Below, piece by piece: positions 1-64,000 of a stretch of 64,000 nt of DNA. The translations under genes and the position numbers were made by a program. Where the stretch lies: contig CANQRA010000001.1 in the NCBI GenBank assembly GCA_947626125.1, positions 8,881 to 72,880 of the forward strand, given 5' to 3'. The number at the start of each line of letters is the position of its first letter. The stretch's first letter is position 1. The DNA is from an uncultured Bacilli bacterium. GTDB taxonomy: Bacteria > Bacillota_I > Bacilli_A > RF39 > UBA660. The notes below the pieces were generated by a model that was given only the letters and a program-made list of their open reading frames with translations, was not told the DNA's origin and searched no databases.

Positions 1-184
1 CATTTTTATCTGCTGTGTTCACACAAATCAGACCCCTTTACCTCTATTTTTAATTCTATCTTATTTATGTATTTTTTTCAAGGCTTTTTCAAAACTTTGA
101 GGCAATTTCTAAAATTAATATAGTAAGCAATTAAAATAACAAAAAAAGATATTTATAACTATCAATTATAAATACCTCAATGTT

Positions 185-889
185 TTATTTTAAACCACGA
201 TTATTTACTTTATCATATAGAACTTCATAATTTTTAGATAACAATAAATTAAATAATTCCCCAACTGTCATATCATTTAAATCAACAGCTTTTCCTTCTA
301 TACCATTATCTCTAATATAAAATTTTACTTCCATTAAACTAGCTTTTAAATCTTTGTTTTCAATATATGTTGCTATAACAGTATTTAAATCGTTCTCATT
401 GGAAAAATATAAATATCCGTCTTTATAGGGAATTAAAAATCTAACATAACAATCCATTAAAGGCATATCATCGCTTATTGGGGGATTTTTAACATACCTT
501 AACATTGGTACATTTGGATCCATTGGCTTCGTCTCAACAGCAAAAATATCATTCCAACTATCACCATTTTTAGTGCATATATCAGCTCCAATTATTAATG
601 TTGATGTTGCGAAACTATGAAACCCAAAAGCAATATCTTTATCTTTTGTAAAATTAAACAATGAGGTATAAGTACCATCATTGCCTTTACTTATCATTCC
701 TTCTTTTACGGTATCTTCAAGAAAGACTTTGCTTAAAAAAGAAAAAATTATAAATTCATTTTTTCGTTGTAATTCTTCAAACTTCCGCACTATATTCGGA
801 TCTTTTATTTGTGTAATATCACAATTTGCCTCAGCATACCAAGTTAATCTTTGCGCTAACATAGTACTAATTCTTTTTGCTTTATCCAT
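185..889 (-). CDS. hypothetical protein (234 aa), no recognisable motifs
   Basis: Intact ORF with genome-typical codon usage. It is convergent with the 2H-phosphoesterase gene. I recognise no catalytic motifs by eye. Confidence 0.45.
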   Translation of the reverse strand: MDKAKRISTMLAQRLTWYAEANCDITQIKDPNIVRKFEELQRKNEFIIFSFLSKVFLEDTVKEGMISKGNDGTYTSLFNFTKDKDIAFGFHSFATSTLIIGADICTKNGDSWNDIFAVETKPMDPNVPMLRYVKNPPISDDMPLMDCYVRFLIPYKDGYLYFSNENDLNTVIATYIENKDLKASLMEVKFYIRDNGIEGKAVDLNDMTVGELFNLLLSKNYEVLYDKVNNRGLK

Positions 890-1051
890 CTAAACCTCCA
901 AAATATAAAAATCACTTACATTTTTATTATAACAAATAGATAATATATATTCCAAATCTTTTATAATTATTTGACACTAAATAGATTGATAATTTAAAAT
1001 ATTTATTAGATGAATTATTTGTAAATAATAAACGAAAGGATAAATTAAAAT

Positions 1052-1597
1052 ATGCAAGAGAGAATAACATTTGTTTTAACCTTTAATACTGAAAGTACCA
1101 AAAAAATAAATTCTTATACTAAAAATTGCCAAGAAAATTTATGCAAAGTTCCATTTGGAAAAAATGTTGATAACCGACTAGAAGCTGACACTCTTCCGTA
1201 TCATGTTACTTTATCAGCTTGGAATATCGAAGATGAAGAACGAGTAAATAATGCCTTATCCCAAATTGAATTTCCTAAATTAAAAATACAAATTAATAGT
1301 CTTGGGATAATGAATGGCAAAGAAAACAGTTATGTCTTATACTTCGATGTTGAAAAAAGTGAACAACTAAAATTATTGCAAAGCCAAATATATCAAGTTC
1401 TACCTAGCAAAAATTATAATCCAGAAAATTTTAATTTTCATATAACCATTCATATAGATAAAGATTATAATAAAATACTTGCTATAAAAGAAAAGATATT
1501 AGAGACTTTTAAACCCTTTACCTTAGAAGTTGCGGCTTTTAAATTATATGTAATCTATCCCGCACACTTAATTAATCAATTTAACCCCCATAAATAA
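1052..1597 (+). CDS. 2H phosphoesterase superfamily protein (LigT/YjcG-like 2'-5' RNA ligase / cyclic phosphodiesterase)
   Basis: Two H-x-T/S-x motifs are spaced about 85 aa apart: 'PYHVTLSAW' and 'NFHITIH'. This is the hallmark of 2H phosphoesterases. A -35 TTGACA-like element lies upstream around 971. Confidence 0.55.
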   Translation: MQERITFVLTFNTESTKKINSYTKNCQENLCKVPFGKNVDNRLEADTLPYHVTLSAWNIEDEERVNNALSQIEFPKLKIQINSLGIMNGKENSYVLYFDVEKSEQLKLLQSQIYQVLPSKNYNPENFNFHITIHIDKDYNKILAIKEKILETFKPFTLEVAAFKLYVIYPAHLINQFNPHK

Positions 1598-1621
1598 TTA
1601 TTATAGATAAGAAATATCTTG

Positions 1622-2329
1622 TTATTTTTTCAATGGCTTTTTAACAATTTTATCATAAGGTCGCAAATTTTCCATTAATGTTTTTTTCTTTTTTTGAATA
1701 ACTAAAATATTTCTTAACCCTTCATTTTGATATAAATAAAATGTCTCTTGCTTATGAATTATTCCCCCTAAAATAGCAATAGTATCTGATGCCTCTTTTA
1801 ATTCTTCTTCAACATTTCCTTTAAGAGCAATAAAGTATCCTTCTTCTTTTACTAATGGTAAAGCCAACTCCGAAAGGACTCTTAAATTAGCTACTGCTCT
1901 GGAAGTAACAACATCAAAGGTATTTAAATTATCTTTAGCATATTCTTCTACTCTTTTATTTATAATATTTACTTTAACATCAAGAATTTCGGCTAAATAT
2001 TTTAAAAAGGTTGTCTTTTTATTATTAGAGTCTAATAAATAAACATCAAGATGGGGAAAAAAGATTTTAATAACCATTCCCGGAAATCCAGCACCAGTAC
2101 CTATATCTAGTAAATTATGAACATTATTTAAATCGATGGCTTTTACAATAGTTAAAGAATCATAAAAATGTTTTAAATAAATCCCTTCATCATCTTTAAT
2201 CGCGGTTAAATTCGTATGCTCATTATAATCTTTTAATTCTTGGCGATACTTTTCTAATTTTTCAATCATCTCATCATTAAAAGCAATATTTAATTCTTTT
2301 AAACTAGTTAAAAATTCCTCTTTATTCAT
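1622..2329 (-). CDS. rsmG: 16S rRNA (guanine527-N7)-methyltransferase RsmG (GidB)
   Basis: SAM-binding motif 'LLDIGTGAGFPGMVIKI'. It lies immediately downstream of mnmG with an overlapping stop/start, which is classical oriC-region synteny. Confidence 0.9.
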   Translation of the reverse strand: MNKEEFLTSLKELNIAFNDEMIEKLEKYRQELKDYNEHTNLTAIKDDEGIYLKHFYDSLTIVKAIDLNNVHNLLDIGTGAGFPGMVIKIFFPHLDVYLLDSNNKKTTFLKYLAEILDVKVNIINKRVEEYAKDNLNTFDVVTSRAVANLRVLSELALPLVKEEGYFIALKGNVEEELKEASDTIAILGGIIHKQETFYLYQNEGLRNILVIQKKKKTLMENLRPYDKIVKKPLKK

Positions 2330-4184
2330 TTTTATTATATTCCTTCTTTAAATAAACCGCTAAAATGGAAATATCCACCGGATTTACGCCACTTATTCTT
2401 GAAGCTTGAGCAATAGTTCTTGGTCTTATTTCACTTAGTTTTTGTCTTGCTTCACTAGCTAAGTTTCTAACCTTTTGATAATCTATATCCTCGGGAATTT
2501 CTTTCTCTTCAATCTTTTCTAATTTTTCAGCTTCTTTATAAGCTTTATCAATATATCCTTTATATTTAAGCAATATTTCTACTTGTTCTAAAACATCAGC
2601 ATCATAAGAAAATTCTTTAAAATTCTTTAGAAAAGCAAAATTAATCTCTGGTCTTTTTAATAATTCTTCATAACTGATAGTCTTTTTAGGGATAAGAATA
2701 TCATATTTATTAAAAATCTTTTTAACTTCTTCATTGATAACTAACTTTTCATCTTTTAACTCTTGTTGTAACTTCTTTATATTTTCTTTTTTTTGCAATA
2801 ATCTTTCATGTTGTTCATCACTTATTAAACCTATTTGATAACCATACTCTCTTAATCTTAAATCAGCATTATCATGACGAAGTAACAATCTAAATTCCGC
2901 CCTACTTGTAAGCATCCGATACGGATCTTTTACTCCCTTAGTTACTAAATCATCGATTAAAACACCAATATAAGCTTCATTTCTTTTTAATATTAAACTA
3001 TTTTTACCTTGTATTTTTAAAGATGCATTAATCCCAGCGATTAATCCTTGACTAGCAGCTTCTTCATATCCACTTGTTCCATTAATTTGCCCCGCGGTAA
3101 ATAAATTTTCTAATACTTTATTTTCTAAAGTTGGTTTTATTTGCAAAGCATCAATGGCATCATACTCAATGGCATAAGCATATTTAGATATCACCGCATT
3201 TTCTAATCCTACTAAAGAATGCACCATCTCTTCTTGAACATTAATAGGCATACTAGTAGAAAATCCTTGTAAGTACCATTCATCATAATAAATACTCTCG
3301 GGTTCTAAGAATAATTGATGTCTTGGTTTATCACTAAAACGGACAACTTTATCTTCAATGGAAGGACAATATCTAGGACCGACACCTGTCACATATCCTC
3401 CATACATAGATGATTCTTTTAAATGTTTCCGAATTATTTCATGTGTTAAATCATTAGTATATAATAAATAACATTTTTGTTGTTTATTTATCTCATATTG
3501 AGGTTTAATATCATGACTAAAAGTAAGATATGTATCATCGCCCAATTCTTCTTTTAAAACACTAAAATTAATCGATTCTTTTTTTATTCTGGGTGGTGTT
3601 CCCGTTTTAAGTCTTAGAATATTTAAACCATATTTTTTTAAATTATCACTAAGTAAGTTACTTCTTCCTTCGCCATGTGGTCCTGATGGGATGCTTTCAC
3701 TTCCTCTTAAAACATTAGCCTTTAAATAAGTCCCTGTGGTAAGAATAACTTCTTTACTATATATCTTTTCTTTATTATCTAGGACTACCCCTTCTACTTT
3801 AGAATCATCCACAATTAAATCTTCCACCAAGGCCTCTTTTATTTCTAAATTAGAATTACTTTCTAAATAAGAAAGCATAACTTTAGGATATACTCTTTTA
3901 TCAGCTTGGCATCTTAAACTTCTAACCGCGGGTCCTTTACTATTATTAAGCATTTTAATTTGAAAGTGACTTTTATCAGCCACAATGCCCATTAAACCGC
4001 CTAAAGCATCTATTTCTCTTACGATAACTCCTTTAGCTGTACCCCCAATGGAAGGATTACATGGCATATCGGCAATATTATTTTTATTCATTGTTAAAAG
4101 AAGGGTTTTCATTCCCATTTTAGCACAAGCATAACTAGCTTCACAACCAGCATGCCCTCCCCCAACAACAATAACATCATACAT
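2322..4184 (-). CDS. mnmG: tRNA uridine 5-carboxymethylaminomethyl modification enzyme MnmG (GidA)
   Basis: N-terminal FAD motif 'DVIVVGGGHAGCEA'. Length is 620 aa. It sits between mnmE and rsmG. Confidence 0.95.
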   Translation of the reverse strand: MYDVIVVGGGHAGCEASYACAKMGMKTLLLTMNKNNIADMPCNPSIGGTAKGVIVREIDALGGLMGIVADKSHFQIKMLNNSKGPAVRSLRCQADKRVYPKVMLSYLESNSNLEIKEALVEDLIVDDSKVEGVVLDNKEKIYSKEVILTTGTYLKANVLRGSESIPSGPHGEGRSNLLSDNLKKYGLNILRLKTGTPPRIKKESINFSVLKEELGDDTYLTFSHDIKPQYEINKQQKCYLLYTNDLTHEIIRKHLKESSMYGGYVTGVGPRYCPSIEDKVVRFSDKPRHQLFLEPESIYYDEWYLQGFSTSMPINVQEEMVHSLVGLENAVISKYAYAIEYDAIDALQIKPTLENKVLENLFTAGQINGTSGYEEAASQGLIAGINASLKIQGKNSLILKRNEAYIGVLIDDLVTKGVKDPYRMLTSRAEFRLLLRHDNADLRLREYGYQIGLISDEQHERLLQKKENIKKLQQELKDEKLVINEEVKKIFNKYDILIPKKTISYEELLKRPEINFAFLKNFKEFSYDADVLEQVEILLKYKGYIDKAYKEAEKLEKIEEKEIPEDIDYQKVRNLASEARQKLSEIRPRTIAQASRISGVNPVDISILAVYLKKEYNKNE

Positions 4185-4191
4185 AATATCA

Positions 4192-5529
4192 CTACTTTCC
4201 TAAACAGAAATTACTAAATAAAGTATCAATTAATTCATCTTGATATACTTCTCCCGTAATCTCTCCTAATAAATTCCAGGCATTTTTAATATCAATCAAT
4301 GCCATATCAACAGGCATGGTTTCTAGATTATTCAAAGCTTCTTCTAAACTTTTAAGGGCCTTTTTTAATAAATCAATTTGTCGAACATTAGATAAATAGG
4401 TCATATCTTTATTAATATGTTCTAAGTTTAATTTTTTTATAATTGCTTCTTTTAAACTATCTAATCCCTTATCATCTTTGGTATTACCAACGATATATTC
4501 ACTTTCTAATTTAATATTCATCTTTAAATCTGACTTATTAATAAATATAATTCTTTTCTTTTTGTTAATGCTTTTAATTAAGTTTTCATCTTCCCCACTT
4601 ATTTTCTCATGACCATTTAAAACTAGAATAACTAAATCAGCTTCTTTTAAAACTCTCTTACTTTTTTGAACGCCTATTTTCTCTACTCTATCCGTCGTTT
4701 TTCGAATTCCTGCCGTATCAATAAAGTTAATTAGAAATCCTTGTAAACTAATAGAACCTTCCACAATATCTCTTGTTGTCCCCGCAATGTTGGTTACAAT
4801 AGCTTTTTCTTCATCAAGCAAGCGATTTAATATACTACTTTTTCCGACATTTGGTTTACCTACAATAGCAATATTAATTCCTTCTTTAATCATTCTACTA
4901 TCTTTAGCTGCACCTAACATTGCTTTTAACTTTTCTAATAATTGCTTAATTTTGGGCATTAAAAGGTCTTTCGTAACTACTTCAATATCTTCATATTCTG
5001 GATAATCAATATTAACTTCAATATTTGCAATAATATCCACGATTTCTTTCCTAATATTTCTAATTTTTTGGTTAAGCGTACCTTTTAAATTATTTAAAGC
5101 TAAACTTCGTTGTTTATCGGATGAAGCATTAATTAAATCATTCACGGATTCGGCTTGGGTTAAATCAATTCTCCCATTTAAAAAGGCTCTTTTGGTAAAT
5201 TCACCTGGTTCTGCTAAACGACACCCAGCTTCCAACAATAACTCAAGAATTTTATTGGTTGTATTCACTCCCCCATGCGAATTAATTTCCACAATATCTT
5301 CTTTTGTATATGTTTTAGGAGCTAACATTATATTTACTAATACTTCATCAATTGTTTCTTCTTTATCACATATAAAACCATAATGAATAGTATGACTCTT
5401 CACTTTTTTTAAATCGGGTCCTTTAAATATTTTACTCACAATTTCAATGGCCTCTTTACCAGACACTCTAATAATGGAAATTGCTCCCATACCTGATGCG
5501 GTTGAAATTGCACATATAGTATCTTCCAT
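4192..5529 (-). CDS. mnmE: tRNA modification GTPase MnmE (TrmE)
   Basis: G-domain motifs 'GKPNVGKSS' and 'DTAG', plus a C-terminal 'CLGK'. The ORF track extends to 5583, but the internal Met in 'MEDTICAISTASG' at 5529 matches the conserved MnmE N-terminus and is preceded by a GGGGA Shine-Dalgarno-like sequence. Confidence 0.88.
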   Translation of the reverse strand: MEDTICAISTASGMGAISIIRVSGKEAIEIVSKIFKGPDLKKVKSHTIHYGFICDKEETIDEVLVNIMLAPKTYTKEDIVEINSHGGVNTTNKILELLLEAGCRLAEPGEFTKRAFLNGRIDLTQAESVNDLINASSDKQRSLALNNLKGTLNQKIRNIRKEIVDIIANIEVNIDYPEYEDIEVVTKDLLMPKIKQLLEKLKAMLGAAKDSRMIKEGINIAIVGKPNVGKSSILNRLLDEEKAIVTNIAGTTRDIVEGSISLQGFLINFIDTAGIRKTTDRVEKIGVQKSKRVLKEADLVILVLNGHEKISGEDENLIKSINKKKRIIFINKSDLKMNIKLESEYIVGNTKDDKGLDSLKEAIIKKLNLEHINKDMTYLSNVRQIDLLKKALKSLEEALNNLETMPVDMALIDIKNAWNLLGEITGEVYQDELIDTLFSNFCLGK

Positions 5530-5614
5530 AATATTATCCCCACTTACCGGGTATATAATAGCACAAAAATAAACTTTTTGCATTAAAAAAAGCCCAAAGG
5601 CTCTTTTCTATAGT

Positions 5615-6220
5615 TTATTCTGGTTTAATTACAACATGTCTATTAGGTTCTTCGCCCGTACTTTCTGTTGTAACACCTTTAAAATTAGTTAATACATTAT
5701 GCACAATTCTTCGGTCATAAGCATTCATATTATCTAAATGGGCTTCTACTTTTGTTCTTGCTACATCCTTAGCTACATTCTTAGCTAATCTTTCTAACCT
5801 TCTTTGTTGTTTCTCCCGATAATCTTCGACATCTAACATGACATGAACGCGAATATTAAAATCAGTATTAAGTTTTTGTTTTAAAATTGTTTCTAAGGCT
5901 CTTAAAGTATTACCTTCTCTACCTATTATCACAGGATTATTATCTGAATATATTTTTATCCAGAGCACATTATCTCTTAATTTAGTTTCAAAATTAACAG
6001 TCAAATTCATATTGCCTAATAATTCTTCTAAATATTCTTTAGCATATTGTAATAAGTCTTGCTTTAAATACGCATTAACAACAATGTTATTTTTGCCAAA
6101 TAACCCATTCTTTTTTTCCGTATAATTATAATAGAAATCATCTTTTGTAATATTTAATTCATTACATATACTTTCTAAAATATCCTCTAATAATTTTCCT
6201 TCTTTAGTTATTATTTCCAT
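5615..6220 (-). CDS. jag: Jag/KhpB RNA-binding protein (KH + R3H domains)
   Basis: R3H motif 'IGREGNTLRALETIL'. Its position downstream of yidC (spoIIIJ) is conserved. Confidence 0.85.
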   Translation of the reverse strand: MEIITKEGKLLEDILESICNELNITKDDFYYNYTEKKNGLFGKNNIVVNAYLKQDLLQYAKEYLEELLGNMNLTVNFETKLRDNVLWIKIYSDNNPVIIGREGNTLRALETILKQKLNTDFNIRVHVMLDVEDYREKQQRRLERLAKNVAKDVARTKVEAHLDNMNAYDRRIVHNVLTNFKGVTTESTGEEPNRHVVIKPE

Positions 6221-7247
6221 ACTTAAGACCTCTTTTAACTTCTAATTTATCTTTGATTTTATCTTTTTTATTATTTTTATCTTTATCTTTTCTTTTTTCT
6301 CCCGATAACCTTTTAAATATATAAGTTTGAACGGCGATGAAGGCATAAGTTGTTATCCAGTAAAACGCTAATGCGGTTGATAAAGAGAATGATGTCACCA
6401 CAATCAAAATAACCATAATATTTGTCATCATGCGCATTTGACTTTGCATCTCTTTAGTTTGATTAACGGCATTTGTTTGACTCATTGAATACTTAAAGGA
6501 AAAATATGTTGATAAAGCAATTAAGATAATAAGTAATAAGTAAATATATTTTCCTTGCGATAATCCCACATAAGGGGTCATTCCTAAATTAAAACCTAAT
6601 AAAGAATCTTCAAAGATGGCAGGTACCCGATTAATCGCCGACAAGAAGGCAAAGAAGATTGGCAACTGTAAAAAGGATACTAAACAACCACTCATTGGTT
6701 TCACATCATACTTTTTATATATCGCCATCATCTCTTGACTTTTCATCATCATCGAATCTCGGTCATCACGGCCCCGATATTTAAGTTCCAATTTTTGCAT
6801 ATCTTGTTGCACCTTTTGCATATTTTTGCTTTGCTTCATCGTTTTAAAAGAAAAAGGTAATAATATTAAACGAATAAGTAAACCAATAATGATAAGGGAA
6901 ATACCCATATTACCTATTAAATCGCCTAGCTTTAAGATTAAATAAGCAAGTGGTTTTACAAATAATAATTCCCAAATACCCGAAGCTTTATTAGAATTAA
7001 GTTTAAAATTACTACAAGTTGGTAAATCTTCTAATTTGATTTTTAATTCTTTATTATATTCTTCATAAACTTTATATAATTCGGAATCACTTTCCGGTTT
7101 ACATAAAATATTATTTGGTAAATTTTGTCCTGTTTCTTTATATTGAACAATCTTATTATCACTATCTTTAATGTAATCACTAGCCCCACAGCCACTTGTT
7201 AAGAAAACGACTAAAACTAAAGTTACAACCATCCATCTTTTTTTCAT
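6204..7247 (-). CDS. yidC: membrane protein insertase YidC/SpoIIIJ (lipoprotein type)
   Basis: Lipobox 'FLTSGC' followed by multi-pass TM helices. It sits between rnpA and jag. Confidence 0.9.
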   Translation of the reverse strand: MKKRWMVVTLVLVVFLTSGCGASDYIKDSDNKIVQYKETGQNLPNNILCKPESDSELYKVYEEYNKELKIKLEDLPTCSNFKLNSNKASGIWELLFVKPLAYLILKLGDLIGNMGISLIIIGLLIRLILLPFSFKTMKQSKNMQKVQQDMQKLELKYRGRDDRDSMMMKSQEMMAIYKKYDVKPMSGCLVSFLQLPIFFAFLSAINRVPAIFEDSLLGFNLGMTPYVGLSQGKYIYLLLIILIALSTYFSFKYSMSQTNAVNQTKEMQSQMRMMTNIMVILIVVTSFSLSTALAFYWITTYAFIAVQTYIFKRLSGEKRKDKDKNNKKDKIKDKLEVKRGLKYGNNN

Positions 7248-7248
7248 G

Positions 7249-7578
7249 TTATTCTCCTTTATTATTTAATAACTTCTTTAATTCTAACTCCATCATATTA
7301 AAACTAATATCTAAAACACCCTTTTTACATATTATAATATAATTATGATTATTTGGAAATAAAAAGACGTTGTTATCAATAATTTTTCGCATTTGTCTTT
7401 TTAATTTATTTCTTACCACTGCATTACCAATCTTTTTCCCGACAGCAATTCCATAGTTATTTTTTTCTTCCTCTTTTTCCTGATAACAAATAATAAAATA
7501 CTTATTGCTCCATCTTTTTCCCTTAGCAATTATATTATTAAATAACTCATTAGATTTAACGACATCTCTTTTTTTCAT
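7249..7578 (-). CDS. rnpA: ribonuclease P protein component
   Basis: 109-aa basic protein with N-terminal 'KKRDVVKSNELF'. It lies directly downstream of rpmH. Confidence 0.85.
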   Translation of the reverse strand: MKKRDVVKSNELFNNIIAKGKRWSNKYFIICYQEKEEEKNNYGIAVGKKIGNAVVRNKLKRQMRKIIDNNVFLFPNNHNYIIICKKGVLDISFNMMELELKKLLNNKGE

Positions 7579-7599
7579 ATTAAAAAAACGCGTAAGAAA

Positions 7600-7722
7600 T
7601 TATTTAGTTAATTCCTTACGTCCTTTTCTACGACGATTATTAATAATCTTTGTTCCTTTACGAGCAAAGAAACCGTGTTTTTTAGCTTTTTTAAGATTAT
7701 TTGGTTGATATGTTCTTTTCAT
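7600..7722 (-). CDS. rpmH: 50S ribosomal protein L34 (40 aa; not in ORF track because it is too short)
   Basis: Hand translation of the minus strand gives [40 protein letters not shown], a clear L34 signature. A Shine-Dalgarno-like GAGG lies upstream. Confidence 0.85.
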
Positions 7723-7754
7723 TTTTATAACACCTCTTCTTCCTAAGCGTTCTT

Positions 7755-7784
7755 ATTATAATATTAATTAAGGATTGATGTCAA
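7755..7784 (-). promoter_or_regulatory. sigma-A type promoter for the rpmH-rnpA-yidC-jag operon
   Basis: On the minus strand: TTGACA (-35, 7779..7784), an 18-bp spacer, then TATAAT (-10, 7755..7760). Confidence 0.45.
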
Positions 7785-7793
7785 GAAAATTCA

Positions 7794-9119
7794 CTACCGA
7801 CTTTTCTTATTTTGTCCTAAAGATTCCTTATTTTCTCTATATTTTTGAATATCTCTATAATATTGATTAATAAGTAAGCTTCTAACATAACCTTTATTTT
7901 GGTAAATGCCCAAATTCTTTTTATCTTGCGGTACACACTTATCTAACATATCTATCCCACAAAATTCTAGGCGCCCGTTACATAAACCTAGAACAGTTGA
8001 ACCGAAACGGTAAAGACAAACAAAATCGTCATTATTCAAGTTACTAATAGCAAAAAATTCTTGAGCAAGGTACATAAACTTATATAAAGGTATCTTTACC
8101 GGAAGTTTTTCTTCTCTTACAATCTCATCAGAAACAATTTCTCCTAACCATATTTCGTATTCTTCTTCCCCAGCAATAATATATTTTACGGGCTTTCCTT
8201 CATATATATAAATATCCATGTATTGGTCAGTTATTAAATTATTTGTGACTACATCTAAAATTTTAGCCGCTAAATCATAATCAGTAAAATCTATTTTATC
8301 TAATAACCGCAGGCTTTCATAGCTGGTACCGTATCCACTACCAGTCAAAAACATTTTCACTTTATCCTTAATTAAACTAAAAATCATACTTATTTGCTTT
8401 TTAAATTTTTCATTATCGGCACTTGCCATCGCAGCATGGTATCTTTCGGTTAAATTATTTGATAATGTACTTATTTCTAAATTATAATTTTTAGCTTCCC
8501 ATTTATGATTAATATCTTCAAATAATTCTTGATAATAAATTGGAAATAAAGGCTTTAAAAGAACTTCTTGAAGTTGTCTTAATTGAATACCATTGTAATC
8601 AAGAGCTTGGGCTTTTGCCATTAATCCTTTATAAAGTGGGTAATTAATTGCCGCGATTTTAAACCTAGCATCTACTGCTTTTTTAAACTGACGAAGATAA
8701 AAAGAATCCATGCTTTCTCTATTGGGATATCTACAATTAGCCTTTATACTTTCCTTAAGTGTTGTATCTTTTAATTTTTCAATATCATCTTTTATAACAT
8801 CATAATAAGGATTATGTTTATATGACTCAACTACTCTGTTAATATCAGCTAAAAAGGTATTATTCCCTCTAAGTCTTTTTAAACTTTCATAAAATTCATT
8901 AATTCCCATATTAGCATTAATTTTAAAAGAGCCATCTGTTCCTATAAAATATTTATCAAAATAATAATTTTTAAAAGTTTTGTACCATAACCTAATTAAA
9001 GCAAAAAATTCATCAAGTATATTTTTTACTTCTGCCTTAGTATTAGCATCATCCACTTTGGTAGGAAAATTAACAATCTCTCCAACAAACACTTTTGCTA
9101 AAGAAGAAAATTCTTTCAA
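7794..9119 (-). CDS. hypothetical protein (441 aa), probably the frameshifted C-terminal portion of the upstream J-domain gene
   Basis: The ORF begins at a TTG with no Shine-Dalgarno sequence and overlaps the 9070..9411 ORF by 50 nt in the +1 frame. Its N-terminus ('VGEIVNFP...EVKNILDEFFALIRLWYKTFKN') aligns with the middle domain of the 9426..10085 paralog ('VGEYLIPS...EIDVIFLEFKNKIASWYEQFKN'). Confidence 0.5.
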   Translation of the reverse strand: MKEFSSLAKVFVGEIVNFPTKVDDANTKAEVKNILDEFFALIRLWYKTFKNYYFDKYFIGTDGSFKINANMGINEFYESLKRLRGNNTFLADINRVVESYKHNPYYDVIKDDIEKLKDTTLKESIKANCRYPNRESMDSFYLRQFKKAVDARFKIAAINYPLYKGLMAKAQALDYNGIQLRQLQEVLLKPLFPIYYQELFEDINHKWEAKNYNLEISTLSNNLTERYHAAMASADNEKFKKQISMIFSLIKDKVKMFLTGSGYGTSYESLRLLDKIDFTDYDLAAKILDVVTNNLITDQYMDIYIYEGKPVKYIIAGEEEYEIWLGEIVSDEIVREEKLPVKIPLYKFMYLAQEFFAISNLNNDDFVCLYRFGSTVLGLCNGRLEFCGIDMLDKCVPQDKKNLGIYQNKGYVRSLLINQYYRDIQKYRENKESLGQNKKSR

Positions 9120-9411
9120 AAATGATTTTTTCCTTTACTACGATTTTATAAGCTTTTAATTCTTCATCGTCAGTACTAGCATTATAAAAATTGTTATCTT
9201 TCTTTCCTTCTTTTAAAGCATTACTTAAAATTTCATATGCCAAATTTATTTTCTTTAATTTTTCGGTTGCTTCCCTTTTTTCTACTTCTGTTTTATTAAT
9301 TAAAGCATCTGGATGATATTTTTTAGCTAAAGCATAATATCTCTTTCGTAATTCACCCTCAGTATAATTATTATTTAGTCCTAATATTTTTAAGGCATCA
9401 CCATGATTCAT
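9070..9411 (-). CDS. J-domain (DnaJ N-terminal domain) protein, truncated; likely the 5' part of a frameshifted gene
   Basis: J-domain with an HPD motif: 'KRYYALAKKYHPDALINKTEVEKREATEKLKKINLAYEILS'. It ends within the A6/T5 homopolymer region at 9118..9131. Confidence 0.6.
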   Translation of the reverse strand: MNHGDALKILGLNNNYTEGELRKRYYALAKKYHPDALINKTEVEKREATEKLKKINLAYEILSNALKEGKKDNNFYNASTDDEELKAYKIVVKEKIIFERIFFFSKSVCWRDC

Positions 9412-9425
9412 TTCTAACCCCTTTG

Positions 9426-10085
9426 TTATAAACTTTTTAATTTTTCAATGCATCGTCTTCTTATTGTATAATTGCAATATGCATGATATCTACTTTTTAA
9501 CTTTGTATAAAATTTTCCAAATGGCTCATCAGCACTAATTTCAAAATTCGTATTTTCCCCCATTGGATGATTGGTAAGGAAAGAATTTTTAAACTGTTCA
9601 TACCAACTTGCTATTTTATTTTTAAATTCTAGAAATATAACATCTATTTCATCAATACTAGTCGCGGTGTTAATTTGGCCAAGATAGAACTTAACTGTAT
9701 CATTATATACATCAATAACTGATTCTAAACCAGGAAAATCATTGAAAATCGCTGCTTCACTTGGTATTAAGTATTCCCCCACAATACTTATTATTTTTTT
9801 CATGTACATTAATAATTCAACATCATTAGCATTGCTATAAGCACCATTGGTGCTGGATGAATTATTACTATTTGTTTTTCCCTCTTTTAAAGCTTTGCTT
9901 AAAACCTCATATGCCAAATTTATTTCCTTTAATTTTTCGCTTGCTTCCTTTTTTTCGGCTTCCGTTTTATTAATTAATGCATCAGGATGATATTGCCTTG
10001 CTAAAGCATAATATTTCTTTCGTAAAATATCTTCCGTGTAATCACTAAATAACCCCATTATTTTTAGAGCTTTATAAAAATTCAT
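9426..10085 (-). CDS. J-domain protein (219 aa): J-domain + low-complexity linker + helical C-terminal domain
   Basis: 'KKYYALARQYHPDALINKTEAEKKEASEKLKEINLAYEVLS' with HPD. It is a paralog of 9070..9411 with about 70% identity across the J-domain. It contains no DnaJ Zn-finger or C-terminal domain. Confidence 0.7.
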   Translation of the reverse strand: MNFYKALKIMGLFSDYTEDILRKKYYALARQYHPDALINKTEAEKKEASEKLKEINLAYEVLSKALKEGKTNSNNSSSTNGAYSNANDVELLMYMKKIISIVGEYLIPSEAAIFNDFPGLESVIDVYNDTVKFYLGQINTATSIDEIDVIFLEFKNKIASWYEQFKNSFLTNHPMGENTNFEISADEPFGKFYTKLKSRYHAYCNYTIRRRCIEKLKSL

Positions 10086-10231
10086 AGTAATCCCCCTTTT
10101 TTATTGTCTGCTATTATATAGCAATATCATCATTTCGTCAAGTAGAGCAAATTAAGGCATAAACTAAAGGTCTTGTTATTAACTATTTTTTGTGTTATAG
10201 TAGTTTTCGCTTTAAAAAAGAGGGGATAATA

Positions 10232-11545
10232 ATGGCTCATTCAATAGCAAATAATAATGATTTAATAATGCTTAATGAATTTATAGATAGCAACTTATCG
10301 GATACCATTGATTATGATTTAGCATTAGAAGAGTTATTAAAACTAAGTCTATTTATTGAAGAAAATTTATTAGCAATTAACCGCTCAACTATATATGATA
10401 TCGTCATGGATAATAGAATTTTAAATAGCATCCTAGAAACTATTGTGCAAAATATTAAAGACTATCAAGACTTAGATACTGTTAGTGCAGATGTTAATGA
10501 TAATGAAATAGCCTTTCTTTTATTAAGAGCTTATTTAATGCAAAATAACTTGATTGCCAAGGAAATGGAAGATTACATAGACCATACAGAAAGTGACTAC
10601 TACCAAACTAATAAAGAATCTAAGTTAGAAAGTATTGAATTAAGTGGAAAAACAGTGCGAAAACTAAGAAAAATGTTATTAACCGATAAAGAAAAAACAA
10701 CCGAATTAATTATTAGATATTATGCTAAAGTTATTGAAAAAAAACTTCCATCTCATGGTAATTATAACGAACTTTATCAAGAGGGATGCCTTGCTATCAT
10801 GGAAGCAATTAATCACTTTTTAAAATCAAATAAATTATTAGCAACGTATATATATGTTGCAATATCAACCTATTTTAGAGACTATAATAACAGGATGAGT
10901 AAGGCATTTGAACCCTTTGATGACATAGATGAAAATGATGTGCCTAATATATTAACGAGCTTAAAAGATGAGCCTTTTGAAGATGTTATTATTAATGAAC
11001 CACCTTTTAAATTAGAGGAATTAGTGCAACAAATTAATATTCCGGATTATAATCGGGAACTTTTGATTTATTATTTTAACAGTGATATAGAAGGTAGTAA
11101 ATTGTATGAACCATATAATACAAGTAGACAAAATTTTTATGCAAGAATAAATCATAGTCTTAGACATTTTCTAAGTGATAAAACCATCATTGAATCAATT
11201 TCTTATTTAGATGACCCCGATAAAGCTCTACAAACTATTAAAGAAAATATTAATGTTGTTGATTTAACCGTAAGTTGGCTCCATCATGATTTTGCTAATA
11301 TTGTAGCACAAGTACCTTTAACAAATTTGGAAAGAGAAATTTTATGTTATTACTATGAGTTAAATGGCTATCAAAGAAAAAATGATATGGAAATGGCTCA
11401 AATGTATGGAATAAATTATTTGAAATTAGCTAGGACAAGAATTAACGCCATGTATAAGATAATAAGTCAAAGGGTCATTCCTTATATGGATTTAGTCCCC
11501 GAATTAGATAAAAAAATAAAAGAATATGGCAAAAGTTATCGCTAA
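10232..11545 (+). CDS. divergent sigma-70 family-like protein (437 aa) with an N-terminal extension and a long insertion between regions 2 and 4
   Basis: Region-2-like segment 'ELYQEGCLAIMEAINHFLKSNKLLATYIYVAISTYFRDY' (compare DLIQEGNIGLMKAVEKF...FSTYATWWIRQAI). Region-4/HTH-like segment 'LTNLEREILCYYYELNGYQRKNDMEMAQMYGINYLKLARTRINAMYKI'. Start is at ATG 10232, preceded by Shine-Dalgarno AGAGGGGA and an extended -10 TGTTATAGT. Confidence 0.45.
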   Translation: MAHSIANNNDLIMLNEFIDSNLSDTIDYDLALEELLKLSLFIEENLLAINRSTIYDIVMDNRILNSILETIVQNIKDYQDLDTVSADVNDNEIAFLLLRAYLMQNNLIAKEMEDYIDHTESDYYQTNKESKLESIELSGKTVRKLRKMLLTDKEKTTELIIRYYAKVIEKKLPSHGNYNELYQEGCLAIMEAINHFLKSNKLLATYIYVAISTYFRDYNNRMSKAFEPFDDIDENDVPNILTSLKDEPFEDVIINEPPFKLEELVQQINIPDYNRELLIYYFNSDIEGSKLYEPYNTSRQNFYARINHSLRHFLSDKTIIESISYLDDPDKALQTIKENINVVDLTVSWLHHDFANIVAQVPLTNLEREILCYYYELNGYQRKNDMEMAQMYGINYLKLARTRINAMYKIISQRVIPYMDLVPELDKKIKEYGKSYR

Positions 11546-11667
11546 AAAGAAGAAAGAAAAAGATATTAATGAAAGAAATAATAGAAGTTCCTTTACTAAA
11601 AACTATTGGCTATATTCACAGTTATAATATACGTTATTTTGACCTAGATAATTTAAAACAAAAGACC

Positions 11668-11909
11668 TTATCCCGTTAATGTGGAAAACTAAGACACTTT
11701 ACGTTGTCTTTTTTTCTTGTCAACAAAGATATTAACATGACTTCTCTTCTTTTATCCTTGTAACAAAACTAAATATTAACTTATCAACACTTTCCACAAA
11801 AATAATTTTGCACAAAAAAGTAATAAGTTAACAAAGTTAATAAAAATTTGTTGAAATTGTGGAAAACATCATGTAATATAGGTTCTATCTAGAAAAAAGA
11901 TGTTGAAAA
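11668..11909. promoter_or_regulatory. DnaA-box cluster upstream of dnaA (oriC left part / dnaA promoter region)
   Basis: Near-consensus 9-mers match TTATCCACA/TGTGGATAA. TGTGGAAAA occurs at 11680..11688 and 11858..11866 (8/9 each). TTATCCCGT 11668..11676, TTATCCTTG 11752..11760, TTATCAACA 11781..11789, TTTCCACAA 11790..11798 and TGTTGAAAA 11901..11909 are 7/9 matches. Confidence 0.6.
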
Positions 11910-12005
11910 CTATGTTAATAACTTTAAAACAAAACTTTTTTCTTGTAATAAAAATACATTTAAGTTAAAATGAAATTGGGATATATATGAAATGTGGGGT
12001 GAGGT

Positions 12006-13361
12006 ATGAAAACACATGAATTATTTAAACAATTTTTGCAAGAAATAGAGAACGAAGTTAGTCCAGCAACTTATACAGCCTGGTTTCATGACTTAGAACT
12101 CATTTCCATGGATGACAAAGAAATAACTATTAAAGTACCTCTTCCTGTTCATAAACAAATACTTAAAACAACTTATTTAGATTTAATTGATAATACCATG
12201 TTTTCTTTAACGGGTATTAACTATGATTTTAAATTCTATACTGAAGATGAATATAACGATAAAATAAATATTGAAGCTGTTAAAGATGAGAATAATGATA
12301 GTCAAATAATCTCTTGGAATACTAATTTAAAACCTAATTTGAATTTTGATAACTATGTCGTTGGTGAATCCAATAGACTAGCCTTTATATCGGCGATGAA
12401 TGTGGCTCAATCCCCTGGAACTATTCGCAATCCCTTATTTATATATGGTAAAAGTGGAACGGGGAAAACCCATTTAATGAATGCGATAGGTAATTATATC
12501 AAAGACCATTCCAAAAAACGAGTTTTATATACCACAAGTGGAGACTTCCGTGATGAATATGTCGATATGTCCAAATTAGATAAAGGAAAAGATGCCATTG
12601 AATATGCGAATAATTTTAAAAATAAATATCGCAATGTTGATGTATTAATTATTGATGATATTCAGTTATTGGTAGATTCTCCGATGACCCAACAAGAATT
12701 CTTCCATACTTTTGAAGCCCTCCATCAAGCTAATAAACAAATTATTATTTCTAGTGACCGTTCCCCAGATGATTTAAAAAAGATTGAGGAAAGACTAAGG
12801 AGTCGTTTTAAATGGGGATTACCTGTTGATATCCATCCACCTGATTTTGAACTAAGATGTGAGATTATTAAGCAGAAAATTCAAAATACTAGTATTAAAG
12901 ACCGCGTTAGTAAAGATGTTATTGAATATATTGCCAATGGTTGTCCGAGTGATATAAGACATATTGAAGGCACCATTAATCGTTTACTTGTTTATACTGC
13001 TTTATATACACCAGAATATATTGATTTAGATTTTGCGATTGAAGCTTGTAAAGACTCGATTGATAACAATATATATCAAGAAAATACGATTTCGCATATT
13101 CAAAAAGTGGTCGCCGATTTCTATAAAATAACAATCGAAGATTTAAAAAGCAAAAAAAGAAGTAATAATATTGCGTGGCCAAGACACATTGCCATGTACT
13201 TATGCCGGGTTGAAACCGAAGAAAACTTAGTAAAGATTGGTTTTGAATTTGGCGGAAGAGACCATTCAACCGTTGTTGCTAGTTGTGAAAAAATTAAAGA
13301 AGAGTTACAACATAATGAAACGCTTAATAATACTATCAAAGAAATAAAATCAAAGTTATAA
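12006..13361 (+). CDS. dnaA: chromosomal replication initiator protein DnaA
   Basis: AAA+ Walker A 'GKSGTGKTHL', box VII and C-terminal DNA-binding domain 'IAMYLCRVET...GGRDHSTV'. Length 451 aa. Confidence 0.97.
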   Translation: MKTHELFKQFLQEIENEVSPATYTAWFHDLELISMDDKEITIKVPLPVHKQILKTTYLDLIDNTMFSLTGINYDFKFYTEDEYNDKINIEAVKDENNDSQIISWNTNLKPNLNFDNYVVGESNRLAFISAMNVAQSPGTIRNPLFIYGKSGTGKTHLMNAIGNYIKDHSKKRVLYTTSGDFRDEYVDMSKLDKGKDAIEYANNFKNKYRNVDVLIIDDIQLLVDSPMTQQEFFHTFEALHQANKQIIISSDRSPDDLKKIEERLRSRFKWGLPVDIHPPDFELRCEIIKQKIQNTSIKDRVSKDVIEYIANGCPSDIRHIEGTINRLLVYTALYTPEYIDLDFAIEACKDSIDNNIYQENTISHIQKVVADFYKITIEDLKSKKRSNNIAWPRHIAMYLCRVETEENLVKIGFEFGGRDHSTVVASCEKIKEELQHNETLNNTIKEIKSKL

Positions 13362-13373
13362 ATGTTTAAAAAA

Positions 13374-13500
13374 ATGTTGATAAGTAATTAGTTTTCCACA
13401 GACATTTTTTAAGGATATATAAAGGTTAAATAAAGTTTTCCACATTATTAACAGTATAATAAATAATAATAACTAAAATAATAAAAAAAGAAAGAAGGAA
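13374..13500. promoter_or_regulatory. oriC right part: DnaA boxes plus an AT-rich DNA unwinding element between dnaA and dnaN
   Basis: TGTTGATAA at 13374..13382 and TTTTCCACA at 13392..13400 and 13436..13444 are each 8/9 matches. They are followed by a ~55-bp stretch that is more than 90% A+T (13445..13500). Confidence 0.55.
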
Positions 13501-13505
13501 AAAAG

Positions 13506-14627
13506 ATGAAATTTACGATTGATAAAAATATTTTATTAGAATCACTTACAAATGTGTTAAGAGCCATTGGTACTAGAACAACAATACCTATATTAAATGG
13601 GATTAAGTTTGATTTAACTAATGAAGGATTAAGTTTATTCGCTAGTGATTCGGAATTATCTATTAGAATTAAAATTAAAGAAAAAGATATTAAAAAAATT
13701 GAAAAAACAGGAAGTATGATTATTGGCAGTAAATATATTCTTGATATTATTCGCAAAATGCCATCAGATATTATTTACTTTGAAGCTGAAGATGAAACAA
13801 AAATAAAAATTTATACTGATAATAATGAATATAATTTAAATTGTTATGATTTAGCTGATTATCCAAATATATCTCTAGATGAATCAAAGGAACCTATTGT
13901 TCTTAAAGATGAATTGTTGAAAACAATGATTAATGAAACATCTTATGCTGTATCAACGCAAGAAGCACGTTTATTATTCACTGGCGTAAATGTTAAGATT
14001 GCGGGAAATAGTTTAGAATGTATTGCTACCGATTCTTATCGTTTAGCGAAAAAAAGCCTTACTTTAGATACCATGATTAATAACACAATCAATATTATTA
14101 TTCCCGGAAAAAGTATTAATGAATTAGAAAAAATGTTAACAACTGATGGCGAAGATGTTATTATGCATATCTTTAATAACAAAATATTATTTCAATATAA
14201 AAATATTGAATTTCAATCTAATTTATTAAGTGGTCAATACCCAGATACTAATCACTTTATTCCTTCTGATTTTGCTTATATTATTAATTTAGATTTAAGA
14301 ATGTTTAATGACGCCGTAGATAGAGCTTCCTTACTTGCCCAAAGTAAAGATAAAAACATCGTAAGAATTGAAGTAAATGATAAATTAATGGTTATTTCTT
14401 CTAGTGCTAGTGAAATAGGTAAAACAGAAGAAAAGATGGCCATTGAATGTAATAATAAAGAAAAATTAGAAATAGCTTTTAGTTCTCGGTATATGTTAGA
14501 GGCTTTAAAAGTTATTAAAGATAACAACATTTTACTGTTAATGAATGGTGATGATAAACCTATTTTAATTAAATCTGTTGATGATGAATCATTAATTGAA
14601 CTTATTTTACCAGTTAAAACTTATTAA
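13506..14627 (+). CDS. dnaN: DNA polymerase III beta subunit (sliding clamp)
   Basis: 373 aa with a typical N-terminus 'MKFTIDKNILLESL'. It lies directly downstream of dnaA. Confidence 0.95.
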   Translation: MKFTIDKNILLESLTNVLRAIGTRTTIPILNGIKFDLTNEGLSLFASDSELSIRIKIKEKDIKKIEKTGSMIIGSKYILDIIRKMPSDIIYFEAEDETKIKIYTDNNEYNLNCYDLADYPNISLDESKEPIVLKDELLKTMINETSYAVSTQEARLLFTGVNVKIAGNSLECIATDSYRLAKKSLTLDTMINNTINIIIPGKSINELEKMLTTDGEDVIMHIFNNKILFQYKNIEFQSNLLSGQYPDTNHFIPSDFAYIINLDLRMFNDAVDRASLLAQSKDKNIVRIEVNDKLMVISSSASEIGKTEEKMAIECNNKEKLEIAFSSRYMLEALKVIKDNNILLLMNGDDKPILIKSVDDESLIELILPVKTY

Positions 14628-14636
14628 TAAATTAAA

Positions 14637-14668
14637 TAACGCTTTGCAAATAAAGTGTTATTTTTTTG
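14637..14668 (+). terminator. rho-independent terminator after dnaN
   Basis: A 10-bp stem ATAACGCTTT/AAAGTGTTAT with one G-U pair and a 6-nt loop, followed by T6. Confidence 0.6.
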
Positions 14669-14749
14669 CATGTTAGCCATGCTTCGACAAAAAATTTAAC
14701 TTTGCTATGTTATAGTAGGCATTAGTTTTATTTTTTAGGGGGCAATTGC

Positions 14750-15196
14750 ATGCGAAATTACATAATTAAAGATAGTACAATAGCTATTTTAAAGCAAGAA
14801 AAGAAGACAATTATTTATAATGTTGAAAACTTTGTAGTTTTCAACAAAAGTATTAAAAAAATCCTTGATGAAAATTGTATGTTGCATGGGAGTAATTTAA
14901 ATGGCCGCATTAAAAGTGTGCAAAAAATTCTTAATGTTAAGTATCGCGTACCTATTTTAATAAGTGAGAAAGAAAATATTATTCTTCTTCCGATGAATAG
15001 TATGCGTGACAAAGAATGTTTATATATTGTGGCAAATAAAATAATCGATTATACGGAAAATGAGGATTATTTAGAAATCAAATGTATAAATAATCAAATA
15101 TTTAAGACCAAAATATCAAAATATAGTTTTGAAAAAATGATTATAAATATGATGAAATTAAATAATTACTTAAAATGGGAAAATTTTGTAAATTAG
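14750..15196 (+). CDS. ComK-family (competence transcription factor-like) protein, 148 aa
   Basis: Collinear with B. subtilis ComK as I recall it. 'STIAILKQE' aligns with 'ATIAVLPEE'. 'HGSNLNGRIKSVQKILNVKYRVPILISEKENIILLPMNS' aligns with 'FGSSYAGRKAGTYEVTKISHKPPIMVDPSNQIFLFPTLS'. 'KISKYSFEKMIINMMKL' aligns with 'PISYNSFENQVYRTAWL'. An extended -10 TGTTATAGT lies upstream at about 14707. Confidence 0.5.
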   Translation: MRNYIIKDSTIAILKQEKKTIIYNVENFVVFNKSIKKILDENCMLHGSNLNGRIKSVQKILNVKYRVPILISEKENIILLPMNSMRDKECLYIVANKIIDYTENEDYLEIKCINNQIFKTKISKYSFEKMIINMMKLNNYLKWENFVN

Positions 15197-15292
15197 CTTT
15201 AAAAAATATGTTATCTGTGTTATAATTATTACTAGGTACGGGTGTACTTAAACACCATGATTATTAAATATAACGTCAAAGAAGGTCTAATT

Positions 15293-16393
15293 ATGAAATT
15301 GAACACCATAAAATTAACTAATTTCAGAAATTATGAAAAATTATGTTTAGAGTTTAATAATCATTTAAATGTTATATATGGAAATAATGGGGCAGGCAAG
15401 ACTAATTTAGTAGAAGCCATCTATTTTTTATCCATTACCAAATCATTTCGGACGAACAATGACAAAATGTTAATCAAAAATGGTGAGTTAAGTACCAAAA
15501 TAGAAGGAGAAGTAGAAGAAGATACCAAGAATAATTATCAAGTAATACTAAATAAAGAAGGTAAAAAAGTAAAAATTAACAATAATATTGTTAGAAAAGT
15601 TAGTGACTATATAACAAATATTAATATTGTTTTATTAGAACCGGAAGAACAAATGATATTTAATGCATCTCCCCAAGTAAGAAGAAAACTGTTAAATATT
15701 GAAATAAGTAAACTAGAAAAAGAATACATTATTTACTTAAACAATTACAATGTTATTTTAAAACAGCGCAATTTTTACTTAAGAGATTTATATATTAATG
15801 GTAATGCTTCGAAAGATTATTTGAATATTTTAACGCAAAAATTAATAGATTGGGGCTTAAAAATATACGAGTTAAGACTCAAGTTTATTAATAAAATCAA
15901 TGAATATTTAAGTATTAAATACCAAGAAATATATAAAGAAGGCGATTTATTCATTAAATATAGTTCTGATTATAATAATAAAACTAAAGATGAAATAAAT
16001 GAAATGTATGAAAAAAATTATAATCGGGAAATAGCTTTAGGGAAAACTTTGTATGGTATTCATCATGATGACCTTATCTTTTATTTAGATAAAAAAGATA
16101 TTAGTGAATGGGGAAGCAACGGGCAAAAAAAGAATGCCATATTTGCTTTTAAATTAGCGGAAATTGAGCTTATTAAAGAACAGAATAACATATTACCTAT
16201 TTTAATACTTGATGATTTATTTAGTGCCTTAGATAATAAGAAAATAAAAAATATAATAGCTCTACTTAATGATAATATTCAAACATTTATAACGACAACT
16301 GAATTAAATCGAATAAATAAGAAATTATTAAGTAAAGCCTCTATTTTTAAAGTGAATAAGGGTTTAGTTGAGGAGGAAGAATATGGAAGATGA
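15293..16393 (+). CDS. recF: DNA replication and repair protein RecF
   Basis: Walker A '[10 protein letters not shown]' and an SMC-like signature region. The start is moved to the Met in '[11 protein letters not shown]', which is preceded by Shine-Dalgarno AAGAAGG. The ORF track begins 51 nt upstream. Confidence 0.9.
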
Positions 16394-18311
16394 AAATTTA
16401 CATTATAGTGAAAGTGATATTCAAGTTTTAGAAGGTCTTGAAGCGGTTAGAAAAAGACCTGGTATGTATATAGGCACAACCGATGTTAAAGGATTGCATC
16501 ATTTAGTATGGGAAATTGTTGATAATGCGATTGATGAAGCCTTGGCGGGTTTTTGTAATCATATTGAAGTAATAATTAATAAAGGAAATTCCATTACCGT
16601 TAAAGATAATGGTCGGGGTATTCCGGTTGGCATTCATCCAAAAACGGGTATTTCGACAGTAGAAACGGTTTATACTGTTTTGCATGCTGGTGGTAAATTT
16701 GGGGGAGGCGGTTACAAAGTAAGCGGTGGCCTTCATGGTGTTGGCGCATCTGTTGTTAATGCTTTATCTAAATGGGTAACCGTTACTGTTTATAAAGATG
16801 GGAAAGTTTATGAAGCTAAATTTGAAGATGGCGGTAAAACAACCCAAAAATTAACCATGATTGGCGAATGTGAAAAGGAAAGAACAGGGACAGTTGTTTC
16901 TTTTAAACCAGACCCTGATATTTTTGATACGGATATTTTTGATTATGAAACCTTAAAAGTAAGAATTAGAGAGTTAGCCTTCTTAAATAAAGGTCTTGCT
17001 TTAACTATTCGTGATGACCGGGATAATGAAGATACGACTGGGGAAAAATTCCTTTATGAAGGGGGAATTTCGGAATATGTTAAATTTTTAAATACTTCCA
17101 AGACCCCAATTCATGATGAGATTATTCACTTAGAAGGCGAAGAAGATGGCGTTTTCTTTGAAGTAGCTATGCAGTATAATTCGGGGTATTCTGATAGTAT
17201 TTATTCATTTGTTAATAATATTAATACTCATGATGGTGGTACTCATGAAGAAGGCGTTAGAAGAGCTTTAACGAGAGTGATTAATAATTATGCTCGGAAA
17301 GCCAATATTTTAAAAGAAAAAGATGAATCTTTAACGGGTGATGATGTTAAAGAAGGTCTTACAATGATTATTTCTTGTAAGCATCCGAATCCTCAATTTG
17401 AAGGACAAACTAAAGGAAGATTAGGAAATTCCGAAGTAAGAAGATTAGCGGATAATGTTTTCTCTGAAGGTTTTGAAAGATTCCTAATGGAAAATCCTGC
17501 GGAAGCCAGAATAATTGTTGATAAATGTATGACGGCCGCTAGGGCCAGAGTTGCTGCTAAAAATGCGAGAGAACTTCAAAGAAGAAAAGGCGATTTAGAC
17601 ATTGTTAGTAATTTTGGCGGTAAACTTGAAGATTGTAAAGAAAAAGACCCATCTGTTTGTGAGATATTTATTGTCGAAGGAGATTCTGCTGGTGGGTCGG
17701 CTGTTAAAGGTAGAGATTCCATGACCCAAGCTATTCTTCCTTTAAGAGGTAAGATTTTAAATGTGGAAAAAGCCCGTTTAGATAAAGCTTTATCCAATGA
17801 AGAAATTAGAACGATTATCACAGCCTTTGGTACGGGAATTGGCGATAATTTTGATTTAAATAAACTAAGATATGATAAAATCATTATCATGACCGATGCC
17901 GATGTCGATGGTTCACACATTAGAGTACTTCTTTTAACATTGTTCTATCGTTTTTTCCGACCTATTGTAGAAACAGGCCATGTTTATGCGGCCCAACCAC
18001 CTTTGTATAGAATAACGCATGGTAAGGTTAGAAAGTATGTTTTAAATGAACAAGAAAGAGATAGTTATTTAGCTTCTTTAAACCCAAATACAAAATATGA
18101 AATTGCGCGGATGAAAGGTCTTGGCGAAATGGATGCCGAAGAATTAAATGAAACAACCATGGATATTCATACTAGAGTATTAAGAAGAATAACGGTTGAT
18201 GATGCCATAGCGGCTGATGAAGCATTCTCTATGTTAATGGGTGAAGAAGTTGAACCAAGAAGAAAATTTATCGAAGAAAATGCTGAATATGTTAAAAACT
18301 TGGATATTTAG
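16383..18311 (+). CDS. gyrB: DNA gyrase subunit B
   Basis: GHKL ATPase and TOPRIM motifs 'EGDSAGGSA' and '[12 protein letters not shown]'. Start ATG 16383 follows Shine-Dalgarno AGGAGG. Confidence 0.97.
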
Positions 18312-18320
18312 GAGGTTTTT

Positions 18321-20837
18321 ATGAATCACGATAAAGATAAATTAGAAGAAAATAATATAGTCAAAGAAATTAAAGATTCTTTTATTGATTATTCTGTTAG
18401 TGTTATTGTTTCCAGAGCGGTTCCCGATTTACGAGATGGCTTAAAACCCGTTCATCGTCGGATATTATGGTCAATGTATGAAACAGGTTATACTCCTGAT
18501 AAACCCCATAGAAAATCCGCGAAAATAGTTGGTGAAGTTATGGGTAAATATCACCCACATGGTGACTCTAGTATCTATGAAGCTATGGTTAGAATGGCGC
18601 AAGATTTTAGTTATCGTTATCCTCTAGTTGATGGCCATGGTAACTTTGGTAATATCGCGGGAGCGGGTGCTGCAGCATATCGTTATACTGAAGCCCGATT
18701 AGATAAACTATCCCTTGAATTACTAAGAGATATTAATAAGGAAACAGTTAATTTTACGCCTAACTTTGATGAATCAGAAAAAGAACCAGAAGTCCTTCCT
18801 TCAAGATTTCCTAATATTCTAGTTAATGGTACTATGGGTATTGCTGTTGGTATGGCTACGAATATTCCTCCCCATAATTTAGGCGAAGTAATTGATGGCT
18901 GTGTGGCTTATATTGATAATCCTGAAATAGATACAAATGGATTAATGCAATATATTAAAGGGCCTGATTTTCCTACTGGTGGTATTATCTTAGGTAACAG
19001 TGGAATAAAAAAAGCTTATGAAACAGGTCGCGGTACAATTACCATAAGAAGTAAAGCAACCATTGAAGAAAAAGACGGTAAACATCACATTATCATAGAA
19101 GAAGTCCCTTATGGTGTTAATGTATCTGATTTAAAAAGCAAAGTTGCTGAACTTGTTCATAATAAAATTATTGATGGTATTGCTGATTATCACACAGATT
19201 TAAAAAATGGGGTTAAAATAACCATCACTTTAAAGAAAGATGCTAATCCGCAAGTTGTTTTAAATAATTTATATAAGCATACGCAATTTCAAATTAGTTA
19301 TGGCATTATTTTCTTAATGATAGATAATAAAGTGCCAAGAACATTGGGCTTAAAAGACATAATTGCTAAATATATTAATTTCCAAGAGGAAGTTATTATT
19401 CGTCGAACCCAATTTGAATTAGATAAAGCCGAAAAAAGAGTCCATATTTTAGAAGGTTACAAGATTGCTCTTGATAATTTGGATGATTTTATTAAGATAA
19501 TTCGAGATAGTGAAACTGATGTTATTGCTAAAGAAACTTTAATTGCCAAATATGGTTTAACAGATGTTCAAGCTGATGCTATTCTAGAGTTAAAGTTACG
19601 TCGTTTAACCGGCTTAGAAAGAGCCAAAATTGAAGAAGAATTAAAAGAATTATTAGCGAGAATTGAAGAATTAAAAGCTATTTTAGCTTCCCGTGAAAAA
19701 ATTCTAGAAATAATTAAAAATGAATTATTAGAAATTAAAGAAAAATACGCTGATGAACGTCGGACTAAAATTGATATGACAGCGATTGAATACATTGAAG
19801 ATGAGTCATTAATACCTGAGGAAGATGTTATGGTTGTTTTAACTAATAAAGGTTACATAAAAAGAACAACCAACGATACTTTCAAAGTCCAAAATCGTGG
19901 TGGTGTTGGAATTAAAGGATTAACTACTAACGATGAAGATTATGTTGAACATTTACTTAACTTATCAACTCACGATTACATAATGTTCTTTAGTAATAAA
20001 GGCAAAGTATATCGGTTAAAAGGGTATGAAATACCGGAATTTAGTAGACAATCCAAAGGACTTCCAATTGTAAACTTGTTACAAATTGAGAAGGAAGAAA
20101 CTATTAATTCAATTCTTAAAGTATCTGCTGAAGACGATAATGAATATTTAATGTTTGCCACAAAGAAAGGTATTGTTAAGAAGACAAAAATTAGCGAATT
20201 TGAAAATATTCGGGCAACAGGAAAAATATGCATTAATCTAGCCGATAATGATGAATTATTAGATGTTAAAAAAACAAACGGAAATAATATTGTTTTACTT
20301 GGTAGTGATAAAGGTAAAATGGTTAAATTCAACGAAAATGAGATAAGACCAATGGGTCGTACCGCAACTGGGGTTAAAGGCATTAATTTAGATGGTGGTA
20401 AATGTATTTGCTTTGAAATTGTTAATGAAGACTCCACTATTCTACTCGTTACCGAAAAGGGATACGGAAAAAGAACAAATGTTTGTGAATTTAGACAAAC
20501 AAAAAGAGGTAGTAAGGGTGTTTTAGCCTTAAATATAACCGAAAAGAATGGTGTTTTAGTTGCAGCTAAAATAGTCGATGTTGATAAAGACGTTATAATT
20601 ATGACTAATGCTGGAATTACTATTAAATTACCTGTTGAACAAATATCTATTTTAGGTCGTGTAACTCAAGGTTTGAGATTAATTTCATTACGAGATAATC
20701 AAACTGTTGCCACTATTAGTATTGTTAATAAAGCCGAAGACGAAAGTAAAAACGAGGAAAATGGAGATAACATAGTACCTGTTAATAGTGACGAAGAAAA
20801 AAACATTGTTGAAAACCAAGAAGATACTACAAATTAG
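18321..20837 (+). CDS. gyrA: DNA gyrase subunit A
   Basis: Active-site region 'AAAMRYTEARL-like' (here '[11 protein letters not shown]') and the QRDR motif '[17 protein letters not shown]'. The C-terminal GyrA beta-pinwheel repeats are present. Length 838 aa. Confidence 0.97.
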
Positions 20838-21817
20838 TGTCTTTTTTGTTGAAAAATTATTTCCCGGGAAATAATTGGTTTACATAATATTTTTATTTTT
20901 TGCTAAAAGAATAATTTAAAATTTAGACAGTGTCAAAATTCTTTCTCTAATGTTTCACGTGAAACATTAGAGAAAAATTGCTACATAATTTTATATTCTT
21001 TTCTTTTAAAAGTTAAACAATTTATGTATTATGAATTTGGTAAACGTCATTATATTAATATATTTAAATATATCCCTCGAAATAATTGGACTACATAATA
21101 TATAATTTATATCTCTGATAAGTTAACTTTAAAAATATCAATAAATGTTTCATACATTACTGATAAGCCATAATAAAGTAAGTTTAATTTTTTGATATAT
21201 TTAACAAATTTTTACCCGTCGCTTAAACTTATTCGTACTCCATTAATTAGTAACGCTTTATGTTTCACGTGAAACATTAGAGAAAAGCAAATCATTTTTT
21301 AAAATTAACTTTTACAATTTTTTATACGATGTATTCACACATAAACAAAAGCATATTATTAGTATATTATCAATTGTTTAATCCAATAATATGTAATATT
21401 TCCCGGGAAATAATTGGTTTACATAATATTTTATTTGTACATATAATATGTATGTGCTAAACTTTTAGCAAGGCGCATCTCTCCTATATCGAGCTTTTAA
21501 TATAGGTTTGAACGCTCCATATTACAGCACGCGAGATGTTATGTTACTATTTATATTTAAATGTTACTTAAAGCAATGTTTCACGTGAAACATTGCTGGT
21601 GTAAAACATTATTCAAGCATTTAGCATTACTCTTAATTAATTTTAATTATACATAATTATTTATTTAATTCTATGATTTATATTGTATGTTTCACGTGAA
21701 ACTATAAAAATTTTGACACTGTCAAAATTATTTCCCGGGAAATAATTGGTTTACATAATATTTTTGTATTTAAAAAAGTATGTTGAAAAAGTAACTTTTA
21801 TATGTTATTATCTTATT
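20838..21817. repeat. ORF-free ~1-kb region densely populated with three families of repeated palindromic motifs
   Basis: Motif R1 (~38 bp) is 'ATTATTTCCCGGGAAATAATTGGTTTACATAATATTTT' at 20866..20903, 21397..21434 and 21727..21765, with a degenerate copy at 21072..21102. Motif R2 is the palindrome 'TGTTTCACGTGAAACAT' at about 20950, 21260 (both extended to a 26-bp identical repeat), 21575 and 21687. Motif R3 is 'TTTTGACACTGTCAAAATT' or 'GACAGTGTCAAAATT' at 20927 and 21708. The ends of the region show a mirrored order: R1-R3-R2 on the left and R2-R3-R1 on the right. Confidence 0.7.
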
Positions 21818-21895
21818 GCACAACAAATATATCGTAACCTGGTCAGAGTTGGAAAACAGCAGCCACATCGGTCCCTATTTGTGTGTGCTTTTTTT
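21818..21895 (+). ncRNA. ffs: candidate small (4.5S-type) signal recognition particle RNA
   Basis: 'CCUGGUCAGAGUUGGAAAACAGCAGCCACAUCGG' resembles SRP domain IV (GGUCAG..., a GGAA tetraloop closing a GUU/AAC helix, and AGCAGCCA). A terminal stem GCACAACAAATA/TATTTGTGTGTGC closes it, followed by a U-run. Its position just upstream of tadA-dnaX matches the B. subtilis scr neighbourhood. Confidence 0.5.
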
Positions 21896-21909
21896 GAGGA
21901 ACTAAATTT

Positions 21910-22317
21910 ATGAACAAATATATGGAACAAGCTTTTAAAGAAGCTCTTAAAGCGTATAGAAAAAAGGAAGTACCCGTTGGTGCTGTAATTGTTTATAATG
22001 GTAAGATAATTGCTAAATCCCATAATAATAGGCAAAACCGGCACAATGTTTTAGGTCATGCGGAAATAATGGCCGTTTTAAAAGCAGAAAAAAAGATTCG
22101 CGATTGGCGATTAGATGAATGTGAAATGTTTGTTACATTAGAACCATGTACTTTGTGTACACATGTAATTAAAGAATGTCGGTTAAAAAAAGTATATTTT
22201 TTGTTGAAAAGTCCCCAAGAAACAACAATAAATGGTTTTACACAAACAAATGATTGCGAGGAGCTTCAAAACAAATACAAATGTTTGCTGCAAAAATTTT
22301 TTCAAAAATTAAGATAA
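21910..22317 (+). CDS. tadA: tRNA-specific adenosine deaminase
   Basis: CDA-fold zinc motifs 'HAEIMAV' and 'PCTLC'. Length 135 aa. Confidence 0.85.
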   Translation: MNKYMEQAFKEALKAYRKKEVPVGAVIVYNGKIIAKSHNNRQNRHNVLGHAEIMAVLKAEKKIRDWRLDECEMFVTLEPCTLCTHVIKECRLKKVYFLLKSPQETTINGFTQTNDCEELQNKYKCLLQKFFQKLR

Positions 22318-22372
22318 TAATTGGTAAAAGTACGTTGTAATGTGATATAATGGGATAAGAAAGGAATTCATC

Positions 22373-23971
22373 ATGAAGTATAAAGTTTTATATCGAAAAT
22401 ATCGACCTGATGATTTTGAGAATATCGTTGGTCAAGACTACATTATTAAAACCCTTAAAAACTCTATAATAAACAACAATATTTCTCACGCCTATCTTTT
22501 TTCTGGGCCACGAGGAACAGGTAAAACATCAACTGCTAAGGTTTTTGCTAAAGCTATCAATTGTGCTAATCCTGAAAACGGTTCGCCATGCGGCAAGTGT
22601 GAATTTTGCCTTAATTTCAAAGAAAATCCGGATATCATAGAGCTTGATGCGGCTTCAAATAACGGTGTAGATGAAATAAGAGAGATAATTGAAAATATCA
22701 AAATTACTCCCACCAATGGTAAATATAAAGTTTATATAATTGATGAAGTTCATATGCTAACGCAAAGTGCGTTTAACGCTTTATTGTTGACACTTGAAGA
22801 ACCGCCTGCTCATGCCGTCTTTATTTTAGCTACTACCAATGTTGAAAACGTTCCAATTACTATTTTATCGAGATGTCAAAGATTTGATTTTCAAAAAATC
22901 AAACCATCTGTTATTGTGGAAAGAACTAAGAAAATTTGTGCGGATGAGGGTATAAAAATTGAAGATGCTGCCTTAGAAGAAATAGCTTATTTATCCGAAG
23001 GTGGTATGCGTGATGCTTTAAGTTTGTTAGACCAATTATCTAAAAATAAAGATTTAATCACATTAGATTTAGTAGAAAGTCAATTTAAAACAGTTTCTAA
23101 GAAAAATATAGAAGATTTAATTAATTATGTAGAAAAAAATGATGTTAATTCTTGCTTAGATTTAATTAATGAATTTAAAAATAAAGCTGTTGATTATAAA
23201 AACTTAGTAAAAAAAATTGTTGATGTAGCGAGTGTAAGAGCCAAAAATATAGTCGTTTCTAATAAAATAGAAAGACTAAGTATAAGTGATTACAAAAAGT
23301 TGATTTTAAATTTGATTGATAGTCTTAACAAAATAAATGTTAATGTTGATTCATATACAATCTTGGAAATGATTTTGTTGGAGTTCTTTAATAGTCCTAG
23401 CATTTCTCGGAGCATTCCGGCAGATGAAGCAAAAATAGAACCGCCAAAAGAACCAGAGGAAATACAAGTAGTTGAGGAAAAAAATCAAGCTACCATCAAG
23501 GAGAATGCGAAAGCTACGGGAACCACAGAAGTCACAGAAACCCTAGTTAATTTAAGAATAAATAATTGCTTTGCTAAAGCACAAAAAAATTATTTAGAAC
23601 AAGCAAAAAAAGAGATGGAAGAAGTAGAAATGAATGTTAATATTCCGGGAAAAATAAAAAGCATTCTATTAGATAGTGATGTTGTTACGGCTTCTCCTAA
23701 TAATTTAATATTTAAAACTAATGATGATCATACGGCACCTTTAGCTAATCAAATGTTAAAAGAAATTGAACAATTTCTTCAAGAAATATTAAATAAAAAC
23801 TATAAAATAATTTTCTTGACTTCAGAAAGATGGGATAAAGAAAAAGCTGAATATATTAAAAATTTAAAAAATAAAAAAGCATATGAATATATAGAAGAAA
23901 AAGAAGAAACTGTTGATAAAGAAGAAATGGTTAGTGACGTTTTTGATTTATCAAAGGTTGAAATTGTATAG
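22373..23971 (+). CDS. dnaX: DNA polymerase III subunits gamma/tau
   Basis: 'LFSGPRGTGKTS', a Zn module 'CGKCEFC' and 'ILSRCQRF'. Length 532 aa. An extended -10 TGATATAAT lies at about 22346. Confidence 0.95.
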   Translation: MKYKVLYRKYRPDDFENIVGQDYIIKTLKNSIINNNISHAYLFSGPRGTGKTSTAKVFAKAINCANPENGSPCGKCEFCLNFKENPDIIELDAASNNGVDEIREIIENIKITPTNGKYKVYIIDEVHMLTQSAFNALLLTLEEPPAHAVFILATTNVENVPITILSRCQRFDFQKIKPSVIVERTKKICADEGIKIEDAALEEIAYLSEGGMRDALSLLDQLSKNKDLITLDLVESQFKTVSKKNIEDLINYVEKNDVNSCLDLINEFKNKAVDYKNLVKKIVDVASVRAKNIVVSNKIERLSISDYKKLILNLIDSLNKINVNVDSYTILEMILLEFFNSPSISRSIPADEAKIEPPKEPEEIQVVEEKNQATIKENAKATGTTEVTETLVNLRINNCFAKAQKNYLEQAKKEMEEVEMNVNIPGKIKSILLDSDVVTASPNNLIFKTNDDHTAPLANQMLKEIEQFLQEILNKNYKIIFLTSERWDKEKAEYIKNLKNKKAYEYIEEKEETVDKEEMVSDVFDLSKVEIV

Positions 23972-23990
23972 TTGAGATTATTTAAGGGAG

Positions 23991-24299
23991 GTGAAAAATA
24001 TGAATATGCAAAATATTTTAGCTCAAGCGCAAAAAATGCAAAGAGACATTACCCAAAAAAAAGAAGAACTAGAAAAAATGGAATTTGTTGGTAAATCTGA
24101 ATGGGTAGAAGTAACTTTTTCTGGGGCCAGAATAATTAAAGACGTAAATATCTTAAAAGAAGGGCCTATTGAAGAAGATGATAAAGAAATATTAGAAGAT
24201 ATGTTTCAAATAGCAACTAAAGATGCTTTCATTCAAATTAATGAAGCAATGAACGAAAAATTAGGACAATACGCAGGTGCCTTAGATGGGTTGATGTAA
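23991..24299 (+). CDS. ybaB: nucleoid-associated protein YbaB/EbfC (YaaK)
   Basis: 102 aa. Conserved position between dnaX and recR. Begins 'NMNMQNILAQAQKMQ'. Confidence 0.85.
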   Translation: MKNMNMQNILAQAQKMQRDITQKKEELEKMEFVGKSEWVEVTFSGARIIKDVNILKEGPIEEDDKEILEDMFQIATKDAFIQINEAMNEKLGQYAGALDGLM

Positions 24300-24300
24300 A

Positions 24301-24903
24301 ATGATATATCCAGAATTATTGCAAAAATTAATTAACTTTTATAAGAGATTACCAGGAGTGGGGGAAAAATCTGCCGAAAGAATGGCTTTAGCTACTTTAG
24401 ATATTCCCCTTTCCGACATTGAAAACTTTGCTGATGATATAGTTAAAGCTAAAAAGAATCTAAAACAATGTCGTATATGTGGGCATTTGACGGAAAATGA
24501 TGTTTGCCCAATATGTAGTGATGAATCTCGGGATAAAACATTAATATGTGTTATTGAGGATTATAAAAGTGTTTTTTCATTTGAAAAAGTAGGTAATTAT
24601 CGGGGAGTTTACCATGTTTTGAATGGTCTAATATCTCCGATGGATAGTATAGGCCCGGAAGATATTAATATCTCTTCTTTAGTAAAAAGAGTTGAAGGGT
24701 TGAAAAATCCGGAACTTATACTTGCATTAAAATCATCAATTGAGGGTGAAACAACAACCTTGTATATTAAAAAAATATTTGAGAAAAAAGATGTAACTAT
24801 ATCTAGATTATCTTATGGCTTACCTATGGGTGCTGAGATAGATTACTTAGATATAATTACACTAGATAAAGCATTAGAGGACCGTAAACAAATTTCCGAA
24901 TAA
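24301..24903 (+). CDS. recR: recombination protein RecR
   Basis: C4 zinc finger 'CRICGHLTENDVCPIC' and a Toprim domain. Length 200 aa. Confidence 0.95.
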   Translation: MIYPELLQKLINFYKRLPGVGEKSAERMALATLDIPLSDIENFADDIVKAKKNLKQCRICGHLTENDVCPICSDESRDKTLICVIEDYKSVFSFEKVGNYRGVYHVLNGLISPMDSIGPEDINISSLVKRVEGLKNPELILALKSSIEGETTTLYIKKIFEKKDVTISRLSYGLPMGAEIDYLDIITLDKALEDRKQISE

Positions 24904-24940
24904 AAAAAGGAAAGCCTTATATAATTTATTAGGTGATAAA

Positions 24941-25129
24941 ATGAAAAAAACTCTAGGAATTATTTTAAGAAAGATAGTTTTTTCCTTCGGTATTATATAT
25001 GGTATAAACATTATGCTAAAAAATGTTGGCGTATATTTACCAATTAATATCTTTACAATTGGGGTAACTTCTTTCTTAGGAGTTCCGGGGTTATTATCTT
25101 TATTTGCGATTCTCTACATAATAGCTTAG
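24941..25129 (+). CDS. bofA: BofA-like small membrane protein (pro-sigma-K processing inhibitor family)
   Basis: 62 aa with two TM segments. 'YLPINIFTIGVTSFLGVPGLLSLF' resembles BofA 'HVPINLVTTAISGILGIPGIAALV'. It lies downstream of recR, as bofA does in B. subtilis. Confidence 0.5.
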   Translation: MKKTLGIILRKIVFSFGIIYGINIMLKNVGVYLPINIFTIGVTSFLGVPGLLSLFAILYIIA

Positions 25130-25165
25130 GAGGAAGCCATAAATTGTAGTGATTTAGAAAATTTA

Positions 25166-26002
25166 GTGAATTATTATCATGAAAAGAAATTAGCTCATGC
25201 TTATTTAATTTCGACAAATAATATTAATAAATGTTTAAAAGTTCTTTTGAATGTCATAAAGAACATTTTTTGCGTTGATACTTTTAGTGATAATTGTAAT
25301 AAGTGCTCCTTATGCCATTTAATTGACATTAATAATTTACCAAGTTTAAAAATAATTGCTCCTGATGGTGAATTTATTAAGAAAGCCCAAATTCTAGAAT
25401 TAAAAAATTTTTTTGCTAAGAATAGTATTTACACAAATGAATCCATGTATATAATTTTAAATGCCGAAAAAATGAATAAAGAATCGGCCAATACAATGTT
25501 AAAATTTTTAGAAGAACCTGATAGTGATGTAATTGGCTTTTTCCTTACTAATGAAAAAGATAATATATTGCCAACCATTCTTAGTCGATGCCAAGAATTA
25601 ACGGCTCATTTTCCTAATGCTTATTATGAAGAATTAAATATTGCTGAAGATAAATATCAAGAATTAAACAATATTCTCAAGGAATATTTAATGAAAATAG
25701 AAATAGAAAAAAGAAAGCAAATTTTGTATAATAGGGAATATCTAAGTAATTTAAATTTAGATAGAAGTGATATAAAAGTATTTTTACAAATGATGTTATT
25801 TACTTATAAAAGCGTTTTAAATAATGAACTAGAAGAAAATAGTCCCTATAGCTTTTTAAATAAATATTCCTTTAACAATATAGAAAAGAAGACTAATTTA
25901 TTGATTGAATTATTAAAAGAAATTAGTTACAATGTTAATGTGGAATTACTTTTAGATAGATTAGTAATAGAATTTGAGGTGATTAATAATGAAACTTTAT
26001 AG
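25166..26002 (+). CDS. holB: DNA polymerase III delta' subunit
   Basis: 'HAYLIS', 'ILSRCQEL' and Cys-rich 'CNKCSLCH'. It probably starts at GTG, since there is no upstream ATG before an in-frame TAG. Confidence 0.7.
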   Translation: MNYYHEKKLAHAYLISTNNINKCLKVLLNVIKNIFCVDTFSDNCNKCSLCHLIDINNLPSLKIIAPDGEFIKKAQILELKNFFAKNSIYTNESMYIILNAEKMNKESANTMLKFLEEPDSDVIGFFLTNEKDNILPTILSRCQELTAHFPNAYYEELNIAEDKYQELNNILKEYLMKIEIEKRKQILYNREYLSNLNLDRSDIKVFLQMMLFTYKSVLNNELEENSPYSFLNKYSFNNIEKKTNLLIELLKEISYNVNVELLLDRLVIEFEVINNETL

Positions 26003-26783
26003 TGTGATATTTAAAAATAATGGCAAAAACTATTATTTTAATGGAGAAGATGATTATAATATCAAAGATTATGTTATAGTAGAAACTGAAAAAGGACTAC
26101 AATATGGTGAAATTACAGGGATAATTAAGGAAGAATTAGCTAATAAAGATGAAGAATATAAGAATATAGTTAGAAAAGCAACTCCTGAAGATACAGATAC
26201 TTATTATGAATTATTAAAAGAAAATGAAGAAGCTTTACAAAAATGTCGGGAGTTAGTTAAAGAATTAGATTTAAATATGGCCGTGATTAATGCATCCTTT
26301 ACCTTTGATAAAAGCCAATTGCTATTTAATTTTACTTCTGATGAAAGGGTGGATTTCCGCGAACTAGCCAGAAAACTAGCTTATATCTATCATACTCGAA
26401 TTGAACTTAGACAAATTGGGGCGCGCGATAAAGCTAAAATTGTTGGTGGTGTAGGAGTATGTGGGCAAAAATTATGTTGTCAAAGATTTCTAAACCGGAT
26501 TGATGCGATATCCATGAATATGGCCAAAGACCAAAATCTAGCATTAAATCCTTCGAAAATTAACGGAGTATGTGGAAGACTTTTATGTTGTTTGCAATAT
26601 GAAAATGATGCGTATGTTGCATGTTTACCAGGAATGCCTTCCGTGGGAGATGTTTATAATACTAAATCCGGGGAAGGAAAAGTAATAAGTATTGATATTT
26701 TAAACCGAAAATTTAAAGTTTTGGTCGGTAGTAATAAAGAAGAAATAGAATTACCTTTAGAGGATAACCATGATAAAAAATAA
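25989..26783 (+). CDS. ricT: PSP1-domain protein RicT (YaaT), stage-0 sporulation/RNase Y regulator
   Basis: PSP1 C-terminal Cys cluster 'VCGQKLCCQRFL' and 'GVCGRLLCCLQYE'. It lies downstream of holB, as in Bacillus. Confidence 0.8.
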   Translation: MKLYSVIFKNNGKNYYFNGEDDYNIKDYVIVETEKGLQYGEITGIIKEELANKDEEYKNIVRKATPEDTDTYYELLKENEEALQKCRELVKELDLNMAVINASFTFDKSQLLFNFTSDERVDFRELARKLAYIYHTRIELRQIGARDKAKIVGGVGVCGQKLCCQRFLNRIDAISMNMAKDQNLALNPSKINGVCGRLLCCLQYENDAYVACLPGMPSVGDVYNTKSGEGKVISIDILNRKFKVLVGSNKEEIELPLEDNHDKK

Positions 26784-27528
26784 AGAATTAAATGATTTAT
26801 ATGATTATGGTTTAAAAATATATCAATATAGTGATAGTTTCAAATTTTCCCTAGATTCCATTCTTTTGGCAGAATTTGTTCGTTTAAATAATCGGGTTAA
26901 ACATATATTAGATTTATGTACAGGGAATGCTTCCATTCCCTTAATTTTATCAACTAAGCTTGGAGCATCCAATATTACTTCAATAGCCATTGATGCAGTA
27001 GAAATTCAAAAGGATATCCATGAGTTAGGTAAGGAAAGTATCATATATAATAATTTAACAGAGCAAATTAATCTTATAAATGCTGATGTTAAAGAGCATG
27101 AAAAGGTTTTAGGACAAAAAAAGTATGATATAATTACTTGCAATCCCCCTTATTTTAAAGTGGAAAATCCGGATTTGCTTAATGAAGGGGAATCTTTAGC
27201 TATTTCTCGGCATGAAATAAAAATCACTTTAGAAGAAATATTTAATATTGCTAGTAAACATTTAAATACAAAGGGAGAATTTTACTTAATTCATCGTGTA
27301 GAAAGATTAGATGAAATAATTATATATGGTAATAAATATCATTTACCCGTTAAAAATATTGTCCTTATTAAAATGAAAGAAGAAAATAATCCTTCCCTTG
27401 TTTTAGTAAGATGCATTAAAGGAGCTAGAAATGGCATAAAAATAACAGATAAATGTATTGCCAATTTAAAAACCTATCAAGGTTTATTCAAGGAGGTTAA
27501 AAGTGAAATTAGTCGTGGGCCTAGGTAA
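26770..27528 (+). CDS. class I SAM-dependent methyltransferase, YabB/TrmN6-like (tRNA m6A37)
   Basis: 'DLCTGNASIPL' motif I and the 'NPPY' motif ('ITCNPPYF'). Confidence 0.7.
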   Translation: MIKNKELNDLYDYGLKIYQYSDSFKFSLDSILLAEFVRLNNRVKHILDLCTGNASIPLILSTKLGASNITSIAIDAVEIQKDIHELGKESIIYNNLTEQINLINADVKEHEKVLGQKKYDIITCNPPYFKVENPDLLNEGESLAISRHEIKITLEEIFNIASKHLNTKGEFYLIHRVERLDEIIIYGNKYHLPVKNIVLIKMKEENNPSLVLVRCIKGARNGIKITDKCIANLKTYQGLFKEVKSEISRGPR

Positions 27529-28045
27529 TATAGGCAAAGAATATAAAAATACTCGTCATAATATGGGGTTTATGACCCTCGATAATTATTTAGGTAAAGT
27601 TAACTGGAAAGTTAAAATGGAAAGTTATATTTATCTTGACCAAGATAAAGATGTATTATATGTAAAACCGATGACTTATATGAATTTATCGGGTTTATCG
27701 GTAGCTAAATTAGTAAAATTTTATAAAATAGATATGCAAGATATATTAGTAATTCAAGATGATTTAGATTTAGAACTTGGTAAATTTAAAGTAAAAAAGA
27801 ATTCTTCATCTGGGGGGCATAATGGCATCAAATCAATAATTAGTGAATTAAACAGCATGGAATTTGGTAGACTAAAAATAGGAATAGGCAAAAACACCCT
27901 CATTCCTGCTGACAAATATGTTCTTTCTAAGTTTACAAAAGATGAGTTAACATTATTAAATAATAATATGCCAGCTTACAAAAAAGTCATCGATTTATTT
28001 GTTAATGAATCTCTTGATTATGCAATTGCACATTATAATAATTAA
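27503..28045 (+). CDS. pth: peptidyl-tRNA hydrolase
   Basis: 'MKLVVGLGNIGKEYKNTRHNMGF', the canonical Pth N-terminus. Confidence 0.92.
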   Translation: MKLVVGLGNIGKEYKNTRHNMGFMTLDNYLGKVNWKVKMESYIYLDQDKDVLYVKPMTYMNLSGLSVAKLVKFYKIDMQDILVIQDDLDLELGKFKVKKNSSSGGHNGIKSIISELNSMEFGRLKIGIGKNTLIPADKYVLSKFTKDELTLLNNNMPAYKKVIDLFVNESLDYAIAHYNN

Positions 28046-28054
28046 AGGGGAATT

Positions 28055-31000
28055 ATGGAGCTAAATAAGTATTTTAATTATGAAAATGGAAGTACAACAT
28101 ATGGATTAACAAGTGAGTTAATCGCTTTTTACGTGGCTAATTTATATACGAAAAAGCCTCAAAATATTTTGTTAGTCACAAGTAACTTATATGAAAGCAA
28201 TAAATTATATAATGTTATTAAAGAACATTTAAATAATACCGAAATATTTCCCATGGATGATTTTATTACTTCCAAAGTTTTAGCCATGTCTCCCGAATTT
28301 ACTGTTGGTAGATTAAATGTTTTAGAACATTTAAAGAAAGAAAACTGTGTGGTTATTACTAACTTAATGGGTTATCTCAAGTTTCTCGCGGATGTTAACA
28401 CCCAAACAGCATATTTATTGCAAAAAGATACGGAGCTAAATAGAGAAGATTTTATTAATACTTTAGAAGAATATGGCTATAAAAGAGAATCTATTGTTAC
28501 AACAAGTGGCGAATATTCCTTAAGAGGATTTATCATAGATATTTATATAATTAATGAAGAACATCCTATTAGAATTGAACTATTTGGTAATACTATAGAG
28601 TCTATTCGTTATTTTGATGAAAATACGCAAAGAACTATCGCGGAAATTAAAGAGATTACTTTAAAACCCTTTAAAGAAATCGAATCAGTGAATAAAAGTT
28701 CTTTGTACGATTACATGCATAATCCTATAGTTATATATTTAAATTACAATCAAATTAAGGTAGCGTATCAAAATCTTAATGAGGAAATCTTAGAATACCA
28801 AGAAGAAACACAGGAAAATGCGAAGTATATGTATGAACTCGATGATATTAAACCAGAGTATGAGTTGTATATCGATAATATTAATAATATGTCCGATGTT
28901 TCCATTTGTGACGCGCCCTCATTTAATGAGAATTTTCCTTATTTACAAGAAACATATGCTAAATGGCTCAAAGAAAAGAAAAAAGTTTATTTTTACTTAT
29001 CAAAAAATAGTGAAGTGCAAAAGATAAAAGAATTAATTCCTGATGCCAACATTATTAAGCAAAAGATTACTAAAGGTTTTATCATCAACGATATTGTCTG
29101 TATTTCCGAATATGATATTGGCATAAAAATTAATGAAAATGCTAAATATAAGAATAATTTACATATAGGTAAAAAAATTAAAACTTTTGATGACTTAGAA
29201 AAGGGTGATTATGTCGTTCATCTTGCTCATGGTATAGGTATTTATGATGGCTTAGTAACTTTAACCAAAGATGGCTTAGCTAAAGATTATATTAGAATAT
29301 TGTATGATGATAATGATAAAGTCTATATTCCTGTAGAAAAGATAAATAATATTTATAAGTATTCTAGTAAAGAGGGAACCGCCCCTAAATTAAATAAATT
29401 AAACTCTACTAGTTGGGCTAAAACCAAAAATTATATTAAAGCTAAGGCCAAAGATATTTCGGAATATTTGTTAGATTTGTATCAAAAGAGAATTAGTGTG
29501 AAAGGAGAAGCTTATAAAGATGATGCTTTAGAAAGCGTTTTTGCGAGTGCTTTTCCTTATGTTGAAACAAAAGACCAAACGAAAGCTATTTATGAAATAG
29601 ATAAAGATTTAAAAAGTACAGTCCCCATGGACCGTCTTTTATGTGGCGATGTGGGTTTTGGTAAAACCGAAGTAGCTATGCGAGCTATCTTTAAAACTGT
29701 CGTTAATAATCGGCAAGTTATGTATTTGTGTCCAACGACTATTCTATCAAAACAACAATATAATGTTATCAAAGAAAGATTTAAGGATGTTCCGGTAGAT
29801 ATTCGTCTTTTAAATCGTTTTACAACCCCTAAAGAAGTAAAAAGCATTCTTGAAGATTTAGCTAAAGGAAGTCTCGATATTTTAGTTGGTACCCACCGTT
29901 TATTAAGTAATGATGTAGTTCCAAGTAAACTAGGTCTATTAGTCGTTGACGAAGAACAACGATTTGGGGTAAAACATAAAGAAAGAATTAAAGAATTTAA
30001 GAATGATGTTAATGTTTTAACTTTATCGGCGACCCCAATCCCCAGAACTTTAAAAATGGCTTTATCAGGGTTAAGAGATTTATCCATTATTGATACGCCA
30101 CCAGTAAATCGTTATCCAGTACAAACCTATGTTATTGAAGAACAAGACCTTATAGTTAAAGATGCCATTTATAAAGAATTAGGTCGTAAAGGACAAATCT
30201 TTATTTTATATAATCGGATTGATTCCTTGGCTCTGATTGTTGACAAAATAGCGAAACTTGCTCCCGATGCGCGCATTACTTATGCCCATGGAAGAATGAA
30301 TAAAGAAGAGTTGGAAACAATCATGGATGATTTTGTTTCTTATAAATATGATATTTTAATCTGTACAACGATTATAGAAAATGGTATAGATATTTCTAAT
30401 GCTAATACTTTAATTGTTTATGATGCCGACAACTTTGGTTTAGCTCAACTTTATCAAATAAGAGGTCGTGTTGGTCGTAGTGACCGAGTTGCCTATGCTT
30501 ATTTATTATATGATCCCAAGAAAATGCTTAATGATATAGCTATTAAAAGACTGCAAGCTATTAAAGAATTTACTAATTTAGGCAGTGGCTACAAAATTGC
30601 TATGCGTGACTTAGCTATCCGTGGAGCTGGCGATATCTTTGGTAGTGAACAAGCAGGCTTTGTGGATTCGGTTGGTATTGCTCTTTATACTAAGTTAATC
30701 GAAGATGAAATGGCCAAAGCAAAAGGCGAATATGTTGAAGAAGAGGATGATACTAATACCAATTTAATCGAGGTATCTACGCATATTAAAGATGACTATG
30801 TTAGTGATGAAGATATCAAAATTGAAATCCATCAAAAAATTAATAGCATTGATTCTTTTGCTAAATTAGAACAAATTAAAGAAGAATTAATAGATCGTTT
30901 TGGGGCCATTGATAAAGACTTAGAAATATATATGTACGAAGAATGGTTTACTAATCTTTGTAAGATGCTTAATATTACGAAAGTTAATGTTACCGATAGA

Positions 31001-31201
31001 ACGGTGGAAATAATCTTACCGGAAGAATTATCTAATAACATTAAAGGCGATAAACTCTTATTAGAAACCATGTCTATTTCCAACAAATTTAATATCAAAT
31101 ATCAACATAAAAATATTATTATTGCTTTGTTTTATAAGGGTTTACCAGAACATTATGTATACTATTTAGTTAAATTATTACTAGCGATTAAAGATAATTA
31201 A
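28055..31201 (+). CDS. mfd: transcription-repair coupling factor
   Basis: 1048 aa with superfamily-2 helicase motifs 'GDVGFGKTEVAMRA' and 'DEEQRFGV', and a TRCF C-terminal domain. Confidence 0.95.
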   Translation: MELNKYFNYENGSTTYGLTSELIAFYVANLYTKKPQNILLVTSNLYESNKLYNVIKEHLNNTEIFPMDDFITSKVLAMSPEFTVGRLNVLEHLKKENCVVITNLMGYLKFLADVNTQTAYLLQKDTELNREDFINTLEEYGYKRESIVTTSGEYSLRGFIIDIYIINEEHPIRIELFGNTIESIRYFDENTQRTIAEIKEITLKPFKEIESVNKSSLYDYMHNPIVIYLNYNQIKVAYQNLNEEILEYQEETQENAKYMYELDDIKPEYELYIDNINNMSDVSICDAPSFNENFPYLQETYAKWLKEKKKVYFYLSKNSEVQKIKELIPDANIIKQKITKGFIINDIVCISEYDIGIKINENAKYKNNLHIGKKIKTFDDLEKGDYVVHLAHGIGIYDGLVTLTKDGLAKDYIRILYDDNDKVYIPVEKINNIYKYSSKEGTAPKLNKLNSTSWAKTKNYIKAKAKDISEYLLDLYQKRISVKGEAYKDDALESVFASAFPYVETKDQTKAIYEIDKDLKSTVPMDRLLCGDVGFGKTEVAMRAIFKTVVNNRQVMYLCPTTILSKQQYNVIKERFKDVPVDIRLLNRFTTPKEVKSILEDLAKGSLDILVGTHRLLSNDVVPSKLGLLVVDEEQRFGVKHKERIKEFKNDVNVLTLSATPIPRTLKMALSGLRDLSIIDTPPVNRYPVQTYVIEEQDLIVKDAIYKELGRKGQIFILYNRIDSLALIVDKIAKLAPDARITYAHGRMNKEELETIMDDFVSYKYDILICTTIIENGIDISNANTLIVYDADNFGLAQLYQIRGRVGRSDRVAYAYLLYDPKKMLNDIAIKRLQAIKEFTNLGSGYKIAMRDLAIRGAGDIFGSEQAGFVDSVGIALYTKLIEDEMAKAKGEYVEEEDDTNTNLIEVSTHIKDDYVSDEDIKIEIHQKINSIDSFAKLEQIKEELIDRFGAIDKDLEIYMYEEWFTNLCKMLNITKVNVTDRTVEIILPEELSNNIKGDKLLLETMSISNKFNIKYQHKNIIIALFYKGLPEHYVYYLVKLLLAIKDN

Positions 31202-31240
31202 AAAAGTTATCGGTCCATTTCGAAGACTGATAACTTTTTT
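31202..31240. terminator. bidirectional rho-independent terminator between convergent mfd and the ATPase gene
   Basis: Perfect 10-bp stem AAAGTTATC.../...GATAACTTT with A/T tracts on both sides. Confidence 0.6.
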
Positions 31241-32540
31241 ATAGCAAAAATACCGCATATAATGGAATAGATTTAATTTTTGTTTTTGCATCATAGCCAA
31301 AATCTTTTGTACTTATTCTTATAGCGTATGGTGGATTGTATTTTTCCATATATATTTTTAAGCTTTTAGATTTGGTATTATCTGCCGCTTTAACTTCTAT
31401 CGGGATAATGCCATCATCATTATATAACAAGAAATCTATTTCGCTTTCATTATTATTTTTCCAATAATATAAATTATAACCATTAGTAGTTAATTGATTA
31501 GCAACGTAATTTTCCGTGATAACACCCTTATATAAAGAAAGATTATCGTTTAAAATATCAATCATTTTAATTTTTAAAATATTTCTAAGTATTCCTACAT
31601 CACTTAAATATATTTTAAATGTCTCGGAATCTTTAAAACCCTCTAATGGAATTTCTGGTAACGTTACATTATGGGCAACAATAACCAGTTTGCTAGCTAT
31701 TAACCAATCAAGTGATAATTCATAGTTTCTTTTTCTCGCTTGCTTTTCAATTTTGGAATATTGAAATTTATGTGATTCATTCGAAAGTTGGTTGGGAAGA
31801 GAATCATATAATCTTCTTATTTTTAAAGTTTCAACATCAGATATGACATACTTCTTCATATCATTAAAGTAAGATTCTATAATATCATTTAAAGTATTTT
31901 CACTATATTTGGTGTAATCTTCATTTGCGTTTATCATGCTTAAAATGCTTTCAGGCATCCCACCGGTTATTATAAAAGTGCGATAAAATCTTAAAGCGAT
32001 GTTATGTAGGGGGTCGCCCATTGATTTATTATTAATAAAACATTCTCTTATATGATTTGCTAAACTATCTTTGCCCATTGCCCATAAAAATTCTTCAAAG
32101 TCCATCGGAAACATTTTAAGCAATCTCACTTTTCCAACCGGAAAAGAAAAATGACTTCGTTTTAACTTAACACCAAGAAGTGAACCCGCACAGATAATTT
32201 TAACATTATTATGCTCTTCACAAAAATATTTAAGTTCAGCTATTAATTCTTCGGATTCTTGAATTTCATCAATAAATATAATAGAATCTTCTTTTTCAAA
32301 ATCAAAATCTAAAATTAATTTTAATTCATTGTATTTTTCAATGGAAGATTTATTGGAATGATATAGTTCTACAATTTCTTTATCCCTAAATAAATTAATA
32401 TAACGATAATTTTTAAACTCTTTTTGGCAAAATTCATTAATAATATATGTTTTTCCACATTGCCTAACCCCTAATACGATTAAGGGTTTATTTTCATTAT
32501 TTTTCCACGTGATTAAGTCTTGATATATTTTTCTTTTCAT
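31239..32540 (-). CDS. AAA+ ATPase of the DUF4143 / COG1373 type
   Basis: Walker A 'GVRQCGKTYII' and Walker B 'IIFIDEIQ'. The start is placed at 'MKRKIYQD', which is preceded by Shine-Dalgarno AGGTGG. The ORF track extends to 32588. Confidence 0.7.
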   Translation of the reverse strand: MKRKIYQDLITWKNNENKPLIVLGVRQCGKTYIINEFCQKEFKNYRYINLFRDKEIVELYHSNKSSIEKYNELKLILDFDFEKEDSIIFIDEIQESEELIAELKYFCEEHNNVKIICAGSLLGVKLKRSHFSFPVGKVRLLKMFPMDFEEFLWAMGKDSLANHIRECFINNKSMGDPLHNIALRFYRTFIITGGMPESILSMINANEDYTKYSENTLNDIIESYFNDMKKYVISDVETLKIRRLYDSLPNQLSNESHKFQYSKIEKQARKRNYELSLDWLIASKLVIVAHNVTLPEIPLEGFKDSETFKIYLSDVGILRNILKIKMIDILNDNLSLYKGVITENYVANQLTTNGYNLYYWKNNNESEIDFLLYNDDGIIPIEVKAADNTKSKSLKIYMEKYNPPYAIRISTKDFGYDAKTKIKSIPLYAVFLL

Positions 32541-32595
32541 AAAAATTCCACCTAAATATAAAATAACAGAAAATAAGGGCAAAATCAAGCTTAAC

Positions 32596-32649
32596 TACAC
32601 ATTTTTGGCACGAATAATTAGTGAAAGTTACACATTTTTGGCACGAATA
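32596..32649. repeat. two 22-bp direct repeats 'TACACATTTTTGGCACGAATAA' spaced 10 bp apart in the divergent ATPase/spoVT promoter region
   Basis: Exact copies at 32596..32617 and 32628..32649. The second copy overlaps an inverted repeat CGAATAAATATATTCG. Confidence 0.6.
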
Positions 32650-32706
32650 AATATATTCGCATAATTATTTTTATTCTAACCACACTATAAAAAGGAGTGT
32701 GTAGTT

Positions 32707-33213
32707 ATGAGTAAAAGTGGAATTACTAGAAGAATTGATGAGTTAGGTAGAATTGTAGTTCCCAAAGAAATAAGATATAACTTAGGAATTAGAGATGGTG
32801 AACCTTTAGAAATATATACATCTGATAATTCCATTATTATAAAAAAATATAGTCAAATAGAAAATAGTAAAGATATTAGTCAAAATTTATGTAATATTAT
32901 TTTTGATGCTGCCCATATAAGCATTATTATTACAGACCGAGAAAAGGTAATAGCAACAAGTACTAATTTAAAAGAGCTGGAATTAAAAAGCCTCGATGAC
33001 ACTTTAAAAGATTTAATTGATAACAGAGAAAGTTATATATCTAAGGTTAAAGAAATAAAATTAGGCATTAATGCTTATTTTACGATTGTTCCTATTATAA
33101 CCTCAGTGGATTGCAGTGGCTTAATTATTCTTTTGGCAGAAACGAATGAAGACTATCTTAAATATGCCAAAATAGTGCAAAAACTTTTAGTTCAAAAGCT
33201 GGATATTGTTTAA
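32707..33213 (+). CDS. spoVT: stage V sporulation protein T (AbrB-N domain + GAF-like C-domain)
   Basis: AbrB/MazE swapped-hairpin N-terminus 'TRRIDELGRIVVPKEIRYNLGIRDGEPLEIY'. The 168-aa length fits SpoVT rather than AbrB. It lies downstream of mfd, as in B. subtilis. Confidence 0.75.
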   Translation: MSKSGITRRIDELGRIVVPKEIRYNLGIRDGEPLEIYTSDNSIIIKKYSQIENSKDISQNLCNIIFDAAHISIIITDREKVIATSTNLKELELKSLDDTLKDLIDNRESYISKVKEIKLGINAYFTIVPIITSVDCSGLIILLAETNEDYLKYAKIVQKLLVQKLDIV

Positions 33214-33229
33214 TAGCGATAAAAAAGTC

Positions 33230-33340
33230 ATAATATGTCGATTTTTGTAGACTGGAAAACATAATTCGACAAATATTTACATAGGTAGACAAATGTTGTC
33301 AAAACTTCCTATGGATTTTTGTCAAATAATCTTTTATAAT
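33230..33340. promoter_or_regulatory. spo0A upstream region with 0A-box-like sites
   Basis: TTCGACA at about 33268..33274 is a perfect TGTCGAA box on the minus strand. TGTCGAT lies at about 33236 and TTGTCAA-type half-sites at about 33296 and 33320. Confidence 0.4.
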
Positions 33341-33374
33341 GAGTTTACAAGCAGTACAAAAAGAGGAGAGAATA

Positions 33375-34133
33375 ATGAAAAACAACGTTAAAGTCTTAGT
33401 AATTGATGACGATGCATCAATGAATAAAGACTTAGAGAAGTATTTTAGCAGTCATGAAGTAATTAAAGTAGTAGCTTGTAAAAATAATGGAGAGGAAGGA
33501 CTAAGTTATTTAATTAATAATATTAATGATGTTGATGTCATCGTCATGGATTTAATATTACCAAAGATGGATGGATTGTACTTCTTAAGTGAAATGAAAA
33601 GTCGTAACATTAATAAAAGTGTTATTGTCACTACTAGTTTCAAAGATGAACATATTTTAGAAGATTCTAAGTCTTATGGAATTACTTATTATATGTTAAA
33701 GCCTATAAACTTTGCGAGTCTAGAAAATAGAATTTTGGCGGCTCAAATAAGTCATTTAAGTAATCAAGGTAATTTTGCTTATGAAAAGACATTAACTGAT
33801 TTATTACATAATTTAGGTATTCCGTCTCATGTCCGCGGATACCAATATATAAAAGAGGGTGTCCAAATAGTATATAATGATAAGAATATGATATCTTATA
33901 TAACTAAGGATGTTTATCCGGAGATAGCCAAAAAATTTAGTACAACTCCCACAAGAGTGGAAAGAGCAATTAGACATGCAATCGAAATAAGTTGGAACCG
34001 TGGCGATTTATCCTTAATGGAAAGCATTTTTGGTAATAGCATTAATATCAATCGTGATAAGCCAACGAATGCTGAATATTTAGCTACCATCGCAGATAAA
34101 TTAAAAGTTGATGGAAAATTAATATATAACTAA
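33375..34133 (+). CDS. spo0A: sporulation master regulator Spo0A
   Basis: Receiver domain 'VLVIDDD...DLILPKMDG' plus the diagnostic Spo0A C-terminal domain 'SHVRGYQYIKEGVQIVYNDKNMISYITKDVYPEIAKKFSTTPTRVERAIRHAIEISWNRG'. Start ATG 33375 follows Shine-Dalgarno AGAGGAGAG. Confidence 0.9.
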   Translation: MKNNVKVLVIDDDASMNKDLEKYFSSHEVIKVVACKNNGEEGLSYLINNINDVDVIVMDLILPKMDGLYFLSEMKSRNINKSVIVTTSFKDEHILEDSKSYGITYYMLKPINFASLENRILAAQISHLSNQGNFAYEKTLTDLLHNLGIPSHVRGYQYIKEGVQIVYNDKNMISYITKDVYPEIAKKFSTTPTRVERAIRHAIEISWNRGDLSLMESIFGNSININRDKPTNAEYLATIADKLKVDGKLIYN

Positions 34134-34216
34134 GTAAAGGAAATATCTTTTACTTTTTTTATGTTAATTATTTAAAAAAGCTTTAGAATATGATATATTA
34201 TAAATATGGTGAAACT

Positions 34217-35707
34217 ATGAAAAAAATTCTAACTATTATATTAGACGGTTTTGGTTTAAGAGATGAAGAATACGGGAATGCCATTAAAGCCGCTAAAATG
34301 ACAACCTTTAATAAGTTATGGGATGAATATCCTCATTCTATACTAAGTGCTAGTGAAGAGGCGGTAGGTCTTCATCATGGCCAATTTGGTAATAGTGAAA
34401 CAGGTCACTTAACCATCGGAGCCGGAAGATTAATTAAACAAAATGAAACATTAGTTGATGATTTTTTAGCTAGTGATATCTTAAACAACGAAAAATTTCA
34501 AGAGTTATTAAATTATAAAGAGAAAGACATCCATTTAATGGGCTTATCTAGTGATGGTAATGTACATGCGGGTATTGATGATGCTTTAAAACTATATCAA
34601 ATATTAGTTAAGAATGGTTTTACAAAAATTCACTTTCATGTTATTACAGATGGAAGAGATACAGGAGTTCATGATGCTTATAAATATATTGCCCAAATTG
34701 AAGAAAGTATCAAAACTTATAAAATAGGGGATATTGCCACTATATGTGGTAGATACTACGCCATGGACAGGGATAAAAATTATACTCGGACAAAAGTATA
34801 CTATGATTTAGTATGTCGAGGCGTAGGTAAAAGCATTAGTAATATAAAAACAGCCTTAAACGAAATGTACAATAATAACATAACTGATGAATTTATGAAA
34901 CCGATGATAGCAAGTCAAAATCTCATCAAGAATGGCGATGTCTTGATTTGGCTTAATTATCGAGCTGACCGCGCTAAACAAATATTGCAAACATTTACCA
35001 ATAAAGAATTTAATTTCTTTAATATTTTCCCAATGCCTGATTTAAAAGTTTATTCTTTTTTACCTATCGATAAAGATATTCCTACTAATAATTTTATTGA
35101 TGAAGTAAAAATTACTAATCCTTTAGGTTTATATTTAGAAAAGTTAGATTTAACCCAAGCCAGAATTGCGGAAACAGAAAAATTTCCCCATGTAACTTAT
35201 TTCTTTGACGGAGGTTATAATGGCAAAATTCAAAAATGTAATCAGTTTTTAATTCCATCACCTAAGGTAGCTACTTATGATTTAAAACCGGAGATGAGCG
35301 CCGTGGGTATTACGAAAAAATGTATTGAATGTATGGTGCAAGATTATGATTTTATTCTAATGAATTTTGCTAATCCCGACATGGTAGGTCATACGGGTAA
35401 TTTTGAAGCCACAGTTAAAGCATGTATGGCTGTTGATTTATGCTTAGATAAAATCATTGAAAATGCTTTTGAGAATTTTTATAAGGTTATTATTCTTGCC
35501 GATCATGGGAATGCTGATATTATGCTTGACTCTAATGGTAATAAAGTAACCACACATACTTTAAGTAAAGTACCCTTTATTATATTAGATAAAAGTGTTA
35601 AATTAAAAGAAGAAGGCGATTTAACAATGGTAGCCCCAACTATTTTAGAATATATGGATATAGCTATTCCCGAAGAGATGAAAAATACGGAAATTTTGCT
35701 TAAGTAA
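34217..35707 (+). CDS. gpmI: 2,3-bisphosphoglycerate-independent phosphoglycerate mutase
   Basis: 'ILDGFGLR', 'SETGHLT' and 'ADHGNAD' motifs. The start is placed at 'MKKILTIILDG'. Confidence 0.9.
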   Translation: MKKILTIILDGFGLRDEEYGNAIKAAKMTTFNKLWDEYPHSILSASEEAVGLHHGQFGNSETGHLTIGAGRLIKQNETLVDDFLASDILNNEKFQELLNYKEKDIHLMGLSSDGNVHAGIDDALKLYQILVKNGFTKIHFHVITDGRDTGVHDAYKYIAQIEESIKTYKIGDIATICGRYYAMDRDKNYTRTKVYYDLVCRGVGKSISNIKTALNEMYNNNITDEFMKPMIASQNLIKNGDVLIWLNYRADRAKQILQTFTNKEFNFFNIFPMPDLKVYSFLPIDKDIPTNNFIDEVKITNPLGLYLEKLDLTQARIAETEKFPHVTYFFDGGYNGKIQKCNQFLIPSPKVATYDLKPEMSAVGITKKCIECMVQDYDFILMNFANPDMVGHTGNFEATVKACMAVDLCLDKIIENAFENFYKVIILADHGNADIMLDSNGNKVTTHTLSKVPFIILDKSVKLKEEGDLTMVAPTILEYMDIAIPEEMKNTEILLK

Positions 35708-35721
35708 GGAAGTAAGAGAAA

Positions 35722-36606
35722 ATGAATAAAAAAAAGAAAAAATTAATTAGAATTATTGTAATATTATTATTACTAACTGTAATATGCTTTAGTAGTGTAG
35801 CATATTTAAAAAAAAGAAGGGAAAGTGATGAAGTGACCCCCAACCAAACACCTGGTAATAATGATAGCCATGTTAATACAACTATTGACCCCGTTGAACA
35901 AGCATTGCGAAATGAAACTTACTTTTTAGAAAGAAATTTAACGCGTTATCTAAGTTATGCTAAAAAATATCCGGATAAAGAACCTGCTGAAGTTGTAAGA
36001 AGCGTTAACGCTAACATTGATTATGATTTTTACACCAATGATACCGCTTCTAATTTAGCTGATGGCATTCTCGTCTTAGTTAATAAATATCACAAATTAC
36101 CATCAGACTATGAACCGGATTTAGTTTCTATGAGTAGTACATATACTTATGGAACCTTCCAAATGCAAAGAGAGGCTTATGAACATTTTAAGGATATGTG
36201 TGATAATGCGTCCGTAGATGGCATCCATTTATATAATGTTTCAGCTTATCGTAGTTATAGTAGACAAGAAACTTTGTATAATAACTATGTTAAACAAGGA
36301 GGTCAAGAATACGCGGATAATACATCAGCCCGGGCAGGATATTCTGAACATCAAACTGGCTTAGTTTCTGACATTATAACCGCGGACAGTAATTCCCATT
36401 TTGAAAACACCAAAGAGTATGCTTGGTTAAAAGAAAATTCTTATAAATATGGTTTCATTGAAAGATTCCCTCAAGGGAAAGAATATATTACAGGTTATGA
36501 ATTTGAACCATGGCATTATCGTTATGTAGGGGTAGAAGTTGCCACTTACATTCATGAACATCAAATAACCTTTGATGAATACTACGCATATTTTATTGAA
36601 AAATAA
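35722..36606 (+). CDS. membrane-anchored D-alanyl-D-alanine carboxypeptidase (peptidase M15B/VanY family)
   Basis: N-terminal TM helix. M15 motifs 'SAYRSYSRQ', 'SEHQTGL' and 'EPWHYRY'. Confidence 0.75.
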   Translation: MNKKKKKLIRIIVILLLLTVICFSSVAYLKKRRESDEVTPNQTPGNNDSHVNTTIDPVEQALRNETYFLERNLTRYLSYAKKYPDKEPAEVVRSVNANIDYDFYTNDTASNLADGILVLVNKYHKLPSDYEPDLVSMSSTYTYGTFQMQREAYEHFKDMCDNASVDGIHLYNVSAYRSYSRQETLYNNYVKQGGQEYADNTSARAGYSEHQTGLVSDIITADSNSHFENTKEYAWLKENSYKYGFIERFPQGKEYITGYEFEPWHYRYVGVEVATYIHEHQITFDEYYAYFIEK

Positions 36607-36622
36607 ATAGATTGGATTAATT

Positions 36623-37834
36623 ATGATTATAAATATTAAGGGTGAAAAAAATAAAAAAAGATTTGTTTTACCTTTATGTATTATTATAATTTTAATTATA
36701 GTATTAGTCTTATTAAATACATTTAAAAATAAAAAAGTTGAAAAAATTAATTACTATTATGTAGCTTTGGCTAAATTAGAAGATAAATTAGTAAACACTC
36801 TAGATAATAATCAATATAATAATATCATAGGTAATTTAAGTGTATCTTTAGATATTAATAATTCTAAATTCAAAGATATCACTAATCTTATTAATAATAT
36901 GGTTCTGTCTTATGATTTAACTTTAAATGAAGAGAATAAGAATTTAACTATTTTATATGAAGGAACCTATCAAAATAGTCCTTTACCTAAGATGCAGTTT
37001 AATCTTATAAATAGTGATGCTTATTTAAATTTAGGAACTTATTATGATAAGGACATTTTATTAGAAACTAAATTGACTAATTTTTGGAGTATCAAAAGTA
37101 ATTTGAAAACTATTTTTCACGAGCTAATTAAAATAGGGAAAAGCAATTTAAAAGAAGAATACTTTCAAGAGGAAAAAGCTGATGAGCTAACTAATTATCA
37201 GTTAATATTAAATAAAGATGAATTAAATACTTATATTAAAAATTGTTTAGATAATATTCTTTACAATAATAATTTATTAACTAGTTTTGCTAGTCTTATG
37301 CAAACTGATTTAAATACAGTGAGAGATTGGGCATTAAAACTCCAAAAGAATTGGCAACCATTTAATAATGGCTTAGAAATAAACCTATATATAAATAAAG
37401 ATAGTAAGTTAGAAAAAATAATTGTAAAAGGAATAAAAGATATTCAATTAATAAGAAATAAAGATAAGTACAATATAACTCTCGATAAAAAAGACATTGG
37501 CAGTATTAATATCAAAGATAGTTTTAATCTTGAACTTAACATTAATAATAATACCATTAATATTGAACACACCTTAAATAAACAAGACGGGAATTTAAAA
37601 ATCGATATAAAAACGAATAAATTTAAGATGCTTATTACTAATAACTATCAATTAAAGAATACTGACTATCCTAAATTAACTATCGATAACTACATTAAAG
37701 AAGCCATGTTAACCGAAAAAGAAATAAATAATATTCTTGCTAATATAAATAATGATAAAGCTGGTAATATTTTCTTAAATGATTTAAAAAATCTTTGGTG
37801 GCAATATGTTCTAACAACTTTTACTAAGGAATGA
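36623..37834 (+). CDS. hypothetical membrane-anchored Asn/Lys-rich protein (403 aa)
   Basis: Single N-terminal TM 'FVLPLCIIIILIIVLVLL'. The remainder is a low-complexity-rich extracellular domain with no recognisable motifs. Confidence 0.5.
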   Translation: MIINIKGEKNKKRFVLPLCIIIILIIVLVLLNTFKNKKVEKINYYYVALAKLEDKLVNTLDNNQYNNIIGNLSVSLDINNSKFKDITNLINNMVLSYDLTLNEENKNLTILYEGTYQNSPLPKMQFNLINSDAYLNLGTYYDKDILLETKLTNFWSIKSNLKTIFHELIKIGKSNLKEEYFQEEKADELTNYQLILNKDELNTYIKNCLDNILYNNNLLTSFASLMQTDLNTVRDWALKLQKNWQPFNNGLEINLYINKDSKLEKIIVKGIKDIQLIRNKDKYNITLDKKDIGSINIKDSFNLELNINNNTINIEHTLNKQDGNLKIDIKTNKFKMLITNNYQLKNTDYPKLTIDNYIKEAMLTEKEINNILANINNDKAGNIFLNDLKNLWWQYVLTTFTKE

Positions 37835-37906
37835 TTAATTCATTCTTTTTTTAATTAGTAAATAATGTTATACTTAAACCATCAAAAGATAGGAAGTAGA
37901 GTACTT

Positions 37907-38359
37907 ATGAAAAAAATAGCAATTATTTTAGGCATGGTTTTATTACTTGCGGGTTGTAGTGAAATACAAGAGGTTCAAGATGAAAGTAAAGAGCCAGCTC
38001 CTTCCACCATTAAAATAACTAATGATAATGTTATCTTGAAATTAAAAGAAGACACCTTAACAAGCACTATTGTAACATTTATTCTTACCAATAATAGTGA
38101 TGAACCCATAGTTTATAGTGATGAATTTCGCCTAGAAAGAAAGCAAGAAGATAATTGGTATAAGGTTAAACCGATAAAAAATATTGGTTTTTATCTTCAA
38201 CCTCATCAATTAAATCCCGATGAATTTATAGAATTTGGGGTAGATTTGCTATATACATATGGACAGTTAGAGAGTGGTTTATATCGTTTAGTTAAAAGCT
38301 ATAAATATAATAATTCAGAAGAAGATTTATATGTAGCCGCAGAATTTATGATAAATTAA
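37907..38359 (+). CDS. small lipoprotein (about 150 aa)
   Basis: Signal peptide plus lipobox 'LLLAGCSE'. The start is placed at 'MKKIAIILG'. The ORF track extends to 37865. Confidence 0.55.
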   Translation: MKKIAIILGMVLLLAGCSEIQEVQDESKEPAPSTIKITNDNVILKLKEDTLTSTIVTFILTNNSDEPIVYSDEFRLERKQEDNWYKVKPIKNIGFYLQPHQLNPDEFIEFGVDLLYTYGQLESGLYRLVKSYKYNNSEEDLYVAAEFMIN

Positions 38360-38383
38360 GTGTTAGTCCCAATTTAAGAAAGA

Positions 38384-38407
38384 ATGAGAGTGTTTCTCAT
38401 TTTTTTC
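38384..38407 (+). terminator. rho-independent terminator after the lipoprotein gene
   Basis: Stem ATGAGA/TCTCAT with a 5-nt loop, followed by T7. Confidence 0.5.
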
Positions 38408-38565
38408 ATGAAAATTGAATTTATTATAAAATATTGCCTTTTTAGTTATCAATAATGAAAGCTTTTAATCCGCGGTTAATAAAGAAATTAATCTAGCTAT
38501 TAACCCCATACTTTTGGGGTTTTTGCTTTTGTAAAGAGAAAGTGTGAAAAATTGCAATTTTTTTG

Positions 38566-38595
38566 TTGCATTTCATATAATTAGTGTGCTATAAT
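38566..38595 (+). promoter_or_regulatory. sigma-A promoter of the S10 ribosomal protein operon
   Basis: TTGCAT (-35), an 18-bp spacer and an extended -10 TGCTATAAT. A 135-nt leader runs to rpsJ. Confidence 0.5.
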
Positions 38596-38730
38596 GATAT
38601 TCGTATGACTGCGAGGATGCGCGAGGTTGCTGATACGCTAGGATAAGTTGGTAAATATTATTCTGGTAATTCAGGGAATTCGAGTTGAGCAAGTCTATAC
38701 TAGATATAGGCGAAAGGAGGACATTTAAAA

Positions 38731-39045
38731 ATGTCAAACAAAGTTAGAATCAATTTAAAAGCATACGATCATCGTTTATTAGATATCGCAGCTTCTAAAA
38801 TTGTTGAGACTGTAAAAAGAACAGGTGGGGAAGTATCTGGACCAGTACCTCTTCCAACAGAGATTGAAAAATTTACTGTTTTAAGAGCGGTTCACATGTA
38901 TAAAGACTCTCGTGAACAATTTGAAAGAAGAACTCACAAAAGACTTGTTGATATTAAAAATCCAAGTAAAGAAACTATTGATGCTTTAAGTCATTTAGAT
39001 TTACCAAGTGGCGTTGACATCGAAATTAAAACAAGTAAAAATTAA
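38731..39045 (+). CDS. rpsJ: 30S ribosomal protein S10
   Basis: '[14 protein letters not shown]', the canonical S10 sequence. Confidence 0.97.
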
Positions 39046-39062
39046 AGGAAGGAAAGTAGAAT

Positions 39063-39917
39063 ATGAAAGGAATCTTAGGACGCAAAGTTGGAATGACACA
39101 AGTATTTACCAAAGATGGTAAATTAATTCCAGTTACTGTTGTATCTTGTGAACCAAATGTTGTTATGCAAGTTAAAACAGTTGAAAAAGACGGCTATAAT
39201 GCGATTCAACTTGGCGTATTTGAAAAGAAAAAGAATGGTGCAAACAAAGCCGAAGTTGGGCATGCACAAAAAGCAAACACTACACCTAAGCGCTTCTTAA
39301 AAGAAATTAGAGATGTAGATGCTACTTATAATGTTGGAGATAAAATTGGGGTAGATGTATTCAGTGTTGGCGAAGTAGTCGATGTAACTGGTACATCAAA
39401 AGGTAAAGGTACACAAGGTGTTATCAAAAAGTGGAATCAATCTCGTGGACCTATGGGACATGGTTCCCATTACCATAGAGGACCTGGTTCTTTAGGTACA
39501 ATGTTACCAAAAAGAGAATTAAAAGGTAAGAAATTACCAGGCCATATGGGTGTTGAAACCGTTACTATTCAAAATTTAGAGATTATTGAAGTTAATGCAG
39601 AAGAAAATTACATCTTAGTTAGTGGCAATATTCCAGGAGCCAAAAATTCTTTAGTTTATATTAAAACCGCGATTAAAAATTCAAGAAAGGCTGAACCAAA
39701 AGAAATAGTTACTTATGAAAATGCTGAAACTGTTGTCGATGAAGTTGTTGAAGAAGTAAGTGAAAATACGGAAACTGAAAACACAGAAACGGAAGTTGAA
39801 GAAACTGCAACAGAAGAAGTAAAAGAAGAAACTGTTGAAGAAGCTGAATCAAAAGTTGAATCAAAAGAAGAAGCTAGCGAAGAAACTAAAGAAGAAAATC
39901 CTGAGGCTAATAATTAG
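39063..39917 (+). CDS. rplC: 50S ribosomal protein L3 with an ~70-aa acidic C-terminal extension
   Basis: L3 core '[15 protein letters not shown]' followed by a Glu/Thr-rich tail '[20 protein letters not shown]...'. Confidence 0.95.
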
Positions 39918-39937
39918 TCTTTAGAAAGGTGCTTAAA

Positions 39938-40561
39938 ATGACAAAGATAAGTGTTAAAAATTTAAAGGGTGAAGTTGTTAAGGACCTTACTCTTGATAGT
40001 AAAATATGGAATATTGAAGTTAATGATGATGCATTAAAGAAGATGATTCGTTTACAACTAGATAGTATGCGTCAAGGTACAAGAAAAACTAAGACAAGAG
40101 CAGAAGTATCTGGTGGTGGTAGAAAGCCTTGGAAACAAAAAGGTACAGGCCGTGCTCGTCAAGGTAGTATTCGGGCTACACAATGGCGTGGTGGTGGAAT
40201 TCCTATTGGGGTTAATCCAAGAGATTATACATTCAAGATTAATAAAAAGGAAAGAAGCCTAGCATTAAAAACTGCTTTAACATATAAAGTAAAAGATAAA
40301 GCTCTAGTAGTAGTTGATGATATTAAATTTAATTCATTAAAAACGAAAGATGCTGTTCAAATGTTAGAGGATTTAAAATTAAAAGGAAAAGTAATTTTTG
40401 TTACGAAAGATGAAAATGAAAATTTCTATATGGCTACAAGAAATTTAGGCAATGTTCTAGTTTTAATGGCTGATGAAATTAACTGTTATGATTTAGTAAA
40501 CGCTGATATGTTAGTGGTTGAAGAAGATGCAGTTAAACAAATTGAGGAGGGGATTAAATAA
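39938..40561 (+). CDS. rplD: 50S ribosomal protein L4
   Basis: L4 family. The start is placed at ATG 39938 after Shine-Dalgarno GAAAGGTG. The ORF track begins at GTG 39929. Confidence 0.93.
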   Translation: MTKISVKNLKGEVVKDLTLDSKIWNIEVNDDALKKMIRLQLDSMRQGTRKTKTRAEVSGGGRKPWKQKGTGRARQGSIRATQWRGGGIPIGVNPRDYTFKINKKERSLALKTALTYKVKDKALVVVDDIKFNSLKTKDAVQMLEDLKLKGKVIFVTKDENENFYMATRNLGNVLVLMADEINCYDLVNADMLVVEEDAVKQIEEGIK

Positions 40562-40836
40562 TGAAACATTATAGTGATATTATTTATTCGCCAGTTATTA
40601 CAGAAAAAAGCATGAATGCTAGAAAGAATAATGTTTATACATTTAAAGTTAGCAAAAGTGCTACAAAAGACGAAATTAAATATGCTGTTGAAGAAGCATT
40701 TAAAGTTAGTGTTAAAAGTGTTAATACTTTAAATACTAAAACGAAAAAACGTAGAGTAGGAAGATATGAGGGTACTACTAAAGCTTATAAGAAAGCTATT
40801 GTTACTCTAAATGAAGGCTCTACCATAGATTTATAG
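40561..40836 (+). CDS. rplW: 50S ribosomal protein L23
   Basis: Conserved S10-operon order. 91 aa. Confidence 0.93.
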   Translation: MKHYSDIIYSPVITEKSMNARKNNVYTFKVSKSATKDEIKYAVEEAFKVSVKSVNTLNTKTKKRRVGRYEGTTKAYKKAIVTLNEGSTIDL

Positions 40837-40849
40837 GAGGAATTAAATA

Positions 40850-41683
40850 ATGGCAATAAAACATTTTAGACCTACAACTAATGGACGTAGGGGAATGAGT
40901 ACATTAGGTAATGAAGAAATTACTATTAAAAATAATCCTACTAAATCTTTAGTTGTTAAAGTTAATAAAACTGGTGGAAGAAATAATCAAGGTAAACTTA
41001 CTGTTCGCCATATTGGTGGAGGACATACTAAGAAATACCGGGTTATTGATTATAAGAGAGATAAAATTGGGGTAACTGGTCGTGTTGCAACTATTGAATA
41101 CGATCCAAATAGAAATGCCAATATCGCATTAATTAATTATCGTGATGGCGAAAAAAGATATATCATTGCGCCAAACGGTTTAAAAGTTAATATGATTATT
41201 GAAAATGGCGAAGGTGCTGATATTAAAGTTGGTAACTCTTTACCTTTACAAAACATTCCTGTTGGTACAATGGTTCATTGTATTGAGCTAAAACCTGGTA
41301 AGGGTGCCGAAATTTGCCGTGCTGCTGGTGCTGGTGCTCAAATTCTAGGCCGTGATGGTAAATATGTAATAGTTCGTTTACAATCAGGCGAAACAAGAAA
41401 AATACTAGGCGTATGTATTGCCACAATTGGTGTTGTTGGTAATGAAGATGCTAACTTAGTAAATCTTGGTAAAGCCGGAAGAAAAAGACATTTGGGAATT
41501 AGACCTACTAACCGTGGTAGCGTAATGAACCCTAACGATCACCCACATGGTGGTGGTGAAGGTAGAGCACCTGTCGGGCGTAAGAGTCCAATGACACCTT
41601 GGGGTAAACCTGCCCTTGGTCATAAAACTCGTAAAACTAAAAAAGCTTCTGAAAAACTAATTATCAGTAGGAAGAGTAAATAG
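40850..41683 (+). CDS. rplB: 50S ribosomal protein L2
   Basis: 'GGGHKRLYR-like' and 'HPHGGGEG' motifs. Confidence 0.97.
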
Positions 41684-41692
41684 GAGGATAAT

Positions 41693-41962
41693 ATGGCAAG
41701 AAGTTTGAAAAAAGGACCTTATGTTTTAGATTCACTTTTAAAAAAGGTTCGTGAATTAAATAAAGAAAATAAGAAAACAGTTATTAAAACTTGGTCAAGA
41801 AGAAGTACTATTTATCCTGATTTTGTTGGCCATACAATCGCCATACATAATGGAAAAGACTTTATTCCAGTATATATAACTGAAGAAATGGTTGGCCATA
41901 AACTTGGCGAGTTTGCATTAACTCGTAAGTTTACAGGACATGCTGGTGGAGGTAATAAATAA
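41693..41962 (+). CDS. rpsS: 30S ribosomal protein S19
   Basis: '[11 protein letters not shown]...[10 protein letters not shown]'. Confidence 0.97.
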
Positions 41963-42315
41963 TGGAAGCTTACGCAATACATAAAGGCGCAATTATTAAA
42001 CCTCGTCTTGCTCGTATGACTATGGATTTAGTTAGAGGAAAAGATGTAGAAAGCGCAAGAAATATACTAGAAACCACAAATACAAAAGCTAGCAGATTAA
42101 TTCTTAAAGTCTTAAATTCTGCTGTTGCAAATGCTGTTAACAATAATGGAATGAACGAAAGTGATTTAGTTATTAAAGAATGTTTTGTTAATCCGGGAAG
42201 AGTATTAAAAAGAATTCAATTTGCTTCTCGTGGTAATGTTGATAGACATGATAAGAGAACAAGTCATATTAAAGTAGTTGTTACAGACAATAAAATGGAA
42301 GGAGAAAATGCATAA
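41962..42315 (+). CDS. rplV: 50S ribosomal protein L22
   Basis: 117 aa. Operon position. Confidence 0.93.
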
Positions 42316-42995
42316 TGGGACAAAAAGTTAATCCAATCGGTTACCGTTTAGGTGTTAATAAAGATTGGGATTCACGTTGGTATAGTAAAAAAGATTATGC
42401 TGATAACTTAAATAAAGATATAAAAATTCGTGAATATATCCTAAAGAATTTAAAAGATGCATCTATTTCTTCTGTTATTATTGAAAGAAAGAAAAATAGA
42501 GCTGATGTTACAATCACTACTGCTAAACCTGGTGTAATCATCGGTCGTGGTGGTGAAGACATCGAAAAATTACGCAAAAAAGTTTCAGCTCTTGTTAATG
42601 AAGAAGTATTTATTAACATTGTTGAAGAAAAAAATCCTAATTTAAATGCTAAGTTAGTTGCGGATAATATTGCTATGCAAATTGAAAATAGAGCTCCTTT
42701 TAGAGCAGCACAAAAAAGAGCAATTAGAGATACAATGAAAGCTGGCGCTAAAGGAATTAAAACTTTAGTAAGTGGAAGACTTAATGGAGTAGAAATGGCT
42801 CGTAGTGAAGGTTATACTGAAGGTACAGTTCCATTACATACTATTCGTGCGGACATTGATTATGCGCAAAGCGAAGCTAATACAACATATGGAAAAATTG
42901 GGGTAAAGGTATGGATTTATAAAGATGAAATTCTACCTAGTAAGAAACAAATTAAAAAGGAGGCGACTTTAGATGTTAATGCCAAAGAGGACTAA
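42315..42995 (+). CDS. rpsC: 30S ribosomal protein S3
   Basis: '[13 protein letters not shown]' and a KH domain. Confidence 0.97.
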
Positions 42996-43386
42996 ATACA
43001 GAAAGTCGCATAGATTAACATATGATGGTCATGCTAAAGGAAATACTACTTTAACTAAAGGTGATTATGGTCTTGTAGCATTAGAGGGAGCATGGGTTTC
43101 TGCTCGACAAATCGAAGCTGCTCGTATTGCAATGACTCGTTATATGAAACGTGGTGGTAAAGTATTTATTAATATTTTCCCACATCTACCTTTAACTATG
43201 AAACCTTTAGAAACTCGTCAAGGAAAAGGTAAAGGTAACGTTGAACAATATGTTGCCGTAGTTAAAGAAGGTAAAATTATGTTTGAAATAAGTGATATTG
43301 ATGAAGCAACAGCTAGAGAAGCTTTAAGACTTGCTTCTCATAAATTACCAATCAAATGTAAATTCATTAAAAAGGATGGTGAATAA
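42973..43386 (+). CDS. rplP: 50S ribosomal protein L16
   Basis: '[11 protein letters not shown]'. Confidence 0.97.
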
Positions 43387-43388
43387 AA

Positions 43389-43592
43389 GTGGATATTAAA
43401 GAAATTAGAAAATTATCTGATGCTGATTTAAAGAAAAAGATAATTGAAACTAAAGAAGATTTATTCACAAAAAGAATGCAACAAGCTAATGGTACTCTTG
43501 ATAAACCCGTGGTTTTAAGAGAACTAAGAAGAAATGTTGCTAAAATGAAAACTGTTCTTAAAGAAAGAGAATTAGAGGAGGCGTCTAAATAA
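43389..43592 (+). CDS. rpmC: 50S ribosomal protein L29 (GTG start)
   Basis: 67 aa, '[13 protein letters not shown]'. Operon position. Confidence 0.9.
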
Positions 43593-43849
43593 TGGCTAAA
43601 AGAGTTCAAGAATTAGTTGGTAAAGTTGTAAGTGACAAAAATGATAAAACTATCACTGTTTTAGTCGAAACTTACAAACGTCATCCACTATATAATAAAC
43701 GTGTAAAATATTCTAAAAAATATCATGCACATGATGAAGAAAATAAAGCTAAAATAGGAGATACAGTTAGAATAAGACTTACGAAACCTATTTCTAAATT
43801 AAAGAAATATGAATTAGTAGAAGTTTTAGAAAAAGCTGTTGTACTTTAG
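43592..43849 (+). CDS. rpsQ: 30S ribosomal protein S17
   Basis: '[17 protein letters not shown]'. Confidence 0.95.
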
Positions 43850-43861
43850 GAGGTAATACTT

Positions 43862-44230
43862 ATGGTTCAAGAAGAAACAAGATTAAAAGTTGCTGATAAT
43901 ACTGGTGCTCGTGAACTTCTAGTTATTAGAGTTATGGGTGGTAGTAAAGTTAAAAGTGGCAACATTGGCGATGTTGTTGTTGGTACTGTTAAGAAAGCCA
44001 TTCCTAATAGTAATATGCCTAAAGGTAAAGTTGTTAAAGCAGTTATTGTAAGAACTGTGGAAGGCGTAAGAAGAGAAGACGGCTCTTATATTAAATTTGA
44101 TGATAATGCTTGTGTACTTATTAAAGATGATAAATCACCAATTGGTACGAGAGTATTAGGACCAGTAGCTAGAGAATTAAGAGAAAAAGATTATATGAAA
44201 ATTGTCTCTTTAGCTCCTGAGGTTTTATAG
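43862..44230 (+). CDS. rplN: 50S ribosomal protein L14
   Basis: '[16 protein letters not shown]'. Confidence 0.97.
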
Positions 44231-44238
44231 GAGGAAAT

Positions 44239-44598
44239 ATGAAGATTAAAGTAAACGATATGGTTAAAGTTTTATCTGGCGAAGATAAAGGTAAAACTGG
44301 TAAAGTACTTAAAACTTTAAAAGCTCAAAACAAAGTTGTTGTTGAGGGCGTAAATATTTCTAAAAGACATACAAAACCAAGAACAACAAATGAAAGTGGC
44401 GGTATTTTTGAAATTGAAATGCCTATCCATGTTTCTAATGTTAAATTAGTTGATAAAAAAGATACGAAAAAAGCAGAAGCTAAAAAAGAAGAAAAGACAG
44501 AAGTAAAGAAAACAACAGCAAAAAAGACTTCTACGAAAAAAGAAGTAGCAAAAGATACAGAGACAACGAAGAAAACAACAAAGAAAGCTAGTAAGTAG
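44239..44598 (+). CDS. rplX: 50S ribosomal protein L24 with a Lys/Thr-rich C-terminal tail
   Basis: KOW motif '[15 protein letters not shown]'. The tail reads '[20 protein letters not shown]...'. Confidence 0.93.
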
Positions 44599-44606
44599 GT
44601 GAATAT

Positions 44607-45146
44607 ATGAGTAATTTTAAAGAATTATATGAATCAAAAATTAAAAATGATTTAAAAAAAGAATTAAATTATAAAAGTATTATGGAAGTACCAAAACTAG
44701 AAAAAATTGTTATCAATATGGGTGTTGGTGAAGGAAGCCATGATGCTAAATTTATTGAAGCCGCTGTTAAAGACCTAGAATTAATCGCTGGTCAAAAAGC
44801 AGTTGTTACAAATGCTCGTAAATCTATTGCTGGTTTTAAATTAAGAGAAGGACAACCTGTTGGAGTTAAAGTAACTCTACGGGGAGAAAACATGTACAAT
44901 TTCATGGAAAAATTAATTAGAGTATCTCTACCAAGAGTTAGAGACTTCCGTGGTATATCTGCTCATGCTTTTGATGGCCATGGTAACTATACTTTAGGAA
45001 TTAAAGAACAATTAATCTTCCCTGAAATTGAATACGACAATGTTTATAAAATTCGTGGTATGGATATCGTATTTGTTACCACAGCAAAGAGTAATGAAGA
45101 AGCATATGCATTACTAAAGGCATTTGGAATGCCATTTAAAGGTTAG
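44607..45146 (+). CDS. rplE: 50S ribosomal protein L5
   Basis: 179 aa. Operon position. Confidence 0.95.
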
Positions 45147-45154
45147 GTGTAAAT

Positions 45155-45340
45155 ATGGCTAAAACAAGTTTAAAAGTTAAAAATAAAAGAAAACAAAAAT
45201 TCTCTACAAGAGAATATACAAGATGTGAAAGATGTGGAAGACCACACGCTGTTCTAAGCAAATTTAAATTATGTCGTATTTGTTTTAGAGAACTTGCAAA
45301 CGAAGGTCAAATACCTGGCGTAAAGAAATCTAGTTGGTAG
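45155..45340 (+). CDS. rpsN: 30S ribosomal protein S14, type Z (zinc-binding, 61 aa)
   Basis: '[20 protein letters not shown]', a C4 zinc ribbon. Confidence 0.95.
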
Positions 45341-45356
45341 AAGGAGGAGCTAAAGA

Positions 45357-45755
45357 ATGTTTGTACAAGATAAAATAGCTGATATGTTAACGCGTATAAG
45401 AAATGCCAATATTATGAAGTATCCAACTGTCGAAGTTGTGGGAACTAAAATGACTTTAGGTATTGCGGAAATCTTAAAACGCGAAGGATATATTACAGAT
45501 TTTAATTATGAAAAAAGTTCTAAAGGTGATACTTTAACCTTAACCCTAAAATATGGTGCTAAGAAAGAAAGAGTTATTACTGGTCTTAGAAGAATAAGTA
45601 AATCAGGATTAAGAGTTTATGCTAAAGCTTCAGAAGTTCCTCGTGTTTTAAATGGCTTAGGTATTGCTATTATCTCGACTTCTAAAGGTTTAATGACTGA
45701 TAAAGAAGCTAGAGAGGCTAAGTTAGGAGGCGAAGTCCTTGCCTATATTTGGTAA
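45357..45755 (+). CDS. rpsH: 30S ribosomal protein S8
   Basis: '[13 protein letters not shown]'. Confidence 0.97.
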
Positions 45756-45761
45756 GTAATT

Positions 45762-46298
45762 ATGAGTAGAATAGGTGAAAGAAAATTAGCTATACCAGCA
45801 GGTATAGATGTAACAGTAGATAATAATGTCATTACTGTTAAAGGTAGTAAAGGCGAACTTAGCTTAAGTTTTAGTAATTTAATTGATGTTAAAGTTGAAG
45901 ATGGTTGCGTCTTAACAAAACAAATTAATGAAACTAAAGAAGCAAATATGATTCAAGGAACCACAAATTCTCTAATCAAAAGTATGTTAGATGGTATATC
46001 TGTGGGTTTTGAAAAAGGACTAGAAGCTGTTGGTGTTGGGTACAGATTTAATGTTCAAGGTAATAAAATCATCATCAATGCTGGATACTCTCATCCAGTT
46101 GAAATTGTGATACCTGAAGGACTATCTTGTGAATTAGTAAGTAATACAGAAATTACTATTAAAGGTATTGATAAACAAAAAGTTGCAGAATTTGCAGCTA
46201 ATATCCGTAAAGTAAGAAGTCCAGAACCATATAAAGGTAAAGGTATTCGTTATAAAGGCGAATTTGTTCGTCGTAAAGAAGGAAAGAAAGCGGCTTAA
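45762..46298 (+). CDS. rplF: 50S ribosomal protein L6
   Basis: 'MSRIGERKLAIPAGIDV'. Confidence 0.95.
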   Translation: MSRIGERKLAIPAGIDVTVDNNVITVKGSKGELSLSFSNLIDVKVEDGCVLTKQINETKEANMIQGTTNSLIKSMLDGISVGFEKGLEAVGVGYRFNVQGNKIIINAGYSHPVEIVIPEGLSCELVSNTEITIKGIDKQKVAEFAANIRKVRSPEPYKGKGIRYKGEFVRRKEGKKAA

Positions 46299-46309
46299 GG
46301 AGGTAAATT

Positions 46310-46666
46310 ATGATAAGAAAAGAATCAAGTAACGCAATGCGTCAAATTAGACATAAAAGAATAAGAAAAACTTTAAGCGGTACTAAAGAAATGCCAAGAC
46401 TTAATGTTTTCCGTTCAAATTCTGAAATTTATGCTCAAGTTATTGATGATGAAAAAGGTGTAACTTTAGTATCATCATCAAGCCGTGCTCTAAAACTTGC
46501 TAATGGTGGCAATATTGAAGCTGCTAAAGCAGTAGGTAAAGATATTGCTGAAAAATGCAAGAAAGCAAAAATTAATAAAGTAGTATTCGATCGTGGCGGT
46601 TACCTATATCATGGTCGTGTAAGTGCTCTAGCCGATGCTGCTAGGGAAGCAGGATTAGAGATATAA
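46310..46666 (+). CDS. rplR: 50S ribosomal protein L18
   Basis: 118 aa. Operon position. Confidence 0.93.
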
Positions 46667-46676
46667 GGAGGATATT

Positions 46677-47195
46677 ATGGATAAAAAAGTCGTTAATAGA
46701 AAAAATAATGATGCCAAGAAAAATTTATTAGAAGAAAAAGTTATTTCAATATCTAAGGTAACTAAAGTTACAAAAGGTGGAAGACATTTTCGTTTTAAAG
46801 CTGATGTAGCTGTTGGTAATAGAAAAGGTTTAATAGGTATTGGAACTGGTAAGGCTAATGAAGTTTCTGAAGCTATTAAGAAAGCCATCCAAGCTGCTAA
46901 TAAGAATGTAGTTAAAATATCTTTGGTAGATAATCGTACTATTCCTCATGAAACAACTGGTAAAGTTGGTCGTAGTATTGTTCTTATTAAACCTGCTAAA
47001 GAAGGTCGTGGGATTATCGCTGGTGGAGCTGCTCGTGCTGTATTAGAACTTGCTGGCGTTAAAGATATTGTTGCTAAGAGTTTAGGAGCAAATACACAAA
47101 TCAATGTTGCTAAAGCCACATTAATGGGATTACAAGCCCAAAGAACTCCAGAACATATTGCAGAACTTCGTGGCAAAAAGGTGGAGGAATTATAA
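46677..47195 (+). CDS. rpsE: 30S ribosomal protein S5
   Basis: '[15 protein letters not shown]'. No rpmD (L30) follows. Confidence 0.95.
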
Positions 47196-47196
47196 G

Positions 47197-47640
47197 ATGA
47201 GATTAGAAAATTTACCAAAATCTAAAGAAACAAAAGGAATAAAAAGAGTAGGAAGAGGACCAGGAAGTGGAATGGGTAAAACTTCTACCCGTGGAGAAAA
47301 AGGGCAAAAAGCTAGAAGTGGTTCATCAATTCCAGCATGGTTCCAAGGTGGTCAATCTCCATTATATAGAAGAATTCCTAAAAGAGGATTCAATAATAAA
47401 AGATTTAGATGTGAATTTGCAACAATTAATCTAAATGCTTTAAATAACTTCTTTAAAGATGGCGATGTTGTAACACCAGAAGTATTAAAGGAAAGAGGAA
47501 TAATTAAAGACGCACTATGTGGTATTAAGGTACTAGCTAATGGCACCCTAGATAAAAAATTAACTGTTAAAGCACATAGATTTTCAAGTAAGGCTGTAAC
47601 TAAAATAGAACAAGCCGGCGGTAAAGCAGAGGTGATTTAG
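47197..47640 (+). CDS. rplO: 50S ribosomal protein L15
   Basis: The start is placed at 'MRLENLPKS', one nt after the rpsE stop. '[26 protein letters not shown]'. Confidence 0.93.
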
Positions 47641-48882
47641 ATGTTTCGTGGGTTTTCCCAACTATTCTCTAAATCTAATAAAGATTTAAGAAAAAGAATT
47701 TATTTTACCCTTTTCTGTTTAGGATTATTCTGTTTAGGAACAACTATTACAGTTCCTTGGGTCGATGGTGTAATTGAAGGTTTAGGTGCCCTAGAAATCT
47801 TTAACTTAATGAGTGGTGGAGGATTACAAAATGTTTCCATCTTTGCTCTAGGTGTATCGCCATACATTACCGCATCCATTATTACCCAATTATTACAAAT
47901 GGATATTATCCCATATTTTAGTGAATTAAAAGAAGAGGGATATACTGGAAGACAAAAAATCAATAAAATAACGAGATATTTAGCAATCATCTTTGCCTTT
48001 GCTCAAGCTTATGCTTTATGTATGTTATACAATAAAACTTTAGGTTTAACAGCAGGCGAAATGGTAGCTACTTCCGTAGTTATGACGGCTGGTACCTCAT
48101 TCTGCTTATGGTTAGGCGATGAGATTACTAAAAAAGGTATTGGTAATGGAACCTCAATGATTATTTTAGCGGGGATTCTATTCAGTATGCCAAATGTCTT
48201 TATAAATGCATATAACGGTTTAAATATCTTTATGTTTATCTTATTTGTTATTGTATATATTCTTGTTTTAGTAGGGGTTATTTATACTGAACTTGCCGAA
48301 AGAAGAATTCCTATTCAATACGCAAATAGAACGAATAGTGCTTATGGTGCTGAACAAAGTTATTTACCAATTAAACTTAACTCTGCCGGAGTTATTCCCG
48401 TTATTTTTGCGCAAATAATTTTGACAATCCCTTCAACTGTTGCCGCTTTATTAAATAGTGAAAAAGCCATTGCCTTTATGAATAAATGGATTGTTCCATC
48501 ATCAAATACAGGAATTATCTTATACTTATTTTTGATTTTCTTCTTTGGTTATTTCTATACATTTATGATGATGAATCCTGATGAAATGAGCAAAAATTTA
48601 AATGAAAGAGGAGGTTACATTCCGGGAGTTAGACCTGGAAGTGATACTTCTAAATACATATCTAACTCAATAAGTAAACTTACAATCGTTGGTAGTATCT
48701 TCTTAATGATTATTGCTATTCTACCTATATTAGTGGCTAAGTTCTCCAGTTTAGGTAGTGCTATATCTATTGGTGGTACTGGTTTATTAATCGTCGTTGG
48801 TGTAGCTATTGAAACATATAAACAATTAGAAAGTAGTTTACTAGCAAGAAGTTATAAAGAAAAAAGGAGAAAATTAAGATAA
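47641..48882 (+). CDS. secY: preprotein translocase subunit SecY
   Basis: 413 aa with 10 TM helices. Operon position. Confidence 0.95.
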   Translation: MFRGFSQLFSKSNKDLRKRIYFTLFCLGLFCLGTTITVPWVDGVIEGLGALEIFNLMSGGGLQNVSIFALGVSPYITASIITQLLQMDIIPYFSELKEEGYTGRQKINKITRYLAIIFAFAQAYALCMLYNKTLGLTAGEMVATSVVMTAGTSFCLWLGDEITKKGIGNGTSMIILAGILFSMPNVFINAYNGLNIFMFILFVIVYILVLVGVIYTELAERRIPIQYANRTNSAYGAEQSYLPIKLNSAGVIPVIFAQIILTIPSTVAALLNSEKAIAFMNKWIVPSSNTGIILYLFLIFFFGYFYTFMMMNPDEMSKNLNERGGYIPGVRPGSDTSKYISNSISKLTIVGSIFLMIIAILPILVAKFSSLGSAISIGGTGLLIVVGVAIETYKQLESSLLARSYKEKRRKLR

Positions 48883-49520
48883 TGAAAAGTGTGATTTTTA
48901 TTGCTCCTCCTGCCGCGGGGAAAGGTTCGCAAAGTTCTAAATTAGAAGATTTAGGCTATACACATATTTCAGCCGGGGATTTACTAAGAGAAGAAATTGC
49001 GAACGAAACAACTTTAGGAGTAGCTATTAAAAAAATCGTCGCGGAAGGAAAATTAGTCAATGATGATATGGTTCACGAACTTATTAAGAATAAGTTATTA
49101 TCCATTAAGAAGCCATTCATTTTAGATGGTTATCCAAGAACGATATATCAAACGCATTTATTAGAGCAATTATTTAAAGAAATGAACATAAATGATTATG
49201 AAGTAATTTATTTAGATATTACTCTAGAGGAAGCATTAAAAAGAGCACTTGGTCGTCTTACTTGTTCTTGTGGGGCTTCATATAATATATATTATGATAA
49301 TATGAAACCTCTTAAAGATGGTTATTGTGATAAATGTGGTAAAGAATTAACTAAAAGAGCTGATGATAATGAAGAATCTTTTAGTGTTAGATTTAAAACA
49401 TTTAAAGAAAACATTCAACCAATCATGGAATATTATAAAAATATTAATAAACTACACATTGTTGATGCAATGTTAAGTAGTGAAGAAATTGCAGATAGAA
49501 TTAAGGAAATTTTAATATGA
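48882..49520 (+). CDS. adk: adenylate kinase (zinc-lid type)
   Basis: P-loop 'GPPAAGKGSQ-like' and a lid with 'CSCG...CDKCG'. Confidence 0.93.
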   Translation: MKSVIFIAPPAAGKGSQSSKLEDLGYTHISAGDLLREEIANETTLGVAIKKIVAEGKLVNDDMVHELIKNKLLSIKKPFILDGYPRTIYQTHLLEQLFKEMNINDYEVIYLDITLEEALKRALGRLTCSCGASYNIYYDNMKPLKDGYCDKCGKELTKRADDNEESFSVRFKTFKENIQPIMEYYKNINKLHIVDAMLSSEEIADRIKEILI

Positions 49521-50260
49521 TTAGTATCAAGAGTGAAAGAGAAATTGAATTAATGAAACATGCTGGGCATATCAATTATTTAACTCATCAAGAAGTAGCT
49601 AAGCATTTAAGAGTGGGGATTACCACTAAAGAATTAAATGACCTAGCGCACAAATTTATTTTAGCTAATGATTGTAAGCCGTCATTCTTAGGATTTGAGG
49701 GCTACCCAGCAAGTATCTGTGTATCTATAAACGATGAAATTGTTCATGGCATTCCTGGTAAAAGAAAAATTAAAAATGGGGATGTTGTGTCGATTGATAT
49801 CGGTGTAGAATATAAAGGATATCATTCCGATTCAGCAAATACTTATATTGTTGGCCAAGTTAAACCGGAAGTAGAAGCTTTAGTAGCGAATACAAAAAAA
49901 TCATTATATGAAGGTTTGAGCGCCATTAAGGAAGGTGCTAAAATCAGCGATATCGGAAGCAAAGTAGAAAGTTATGCAAAAAAATGTAACTTAGGTGTTG
50001 TTCAAGAATTAGTAGGACATGGTGTTGGAACGAGCATTCATGAAGATCCCGATGTTCCCAATTACTATACACCAAATACCCGCGTATTGAAAGCTGGTAT
50101 GGTCATTGCTGTGGAACCCATGTTAAATCTTGGTTCAAGGCATGTGTACTTAGAAGAAAATGATTGGACAGTAAGAACGGAAGATGGACTACCTAGTGCC
50201 CATTTTGAACATACAGTATTAGTTACTAAAGATGGATATGTTATATTAACGGGAGAGTGA
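49517..50260 (+). CDS. map: type I methionine aminopeptidase
   Basis: Metal ligands are present in '[12 protein letters not shown]' and 'HGVGTSIHE'. Confidence 0.95.
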
Positions 50261-50529
50261 GAAAGTTGGCAGAATCCAAAAAAAATAACAAAACAAAAAG
50301 TGTTGCAGAATCAAAAAAGAATGATAAAATAGAAGTCGAAGGCAAAGTCATTGAAGTTCTAAAAGGTAGTGATTACTTAGTAGAATTACCTAATGGCCAT
50401 ACTGTAAAAGCCTACGTTTCTGGTAAAATGCGCATTAATATGATACGTATTTTACCGGGTGATACCGTTACAGTGCAATTATCGCCTTACGATTTAACAC
50501 GTGGGATTATAACATGGAATAAAAGATAG
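50257..50529 (+). CDS. infA: translation initiation factor IF-1 with an ~18-aa Lys-rich N-terminal extension
   Basis: Core '[49 protein letters not shown]'. The start is uncertain and is either GTG 50257 or TTG 50266. The extension contains the duplicated [16 protein letters not shown] motif. Confidence 0.85.
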
Positions 50530-50540
50530 GAGAGTTATTT

Positions 50541-50654
50541 ATGAAAGTTAGACCATCAGTCAAAAAAATATGTAAAAAATGTAAAATAATTAGAAGAAAT
50601 GGAAAAGTTATGGTTATTTGTGATAACCCTAAACACAAACAAGTACAAGGTTAA
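50541..50654 (+). CDS. rpmJ: 50S ribosomal protein L36 (37 aa; too short for the ORF track)
   Basis: Hand translation gives [37 protein letters not shown]. Confidence 0.9.
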
Positions 50655-50665
50655 GGAGGATTTAA

Positions 50666-51040
50666 ATGGCAAGAATTAAAAATATTGATTTACCAGGCGA
50701 AAAACATACTTGCATAGGACTAACAGCAATTTATGGAATTGGTCGTCCTTTAGCAAAAACTATTTGTCATGATGCTGGTATTGATGAAACCAAAAAAATT
50801 AAAGATTTAACAGAAGATGAAATTACAGCTTTAAGAAAAGAAGTCGATAAATATACTGTTGAAGGTGATTTACGTAGAGATGTACAAATGGCAATTAAAA
50901 ATAAAATGGAAATTAATTGTTATGAAGGTGTTAGACACAAAAAAGGTTTACCTGTAAGAGGTCAAAGAACTAATCGTAATGCAAGAACTCGTAAGGGTAA
51001 AGGTAAAGTTGTTGCTAACAAGAAAAAAGTAGGAAAGTAG
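50666..51040 (+). CDS. rpsM: 30S ribosomal protein S13
   Basis: '[14 protein letters not shown]'. Confidence 0.97.
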
Positions 51041-51050
51041 GGGACTATAA

Positions 51051-51434
51051 ATGGCTTATAATAGAAGAAAAAGAAAAGTTAAGAGAAATATACCAGAAGC
51101 AGAAGCACATATTCATGCAACATATAATAATACCATTGTTACAATTTCAGATAAAGATGGTAATGCAATCAGCTGGTCAAGTGCTGGAAGAATTGGTTAT
51201 TTAGGAAGTAAAAAGAAAACTCCATATGCAGCTGGACTTACGGCAGAAGCTGCAGCGGCAGCTGCCTTAGAACAAGGTGTTAAAAAAGTTGATGTATATG
51301 TTAAAGGCTTAGGTCCTGGTAGAGAAAATGCAATTAGATCATTACAAAGTGCGGGATTAGAAATTACAAGTATTGTTGATGAAACTCCAGTACCTCATAA
51401 TGGTTGTCGTCCACCTAAAAGACCAAGAAATTAA
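51051..51434 (+). CDS. rpsK: 30S ribosomal protein S11
   Basis: 127 aa. Operon position. Confidence 0.95.
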
Positions 51435-51457
51435 CAAGAAGAAAGGGATATTGTATT

Positions 51458-52405
51458 ATGATGATAAAATTTGAAAAACCAGAATACAAAATTACTGAAT
51501 ACAACGAATCAAATCATTTTGGAAGATTTGAAATGGAACCATTAGAAAGAGGATTTGGTACTACAATAGGAAATGCTTTAAGAAGAGTATTACTATCTAG
51601 CTTACCAGGTTCTGCTGTAACAAGTATTAAGATTGACGGCGTTCTTCATGAATTTCAAAAAATTGAAGGTGTTGTTGAAGATGTTACGAGTATTGTTTTA
51701 GCTATTAAAGATTTAGTTGTTAAAAAACACACCAATGAAGTAAAAACAATCAGATTACATGCAGATACAGAAGGTCCAGTTACCGCGAGTATGATTGAAC
51801 CTGACCCTGATGTTGAAATTATTAATGGTGATTTAGTAATATGTAATCTTGTTAAGGGTGGCTCTATCGATATTGAAATGACTGTGGAAAATGGTCGTGG
51901 ATATGTTGAAGCTAAAGAAAACAAGAAAAGACTTGAAGATTCAAAAGTTGGTACAATAGCAATTGATTCATCTTATTCACCAATTGAACTTGTTAAATAT
52001 GAAGTTGAAGATACTCGTGTTGGCCAAAATGAAAATTACGATAAATTAATAATGGAGATTACTACGAATGGTAGTATGAGTCCAGAAGAAGCTATGGCTT
52101 TAGCGGGTAAAATATTAGTTGAACACTTTAATATTGTCTCTGATTTAAATGCAATAAGTGACTTTGCGGGCTTAATGCAAGAAAAGAAAGTTGATACAAT
52201 TACCAAAACACTTGAAACACCAATTGAAGAAGTTGAATTTAGTGTTCGAGCTTACAATTGTTTAAAAAGAGCAGGTATTCATACTGTTCAAGATTTAGTT
52301 GAAAAGAAAGAAGTAGAAGTTACTAAGATTAGAAATTTAGGCAAGAAGAGTCTTAAAGAAGTTCTTGATAAAGTTGCTGACTTAGGACTTACATTTAAGG
52401 AGTAA
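51458..52405 (+). CDS. rpoA: DNA-directed RNA polymerase alpha subunit
   Basis: 'FEMEPLERGFGTTIGNALRRVLLSSLPGSAVTSIKIDGVLHEF', nearly identical to the B. subtilis RpoA N-terminal domain. The alpha-CTD 'VRAYNCLKRAGIHTVQDL' is present. Confidence 0.97.
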   Translation: MMIKFEKPEYKITEYNESNHFGRFEMEPLERGFGTTIGNALRRVLLSSLPGSAVTSIKIDGVLHEFQKIEGVVEDVTSIVLAIKDLVVKKHTNEVKTIRLHADTEGPVTASMIEPDPDVEIINGDLVICNLVKGGSIDIEMTVENGRGYVEAKENKKRLEDSKVGTIAIDSSYSPIELVKYEVEDTRVGQNENYDKLIMEITTNGSMSPEEAMALAGKILVEHFNIVSDLNAISDFAGLMQEKKVDTITKTLETPIEEVEFSVRAYNCLKRAGIHTVQDLVEKKEVEVTKIRNLGKKSLKEVLDKVADLGLTFKE

Positions 52406-52411
52406 TGGATT

Positions 52412-52753
52412 ATGGCATATAGAAAATTAGGAAGAGAAACAAGAATTAGAAGAAGCATTTTAGCAGGACTTACCAAAGATGTTATAATGCATGAATCAGT
52501 TGTTACTACCGAAGCAAGAGCTAAAGAAGTAAGAAAATTCGTTGATAAAATGATTACTTATGGAAAAAGAGGAACTTTAGTTTCTCGTCGTAAAGCTTTA
52601 GCCTTCTTACATAACGATAGCGAAGTTGTTAAAAAAGTTTTTGATGACTTAGCTAAAAGATATGAAAATCGTAATGGTGGTTATACAAGAATTGTTAAAT
52701 TAGCCGAACGCCGTGGCGACGATGCTTTAGAAGTAAAAATTGAATTAGTTTAA
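52412..52753 (+). CDS. rplQ: 50S ribosomal protein L17
   Basis: 113 aa. Last gene of the alpha operon. Confidence 0.95.
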
Positions 52754-52758
52754 TAAAG

Positions 52759-52777
52759 GCCTTTTAAAGGCTTTTTT
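52759..52777 (+). terminator. putative rho-independent terminator after rplQ
   Basis: Short GCCTT/AAGGC stem followed by T6. Confidence 0.4.
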
Positions 52778-52976
52778 CTGTATAAAAATCGTATTGACTT
52801 TATATATAAATATATGATATGCTTTATATCGATTGGTACTCAGGAAACTTATGAAGCCCTGAGTCAATTTACCTAATTATTAATTGACAATTGCATTAAC
52901 GAAGGCTTTTTATAGGCTTTTTCCTTTACATTAAATATTTTTAATATTATAATAAAATACTAAAGAAGGTGAGATA

Positions 52977-53759
52977 ATGACCACAATTTCTTTTTTTAAA
53001 AAGGTTGAAGGTTTAATCGATAATTATGATTATAATATAAATTTAGCTCAAACTGATGAAGAAAAATTTAAAGAAAGTTTAAAAGTTAATAAAGATGATA
53101 CCCTTTATTCCGAAAAAGAAATAAAAGTCTTTCCATATAGTTTAATTATAAAATATGTTAAACAATTTGGTATTCAAGAAACTTACAAAAAAATTGAAAC
53201 ATTATATTATTTATTACCGGATAATAATTATAATAATATCTTATTAAAAACAGTGATATATCGTCTTCTTTATATGATGGAAAAATTATATATGAGTTTT
53301 ATTTTGCAAAAATTATTTAGTCTTATCAATAAAGCTGCTTATCCTTGGAATGAGGATGATTTAAGACAAGTTACGATTTTTTTGCAAAAGGAAAGTGGGA
53401 TAGATTATTTACTAGGTATTGAAGGAGATAGAATTACTAATCAATTATCATTTTTTGCTGATATTAAAACCGATGATGAGAAAGAATTAGGTCAAGATGA
53501 TACTATAATGCAAAGTAGGATGGTTAATGCTTACCTTGTTATGATTGATTATATAAATGCTCTGGGTATTGATGAATATAGGAGAAGAAGAGATTATATA
53601 ATAAATTTAATTAGGGATAAAAAAATAGAAATAGATGTTCTTTATCAAAAAAAGCTTTTTAGTGCATTTTATAATATTAATAAAGAGATGCGAGAATATA
53701 ATCAAAGGTTAAAGAGAATTATTAAAAAGGACCACAAACAATTAATTATATTACCATAA
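52977..53759 (+). CDS. hypothetical protein (260 aa) immediately upstream of parA
   Basis: Intact ORF with no recognisable motifs. Confidence 0.5.
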   Translation: MTTISFFKKVEGLIDNYDYNINLAQTDEEKFKESLKVNKDDTLYSEKEIKVFPYSLIIKYVKQFGIQETYKKIETLYYLLPDNNYNNILLKTVIYRLLYMMEKLYMSFILQKLFSLINKAAYPWNEDDLRQVTIFLQKESGIDYLLGIEGDRITNQLSFFADIKTDDEKELGQDDTIMQSRMVNAYLVMIDYINALGIDEYRRRRDYIINLIRDKKIEIDVLYQKKLFSAFYNINKEMREYNQRLKRIIKKDHKQLIILP

Positions 53760-53862
53760 AAAATTTTAAGAAAAGAACAAATCTTTTCTTTTTTATATAC
53801 CCATAAATTTATTTATATGTTAAAATATTAGTACGTAGAAAAAAGTATTAAAGAGGTGTGTT

Positions 53863-54645
53863 ATGGCAAAGGTTATTTCATTAGTTAATCAAAAAGGGGG
53901 AGTTGGTAAGACTACAACAAGTATTAATTTAGCGGCGGCTTTAGGAAAAGAAAATAAAAAAGTATTGTTAATAGATTTAGACCCACAAAGTAATGCTACA
54001 ACTGGGTTAGGATTAAACTCCAATGATTTTGAACACGATATATATGATGTAATTACTGGTAGATGTGCTATTGAAGAAGCAATTATAAAAACAGAATTTG
54101 AAAATTTAGCGGTTATTCCTGCGACTTTAAATTTAGCGGGGATTGATGTTGAGTTTGTTAAAAGAATGTTGGAAGATAACACTTTTCATCAAAATGAACA
54201 ATTGAAGAATGCCATTAATAAAATTAGAAATGCTTTTGATTTTATTGTTATTGATTGTCAACCATCATTAGGACTTGGCACGATGAATGCCTTAGTATCT
54301 AGTGATTCCGTTATTATACCGGTTCAATGTGAATTTTATGCCCTAGATGGAATAACCCAATTATTAAATTCAATTATTATGGTTCAATCTGGGATGAATC
54401 CCTCCCTTTCTATTGAGGGTGTCCTTCTTACTATGTTAGATGGAAGAACCAACATTGGTTTAGAAGTAATTGAAGAAATTCGTAAATATTTTAAAGATAA
54501 AGTATTTAATACAATTATACCTCGTCTTGTTAGATTGGTGGAAGCTCCATCTCATGGAAAACCAATTAATGAATACGACCCAACTAGTAGAGCAACGGAA
54601 GCTTATCATAATTTAGCTGTCGAAGTAATAGAAAGAAATAGTTAG
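53863..54645 (+). CDS. parA: chromosome partitioning ATPase ParA/Soj
   Basis: Deviant Walker A 'NQKGGVGKTTT'. Confidence 0.95.
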   Translation: MAKVISLVNQKGGVGKTTTSINLAAALGKENKKVLLIDLDPQSNATTGLGLNSNDFEHDIYDVITGRCAIEEAIIKTEFENLAVIPATLNLAGIDVEFVKRMLEDNTFHQNEQLKNAINKIRNAFDFIVIDCQPSLGLGTMNALVSSDSVIIPVQCEFYALDGITQLLNSIIMVQSGMNPSLSIEGVLLTMLDGRTNIGLEVIEEIRKYFKDKVFNTIIPRLVRLVEAPSHGKPINEYDPTSRATEAYHNLAVEVIERNS

Positions 54646-54661
54646 GAAAGGATTTGGTTTA

Positions 54662-55549
54662 ATGGAACCTAAGAAAAAAGCATTAGGAAGAGGATTAGAG
54701 CAATTATTTGCTAACAATGTTATTGATTTTGATAACTATGAAAAAGAAATTGTTAACGAAAATAAAAATGATATTGTTGAAATAGCTCTTGATGAAATAA
54801 GAAGTAATCCTCATCAACCTCGTAAAACTTTTAATGAAGATAGTTTAAATGAATTAGCTCAATCCATTAAAGAATTCGGTATTGTTGAACCTATTATTGT
54901 TAAAAAAAGTATTAAAGGTTATGAATTAGTGGCCGGTGAACGTCGTTGTAAAGCCGCTAAAATTGCGGGCCTTACGAAAATACCAGCCGTAATAAAAGAT
55001 TTTACGGATGAAGAAATGATGGAAATAGCGTTAATTGAAAATATTCAAAGAGAAGATTTGAATGCCATTGATGAAGCTAAAAGTGTTCTAAATATTATTA
55101 ATTTAAAAGGATTTACCCAAGAAGAATTTGCTACTAAATTTGGTAAGAGTAGAAGCTATATTACGAATTTATTAGGTCTTTTAAATTTACCAGAAAATAT
55201 TCAAGATATGGTTGTTAGTAAAACATTAACACCATCTCATGCACGGGTTTTAAGTAAATTAGATGATAAAGACCAAATTGATACTTTAGCTAGAAGAGTT
55301 ATCAAAGAAAATCTTAATGTTCGGGAATTAGAAAAGCTAGTTACTGAAAAAGATATTGTTAAAAGAATGCCCATTTTGAAAAGCGATAATGTTGACCGTA
55401 ATAAATATCGGATATATGAAAGAGTTATCAGTGATAAAGTTGGTAATCCAGTTCATATTAGTAAAAATAAATTAGAAATTGTTTTTGATTCAACGAAAGA
55501 TTTAGAAAGAATAATGGAAATATTAAATATTAATATTAGTGAGGAATAG
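54662..55549 (+). CDS. parB: chromosome partitioning protein ParB/Spo0J
   Basis: ParB box 'GERRCKAAKIAG' and an HTH domain. Confidence 0.93.
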   Translation: MEPKKKALGRGLEQLFANNVIDFDNYEKEIVNENKNDIVEIALDEIRSNPHQPRKTFNEDSLNELAQSIKEFGIVEPIIVKKSIKGYELVAGERRCKAAKIAGLTKIPAVIKDFTDEEMMEIALIENIQREDLNAIDEAKSVLNIINLKGFTQEEFATKFGKSRSYITNLLGLLNLPENIQDMVVSKTLTPSHARVLSKLDDKDQIDTLARRVIKENLNVRELEKLVTEKDIVKRMPILKSDNVDRNKYRIYERVISDKVGNPVHISKNKLEIVFDSTKDLERIMEILNINISEE

Positions 55550-55550
55550 T

Positions 55551-55757
55551 ATGGATAATAAATTTGCTCTTAATGACAAAGTCATAATGAAGAAGAAACA
55601 TGCTTGTGGCGGAAATTTATGGCTTATTTCAAGAGTGGGAGTAGATATTAAAATTAAGTGTTGCCAATGTGGACGCGAAATCATGATGGATAGATTAGAA
55701 TTTCAAAAAAAATTAAAGAAGGTGCTTAAGTATGAAGAAGAGAAACAAGAAAGTTAA
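55551..55757 (+). CDS. DUF951-like small zinc-ribbon protein (YyzM-like)
   Basis: Zinc ribbon 'KKKHACGGNLW...KCCQCGREIMM'. The start is placed at ATG 55551 after Shine-Dalgarno GAGGAA. Confidence 0.55.
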   Translation: MDNKFALNDKVIMKKKHACGGNLWLISRVGVDIKIKCCQCGREIMMDRLEFQKKLKKVLKYEEEKQES

Positions 55758-57276
55758 AGGTCCATTACATCCTTTAATGACTTATGTCGTATTAATTGTT
55801 ATTACGGTTATTTTAAGTGGTTTATTGCATGTTCTTGATGTTCAAAGTACATTTTACCGTATTAATCCCACGACTTTAGAATTAGTACCTAATACAGAAG
55901 TTATAAAATCATTATTTAATTTAAGTGGTATTAAATATATTTTCACTGAGACAGTATCTAACTTTGCCAATTTTACTGTTTTATCTAATCTAATTATTTT
56001 ATTAATGGGTATAAGTATTATGGATAAAAGTGGCTTTTTACAAACCGCAATCACTCTAACAACAAAAAGACTAAAAAAGAAAACGGTAACTTTTATTTTT
56101 GTCTTATTGTGTGTCTTATCGAGTATTTTTGGTAATTTATCCTACTTAATTTTTATTCCTTTGGGAGCGTTATTATTTTACTATGGCAAAAGAAACCCTG
56201 CGATTGGTATTATTGCTAGTTTTGCGGCTTTATCTTGTGGTAATGCCATAAATGCTTTTTTTACAGCGACTGATTCTGAATTATTAAATTATACTTTGCA
56301 AGCTATTCAACTTGAAAAAGGAAGTTATGCGATTAAAACTACGGCCTTTATGGTTATCATGTTAGTTGCCGTATTATTAGTAAGTTATATTATTACCATT
56401 ATTACGGAAGGTATTATTGCCAAAAAAGTTCCAAAATATGAATTTACAGAAAGTGAATTAGAAGAAGACATCGTTACTCATGATGAAAAAAAAGGTATGC
56501 TTTATGCTTGCATTAGTGCTTTTGTTTATTTAATTGTTTTCATTTATAGTATCATACCTAACTTACCTTTAAGTGGTGCCTTATTAGATAATAGTAAAGT
56601 TAGATATATTGATAAATTATTCAGTGTTAATTCTTTCTTTAATAGGGGATTTGTCTTTGTTGTAACCATTCTTTTTATCATCTTAGGCTTATTTTATGGT
56701 ATAGGTGTTAAAACAATTAAAAATCATCATGATTTTTGTGAAAATCTAGGTCATTCTCTCGATGGTATTGGTAATATGTTAGTTAGTATCTTCTTTGCTT
56801 CAACCTTTATAAGCATTTTTAAACAAACTAACATAGGTCCTGTTATTGTTGGAGGCATAGCTAGTTTTATAAATTCTTCTAACATGGTAGGTCTTCCTCT
56901 TATCATCGTCATCTTTTTAGGGGTGGTCATAAGCACTTTTGTTTTACCATCAAGTACATCAAAGTGGATAATTTTGGCGCCATCAATCATTCCAGTAGCC
57001 TATTTATCGGAAATATCTCCTGAATTTAGTCAAATAATTTTCCGTTTTGGTGAGGCAGCCACGATGAATATTACACCGATTTTAGCTTACTTTATTGTTT
57101 ATCTATCTTTCTTAGAAAAATACAATCAAGGCGAAAATCAAGTAAAATTAGGAGATTCTATTAAATATCAATTACCATATTCTATCATTATTGGTCTTTC
57201 ATTATTAGTGATGTTATTAATTTGGTATGTTATTGGCATGCCATTAGGAATAAATTCTTTTCCAACAATTTCTTAA
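55732..57276 (+). CDS. AbgT-family (p-aminobenzoyl-glutamate / YdaH-like) transporter
   Basis: 514 aa with about 12 TM helices. The N-terminal 'KGPLHPLMTYVVLIVITVILS' resembles the AbgT start motif. Its position corresponds to yyaD of B. subtilis. Confidence 0.5.
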   Translation: MKKRNKKVKGPLHPLMTYVVLIVITVILSGLLHVLDVQSTFYRINPTTLELVPNTEVIKSLFNLSGIKYIFTETVSNFANFTVLSNLIILLMGISIMDKSGFLQTAITLTTKRLKKKTVTFIFVLLCVLSSIFGNLSYLIFIPLGALLFYYGKRNPAIGIIASFAALSCGNAINAFFTATDSELLNYTLQAIQLEKGSYAIKTTAFMVIMLVAVLLVSYIITIITEGIIAKKVPKYEFTESELEEDIVTHDEKKGMLYACISAFVYLIVFIYSIIPNLPLSGALLDNSKVRYIDKLFSVNSFFNRGFVFVVTILFIILGLFYGIGVKTIKNHHDFCENLGHSLDGIGNMLVSIFFASTFISIFKQTNIGPVIVGGIASFINSSNMVGLPLIIVIFLGVVISTFVLPSSTSKWIILAPSIIPVAYLSEISPEFSQIIFRFGEAATMNITPILAYFIVYLSFLEKYNQGENQVKLGDSIKYQLPYSIIIGLSLLVMLLIWYVIGMPLGINSFPTIS

Positions 57277-57288
57277 GGAGGGTTTTAA

Positions 57289-58389
57289 ATGAGTTTACAA
57301 GCAGGAATTGTTGGTTTACCTAATGTTGGTAAATCAACATTATTTAACGCAATCACAAAAAAACATATTTTGGCTGCGAATTATCCATTTGCTACCATTG
57401 AACCAAATGTGGGGGTAGTTATAGTTCCCGACACCCGTCTGGATTATTTAGTTAGTCTTTATAAACCTAAAAGTACAGTTCCGACAACTTTTGAATTTAT
57501 CGATATTGCAGGTCTTGTCAGTGGTGCTTCAAGTGGCGAGGGTCTTGGGAATAAATTCTTATCCCATATTAGAGATGTTGATGCCATTGTTCATGTCGTT
57601 CGCTGTTTTGATGATGAAAACATTACCCATGTTGAGGGCGCAACAGATCCAATTAGAGATGTCGAAATAATCAATACTGAACTAATTTTAGCGGACTTAG
57701 AAATTGCTAGTAATAGATTAGGCAAAATTCAAAAGAAAGCGGAAACTACTAAAGATAAAGAAGCTATTAAAGAAGTTCATACTTTAGAAAAAGTGCAAAC
57801 TAGCTTAGAAAAAAATATTTGTCTAAGAAATGTTGCCTTTGATGAAGATGAATTATTAATATTAAAAAATTTCAATTTTATTACGCTTAAAAAAGTAATT
57901 TATGTGGCTAATGTTGATGAAGTATCTGCTTCTGTTGGTGACAATGATTATTCTTTAAAATTAAAAGAATATGCTGAGAAAGAAAATTCTTCTGTGGTGG
58001 TTATGTGTGCTAAACTAGAAAGTGATTTAGCGGACCTTGATGATAAAGAAAAAGAAACTTTCTTAAAAGATGTAGGCATTGCTTCGAGTGGTTTAGATAA
58101 ATTAATATTTGTTACTTATGATTTATTAGGACTTGCAACTTTCTTTACCGCGGGGGCTGATGAATGCCGAGCTTGGACTTTCCGTAAAGGAATGAAAGCA
58201 CCAAGTTGTGCCGGAATCATTCATAGTGATTTTGAAAGAGGCTTTATTAGGGCGGAAATTATGAGCTTTAATGATATATACGAATTAGGGAGTGAATTAA
58301 AAGTCAAAGAAAAAGGTCGCATGCGTGTTGAAGGTAAAGATTATCTTATACAAGATGGCGACATATGTTACTTTAGATTTAATGTATAA
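57289..58389 (+). CDS. ychF: ribosome-binding ATPase YchF (Obg family)
   Basis: 'GIVGLPNVGKSTLFNA' and a C-terminal TGS domain. Confidence 0.95.
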   Translation: MSLQAGIVGLPNVGKSTLFNAITKKHILAANYPFATIEPNVGVVIVPDTRLDYLVSLYKPKSTVPTTFEFIDIAGLVSGASSGEGLGNKFLSHIRDVDAIVHVVRCFDDENITHVEGATDPIRDVEIINTELILADLEIASNRLGKIQKKAETTKDKEAIKEVHTLEKVQTSLEKNICLRNVAFDEDELLILKNFNFITLKKVIYVANVDEVSASVGDNDYSLKLKEYAEKENSSVVVMCAKLESDLADLDDKEKETFLKDVGIASSGLDKLIFVTYDLLGLATFFTAGADECRAWTFRKGMKAPSCAGIIHSDFERGFIRAEIMSFNDIYELGSELKVKEKGRMRVEGKDYLIQDGDICYFRFNV

Positions 58390-58401
58390 AGGGGTGTTAT
58401 A

Positions 58402-59316
58402 ATGCAAGATTTAAATGATGTAATTAAACGTATTGGCGAAATAATTAATATAAGTAAAAATAATTTACAAGATAAAAGTGCTGAGGAAATAAAAAGTAAT
58501 TTTACCTATATTCTTCATACTTATATTAGTAATGAATTTGTGGGAGAATTAAAAAGGCTTTTAGAATTAGAAGAAATCGCGGCATTATTACAAAAAGAAG
58601 AACCTTTTAAATTAAATAATGAATTAATGCATTTTATAGAAAAAAGTAATAATCCTTTGTATTACCCATTATATGATATTTTAAAACAAAGTTATAATAG
58701 TAGAGCCCTTGATTTGAAAGAATATAATGGTTACTTTGTACGCGAAGAACATTATGCTAACTTTTTAAAATTTTGTTCTGCATATAAAATAGGTCCTTTT
58801 TCGCCACTTAGTTCAAGTAAAGCGGAAGATGTTAAAGAAAAAGTAGCCATAGCTTTAAATAGGCGAAAAGCTCAAGAACAAAGAATTAATCAATATCTTA
58901 CTTATCAAAAAGAAAAAGAGCAACAAAGATTATTGTTTAATGATAAATATGCTCATATTATTTTCTTAGGTGTTAATGGCAAGTTAACTAAAGATATGAT
59001 TAGTTTATATAAAAGAGAGATGAGTAACGAGGAATATGAAGAACTATTAAACGAACTATTAAAATGGCAAGTAATTACCAAAATGGACTTAGCCGAGTTA
59101 AGATATATAACACCAGTCCATGCTGTGGATGATTTAGTCGAGTACTTTGCGAAAAAGGAAAATGTTGATATGGAATCTTTATCTTTATTAATTCCTTCCC
59201 TTGGTGAAGTTCAATATAATTATTTAATTGATGAATTATTCAAATTAAATGTTATTGCTTTCGATGACTATTTAGCAAGTTTTAAAAATCTTCTTAATAG
59301 TAATCAACGAAGATAA
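58402..59316 (+). CDS. hypothetical protein (304 aa) between ychF and rpsF
   Basis: Intact ORF that is alpha-helical and charged, with no recognisable motifs. Confidence 0.45.
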   Translation: MQDLNDVIKRIGEIINISKNNLQDKSAEEIKSNFTYILHTYISNEFVGELKRLLELEEIAALLQKEEPFKLNNELMHFIEKSNNPLYYPLYDILKQSYNSRALDLKEYNGYFVREEHYANFLKFCSAYKIGPFSPLSSSKAEDVKEKVAIALNRRKAQEQRINQYLTYQKEKEQQRLLFNDKYAHIIFLGVNGKLTKDMISLYKREMSNEEYEELLNELLKWQVITKMDLAELRYITPVHAVDDLVEYFAKKENVDMESLSLLIPSLGEVQYNYLIDELFKLNVIAFDDYLASFKNLLNSNQRR

Positions 59317-59367
59317 GTGATAATGAAGATTATTCGCCATATAATTTAGGAGTAACTGAGAATTTTG

Positions 59368-59396
59368 TTTACAAGGACAAATATTTTTGGTATACT
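59368..59396 (+). promoter_or_regulatory. sigma-A promoter of the rpsF-ssb-rpsR operon
   Basis: TTTACA (-35), a 17-bp spacer and TATACT (-10). A ~70-nt leader follows. Confidence 0.5.
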
Positions 59397-59466
59397 AATA
59401 CACGAGTAAATTGAATTACTCCTTGCTTTTAAAAAAAGCCAAAAGACCATAAGGAGGTGGAAAAAG

Positions 59467-59757
59467 ATGACTAAATATGAAGTTATGTTTATCGTTAAAG
59501 CAACTCTTGATGAAGCAAAAATTGCTAATATAACTAAAGATGTGCAAAAGCTTTTAACGGATAGCAAAGCTAAAGTTATCGAATTCAAAGACATGGGTAG
59601 AAAGAAACTTGCTTATCCAATTAACAAAGAAGTAAGTGGTTTCTATTATTTAATCACAACAGAAGCTAGCCATGATGCAATTAGAGAATTTGATAGAAAA
59701 TTAAGAATTAACGAAAATATTTTAAGACATTTAATCTTAAAAAAAGAAAGTGAGTAA
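59467..59757 (+). CDS. rpsF: 30S ribosomal protein S6
   Basis: 'MTKYEVMFIVKATLDE'. Confidence 0.95.
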   Translation: MTKYEVMFIVKATLDEAKIANITKDVQKLLTDSKAKVIEFKDMGRKKLAYPINKEVSGFYYLITTEASHDAIREFDRKLRINENILRHLILKKESE

Positions 59758-59759
59758 GT

Positions 59760-60239
59760 ATGAATAAAGTATTATTAGTTGGAAGACTTACAAGAGACCC
59801 AGAACTTAGAACAACACCTAGTGGTATGGCGGTAACAAGATTTACCATTGCCGTTTCACAAAATTTTACCAATAAAAATGGCGAAAGAGGTGCTGATTTT
59901 ATTAATTGTAGCGCATGGGGAAGGCAAGCTGATAATATTTCCAAATATTGTCACAAAGGTTCTTTAGTATCAGCTGAGGGACGTATTAGAACAAGTAGTT
60001 ATGATGCTCAAGATGGTACTAAAAGATACACAACAGAAGTTGTATGCGATACAGTTAACTTCTTAAGTAGTAAACCAAGTGGTGAAGGAGCAGGTAATAA
60101 TGATTATCAACCTGTTAATAATTATCCACAAGAAGAACCAATGAATATGGATAATGTAGAAACCGCTGATTTAGAAGAAGACCCTTTTAAAAGTTTTGGC
60201 GAAGAAATTACTTTAACAAGCGATGACTTACCATTCTAA
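59760..60239 (+). CDS. ssb: single-stranded DNA-binding protein
   Basis: OB fold 'MNKVLLVGRLTRDPELR' and an acidic C-terminal tip 'DDLPF'. Confidence 0.95.
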   Translation: MNKVLLVGRLTRDPELRTTPSGMAVTRFTIAVSQNFTNKNGERGADFINCSAWGRQADNISKYCHKGSLVSAEGRIRTSSYDAQDGTKRYTTEVVCDTVNFLSSKPSGEGAGNNDYQPVNNYPQEEPMNMDNVETADLEEDPFKSFGEEITLTSDDLPF

Positions 60240-60255
60240 AAAGGAGGAAAAAATA

Positions 60256-60471
60256 ATGGCAGAATTTTATCGTAAGAAAAAGAAAATATGTCAAATGTGC
60301 GCTGGAAAAAGCGTTGATTATAAAGATGTTATGATTATTAATAAATACATTAATGAAAAAGGTAAAATATTACCTAGACGTGTAACTGGTGCTTGTGCTA
60401 AACATCAAAGACATATTGCTGAACAAGTTAAATATGCAAGATTTATGGCTTTAATACCATATGTAAAATAA
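60256..60471 (+). CDS. rpsR: 30S ribosomal protein S18
   Basis: The start is placed at 'MAEFYRKKKK' after Shine-Dalgarno AAGGAGG. 'ILPRRVTGACAKHQRHIAEQVKYARFMALIPY'. Confidence 0.93.
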   Translation: MAEFYRKKKKICQMCAGKSVDYKDVMIINKYINEKGKILPRRVTGACAKHQRHIAEQVKYARFMALIPYVK

Positions 60472-60538
60472 TTAAATAATTCACATTTATTTGTGAATTT
60501 TTTTAATGGCTGTGCTACAATAAAATTGGTGATAATAA

Positions 60539-61672
60539 ATGCAATATTTAAGTAATAATAAAATAACTAATCAAAGAGTTATCTTAAGATGTGATTTTAA
60601 TGTTCCTGTTCAAGATAAAAAAATAATGGATGATAATCGTATTCAAAAAAGCTTTAAAACGATTAATTATTTATTAGAAAATAATAATAAAGTGCTTATA
60701 TTGAGTCATTTTGGTCGCGTAAAAAAAGAAGAAGATAAAGAAAATAATAGTTTATATATTGTATATGAATATTTAAAAAAATATTATGATATAGAATTTA
60801 TTAATAATCCTCTAGATTTAAGTAAAGTTAACTCAAGTAATAAAAATATTTTTTTAATTGAAAATACCCGTTATACAGATGTTCCCAACAAAAGAGAAAG
60901 TGCCAATGATTTAGAACTAGCTAAATATTGGGCAAGTTTTGCCGATTGTTTTGTTCTCGATGCTTTTGGTTCTATGCATCGTTTACATGCTTCAACTGCA
61001 GGATTATCTACTTACCTGCCTACTTATTATGGCTTCTTAGTAGAAGAAGAGATAAAGAATTTAGAACCTCTTAAGGGTCATATTGATTTAGCAATTATGG
61101 GTGGAGCTAAAGCTGATGATAAAATAACTATTATAGCTAGTTTATTAAAAAAATGTGACCATTTATTAATCACAGGGGGAATTCTTAATACGTTTTTAAA
61201 AGTAATGGGTTACAATGTGGGTCAAAGTCTCGTCGCGGAAGATGAAGATGTTTTAGAACAAGTAAAAAGTTTAATAGAGGAAAATAAAGGTAAAATTATA
61301 TATTCTGAAAAATTTGTTGTTAAACGCGGAAATGATAATTTAGTTGTAGATTTAAAAGAAATAAAAAATAATGATATCATTTATGATAACATAATTGATT
61401 TTGAAAACATAATTCAAGATAGTAAACGGATATTTTTAAATGGCACATGTGGGATGTGTGAAAGTGATGCTTATCAAAGAGGAACCAAAGAGTTATTTAA
61501 TATGCTTATAAGTAGTCATAATGATGTTTATGTTGGGGGAGGAGATACAGTTTCCTTCATTAATAATTGGCATTTAACCCCTTACTTTAAATACTTATCT
61601 AGTGGAGGTGGAGCTACTTTAGAGTATGTAGCAAATAACACTTTAAGTACTATACAATATATTGAAAAATAG
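60539..61672 (+). CDS. pgk: phosphoglycerate kinase-like protein (377 aa), isolated from other glycolytic genes
   Basis: PGK N-terminus 'RVILRCDFNVPV...DDNRIQKS...ILSHFGR' and C-terminal 'GGGDTVSFI...SSGGGATLEYV'. Confidence 0.6.
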   Translation: MQYLSNNKITNQRVILRCDFNVPVQDKKIMDDNRIQKSFKTINYLLENNNKVLILSHFGRVKKEEDKENNSLYIVYEYLKKYYDIEFINNPLDLSKVNSSNKNIFLIENTRYTDVPNKRESANDLELAKYWASFADCFVLDAFGSMHRLHASTAGLSTYLPTYYGFLVEEEIKNLEPLKGHIDLAIMGGAKADDKITIIASLLKKCDHLLITGGILNTFLKVMGYNVGQSLVAEDEDVLEQVKSLIEENKGKIIYSEKFVVKRGNDNLVVDLKEIKNNDIIYDNIIDFENIIQDSKRIFLNGTCGMCESDAYQRGTKELFNMLISSHNDVYVGGGDTVSFINNWHLTPYFKYLSSGGGATLEYVANNTLSTIQYIEK

Positions 61673-61756
61673 CAATATTACTTTTTCTTGATATAAATAG
61701 TAAATATGGTTATAATATAAATACATTTTAATTATATTTTAGTAAAGGGAATAATA

Positions 61757-62995
61757 ATGAAGAGAGATACACGAATAACAATCTTATTTAGTTTAATAAT
61801 GATAATGGTAGCTATAATTTATCTAACCATTTCTAATGATCACAGTGTGTACGTGGTAAAAGACCGCGGCTTTGTCGACAATCGCGACATCGTTCATATT
61901 GAAATTAATATTCCCGATAAAGAGGAAGATATTATGTTAAGTTACCAAGAAATACAAGAATATAATAAGGAAATAGCCAGTAAAACTACGGATATTTATG
62001 ACCTTAATCAAATAAAGACTTTGAAAAAAGAGCAAATACAAGAATATATTTTAAAATATACAATGCCAGAAAATAAATATTATAAAGGTAAGTTAATCAC
62101 GGAAGAAGAAAAACAAGAGATTTTAGATAATAGAGCTCTAGACAATATTAAAGATATTAAGACGATGAAAAAGGGAATTATTGTAGAAAGGTCTAATTTA
62201 AGGAGTTTTCCAACGAATACTCGTTTCTTTGACCAAAAAAGCGGTAGTGATGAAGATAGAATTCAAGAGACCGAATTACTAGCTAATACGCCTGTTTTAA
62301 TAATTCATGAAAGTAAAGATAAATTATGGAATTTTGTTATCAGTCCTTTATATATGGGCTGGGTTAGAAATGATACAATAGCTTTAGCTAAAACTGATGA
62401 TTATGAATACTTTATAAATCCCTCTCAATTTGGGATTATCACGGATAGTAGCTTAGAAGTTGATGGTAAAACCCTAGATATGAGTGTTAAATTACCTTAT
62501 AAAAAAGATAATATTTATGTAATGCCTATCAAAAAAGGAAATGGTTATGTAGGTAAAAAAGAAGTTACAATTATAAGAGGCATTCATTTAGGCTATTTAA
62601 ACTACACCAAAGATAATGTTATAAAACAAGCTTATAAGTATGAAGGAACTTCTTATAGTTGGGGTGGCTTAAATCGTAATGTAGATTGTTCTAGCTTTAT
62701 TGCTAACGTTTATCGCACATTTGGGTTTGTTTTCCCAAGAAATACTTCTAGCCAAAATAAAAGTGTTGGCGAAGTTATCTCTTTAAGTGGTAAAAGTGAA
62801 AAAGAAAAATTAAAGCTTATAAATGATACTGAGCCAAGCTTATTATATCAAGATGGTCATGTTATGCTTTATATAGGCACAGAAAATCAAAAACACTATA
62901 TAATTCACGCCAGTGGTGAAGGCAGTGTAATGGTAACAGCTCTAGAATCTTCTAGCTATATTAAAAAAATTAATAAATTAGTTTTAGTAAAATAG
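61757..62995 (+). CDS. membrane-anchored NlpC/P60-family cell-wall hydrolase
   Basis: N-terminal TM helix. C-terminal NlpC/P60 catalytic region 'GTSYSWGGLNRNVDCSSFIANVY' (Cys) and 'HVMLYIG' (His). Confidence 0.7.
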   Translation: MKRDTRITILFSLIMIMVAIIYLTISNDHSVYVVKDRGFVDNRDIVHIEINIPDKEEDIMLSYQEIQEYNKEIASKTTDIYDLNQIKTLKKEQIQEYILKYTMPENKYYKGKLITEEEKQEILDNRALDNIKDIKTMKKGIIVERSNLRSFPTNTRFFDQKSGSDEDRIQETELLANTPVLIIHESKDKLWNFVISPLYMGWVRNDTIALAKTDDYEYFINPSQFGIITDSSLEVDGKTLDMSVKLPYKKDNIYVMPIKKGNGYVGKKEVTIIRGIHLGYLNYTKDNVIKQAYKYEGTSYSWGGLNRNVDCSSFIANVYRTFGFVFPRNTSSQNKSVGEVISLSGKSEKEKLKLINDTEPSLLYQDGHVMLYIGTENQKHYIIHASGEGSVMVTALESSSYIKKINKLVLVK

Positions 62996-63015
62996 AACTT
63001 TTAGGGGTTTTGGTT

Positions 63016-64000
63016 ATGAATGAATTAAAAAATTATGTAAGATTTATAGATGAAAATGGTGAGGCAAAAAAGCTTAAAAATTATCAATATGGAAGTGTTT
63101 ATTGGCGCTTTCTAGGTGATGATTTTTATTTAAGTATCAATAATGTAAGGAAAGAACAAGTAAAAGAAATACTAGCTTCTTTACCTTTTCTTTTTCCTGT
63201 GGTATTAATTAATTCTGAAGAATATATTAATAATCCCCATTTTATTTATCGCTATACGTCTTACGTATATGCAGATAATATTTATCAAAGTATCTTAAAT
63301 GACAGCTTATATTTAAAAAAAGAAGATAAACCTATAATTTTCTTTTATGCCGATTATGAAAGTTATGAAGAGTTAGCTAGAATAAGAAATTATTTAGAAA
63401 TTTTCTACTCTGATAATGAGATTAAATATCAAGTAAACGTAGATAGTCTTGAATCATTAAATAAAGTATCTATATTTTTAAACATGTTTTCTTCCAAGAG
63501 TTTAATTATTAATTTAGATAATCAATTTTTTCAAAATATTAAAAATAAAAGCATTAAAAATTTAAATTGGCCAAGTGATGTAGTTATTCGTTATCAAGAA
63601 AGCTATTATCATAGTATGCAAGAAATTATTGAACTAGAAAAAGATATAAATATGATAATTAATCGTATTCCTAATAATGCTCAAGCTCTTGATAAGATTG
63701 TTTTTGTTAGTTTATTTTTAATTGACTATTTTGCTTATGATGATTACTCTACTGATTGTATTAAAAATAGTTATGAGTTATTTAAAGACCAATTAGGGGT
63801 GTGTCGGGATTTTGCTAAATTATTTTTGATTTTAATGAGTAGATTAAATATCGAATGTCAAAAAATTTATGCTCCTTCTAAAATCGATAGTGAACAAGGT
63901 CACGTGTTTAATGTCGTCACCTTGAATGGTCAAACTTCTTATATTGATTTAACTTATTTAATAGATGAAATTAAAAATGGTTTAATTACAAGTATTGCCG
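63016..64000 (+). CDS. transglutaminase-like cysteine peptidase domain protein (3' end beyond the window)
   Basis: Hand translation from ATG 63016 runs open to the window end. It contains 'GVCRDFAKLF' and 'GHVFNVV', matching the transglutaminase-core Cys and His motifs. Confidence 0.55.
   Translation, partial: MNELKNYVRFIDENGEAKKLKNYQYGSVYWRFLGDDFYLSINNVRKEQVKEILASLPFLFPVVLINSEEYINNPHFIYRYTSYVYADNIYQSILNDSLYLKKEDKPIIFFYADYESYEELARIRNYLEIFYSDNEIKYQVNVDSLESLNKVSIFLNMFSSKSLIINLDNQFFQNIKNKSIKNLNWPSDVVIRYQESYYHSMQEIIELEKDINMIINRIPNNAQALDKIVFVSLFLIDYFAYDDYSTDCIKNSYELFKDQLGVCRDFAKLFLILMSRLNIECQKIYAPSKIDSEQGHVFNVVTLNGQTSYIDLTYLIDEIKNGLITSIA

Follow-up and report, generated by a model that had tools for sequence, protein, structure and literature searches.

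Clade-specific J-domain and sigma-like genes, in part decayed, between rpmH and dnaA in an uncultured Bacilli bacterium

The window, which is the whole 64,000-nt stretch of DNA analysed here, contains a textbook origin context with the gene order rsmG-mnmG-mnmE-jag-yidC-rnpA-rpmH on one side of a gap and dnaA-dnaN-(ComK-like)-recF-gyrB on the other. The distance from rpmH to dnaA was 4283 nt, in agreement with the initial annotation, which had described an insertion splitting the rpmH-dnaA junction. The gap holds two J-domain genes on the minus strand and one divergent sigma-like gene on the plus strand; this small set of clade-specific genes has partly decayed. Of the four cluster genes, the long J gene and a membrane-protein gene have been inactivated in the window, whereas the sigma gene remains intact. 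The dN/dS values of the cluster genes ranged from 0.34 to 0.57, a range typical of fast-evolving accessory genes. The features of the locus are as follows.

7600–7722, minus strand: rpmH (ribosomal protein L34; Pfam Ribosomal_L34, E = 7.9e-15), last gene of the left-hand origin block
7755–7784, minus strand: perfect sigma-A-type rpmH promoter, TTGACA-18-TATAAT (consensus scan, 12/12)
7794–9119, minus strand: C-terminal 441-codon fragment of a broken long J gene (homologs are 543–572 aa with an N-terminal DnaJ domain)
9070–9411, minus strand: N-terminal fragment of the long J gene (113 aa) with an HPD J domain (Pfam DnaJ, 53.3 bits)
9426–10085, minus strand: short J-family paralog (219 aa; Pfam DnaJ, 45.2 bits; alignment A2)
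10086–10231, no strand: divergent J/sigma control region, 146 nt (promoter and DnaA-box scans)
10141–10113, minus strand: J promoter, TTGACG-17-TATAAT (consensus scan)
10173–10201, plus strand: sigma-gene promoter, TTGTTA-17-TATAGT, with extended -10 TGTG (consensus scan)
10232–11545, plus strand: degenerate RpoD-lineage sigma-like gene (437 aa; Pfam, family profile, relatives)
11569–11676, plus strand: last 37 codons of a gene for a 369-aa single-pass membrane protein (tblastn, 84% identity over 37 aa)
11612–11921, no strand: upstream DnaA-box cluster (oriC part 1) and dnaA promoter region (box scan)
12006–13361, plus strand: dnaA (Pfam Bac_DnaA, Bac_DnaA_C, DnaA_N)
13375–13470, no strand: downstream DnaA boxes (oriC part 2), between dnaA and dnaN (box scan)

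Both J domains, which had been annotated as tandem standalone paralogs on the minus strand, are real. The Pfam DnaJ scores of both ORFs exceeded the GA of 27.8, a Pfam J-domain match was obtained for all members of the J family (8/8), and the J-domain fold is present. The HPD tripeptide could be located between helices II and III (KYHPDAL and QYHPDAL), with both ORFs reading YHPD, and residues Y32, P34 and D35 were invariant in the family alignment A5. The identity between the two J domains was 72%. The expected absence of a zinc finger and a DnaJ C-terminal domain was confirmed by Pfam, as neither DnaJ_CXXCXGXG nor DnaJ_C gave a match in either ORF. Class-A/B proteins of the DnaJ/CbpA type are not represented here (TIGR02349, 44.6 bits against a cutoff of 377).

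The longer J gene is not an intact standalone gene. DNA alignment to the close relative (record L015) revealed a gap of 23 nt at approximately 9124/9125, which was called as a 23-nt deletion; the ORF at 9070–9411 ends in an out-of-frame tail past it. This ORF and the one at 7794–9119 are thus the halves of one gene of ~540 aa, the intact ortholog of which (P0006) has 545 aa. A homopolymer sequencing error could be ruled out as the source of the frameshift, as the lesion is a 23-nt deletion, and a second record (L025) carried the identical sequence at the broken gene. The fragment at 7794–9119 comprises a helical region and a beta-rich domain with no Pfam match, and it was 76% identical to P0006 at the amino acid level with a dN/dS of 0.57. 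The short paralog has, after the J domain, just the opening ~120 aa of the family C-terminal region (alignment A2); it was just 50% identical to its ortholog in the relative (233 aa), with a dN/dS of 0.34. The C-terminal domain originally reported as common to both paralogs is shared as a post-J-domain region (31% identity over 78 aa, E = 2e-7), but in the short paralog it is limited to that first part. The J family occurs in every case as tandem arrays of two to three fast-diverging paralogs, and its C-terminal region of ~450 aa had no match in Pfam, PDB or BFVD. The J proteins are members of a very rare class-C family, in which an HPD J domain is joined to a ~450-aa domain without known fold. 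A metagenome scan with the family matched on J-domain patterns and yielded only unrelated J proteins (L023, L024).

The plus-strand gene appears, on sequence grounds, to be a genuine but degenerate and highly unusual sigma-70 homolog of the RpoD lineage, which supports its first description as a divergent sigma-70-like gene. By itself, the protein scored 19.1 bits against Pfam r2, under the GA of 24, and had no match to Pfam r4, an outcome that the initial annotation had listed among those counting against its reading. The family profile, in contrast, matched PDB SigA chains (E = 1e-6) across r1.2-r2 and r4, and its residues 345–415 aligned with r4 of many bona fide sigma factors; the sigma-70 identity was kept despite the failed Pfam models because this profile evidence overrides them. 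Among the 40 best distant relatives, Sigma70_r4 was found in 39, r2 in 35 and r3 in 28; the best-scoring models for these relatives, which carry r1.2, r2, r3 and r4, were RpoD/RpoS. Assessment of the domain layout revealed a family N-domain, an r1.2-like RAYLMQNN segment and r2 with QEG, no region 3, a degenerate r4 (approximately 265–320 aa), a YLDDPD motif and a second r4-like HTH (approximately 355–415 aa). The loss of region 3 corresponds to a ~50-aa segment that is present in the intermediate relatives P0020–P0024 and missing from P0001–P0004. Region 2.2 keeps its conserved QEG; in region 2.3 the W-W, and in region 2.4 the R-x-I-R-x-P, could not be recognised. The AF2 model, built from four sequences only, was poor (pLDDT 50), with a pLDDT of ~80–86 for the C-terminal r4-like HTH. 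A Foldseek search of this model against PDB returned nothing significant, and the top matches were mostly SigA chains (E > 0.07); this comparison was left out of the evidence for the sigma identity. Comparison with the ortholog in record L004 gave a dN/dS of 0.35.

The fourth gene is a remnant. BLASTN junctions against the close relative placed a deletion of ~989 bp of the membrane-protein gene in the window. In the relative, the 369-aa gene follows the sigma gene and is translationally coupled to it via an ATGA overlap. Its product has one TM segment and just ~30 cytoplasmic residues, and no anti-sigma domain could be matched in it. In the close relative, the sigma-like protein would more likely be regulated by this membrane protein.

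Promoters were compared across loci. The J genes at all loci had canonical sigma-A promoters (TTGACA-17-TAnnnT), and the sigma genes had an extended -10. The TGTGTTATAGT element was kept upstream of the orthologs that are 42% identical. No sign of a private promoter class shared by the J and sigma genes could be seen, and all cluster genes are predicted to be transcribed from ordinary sigma-A-type promoters.

The DnaA boxes had been described as displaced by the insertion; they lie directly upstream of dnaA as usual, and it is rpmH that is displaced instead. The region 11612–11921 contained nine boxes at ≤2 mismatches and three at ≤1 (Poisson P = 8e-4 against the window background), and the downstream set contained four boxes in 144 nt (P = 7e-3). 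Behind the downstream boxes comes an AT-rich stretch of TAA repeats that resembles TAA trios and is likely the unwinding side. No DnaA-box cluster was present in the J/sigma control region, and no DnaA boxes were found in the 71-nt gap between the J gene stop and rpmH. The upstream box region was 92.7% identical to that of the relative, compared with ~78% for the flanking genes; the box clusters are better conserved than the genes, and independently of them. The GC skew turns at ~10 kb of the window. Judged from these features, the origin is an ordinary bipartite Firmicute oriC with box clusters flanking dnaA. The bipartite oriC of B. subtilis and C. difficile (PMC7561715) shares the same flanking genes, both box clusters and an AT-rich trio-like run, but lacks the ~3.9 kb of extra genes found in the window between rpmH and the upstream boxes. 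A comparable exception is C. tetani E88, which has an uncharacterised gene upstream of dnaA (PMC7561715).

The same layout recurs in one close relative (~78% nucleotide identity), pieced together from records L015 and L004, which were joined by a 30-nt overlap. J/sigma linkage was seen only in the window and in this relative; the two families were unlinked in L001–L003, L005, L006, L011–L014, L016, L017 and L021. The record L016, which carries three J genes, was ruled out as part of the close relative's genome, as its pheT end was near-identical to that of a rabbit MAG. In rabbit-gut Bacilli MAGs, the sigma gene occupies a conserved site (in the order ...332-76-154-sigma, followed by cotF, adh_short and Met-gamma-lyase), while the J arrays adjoin pheST; MAG GCA_947601485.1 contains the two families on separate contigs. 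J arrays of two to three copies also occur without a nearby sigma gene. None of the conserved neighbours of the sigma and J genes at these other sites is present in the window. Both families share the same very narrow distribution, with 4 and 6 clusters among 5.8 billion proteins, which weighs against a merely local, accidental pairing. The direction of the rearrangement was judged from the conserved alternative sites only. Conservation of these sites across 28–42% protein identity indicates vertical inheritance. The trio synteny first suggested thus holds in one related genome and dissolves in the more distant ones, and the dedicated J/sigma module that the initial annotation placed at the origin was not borne out, as relatives carry the genes elsewhere and unlinked, a finding named beforehand as counting against it.

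Among known systems, the window J proteins resemble the class-C J co-chaperones (Shewanella AtcJ, E. coli DjlA/DjlB/DjlC and phage RB43 Rki) in their stand-alone HPD J domain, in lacking the Gly/Phe region, zinc finger and DnaJ C-terminal domains, and in a private C-terminal region that presumably gives client specificity. They differ from these examples in the ~450-aa length of that region (a long helical bundle and a beta-rich domain) and in their tandem arrays. The best NCBIfam match of the window J domain was the AtcJ model, at 52.6 bits far under its cutoff of 150 bits, and the protein is therefore not an AtcJ ortholog. The window sigma profile is similar to group 1/2 (RpoD/SigA-like) sigmas over r1.2-r2 and r4 and keeps QEG; unlike them, the protein fails Pfam r2/r4, has no region 3, and carries an extra r4-like HTH and an N-domain of its own. 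With effectively r2 and r4 and no r3 it resembles group 4 (ECF) sigmas; in the relative, the single-pass membrane protein encoded by the coupled gene downstream of it recalls a co-transcribed single-pass anti-sigma. Unlike ECF systems, the sigma gene is of RpoD-lineage origin (TIGR02937, only 15 bits), and the membrane protein has no anti-sigma domain match, ~30 cytoplasmic residues and a gene that is deleted in the window. Sigma-32 is controlled by DnaK/DnaJ. To our knowledge, a sigma factor has an established connection to a J protein only through this control and through Rki. Rki, a J protein of phage origin, stabilises sigma-32 (PMC3486835). The sigma-32 systems require no genetic linkage; here linkage is not conserved and the sigma-like protein is not RpoH-like, and the likeness is a functional analogy, the one behind the idea in the initial annotation.

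The locus is probably a clade-specific accessory cluster, now partly decaying, that one sublineage of spore-forming, uncultured gut Bacilli (~27% GC) has acquired between rpmH and a bipartite oriC that is otherwise canonical. It would consist of two rare multi-copy class-C J-family members, one naturally short and the other inactivated by the 23-nt deletion, a divergent alternative sigma of the RpoD/SigA lineage with region 3 lost and a second region-4-like HTH, and the stump of the membrane-protein gene, which in the close relative is translationally coupled to the sigma gene. Judging from their families, the J proteins may trigger DnaK ATP hydrolysis through the HPD J domain and pick a client or location through the family-specific C-terminal region, while the sigma-like protein may bind core RNA polymerase through the conserved region 2.2 QEG and direct or modulate transcription at target promoters. 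The J/sigma adjacency would be a recent local rearrangement and not a conserved functional unit, and oriC function would be unaltered by the cluster.

A dedicated module, in which the J proteins deliver the sigma-like protein to DnaK and so control its stability or activity while divergent transcription co-regulates them, is unlikely. The window and the ~78%-identical relative both retain the divergent pair with its shared 146-nt control region, a single narrow clade, and within it one MAG, has both families, and sigma-32/DnaK/DnaJ and Rki (PMC3486835) offer precedents. A pair formed from otherwise unlinked families and kept in two genomes could reflect selection for co-regulation. Yet none of the more distant genomes examined links the two families, a pseudogenised long J gene lies here beside an intact sigma gene, J arrays exist without a sigma gene nearby, the promoters have nothing special in common, and in the relative a membrane-protein gene is translationally coupled to the sigma gene, which is where a regulator would more conventionally be encoded. 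It is rather improbable that the divergent pair beside oriC forms a chaperone-gated switch in which J paralogs hand a region-3-less, RpoD-derived sigma or pseudo-sigma to DnaK; in such a switch, gene dosage would follow replication initiation.

The cluster is also unlikely to be the eroding cargo of an ICE-like mobile element inserted beside oriC. Its genes evolve fast, half of them are inactivated in the window, both families are orphan-like, and a VirD4/TraG coupling protein and a SpoIID+CHAP cell-wall hydrolase lie 2 kb upstream of the sigma gene, at the rabbit MAG loci only. Against this, no integrase, recombinase, relaxase or T4SS gene was found in or near the window cluster, nor any tRNA or att-like or flanking repeat at it; the GC of the insert equals that of its flanks (27.8 vs 27.9%), as does GC3; no relative of the sigma-like protein was found in the viral contigs searched; and the sigma gene and the J arrays each occupy a conserved chromosomal site elsewhere. 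PADLOC and PHROGs searches gave only J-domain and weak sigma matches, with no phage or defence genes, and the arrangement is not prophage cargo, an alternative raised at the outset. It is highly improbable that the sigma-like HTH protein or the J proteins, or both, act on replication initiation or dnaA expression. In favour are the location of the cluster, with rpmH on one side and the DnaA boxes on the other, a sigma gene that points at the dnaA promoter region, and the discovery of DnaK/DnaJ through phage lambda replication; however, orthologs lie far from dnaA in other genomes, the cluster's own intergenic regions have no DnaA boxes, the box region is conserved independently of the genes, and the cluster is decaying.

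The genomic evidence does not couple the J and sigma families and has no bearing on how replication origins work. If the reading of a decaying accessory cluster is right, the rpmH-dnaA junction would tolerate an accessory insertion of several kilobases on the rpmH side, with the DnaA boxes undisturbed. An under-sampled clade of gut Bacilli would then have a new class-C J family, with a ~450-aa domain and tandem arrays, and an RpoD-derived sigma in which region 3 is gone and a second region-4-like HTH has been added. Both families may be regarded as candidates, the former for new DnaK-client targeting and the latter for unusual transcription control.

The left third of the window is a textbook Firmicute origin region, the genes of which were confirmed by Pfam, and the cumulative GC skew turns at ~10 kb. 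The distance between the rpmH start (7722) and the dnaA start (12006) is 4283 nt, compared with a few hundred nucleotides in most Firmicutes (PMC7561715). The relevant genes are as follows.

Genes of the origin region and of the inserted cluster
Minus strand: rsmG, mnmG, mnmE, jag/khpB, yidC, rnpA, rpmH (Pfam)
7794-9119, minus strand: J-family ORF, 441 aa, no Pfam match
9070-9411, minus strand: J-domain ORF, 113 aa, overlapping the 441-aa ORF, Pfam J domain
9426-10085, minus strand: J-domain ORF, 219 aa, Pfam J domain
10190/10232-11545, plus strand: sigma-like ORF, 437 aa from an ATG with a GAGGGG ribosome-binding site, divergent to the J genes
Plus strand: dnaA, dnaN, ComK-like ORF, recF, gyrB (Pfam)
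L004 (contig of a close relative) 1485-2594: 369-aa ORF, ATGA overlap with the sigma stop, GGAGGA site of its own

DnaA boxes were counted with ≤2 mismatches. Nine boxes were present at 11612-11921 (P=8e-4) and four at 13375-13453 (P=7e-3), while the divergent J/sigma intergenic region contained one and the rpmH-J gap none. The oriC layout is thus of the usual bipartite type. The initial annotation regarded the box cluster as displaced; the boxes are in fact unmoved relative to dnaA, and the added DNA sits between them and rpmH, which retains its own perfect promoter. Identity with the close relative reaches 92.7% in the upstream DnaA-box/dnaA promoter region (window 11572-11980 vs L004 2484-2895), whereas it is only ~78% in the coding genes next to it (dS 0.2-1.1), which argues for strong constraint on this first part of oriC. 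The gene cluster leaves oriC itself unaffected, and the window origin represents the canonical Firmicute bipartite arrangement with an accessory insertion, comparable to the C. tetani exception (PMC7561715).

Two further observations were made in this block. At 13436-13470, the downstream set closes with two abutting DnaA boxes (TTTTCCACA TTATTAACA), behind which comes AT-rich DNA with TAA repeats; the arrangement resembles a DnaA-trio/DUE and would locate unwinding between dnaA and dnaN. A ComK-family ORF (14750-15196, plus strand; Pfam ComK E=3.6e-19) lies between dnaN and recF, a position occupied by yaaA in B. subtilis, and a competence-regulator-like gene within the dnaA-dnaN-recF-gyrB block is unusual.

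The J domains are genuine, as both the 113-aa and the 219-aa ORFs score above the Pfam gathering score and carry the HPD motif; neither matched zinc-finger or DnaJ C-terminal domains. The two J domains share 72% identity, and the tandem duplication is marked by a 238-nt direct repeat (78% identity). Homologs of the 441-aa ORF are all 543-572 aa long, each with an N-terminal J domain. DNA alignment against the intact 545-aa ortholog of the close relative (P0006, contig L015; 75% amino acid identity) showed that the window lacks 23 nt at ~9124/9125, and 9411-7794 is therefore one broken gene. A homopolymer error could be ruled out as the cause of the split, the gap being a 23-nt deletion. Another record, L025, matches the window at 100% identity over the deletion site, but may stem from the same data. 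The description of tandem J paralogs thus stands for the two J domains, while the long member is broken. For the 219-aa paralog, alignment is limited to the J domain and the first ~120 residues of the family C-terminal region, and its ortholog in the close relative is likewise short (233 aa). Between these two genomes the short paralog (window 9426-10085 vs L015 15-716) shows only 50% protein identity and a dS of 1.15, against 76-81% and a dS of ~0.22 for the long J gene beside it; such unequal divergence points to gene conversion or recombination between J paralogs.

The AF2 model of P0006 (pLDDT 76) comprised a J domain, a long helical region (79-396), a beta-rich domain (406-492) and terminal helices. 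With 6 clusters in 5.8 billion proteins, the family is extremely rare; it always occurs in tandem arrays, with three copies in L011-L014, three in L016 and at least two in L007, all loci of relatives. These proteins are new class-C JDPs and are not orthologs of AtcJ, DjlA or DnaJ. The HPD motif and J fold suggest that they recruit DnaK.

For the window sigma-like protein alone, Sigma70_r2 scored 19.1 bits against a gathering score of 24, and Pfam r4 gave no match. The family is tiny (4 clusters); its profile matches PDB SigA chains at E=1e-6 over r1.2-r2 and r4, and an exhaustive HMM search recovered 379 relatives. Among the best 40 of these, Pfam r4 was matched by 39, r2 by 35, r3 by 28 and r1.2 by 18; the same 40 scored highest on RpoD/RpoS models, yet under the equivalog cutoffs. 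Five intermediate relatives (P0020-P0024) carry r4 above the gathering score, as well as r2 in P0021, P0022 and P0024, and retain a ~50-aa region-3-like segment that, in the alignment, is lost from the window protein and its orthologs. Hence the sigma-70-like and highly unusual character proposed initially was borne out by profile and relatives, though not by the window protein's own Pfam scores. Profile, relatives and alignment together gave the domain order: family-specific N-domain, r1.2-like RAYLMQNN, r2, acidic linker, degenerate r4, conserved YLDDPD and a second r4-like HTH, the only part confidently modelled by AF2. In r2 the QEG core-binding motif is present and 2.3/2.4 are degenerate; from the conserved region 2.2, the protein would be expected to bind core RNAP. 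It is a new degenerate variant in the RpoD lineage, converging on the architecture of r2+r4 sigmas but with an extra r4-like HTH. Comparison with the L004 ortholog gave a dN/dS of 0.35 for the whole gene and 0.20 for the N-domain, values of a fast-evolving gene under purifying selection. One relative, P0023 (589 aa, 3-kb ENA contig), is an unusual poly-r4 protein built from some seven Sigma70_r4 repeats in tandem (Pfam r4 190 bits, 7 stretches).

For the 369-aa ORF of L004, one TM segment (aa ~30-55) was predicted and no family match was obtained. Its overlap with the sigma stop is a sigma/anti-sigma-like arrangement. In the window ~989 bp of this gene are gone, and only its last 37 codons remain, at 11569-11676.

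The initial annotation proposed a dedicated J/sigma module at the origin. Logan contigs L015 and L004, from one sample and joined by a 30-nt overlap, reproduce the window layout (rpmH end, J-545, J-233, divergent sigma, DnaA boxes) with genes at ~78% DNA identity. The two families are unlinked in the more distant genomes, and the proposal fails this synteny test, although the underlying observation holds after the corrections above. Sigma orthologs at 42%, 35% and 28% identity occupy one conserved site:
332-aa membrane protein, 76-aa ORF, 154-aa lipoprotein-like ORF, sigma, then convergent cotF, adh_short and Met-gamma-lyase

Farther upstream, some of the sigma loci also carry a VirD4/TraG coupling protein and a SpoIID+CHAP hydrolase. 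The J arrays of distant relatives adjoin pheT/pheS, and MAG GCA_947601485.1 holds both families on different contigs. The distant relatives' J and sigma neighbours were absent from the window. In rabbit-gut Bacilli MAGs (L003 1364-6489; L006 57-5215), the SpoIID+CHAP cell-wall hydrolase, a small lipoprotein-like ORF and VirD4/TraG precede the sigma-like gene, a neighbourhood that suggests a conjugative-element remnant beside that locus.

At all loci the J genes have a strong TTGACA-17-TAnnnT promoter of canonical type and a leader that is conserved; sigma genes have an extended -10 (TGTGnTATAGT) conserved across 42% protein identity. The compared loci gave no sign of a private promoter class linking the two. 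The promoter/leader is near-identical among J-family genes (L011 3240-3312, L016 2250-2320, L007 270-338, L016 490-561) despite ~35% protein identity; it reads TTGACA-17-TGGTAAAGT, then AACAATCGTTTAT..AAAGGGGG, and is a candidate for a conserved 5' leader element.

Against prophage cargo, which the initial annotation named as a possible alternative, all mobile-element searches were negative. The window yielded no integrase, relaxase or phage family match, and neither tRNA nor rRNA was detected in the 64 kb; no flanking repeats around the cluster, viral-contig relatives or defence-system matches were found, and the GC of the cluster equals that of its flanks. The sole Rfam match in the window was a bacterial small SRP RNA (21809-21904, plus strand; RF00169, 52.7 bits).

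The most economical reading of this accessory cluster runs in three steps. A J pair and an RpoD-derived sigma, both specific to the clade, would have come together between rpmH and oriC in a single sublineage, along with the membrane protein coupled to that sigma; two of the four genes were later inactivated in the window genome, and oriC itself stayed unaffected. Functional J-sigma coupling is improbable, and what likelihood it keeps comes from the juxtaposition of two families unlinked elsewhere. The novelty resides in the two protein families and not in origin biology.

Follow-up and report, generated by a model that had tools for sequence, protein, structure and literature searches.

Using sequence profiles and a predicted structure, we found that the gene at positions 10232..11545 (stop codon included) of the window, i.e., the whole analysed stretch of 64,000 nucleotides, encodes a 437-aa protein (100% identical to P0001) that, by sequence comparison, appears to be an extremely diverged member of the sigma-70 family outside all curated groups. 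The gene, its promoter-like site and ribosome-binding site, the protein features and the downstream gene remnant described below are on the forward (+) strand. Homology of the window protein to sigma-70 is practically certain. The protein would most likely function as an alternative sigma or as a sigma-like RNA polymerase-binding factor, and we lean somewhat toward a functional, fast-evolving sigma-70 member that serves as an alternative sigma and has an ECF-like geometry of two domains. The balance of evidence also tips modestly toward a true promoter-specificity factor.

The window protein alone is below all curated thresholds. The Pfam model Sigma70_r2 matches aa about 151-225 with E=0.0011 and 19.2 bits, under the gathering score of 24; Sigma70_r4 has no match for the protein alone at E up to 1, and no match to r3, r1_2 or Sigma70_r1_1 was found in it. 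The NCBIfam sigma models that are touched (FliA/WhiG, SigG, SigF, SigK, ShbA and generic ECF) yield about 12-21 bits against cut-offs of 43-457 bits (FliA/WhiG, 20.9 versus 189.6; SigG, 18.9 versus 457; SigF, 16.5 versus 321; the generic ECF model TIGR02937, 15.1 versus 42.9), and RpoD models are not among the NCBIfam matches at E up to 1. The first-pass annotation had placed this highly divergent sigma-70-family-like protein outside the housekeeping, ECF, SigK/E/G/F and FliA groups, and these scores agree with it; the hmmscan that it proposed as a check was mixed in outcome, with region 2 matched below threshold, regions 3 and 4 unmatched, and the ECF model well short of its cut-off.

The homology is recovered by profiles. 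A single-sequence phmmer search of the PDB with the window protein gave no match, and a profile of the 4-sequence clade P0001-P0004 finds solved SigA chains with a best E=1e-6; its PDB matches are nearly all sigma factors, mostly SigA/RpoD, with sigma2 and sigma4 covered separately. The comparison of the clade with nine canonical relatives by hhalign has a probability of 99.8% (E=7e-30), and the whole protein is collinear with complete sigmas. In these canonical relatives, regions 2 and 4 exceed their Pfam gathering scores, as does region 3 in most of them and region 1.2 in several (P0014 has regions 2 and 4 only in the precomputed Pfam list). Among the intermediates, P0007, P0008 and P0010 pass for regions 2 and 4, and P0006 for region 4 only. 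The bridging relatives, with regions 1.2, 2, 3 and 4, have RpoD as the best NCBIfam model (RpoS for P0016) and score 241-316 bits on the RpoD model PRK09210. A word-indexed protein search with a 15-sequence alignment added few relatives, and the PHROGs collection gave a marginal sigma match only.

The AlphaFold2 model of the window protein has a pLDDT of 76.6 and a pTM of 0.40; because the pTM is only 0.40, the packing of domains in the model is unreliable. All 50 of the best 50 Foldseek matches in the PDB are sigma factors, with probabilities mostly 0.8-1.0 and weak E-values (6e-3 or worse), and nearly all BFVD structure matches that carry names are sigma factors as well. The predicted fold thus resembles that of solved sigma factors, and the two segments which the first-pass annotation singled out as sigma-like, a region-2 core and a C-terminal region-4 HTH, are both supported beyond chance by profile matches to SigA (E=1e-6 and E=3e-5).

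The open reading frame is a real gene under constraint. It runs from ATG 10232 to the stop codon at 11543-11545, and a strong ribosome-binding site GAGGGG (10220..10225) can be read in the sequence 6 nt 5' of the ATG; this start is favoured over a longer TTG start at 10190 because homologues start at the equivalent Met. A consensus scan combined with reading of the sequence revealed a sigmaA-type promoter-like site, TTGTTA-17 nt spacer-TATAGT (10173..10201), in which TGTG immediately upstream constitutes an extended -10. The pattern TTGT(T/A)(A/T)-N17-TGTGTTATAGT is also found upstream of the orthologues in contigs L004, L001 and L002, and the upstream region in L008 has a close variant, TTGTAC-N17-TGTGCTAAAAT. 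Autoregulation from a distinctive promoter was considered and rejected, the kept upstream motif being sigmaA-like. Orthologues are 68% (P0002) and 42% (P0003/P0004) identical to the window protein; they are intact in L004, L001, L002/L003, L005 and L006, and a syntenic relative, P0006, is present in L008. The ratio dN/dS is 0.33-0.41 overall (about 0.35), and it is well under 1 in nearly all segments: 0.15 in the N-terminal domain, 0.12-0.31 in sigma2 and 0.5 in the second sigma4 domain (sigma4b).

The N-terminal part, which had been described as a mere extension, proved to contain a conserved helical domain (N-dom; aa 8-115, 10253..10576) that was delineated by alignments and the AlphaFold2 model, in which its block-mean pLDDT is 73-92. 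The N-dom is acidic (net charge -16, pI 4.1) and is the most conserved part of the protein, with 61% identity between the two sub-clades. Among the best 150 cluster representatives, at least 51 have a match that spans both the N-dom and sigma2 (profile positions from about 10 to about 220), and two others have one to the N-dom only. The window protein follows the pattern N..I..NL.D...Y..AL..L.KL..F.E ... N..LN..L..IV ... Y.M.N.I (alignments A2, A5). The domain has no sequence relative in Pfam or the PDB, and a word-indexed protein search with the N-dom alignment alone found nothing. An assignment to region 1.1 was rejected, with an hhalign probability of 0.1% against the region 1.1 alignment; the resemblance is one of position and acidity only. 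The N-dom is the hallmark, roughly 105 aa long, of a wider uncharacterised family of RpoD-like sigmas. This family comprises at least 50 clusters at 50% identity from low-GC, mostly gut-metagenome bacteria. In its members, a Y-x-D-x-P motif comes after sigma4, and in many cases the C-terminus is then extended by additional sigma4-like repeats; a sigma4-only repeat protein with 7 Sigma70_r4 repeats, P0009, is found in the same sequence space. Models for the family-specific parts of these sigmas are absent from both Pfam and NCBIfam, and the members that have diverged most carry neither a precomputed Pfam domain nor a source-given name. The literature searched contained no description of the N-dom family or of sigmas carrying two sigma4 domains.

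The position of region 1.2 is taken by a degenerate segment, 'KESKLESIELSGKTVRKLRKMLL' (aa about 128-150, 10613..10681), which corresponds, in the family alignment and by hhalign, to the region 1.2 that Pfam verifies in canonical relatives; the AlphaFold2 model is of low confidence at aa 117-134. A profile alignment to SigA from the PDB had suggested 'LLRAYLMQNN' (aa 97-106) as region 1.2, and this candidate was rejected because the canonical relatives have this helix plus a separate Pfam-verified region 1.2; in the family alignment, it is the last helix of the N-dom. The sigma2 domain (aa about 151-225, regions 2.1-2.4, 10682..10906), delimited by Pfam, the clade profile and hhalign, retains the core-binding helix 'ELYQEGCLAIMEAINHF'. 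Known sigmas use the region 2.2 helix to contact the beta-prime clamp helices. The residues L181, Y182, Q183, E184, C186, A188 and F196, invariant in the clade, align with SigA 'DLIQEGNxGLxxAxxKF', and a Tyr is retained at the position of the conserved Tyr in SigA 'FSTYATWW', with at least 90% conservation across 15 family members. The Trp-Trp dyad of region 2.3 is replaced by Val-Ala, and the residues aligned to the -12 readers of SigA, Gln and Thr, are Thr and Arg.

Comparison of the window protein with P0006 and all other relatives (MAFFT alignment A2, hhalign) places a junction at 10895..10900 that lacks about 53 aa, comprising the last part of region 2.4 plus regions 3.0 and 3.1 (the entire sigma3 domain). 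The gap is seen against P0006-P0010 and the canonical relatives. Alignment A1 is collinear with A7 by hhalign with a single large gap at this junction, and A7 is collinear with the canonical relatives through sigma3. The syntenic P0006 keeps sigma3, and P0003 and P0004, in the same gene neighbourhood, are without it. Sigma3 was deleted only in the small clade P0001-P0004. The earlier claim that a long insertion replaces region 3 holds for the absence of the region; the foreign insertion gave way to a plain deletion. The sequence between the two sigma-like segments, which had been called unrelated, is resolved at aa 226-345 into a linker resembling region 3.2, a degenerate sigma4 and a Y-x-D-x-P motif, and the spacings, put at about 170 aa between the segments and about 160 aa before them, are about 145 and about 180 aa. 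The linker (aa 226-262, 10907..11017), assigned by alignment and hhalign, is acidic (net charge -10), carries a conserved 'LTSL..E.FE' and is equivalent to the region 3.2 linker.

The linker is followed by two sigma4 modules, each with its own motif. The first, sigma4a (aa about 263-322, 11018..11197), is a degenerate HTH at the ancestral position, supported by alignment, hhalign and HMMER: it aligns to residues 322-369 of P0006, where Sigma70_r4 of Pfam scores E=1.8e-9, and it matches the canonical sigma4-plus-motif by hhalign with a probability of 93.9% (E=1.6e-7). HMMER reports it as a separate domain hit to that profile region, with an i-E of 0.074 in the window and of 1e-4 in L001/L005, and its profile's best sequence match in the PDB is a UPF0122 HTH protein (E=0.012). 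It is succeeded by the post-sigma4 motif 'YLDDPDKALQTIKEN' (Y-x-D-x-P; aa 323-345, 11198..11266), in which the clade alignment shows Y325, L326, D328, P329, D330 and A332 to be invariant (YLDDPDKA, aa 325-332); most of the aligned canonical relatives have Y-x-D-x-P directly after sigma4. The second module, sigma4b (aa about 346-415, 11267..11476), is better preserved: its profile matches sigma4 of SigA in the PDB (E=3e-5), and hhalign to sigma4 of the canonical relatives has a probability of 98.7% (E=4.5e-16), with a HMMER i-E of 7e-11 and a pLDDT of 87-93. A sigma4b of this type is recognisable only in P0001-4 and P0006. The C-terminal tail 'IPYMDLVPELDKKIKEYG' (11477..11542) aligns by hhalign to the canonical post-sigma4 motif as a second, degenerate copy of Y-x-D-x-P that reads PYMDLVP. 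The C-terminal HTH singled out in the first-pass annotation is this extra, duplicated sigma4-plus-motif module. Both sigma4 folds are modelled by AlphaFold2 with high confidence. Among the clade members, the recognition helix is variable in sigma4a as well as in sigma4b, and few of its basic residues are conserved.

Among known systems, SigA/RpoD is the closest by descent, the best solved structures for the clade profile being SigA chains. The window protein shares with it the region 2.2 helix, the Tyr aligned to that of 'FSTYATWW' and an acidic N-terminal domain at the position of region 1.1 of group 1. However, it is devoid of sigma3, has a degenerate region 1.2 and carries other residues in place of the Trp dyad and the -12 readers; the N-dom is unrelated in sequence to region 1.1, a second sigma4 module is present, the scores are far under the RpoD cut-offs, and the gene is outside the dnaG-sigA context. 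Group 4 (ECF) sigmas have only sigma2 and sigma4, and the window protein would share their working geometry: its sigma2 is joined to sigma4 by a linker of about 37 aa, and it lacks both sigma3 and a functional region 1.2. At about 20 kDa, group 4 sigmas are the smallest of the sigma-70 family, and the presence of sigma3 varies among alternative sigmas (PMC4598750). A further likeness is that, in L004, the gene of a membrane-anchored protein overlaps the stop codon of the sigma-like gene, as anti-sigma genes often do. Unlike ECF sigmas, the window protein is not ECF by descent (TIGR02937, 15.1 against 42.9 bits; its relatives are RpoD-like), owes its sigma3-less state to a recent deletion and has a large N-terminal domain, and the window has lost the membrane-protein gene by deletion, while the other clade does not have it. 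ECF41 is reported to have a fused C-terminal regulatory domain after sigma4 (PMC3426412), and by analogy the extra post-sigma4 sequence of the window protein could regulate activity; however, what has been added at its C-terminus is a further sigma4 rather than a SnoaL-like or comparable domain. The UPF0122 proteins (PDB 1xsv, 1s7o) are the best solved-structure match of the sigma4a profile, over the HTH, but the match is weak, and sigma4a is embedded in a sigma-like protein as the positional equivalent of canonical sigma4.

Based on these comparisons, we propose that the window protein descends from an uncharacterised RpoD-like (group 1/2-type) sigma family of low-GC gut Bacilli, the ancestor of which would have had the N-dom before region 1.2 and Y-x-D-x-P after sigma4. 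On the branch leading to the window protein, the Trp-Trp dyad would have been lost and sigma4 plus its motif duplicated in tandem, and the whole sigma3 would then have been deleted in the P0001-P0004 clade, resulting in the order N-dom, region 1.2 remnant, sigma2, acidic linker, sigma4a, motif, sigma4b and second motif. The gene would be expressed from the sigmaA-type extended -10 promoter, and the product would bind core RNA polymerase via the conserved region 2.2 helix, with one of the two sigma4 domains on the beta flap, and act as an alternative sigma with two-domain, ECF-like geometry and a promoter specificity other than that of sigmaA. The acidic N-dom and the second sigma4 may be regulatory, either auto-inhibitory or partner-binding; alternatively, the role of the second sigma4 could be to read an additional element further upstream. 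This scheme is compatible with the general organisation of the family: in all sigma-70 members, sigma2 and sigma4 bear the main determinants for RNA polymerase and the promoter, sigma3 is variably present, and A-11 and T-7 are flipped into sigma2 pockets (PMC4598750). Several observations count against the sigma reading: the failure of the window protein alone at every curated threshold; the altered SigA residues for melting and reading the -10 element, together with the degenerate region 1.2; the variable recognition helices and the dN/dS of 0.5 in sigma4b, which are odd for a fixed -35 specificity; the weak Foldseek E-values and the low pTM; and the outcome of the search for a conserved operon partner, a regulon and an autoregulatory promoter, none of which was found. 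A bolder proposal, which we consider speculative and rather unlikely, is that the protein and its few relatives represent a new class of sigma-70 architecture, derived from an RpoD-like ancestor that lost sigma3 and doubled sigma4 in tandem, such that one sigma4 copy sits on the beta flap, the other reads an upstream element or is a built-in anti-sigma, and the acidic N-dom, as a new fold family unrelated to region 1.1, switches access to RNA polymerase.

Other readings of the same evidence have to be weighed against an alternative sigma. The protein could be a modulator or decoy that docks on RNA polymerase via sigma2 and possibly one sigma4 without opening promoters, and either rivals other sigmas or reserves the polymerase. 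Retention of the core-binding helix alongside the lost Trp dyad and -12 readers, the degenerate region 1.2, the deletion of sigma3 and the variable HTH recognition helices all fit such a role, as does the fact that the strongest constraint is on the N-dom rather than on the DNA-reading parts; the strongly acidic N-dom and linker could mimic DNA. However, group 4 sigmas, which are true sigmas, also have no sigma3, region 1.2 or Trp dyad (PMC4598750 and general knowledge), the Tyr aligned to that of 'FSTYATWW' is kept, and both sigma4 folds are modelled with high confidence. We regard this role as unlikely, yet deserving of some weight. It is improbable that the protein is a free-standing DNA-binding regulator, whose tandem sigma4 HTHs would bind paired sites as a pseudo-dimer, independently of RNA polymerase, with sigma2 and the N-dom reused for signalling or oligomerisation. 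The two tandem sigma4-plus-motif modules, the sigma4-only repeats of P0009 and the best PDB sequence match of sigma4a, to the stand-alone UPF0122, would be in line with this, whereas purifying selection on a sigma2 with its core-binding helix (dN/dS 0.12-0.31), the few conserved basic residues of the recognition helices and the collinearity of the entire protein with complete sigmas argue against it. A decaying, functionless RpoD-like paralogue that has not yet acquired stop codons is very improbable. The extreme divergence, the rarity of the P0001-P0004 clade (4 clusters among 5.8 billion proteins), a dN/dS that is relaxed compared to housekeeping genes, the deleted domain and the decaying neighbours (a 36-codon gene remnant and a frameshifted J-domain gene) are what decay would produce; conversely, ORFs of 437-446 aa stay intact across lineages only 42% identical, in a genome of 27% GC where stops arise easily, dN/dS is well below 1 nearly everywhere, and the RBS and promoter are conserved.

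We find it scarcely credible that this is the primary (housekeeping) sigma of the lineage in a very diverged form. The nearest recognisable relatives are RpoD-like, and no other sigma gene was found in the 64-kb window by HMMER profile search, but neither sigma3 nor the Trp dyad is present in the protein, its region 1.2 is not recognisable, it is far under the RpoD equivalog cut-offs, the gene is not in the dnaG-sigA arrangement and varies in position between genomes, and a dN/dS of 0.35 is far over the usual value for an essential sigma. The conserved sigmaA-type promoter before the sigma-like gene implies that a normal SigA exists. MzaA is a sigma-like protein of the MZA anti-phage system, and a canonical relative, P0019, scores on MzaA models (173 bits in PADLOC, 255 bits in NCBIfam); together with a VirD4/TraG-like gene near the L001 orthologue and the lineage-specific rpmH-oriC segment, this might suggest a sigma-like part of a defence system or mobile element (an MzaA-like protein or an ICE regulator). 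We consider such an origin extremely improbable: the window protein has no MzaA match in PADLOC, its relatives reach 213-278 bits against the NCBIfam MzaA cut-off of 800, Mza partner genes were seen in no context examined, the P0006 locus is without the VirD4-like gene, and the chromosomal context is scattered. PADLOC assigned neither the window protein nor its neighbours to a defence system, scans of IMG/VR and of JGI metagenomes with the clade alignment found no relatives, and a mobile or viral origin was rejected because tblastn searches of phage and plasmid collections gave no match to the protein.

A late deletion within an RpoD-like lineage can produce an ECF-like layout of sigma2, linker and sigma4, which is a second route to a two-domain sigma. 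The N-dom sigmas constitute an undescribed family with its own N-terminal domain, motif and extra sigma4-like repeats, and a sigma with two sigma4 domains makes it possible to examine which of the copies contacts the beta flap and which role falls to the other. The organisms are uncultured and the adjacency to oriC/dnaA is confined to two close genomes; the practical impact is modest for now.

The genomic surroundings of the gene differ between lineages. In the window, its neighbours are J-domain genes (one of which is frameshifted) and dnaA, and elsewhere they are Coat_F and adh_short; a conserved partner gene was rejected, as the two contexts share no neighbouring protein. A VirD4/TraG-like gene is located 2.2 kb upstream in L001. 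Downstream of the sigma-like gene, comparison with L004 revealed a 36-codon remnant (11569..11679) of the gene for a 369-aa, N-terminally membrane-anchored protein, which is intact in this close relative, where its start overlaps the sigma gene stop (ATGA). A conserved functional link to dnaA/oriC was likewise rejected, since the 42%-identity clade and P0006 are located elsewhere. It should be noted that the block 11572-11980 is 92.7% identical to L004, compared to 78% for the coding sequence, and includes DnaA-box-like 9-mers at 11680, 11781 and 11858 (11680..11866), which belong to the dnaA-upstream part of oriC and are given for context only. The identity of dnaA and dnaN in the window was verified, and the sign of the GC skew flips near 10 kb of the window.

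Taken alone, the 437-aa protein encoded at 10232-11545 (+) makes a weak case for a sigma factor. The single sequence is below all curated thresholds tested: it reaches 19.2 bits (E=0.0011; gathering score 24) on Pfam Sigma70_r2, has no match to Pfam r3 or r4, and scores 12-21 bits on the NCBIfam FliA/WhiG, SigG, ShbA, SigF, generic ECF and SigK models, the cut-offs of which are 43-457; phmmer against PDB gave no match. The case becomes strong once relatives are included. The profile of the four-sequence target clade matched 65 PDB sequences, nearly all from sigma factors, SigA/RpoD in most cases, with M. smegmatis SigA as the best match (E=1e-6) and with sigma2 and, separately, sigma4 covered. 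When 1.84 billion representatives were searched exhaustively with HMMER, 379 proteins were returned at E <= 1e-3 (22 at E <= 1e-10), and the best of these form a graded series: P0006 passes Pfam r4 only, P0007, P0008 and P0010 pass r2 and r4, P0013 and P0015 pass r2, r3 and r4, and P0012, P0016 and P0019 pass r1.2, r2, r3 and r4. In a profile-profile comparison, the target clade aligned to nine full-length relatives over 390 columns (probability 99.8%, E=7e-30). AlphaFold2 performed poorly with a 4-sequence alignment (pLDDT 50); with 15 sequences, the model was all-helical with a pLDDT of 76.6, and the 50 best Foldseek matches in PDB were all sigma factors (SigA, SigS, WhiG, FliA, SigB, sigma32, sigma70), with probabilities mostly of 0.8-1.0, yet E-values of only 6e-3 to 0.1. 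Named matches among viral structure models were nearly all sigma factors, too. These comparisons show that the protein is homologous to sigma-70 and bear out the first-pass annotation, which had read it as a very divergent member of the family; the outcome named there as contrary, no significant sigma HMM match together with an unrelated fold, was looked for and did not appear, because both profile and fold matches lead to sigma factors.

The open reading frame is a real gene. Its 437 codons are uninterrupted, in a genome in which stops arise readily. In a database of 5.8 billion protein clusters, only four representatives were found at E <= 1e-3, all with full-length alignment: the protein, a relative with 68% identity, and P0003 and P0004, each with 42%. 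The dN/dS values (Nei-Gojobori) were 0.35 between the window and the close relative L004, 0.33 between P0003 and P0004, and 0.41 between the sub-clades, with the lowest value, 0.15, in the N-terminal 115 aa; thus, the protein is under purifying, though relaxed, selection. Upstream of the ATG at 10232 are GAGGGG, at a spacing of 6 nt, and TTGTTA-17-TATAGT with TGTG just before TATAGT. The upstream regions of the window and of three contigs with orthologues (L004, L001, L002) have TTGT(T/A)(A/T)-N17-TGTGTTATAGT in common, and that of the P0006 locus (L008) has TTGTAC-N17-TGTGCTAAAAT. This conserved motif is an extended -10 promoter of the sigmaA type, and the gene is therefore probably transcribed by the housekeeping holoenzyme.

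The best-conserved part of the protein is a helical N-terminal domain (aa 8-115), which is very acidic in the target clade (net charge -14 to -17). At least 51 of the 150 best-matching cluster representatives match it together with sigma2, typically at residues ~90-310 of their own sequences, and two more match it alone; in canonical relatives, it stands before a Pfam-verified region 1.2. This domain has no Pfam match in the target or its relatives, no relative was found among solved structures, and hhalign detected no similarity to region 1.1 (probability 0.1%). A degenerate stretch occupies the region-1.2 position in the family alignment (aa ~128-150). The segment LLRAYLMQNN (aa 97-106), which a HMMER alignment to SigA presents as region 1.2, is the last helix of the N-terminal domain in the family alignment.

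In sigma2 (aa ~151-225), ELYQEGCLAIMEAINHF pairs with DLIQEGNLGLIRAVEKF of SigA, and KLLATYIYVAISTYFRD pairs with YKFSTYATWWIRQAITR. Gln-Glu-Gly and Tyr are retained, Trp-Trp is replaced by Val-Ala, and Thr and Arg stand where SigA has Gln and Thr. These SigA residues serve core RNA polymerase binding, melting of the -10 element and reading of position -12, as in E. coli sigma70. As judged from this alignment, the predicted core-binding helix is conserved. Sigma3 is absent: ~53 residues are missing compared to P0006-P0010 and all canonical relatives, the gap falls precisely at the boundary of region 2.4 with the linker, and in the intermediates, collinearity with canonical sigmas extends through sigma3. 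The acidic linker that follows (aa 226-262, net charge -10, with a conserved LTSL..E.FE motif) is the equivalent of region 3.2.

Two sigma4 copies complete the protein. The degenerate sigma4a (aa ~263-322) aligns to a P0006 stretch that scores E=1.8e-9 on Pfam Sigma70_r4, and to the canonical sigma4-plus-motif region with a probability of 93.9% (E=1.6e-7). It is followed by YLDDPDKA (aa 325-332), a Y-x-D-x-P motif that most family members have immediately after sigma4. After the better preserved sigma4b (aa 346-415; hhalign 98.7%, E=4.5e-16; PDB SigA sigma4, E=3e-5) comes PYMDLVP, a stretch aligned to this same motif. An HMM of nine canonical relatives matched the frame as three domains, namely the N-terminal domain with sigma2, and then the sigma4-plus-motif region twice. 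It follows that the long insertion previously thought to replace region 3 consists instead of linker and sigma4, both ancestral, plus the family motif, sigma3 being simply missing, and that the C-terminal region-4 HTH, correctly recognized as sigma4, is the duplicate and not the ancestral copy.

Extra sigma4-like repeats recur in the family: P0013 and P0035 have two Sigma70_r4 stretches each, and P0051 and P0106 have further weak r4-like matches in C-terminal extensions. P0006 has the downstream genes adh_short and Met_gamma_lyase in common with P0003 and P0004, which suggests that it is their orthologue; their MAGs are related, derive from rabbit gut and bear the label 'uncultured Bacilli bacterium'. 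Sigma3, absent from P0003 and P0004, is present in P0006 together with both copies of sigma4, and the Trp dyad is already gone in P0006-P0010; from this, we infer that dyad loss and sigma4 duplication came first and sigma3 deletion last. P0009, a metagenomic protein of 589 aa that entered the matches through the C-terminal HTH of the target, consists nearly wholly of Sigma70_r4 repeats, seven in tandem (7 stretches; Pfam E=3.8e-57).

Compared to sigma groups 1 to 3, the protein is RpoD-like by descent but lacks region 1.1 and sigma3 and falls short of the curated scores; its layout is similar to that of group 4, but neither its sequence nor its ancestry is that of an ECF sigma. The earlier view that it fits no established group therefore holds. 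It is a real, very divergent sigma-family protein of uncommon architecture. The literature searched gave no description of the N-terminal domain family or of tandem-sigma4 sigmas, which is weak negative evidence. The general roles of sigma2 and sigma4 are supported by a review (PMC4598750). Sigma2 would bind core RNA polymerase and one sigma4 would also bind it across the ~37-aa linker, a spacing like that of ECF sigmas; the protein would then be an alternative sigma with altered promoter specificity, the N-terminal domain and the other sigma4 being regulatory. Because members of the clade differ in the recognition helices of both sigma4 copies and no regulon or partner is visible, we lean only slightly toward a true sigma factor and leave the rest to other explanations. 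Among these, an RNA polymerase-binding modulator or decoy is the less improbable, although still unlikely; a free tandem-HTH regulator is more doubtful. Readings as a relic, a primary sigma or a defence protein together take up a small remainder.

The canonical relatives are in ordinary chromosomal neighbourhoods, with no dnaG beside them in the loci examined, and reach 241-316 bits on the RpoD model for Firmicutes (cut-off 572); they look like accessory RpoD-like paralogues. No relatives of the target were found in phage, plasmid or IMG/VR collections, and neither it nor its neighbours received a defence-system assignment. P0019, P0012, P0023 and P0016 score 213-278 bits (cut-off 800) on the NCBIfam model of MzaA, the sigma-like protein of the anti-phage MZA system, and the PADLOC MzaA model gives P0019 173 bits, with a match that begins at residue 25, inside the N-terminal domain. 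These scores probably reflect general RpoD-likeness; it may also be that the N-terminal domain is related to the MzaA mid-region.

The position of the gene is variable: it adjoins dnaA in the window and L004, and is beside Coat_F or adh_short elsewhere, with no neighbouring protein common to the dnaA side and the other clade. Upstream of the L001 gene, which belongs to the 42%-identity clade, 1364-6489 encodes a SpoIID-domain protein of 685 aa and a VirD4/TraG-like coupling protein of 749 aa, which hints at a conjugative-element remnant; this region is absent from the P0006 locus. In L004, a 369-aa frame (1485-2594) that has a membrane helix at its N-terminus and matches no family overlaps, at its start, the sigma gene stop (ATGA). 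Only the last 36 codons of this frame remain in the window (11569-11679, +), ~990 bp being missing.

The window covers a chromosomal replication-origin region (GC ~28%), in which GC skew changes sign at ~10 kb. To the left are mnmG, mnmE, jag, yidC and rnpA (Pfam) and rpmH, all on the - strand; dnaA, dnaN, a ComK-family gene, recF, gyrB and gyrA are to the right (+). Between rpmH and dnaA, a lineage-specific segment of ~3.9 kb contains a 441-aa frame and two J-domain frames (-) and the sigma-like gene (+). DnaA-box-like 9-mers cluster at 11680-11866 (three, each with one mismatch) and, between dnaA and dnaN, at 13375-13444 (three more). The first cluster is within the non-coding oriC/dnaA-promoter block upstream of dnaA (11572-11980), which is 92.7% identical to L004 in nucleotides; the sigma-like coding sequence is far less conserved (78%), and a sequence scan found no terminator-like site between the two. 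The 113-aa J-domain frame (9070-9411, -) and the 441-aa frame (7794-9119, -) are read in different frames and share 50 nt across an A6/T5 run near 9120-9135; at its N-terminus, the 441-aa frame has 31% identity to the C-terminal portion of the adjoining J-domain protein (9426-10085). Together, the two frames (7794-9411) look like a single J-domain gene that has been frameshifted, longer than the adjoining gene and paralogous to it. The ComK-family frame is at 14750-15196 (+), between dnaN and recF (Pfam ComK, E=3.6e-19). The sole Rfam gathering-level match within the window is a bacterial small SRP RNA at 21809-21904 (+; RF00169, 52.7 bits).

Follow-up and report, generated by a model that had tools for sequence, protein, structure and literature searches.

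The window analysed here is a stretch of 64,000 nucleotides from an uncultured member of the Bacilli. In this window gyrA is followed by an ORF-free spacer of about 1 kb that runs up to ffs, the gene for the small SRP RNA. The features that frame the spacer are:

18321-20837, plus strand: gyrA, the left border of the spacer
20838-21817: the ORF-free spacer under study, between gyrA and ffs
21783-21811, plus strand: ffs promoter-like site, TTGAAA-17-TATTAT with a TG extension
21809-21904, plus strand: ffs, small SRP RNA (Rfam RF00169, 52.7 bits against a gathering score of 40), bordering the spacer on the right
21910-22317: tadA, after ffs

The gene order to the right of the spacer is ffs, tadA, dnaX, ybaB and recR. 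A first-pass annotation had placed the region between gyrA and ffs/tadA and had stated that no ORF of at least 60 aa lies inside it. Both points stand. The borders are at 20837 and 21809 (the latter from Rfam RF00169), and the longest ORFs that touch 20838-21817 encode 43 aa (21329-21460) and 55 aa (21746-21913, overlapping ffs). With Rfam at the gathering score and at E up to 10, ffs is the sole match in the spacer; weak miRNA and snoRNA matches were rejected as reflections of the parS-1 hairpin described below. No tRNA or tmRNA was found in the spacer. The GC skew of the window flips sign between about 10 and 12 kb, and the start of dnaA, at 12006, is about 9 kb from the spacer, which makes the sites described next an origin-proximal cluster.

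Three short repeated motifs, called R1, R2 and R3, make up the recognisable content of the spacer. The cores of R2 and R1 correspond to parS and to the Noc-binding site (NBS), respectively, and these names are used in the following list:

20858-20873: NBS-1, exact consensus TATTTCCCGGGAAATA, core of R1 copy 1, 21 nt past the gyrA stop
20877-20890, plus strand: tail module of NBS-1, GGTTTACATAATAT
20922-20938: R3 copy 1, TTTAGACAGTGTCAAAA, an imperfect palindrome with one arm mismatch
20951-20966: parS-1, exact 16-bp consensus TGTTTCACGTGAAACA, inside a 34-nt perfect palindrome (20942-20975)
21069-21084: decayed NBS (TATATCCCTCGAAATA) with three mismatches, within a degenerate R1 copy (21064-21111)
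21261-21276: parS-2, exact consensus
21397-21412: NBS-2, exact consensus, core of R1 copy 2, tail at 21416-21429
21577-21592: parS-3, exact consensus, inside a 26-nt palindrome (21572-21597)
21688-21703: parS-4, one mismatch to the consensus (TGTTTCACGTGAAACT)
21711-21727: R3 copy 2, TTTTGACACTGTCAAAA
21729-21744: NBS-3, exact consensus, core of R1 copy 3, tail at 21748-21761

R2 occurs as exact 18-mers at 20950, 21260 and 21576 and as a near-copy at 21687 with two mismatches, one of which falls in the 16-bp core. Four matches were reached by none of 100 shuffles. The core is identical to consensus parS, TGTTTCACGTGAAACA; Jalal et al. 2020 (PMC7383237) give the consensus sequences of both parS and NBS. 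Counted as the 16-bp palindrome TGTTTCAC-GTGAAACA, the site is present in three exact copies and one copy with a single mismatch; a repeat finder reports one decayed parS half-site. The cluster lies about 9 kb from dnaA, so it sits where parS sites are expected, and the same genome encodes a ParA and a cognate ParB of the parS type (see below). On the strength of this match R2 is identified as a known element, parS.

R1 consists of three identical blocks of about 36 nt (TATTTCCCGGGAAATAATTGGTTTACATAATATTTT) at 20858, 21397 and 21729, all in one orientation, and a fourth, decayed copy at 21064-21111 with 71% identity. The block had no match in 100 shuffles. Its 16-bp core is identical to the consensus NBS TATTTCCCGGGAAATA and is followed by a 14-nt tail; counted as the palindrome TATTTCCC-GGGAAATA, the NBS is present in three exact copies and one decayed copy. 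How are the two motifs related? The core 12-mer of R1 (TTTCCCGGGAAA) differs from that of R2 (TTTCACGTGAAA) once per half-site, and over the full 16 bp there are two differences in each half-site. This matches exactly the published relationship of parS and NBS, which also differ at two positions per half-site (PMC7383237). R1 is identified by its core as a known element too, the NBS.

The 14-nt tail, GGTTKACATAATAT, goes beyond what the known 16-bp Noc site accounts for. In the related spacers introduced below, nearly all NBS half-sites ending in ...ATTGG are followed by TTKACATAAT, and because nearly every such half-site carries it the tail is a genuine module under conservation. Among the closest relatives it stands on either side of the gyrA-proximal NBS, which creates a perfect palindrome of about 50 nt. 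Other identities were tried for R1 and rejected. As a sigma-70 promoter it has a -35/-10 geometry that is inconsistent among the copies, and TTTACA-18-TATAAT arises at copy 2 only. The spacer has a promoter-like site at 21418-21447. As a gyrA terminator it has the hairpin energy of shuffled sequence (z -0.5 to +0.5) and no adjoining U-tract. Part of the tail, ATATTATGTAAAC, presumably resembles the XerD arm of B. subtilis dif. A dif/Xer half-site was nevertheless discarded: a conserved second arm at 6-8 bp is missing, the position is origin-proximal and there are multiple copies.

R3 is present in two copies, each between an outer NBS and the neighbouring parS. None of the related spacers has it, nor does any other locus that was fetched apart from a contig of the same species (L001). 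Elsewhere it has 54 matches in viral contigs, mostly single-copy, and these gave no clue to its identity. The first-pass annotation had counted four or more copies of each motif. This is right for R2 (three exact, one near), but R1 has three intact copies and a decayed one and R3 only two. The edge order that it gave, R1-R3-R2 on the left and R2-R3-R1 on the right, was found as stated. With N for NBS and P for parS, the order across the spacer is N P P N P P N, and the last N, NBS-3, precedes the ffs promoter by about 40 nt.

Perhaps these palindromes matter mainly as RNA or DNA hairpins (terminators, insulators between gyrA and ffs, or cruciforms), with their likeness to parS and NBS being secondary. 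The hairpin at parS-1 has 17 bp, a predicted energy of -19.1 kcal/mol and a z-score of -7.4. In the related spacers parS is embedded in longer palindromes of non-conserved sequence at a higher than expected frequency, the mean extension past the 20-mer being 1.85 compared with 0.54 for the null, and the palindrome of about 50 nt at the gyrA-adjacent NBS of the closest relatives fits as well. However, a scan of 20838-21817 for terminators (GC-rich hairpin plus U-tract) found none, and the R1 hairpins are no stabler than their shuffles, as noted above. Furthermore, terminators do not retain one and the same 16-bp core in species whose GyrA proteins are 53-92% identical, and here the cores are two published protein-binding consensus sequences. 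Hairpin formation as the main role is very improbable, and protein binding is the preferred explanation of the conserved cores.

A comparison with related genomes, which the first-pass annotation had called for, shows how the sites are distributed. The R1 19-mer TTTCCCGGGAAATAATTGG was searched in one genome per species and gave 59 loci; this 19-mer contains flank, so the scan is biased to R1-type sites. About 40 of the loci belong to uncultured gut Bacilli, 'Tenericutes' or CAG metagenome-assembled genomes (MAGs). The others are single matches in unrelated, often GC-rich genomes, and their number is about that expected by chance. The MAG matches are nearly all in the gyrA-(ffs)-tadA spacer or just past tadA, with essentially one locus per genome. 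Consensus sites were then mapped with up to two mismatches in 38 related gyrA-tadA spacers (GyrA 53-92% identical), each of which has 3-9 parS and 1-9 NBS. In other words, parS and NBS occur together in the same gyrA-ffs/tadA spacer in about 38 species. The five closest species, with 90-92% GyrA identity, have three to five parS in a row with an NBS before and after them. The 'mirrored' layout of the window is explained by this NBS-parS-NBS order, which its closest relatives share. In some more remote species one or two NBS stand at the ffs end of a parS array, and others interleave both types of site.

With at most one mismatch, the related spacers hold 143 parS and 78 NBS in 35.8 kb, or about two NBS per kb. 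Their flanks have 17 NBS in 236 kb, mostly in the adjoining tadA-dnaX spacer, the noc neighbourhoods have 15 NBS and no parS in 617 kb, and the parAB neighbourhoods have neither in 83 kb. Over this other origin-proximal DNA (about 0.9 Mb) the density is about one NBS per 50 kb, with almost no parS. What lies between the motifs is not kept. BLAST against the 38 related spacers, looking for a small RNA or pseudogene between the motifs, found nothing conserved beyond the motifs and ffs, and the inter-motif DNA is unconserved even among close relatives. Selection thus acts on the sites and on where they lie, and the spacer as a whole is not its target.

Several short palindromic repeats in AT-rich non-coding DNA, with one R1 copy and one parS half-site in decay, might also suggest a family of REP-like elements, a miniature mobile element or the remains of a mobile element, as the first-pass annotation had considered. 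Like REP and BIME palindromes, the motifs are short, GC-cored and repeated in non-coding DNA. Unlike them, they show no dispersal, occupy a position that is conserved among species and equal the consensus sites of DNA-binding proteins. Pattern searches found no R1, R2 or R3 in the remaining 63 kb of the window, and in related genomes the R1 19-mer marks about one locus per genome, in nearly every case the syntenic spacer. There are no terminal inverted repeats, target duplications or transposase, and it is the motifs that persist over a GyrA identity range of 53-92% while the DNA around them does not. A repetitive or mobile origin is barely credible. A CRISPR identity for the region was rejected as well. 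The idea of a hub of operator sites, also proposed earlier, survives only in a loose sense, in that two ParB-family proteins are predicted to bind here. The proposal of a nucleoid-organising or origin-proximal structural element was essentially right, but R2 had not been recognised as parS, nor R1 as the NBS.

Which proteins might read these sites? The candidates are:

1-22, minus strand: first seven codons of a Noc-like ParB paralogue (GTG start, VNTADKN), which continues past the left window edge; presumed R1/NBS reader
53863-54645, plus strand: parA (soj), partition ATPase
54662-55549, plus strand: parB (spo0J), presumed R2/parS reader, specificity residues R-L-N-S

A six-frame motif scan found one ParB-family gene in the window, the parB directly after parA. 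The pair is 33 kb from the sites, behind the ribosomal protein cluster. The best PDB match of ParB is B. subtilis Spo0J (6sdk, 191.9 bits), with Noc structures at about 150 bits (152). Specificity in this family has been assigned to positions 173, 179, 184 and 201 in Caulobacter numbering, which were read for the window ParB from the Spo0J alignment. The residues are RTAG in ParB and QKKR in Noc, with R173 invariant among parS binders and S tolerated at 201 (PMC7383237). The R-L-N-S of the window ParB is compatible with parS binding.

The serine raises another question. Could one ParB of dual specificity read both parS and NBS, leaving the Noc-like paralogue irrelevant at this locus? Most of the dual-specificity variants in the published mutational scan carry T or S at position 201, and K or R at 179 or 184 permits binding to NBS (PMC7383237). 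The window ParB, with S and not G at 201, might therefore also touch NBS. Its 120 closest homologues all have S at this position and 71 of them also have K at 184 (R-L-K-S in many relatives). The ParB proteins of two outgroup genomes have G at 201. However, neither 179 nor 184 is K or R in the window ParB, and a fitness value for the RLNS or RLKS variant was not found in the supplementary text of PMC7383237. A Noc-like gene exists in the window species and its relatives are nearly all Q-K-x-R. A single reader for both types of site is an improbable explanation, and two dedicated readers are preferred.

No noc gene was found at the usual places within the window, in which the order is rsmG, a LigT-like gene, orf234 and then the first codons of the noc-like gene at the edge; it thus lies next to rsmG (gidB) near oriC. 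A contig of the same species (L191), found by exact-protein look-up with the window RsmG, extends about 220 nt past the left edge and gives 81 aa of the protein, including IIPNRFQPR and GERRYKA. The fragment reads VNTADKNANMQVLNVPIEDIIPNRFQPR...GERRYKAAK, the N-terminal domain of a ParB, and its mean identity is 64% to the Noc-like family versus 48% to the ParB family. Exact look-ups with RsmG and orf234 for a longer sequence of the window species gave only contigs of up to 3.3 kb, and a homologue search with the 81-aa fragment itself gave short fragments only. Among complete metagenome relatives, 67-85% identical to the fragment, 65 of 68 have Q-K-(N/S/A/T)-R at the specificity positions, the closest being QKNR. 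In a second set, 120 homologues of the Noc-like gene at locus L003, all but one (K-K-S-R) have Q-K-x-R. The HTH of the window's own Noc-like protein falls outside the window, and its specificity residues are predicted from these relatives. Since both genes are present and the residues of the relatives are of the Noc type, the window species is predicted to have one reader of the parS type and, very probably, one of the NBS type.

The Noc-like protein is unusual for a Noc. Four members of its family score 268-297 bits against NCBIfam TIGR04285 (nucleoid_noc), below the 315-bit cut-off, and align to positions 1 to 195-233 of 255. Before IIPNRFQPR there are 19 residues in the window species (VNTADKNANMQVLNVPIED) and 6-16 in relatives, compared with 37 in the canonical Noc 7ol9. 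The frame has a stop five codons ahead of the start codon, so the N-terminus cannot be longer. A highly conserved N-terminal amphipathic helix (aa 1-15) plus a spacer is needed for membrane binding and Noc function (Adams et al.; PMC4331003). With only 6-19 N-terminal residues and a stop upstream, there is no room for the Noc amphipathic helix and its spacer. At the other end, the Noc-like proteins have a low-complexity, disordered extension of 150-300 aa and a small conserved C-terminal domain. The long disordered tail contains a recurrent [FN]KFF motif. Judged by these features, the partner of the NBS is not a canonical Noc.

As to gene order, relatives have mnmG-rsmG-noc-like, and two outgroups (L181 and L003) retain rsmG-noc-parA-parB. 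The latter is the ancestral order. It was split in the sub-clade of the window, where the noc-like gene remains near rsmG and parA-parB moved to a place behind the ribosomal protein cluster.

Because the spacer combines exact parS and NBS, because genes for both readers are present and because the spacer is conserved in syntenic position, it can be regarded as a composite centromere. We consider it highly probable that this is an origin-proximal, centromere-like region that serves as a loading platform for two paralogous CTP-dependent clamps of the ParB family. ParB would nucleate at the four parS, form closed clamps and spread onto the flanking DNA, and the resulting partition complex would then be acted on by ParA and SMC. 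The Noc-like paralogue would nucleate on the three intact NBS, which bracket and split the parS array. The outcome would be two nucleoprotein complexes on one non-coding stretch of about 1 kb, some 9 kb from dnaA. Binding, CTP clamping and spreading of both proteins at these sites are what we infer by analogy: characterised relatives are reported to bind CTP, close and spread (PMC7053999, PMC8429893).

How does this compare with known systems? The likeness to the chromosomal ParABS system of B. subtilis and most bacteria extends to the 16-bp consensus, the origin-proximal position, the parA and parB genes and the invariant R in ParB. B. subtilis has about ten parS spread over the origin-proximal region. 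Here, in contrast, four sites are packed within about 750 bp of one gyrA-ffs spacer (up to nine in relatives) and interleaved with NBS, and parAB is 33 kb away after the ribosomal protein cluster. The Noc-NBS system of B. subtilis and S. aureus has in common with the spacer the 16-bp NBS and a ParB paralogue near rsmG, which is predicted from relatives to have the Noc-type residues Q173, K179 and R201. One of the model species has about 70 NBS. Noc sites are described as widely distributed except near ter (PMC7383237), S. aureus has 41 NBS/ChIP peaks (PMC5540599), and in both species the NBS lie scattered across the half to two-thirds of the chromosome that is nearest the origin (PMC5540599, PMC7383237). 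The distribution is quite different here, with three or four NBS inside a parS array, and the remaining 63 kb of the window has none. The protein departs from canonical Noc too, with no N-terminal amphipathic helix, a disordered C-terminal extension of 150-300 aa and a sub-cut-off NCBIfam score. What is found, then, is a set of known elements in a new arrangement: NBS packed into a parS array, together with a Noc-type protein that has no membrane helix. A literature search for Noc and parS together with RF39 found no paper that describes it.

What might the NBS complexes do? Sliding ParB clamps are stopped by protein roadblocks. The outermost sites in the closest species are NBS, and a boundary or cooperative role is preferred for both of these reasons. 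The NBS complexes may delimit or aid the ParB complex at the gyrA and ffs borders, and the lack of the Noc membrane helix favours such a border role over classical, membrane-linked nucleoid occlusion. This is our first choice, although we would give it somewhat less than an even chance. Tethering through the long C-terminal tail is an alternative role.

The parS/ParB and NBS/Noc pairs are the textbook case of a duplicated DNA-binding protein that gained a different site along with a different task. The distributions of parS and NBS differ greatly in the two species examined to date, in which Noc pulls DNA to the membrane. A clade that keeps both site types in one conserved spacer, and whose Noc-type protein lacks the membrane helix, offers a natural way to test how such a protein works in the absence of membrane binding. 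For those who work on ParB-family proteins and chromosome organisation, the arrangement would allow one to ask whether one ParB-family complex bounds or assists another, and in what order the properties of Noc evolved. Put at its widest, the proposal would be that a clade of uncultured gut Bacilli with small genomes has a two-paralogue centromere, in which a helix-less, [FN]KFF-tailed Noc-type paralogue on NBS fences the parS sites and either bounds the ParB/SMC-loading complex or tethers the origin. This may be a snapshot of the origin of Noc or a secondary re-purposing. If it is a snapshot, the new DNA specificity would have come first, beside parS, and membrane binding and the dispersal of sites later. 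In this full form the idea is speculative, and we think it rather unlikely to hold in every part. For annotation, the long gyrA-ffs spacer in these MAGs is predicted to be a functional centromere, and not junk or an assembly oddity.

The ancestral gene block has the order rsmG-noc-parA-parB. It is retained in the outgroup loci L181 and L003, whereas it is split in the lineage of the window. The Noc-like ParB paralogue has its start at the extreme left edge of the window, and a same-species contig (L191) extends the sequence beyond that edge:

Window 1-22, minus strand (3031-3273 in L191): start of the gene encoding the Noc-like ParB paralogue.

In this lineage noc-like remains near rsmG, with a LigT-like gene and a 234-aa ORF between the two. 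The parA-parB pair is found 52 kb away, 3' of rplQ. Between rplQ and parA there is a slot (window 52977-53759, with the same slot in the related loci L189 and L190) that holds a different gene in each species, and none of these genes has a Pfam or NCBIfam match.

Contents of the rplQ-parA slot
Window: 260 aa
L190: 173 aa
L189: 221 aa and 342 aa, on the other strand

Beside oriC, where rpmH and rnpA normally lie with their neighbours, the window has the following ORFs:

9070-10085 and 7794-9119, minus strand, and 10190-11545, plus strand: two paralogous J-domain-like ORFs, a 441-aa ORF and a 451-aa ORF.

Both J-domain-like ORFs open with M..ALKI.GL...YTE..LRK.YYALA..YHPD. The only family match for any of these oriC-side ORFs is a weak hit to sigma-factor region 2.

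What of the sites themselves? In the spacers of related genomes (loci L006-L058) parS is often found within a longer palindrome, the extra arms of which vary in sequence from site to site. Palindromic pairing extends past the 20-mer by a mean of 1.85 pairs, as against 0.54 at random positions. Two of the parS sites in the window lie within long palindromes:

20942-20975: parS-bearing palindrome of 34 nt.
21572-21597: parS-bearing palindrome of 26 nt.

Window 21418-21600 contains the top promoter-like site of the spacer, TTTACA-18-TATAAT (11/12 matches), the -35 element of which is supplied by the tail of R1 copy 2, an NBS-containing repeat. This site is followed on its 3' side by a segment of about 150 nt with raised GC that terminates in the parS-3 hairpin, and the fold of this segment beats those of shuffled sequences (z = -2.76, 1/200). 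Relatives do not conserve the segment, so it may correspond to a small transcript peculiar to this species or have no significance.

The post-gyrA spacer of L043/L181 (CANQYK010000005.1) has a tandem array of nine NBS with a unit of approximately 75-83 nt (157-nt double-unit) and zero parS, in a genome that retains the canonical rsmG-noc(500 aa)-parA-parB order. In two Erysipelotrichales-like MAGs the dnaX coding sequence contains a perfect NBS whose flanks are also the same (L008 848-866; L051 689-707); the gyrA-tadA spacers of these MAGs have parS only. A scan of viral contigs (loci L061-L140) matched the NBS 16-mer in 27 and the R3-type palindrome in 54, in most of them as a single copy. 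The 18-mer ATGTTTCACGTGAAACAT matched at least 120, often with two or three copies each, which fits parS-carrying phage-plasmids or misbinned plasmids.

Turning to the proteins, ParB of this sub-clade (window 54662-55549; P0121-P0240) differs from most ParB proteins at specificity position 201, where all 120 homologues carry S and not G; 71 of the 120 have K at position 184. ParB proteins with G at position 201 (RMNG) are found in two outgroup genomes. A short motif, [FN]KFF, recurs in the long disordered C-terminal linker of the Noc-like proteins (e.g., SNFKFFSP and NNKFFTP). It is present in 101/120 homologues (P0001-P0120) and in 24/68 of the complete relatives encoded in L197-L276, and in 0/120 ParB homologues. 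The N-terminal helix of B. subtilis Noc contains SRFFG, which [FN]KFF resembles. The linker motif could be a membrane- or partner-binding motif that has been relocated.
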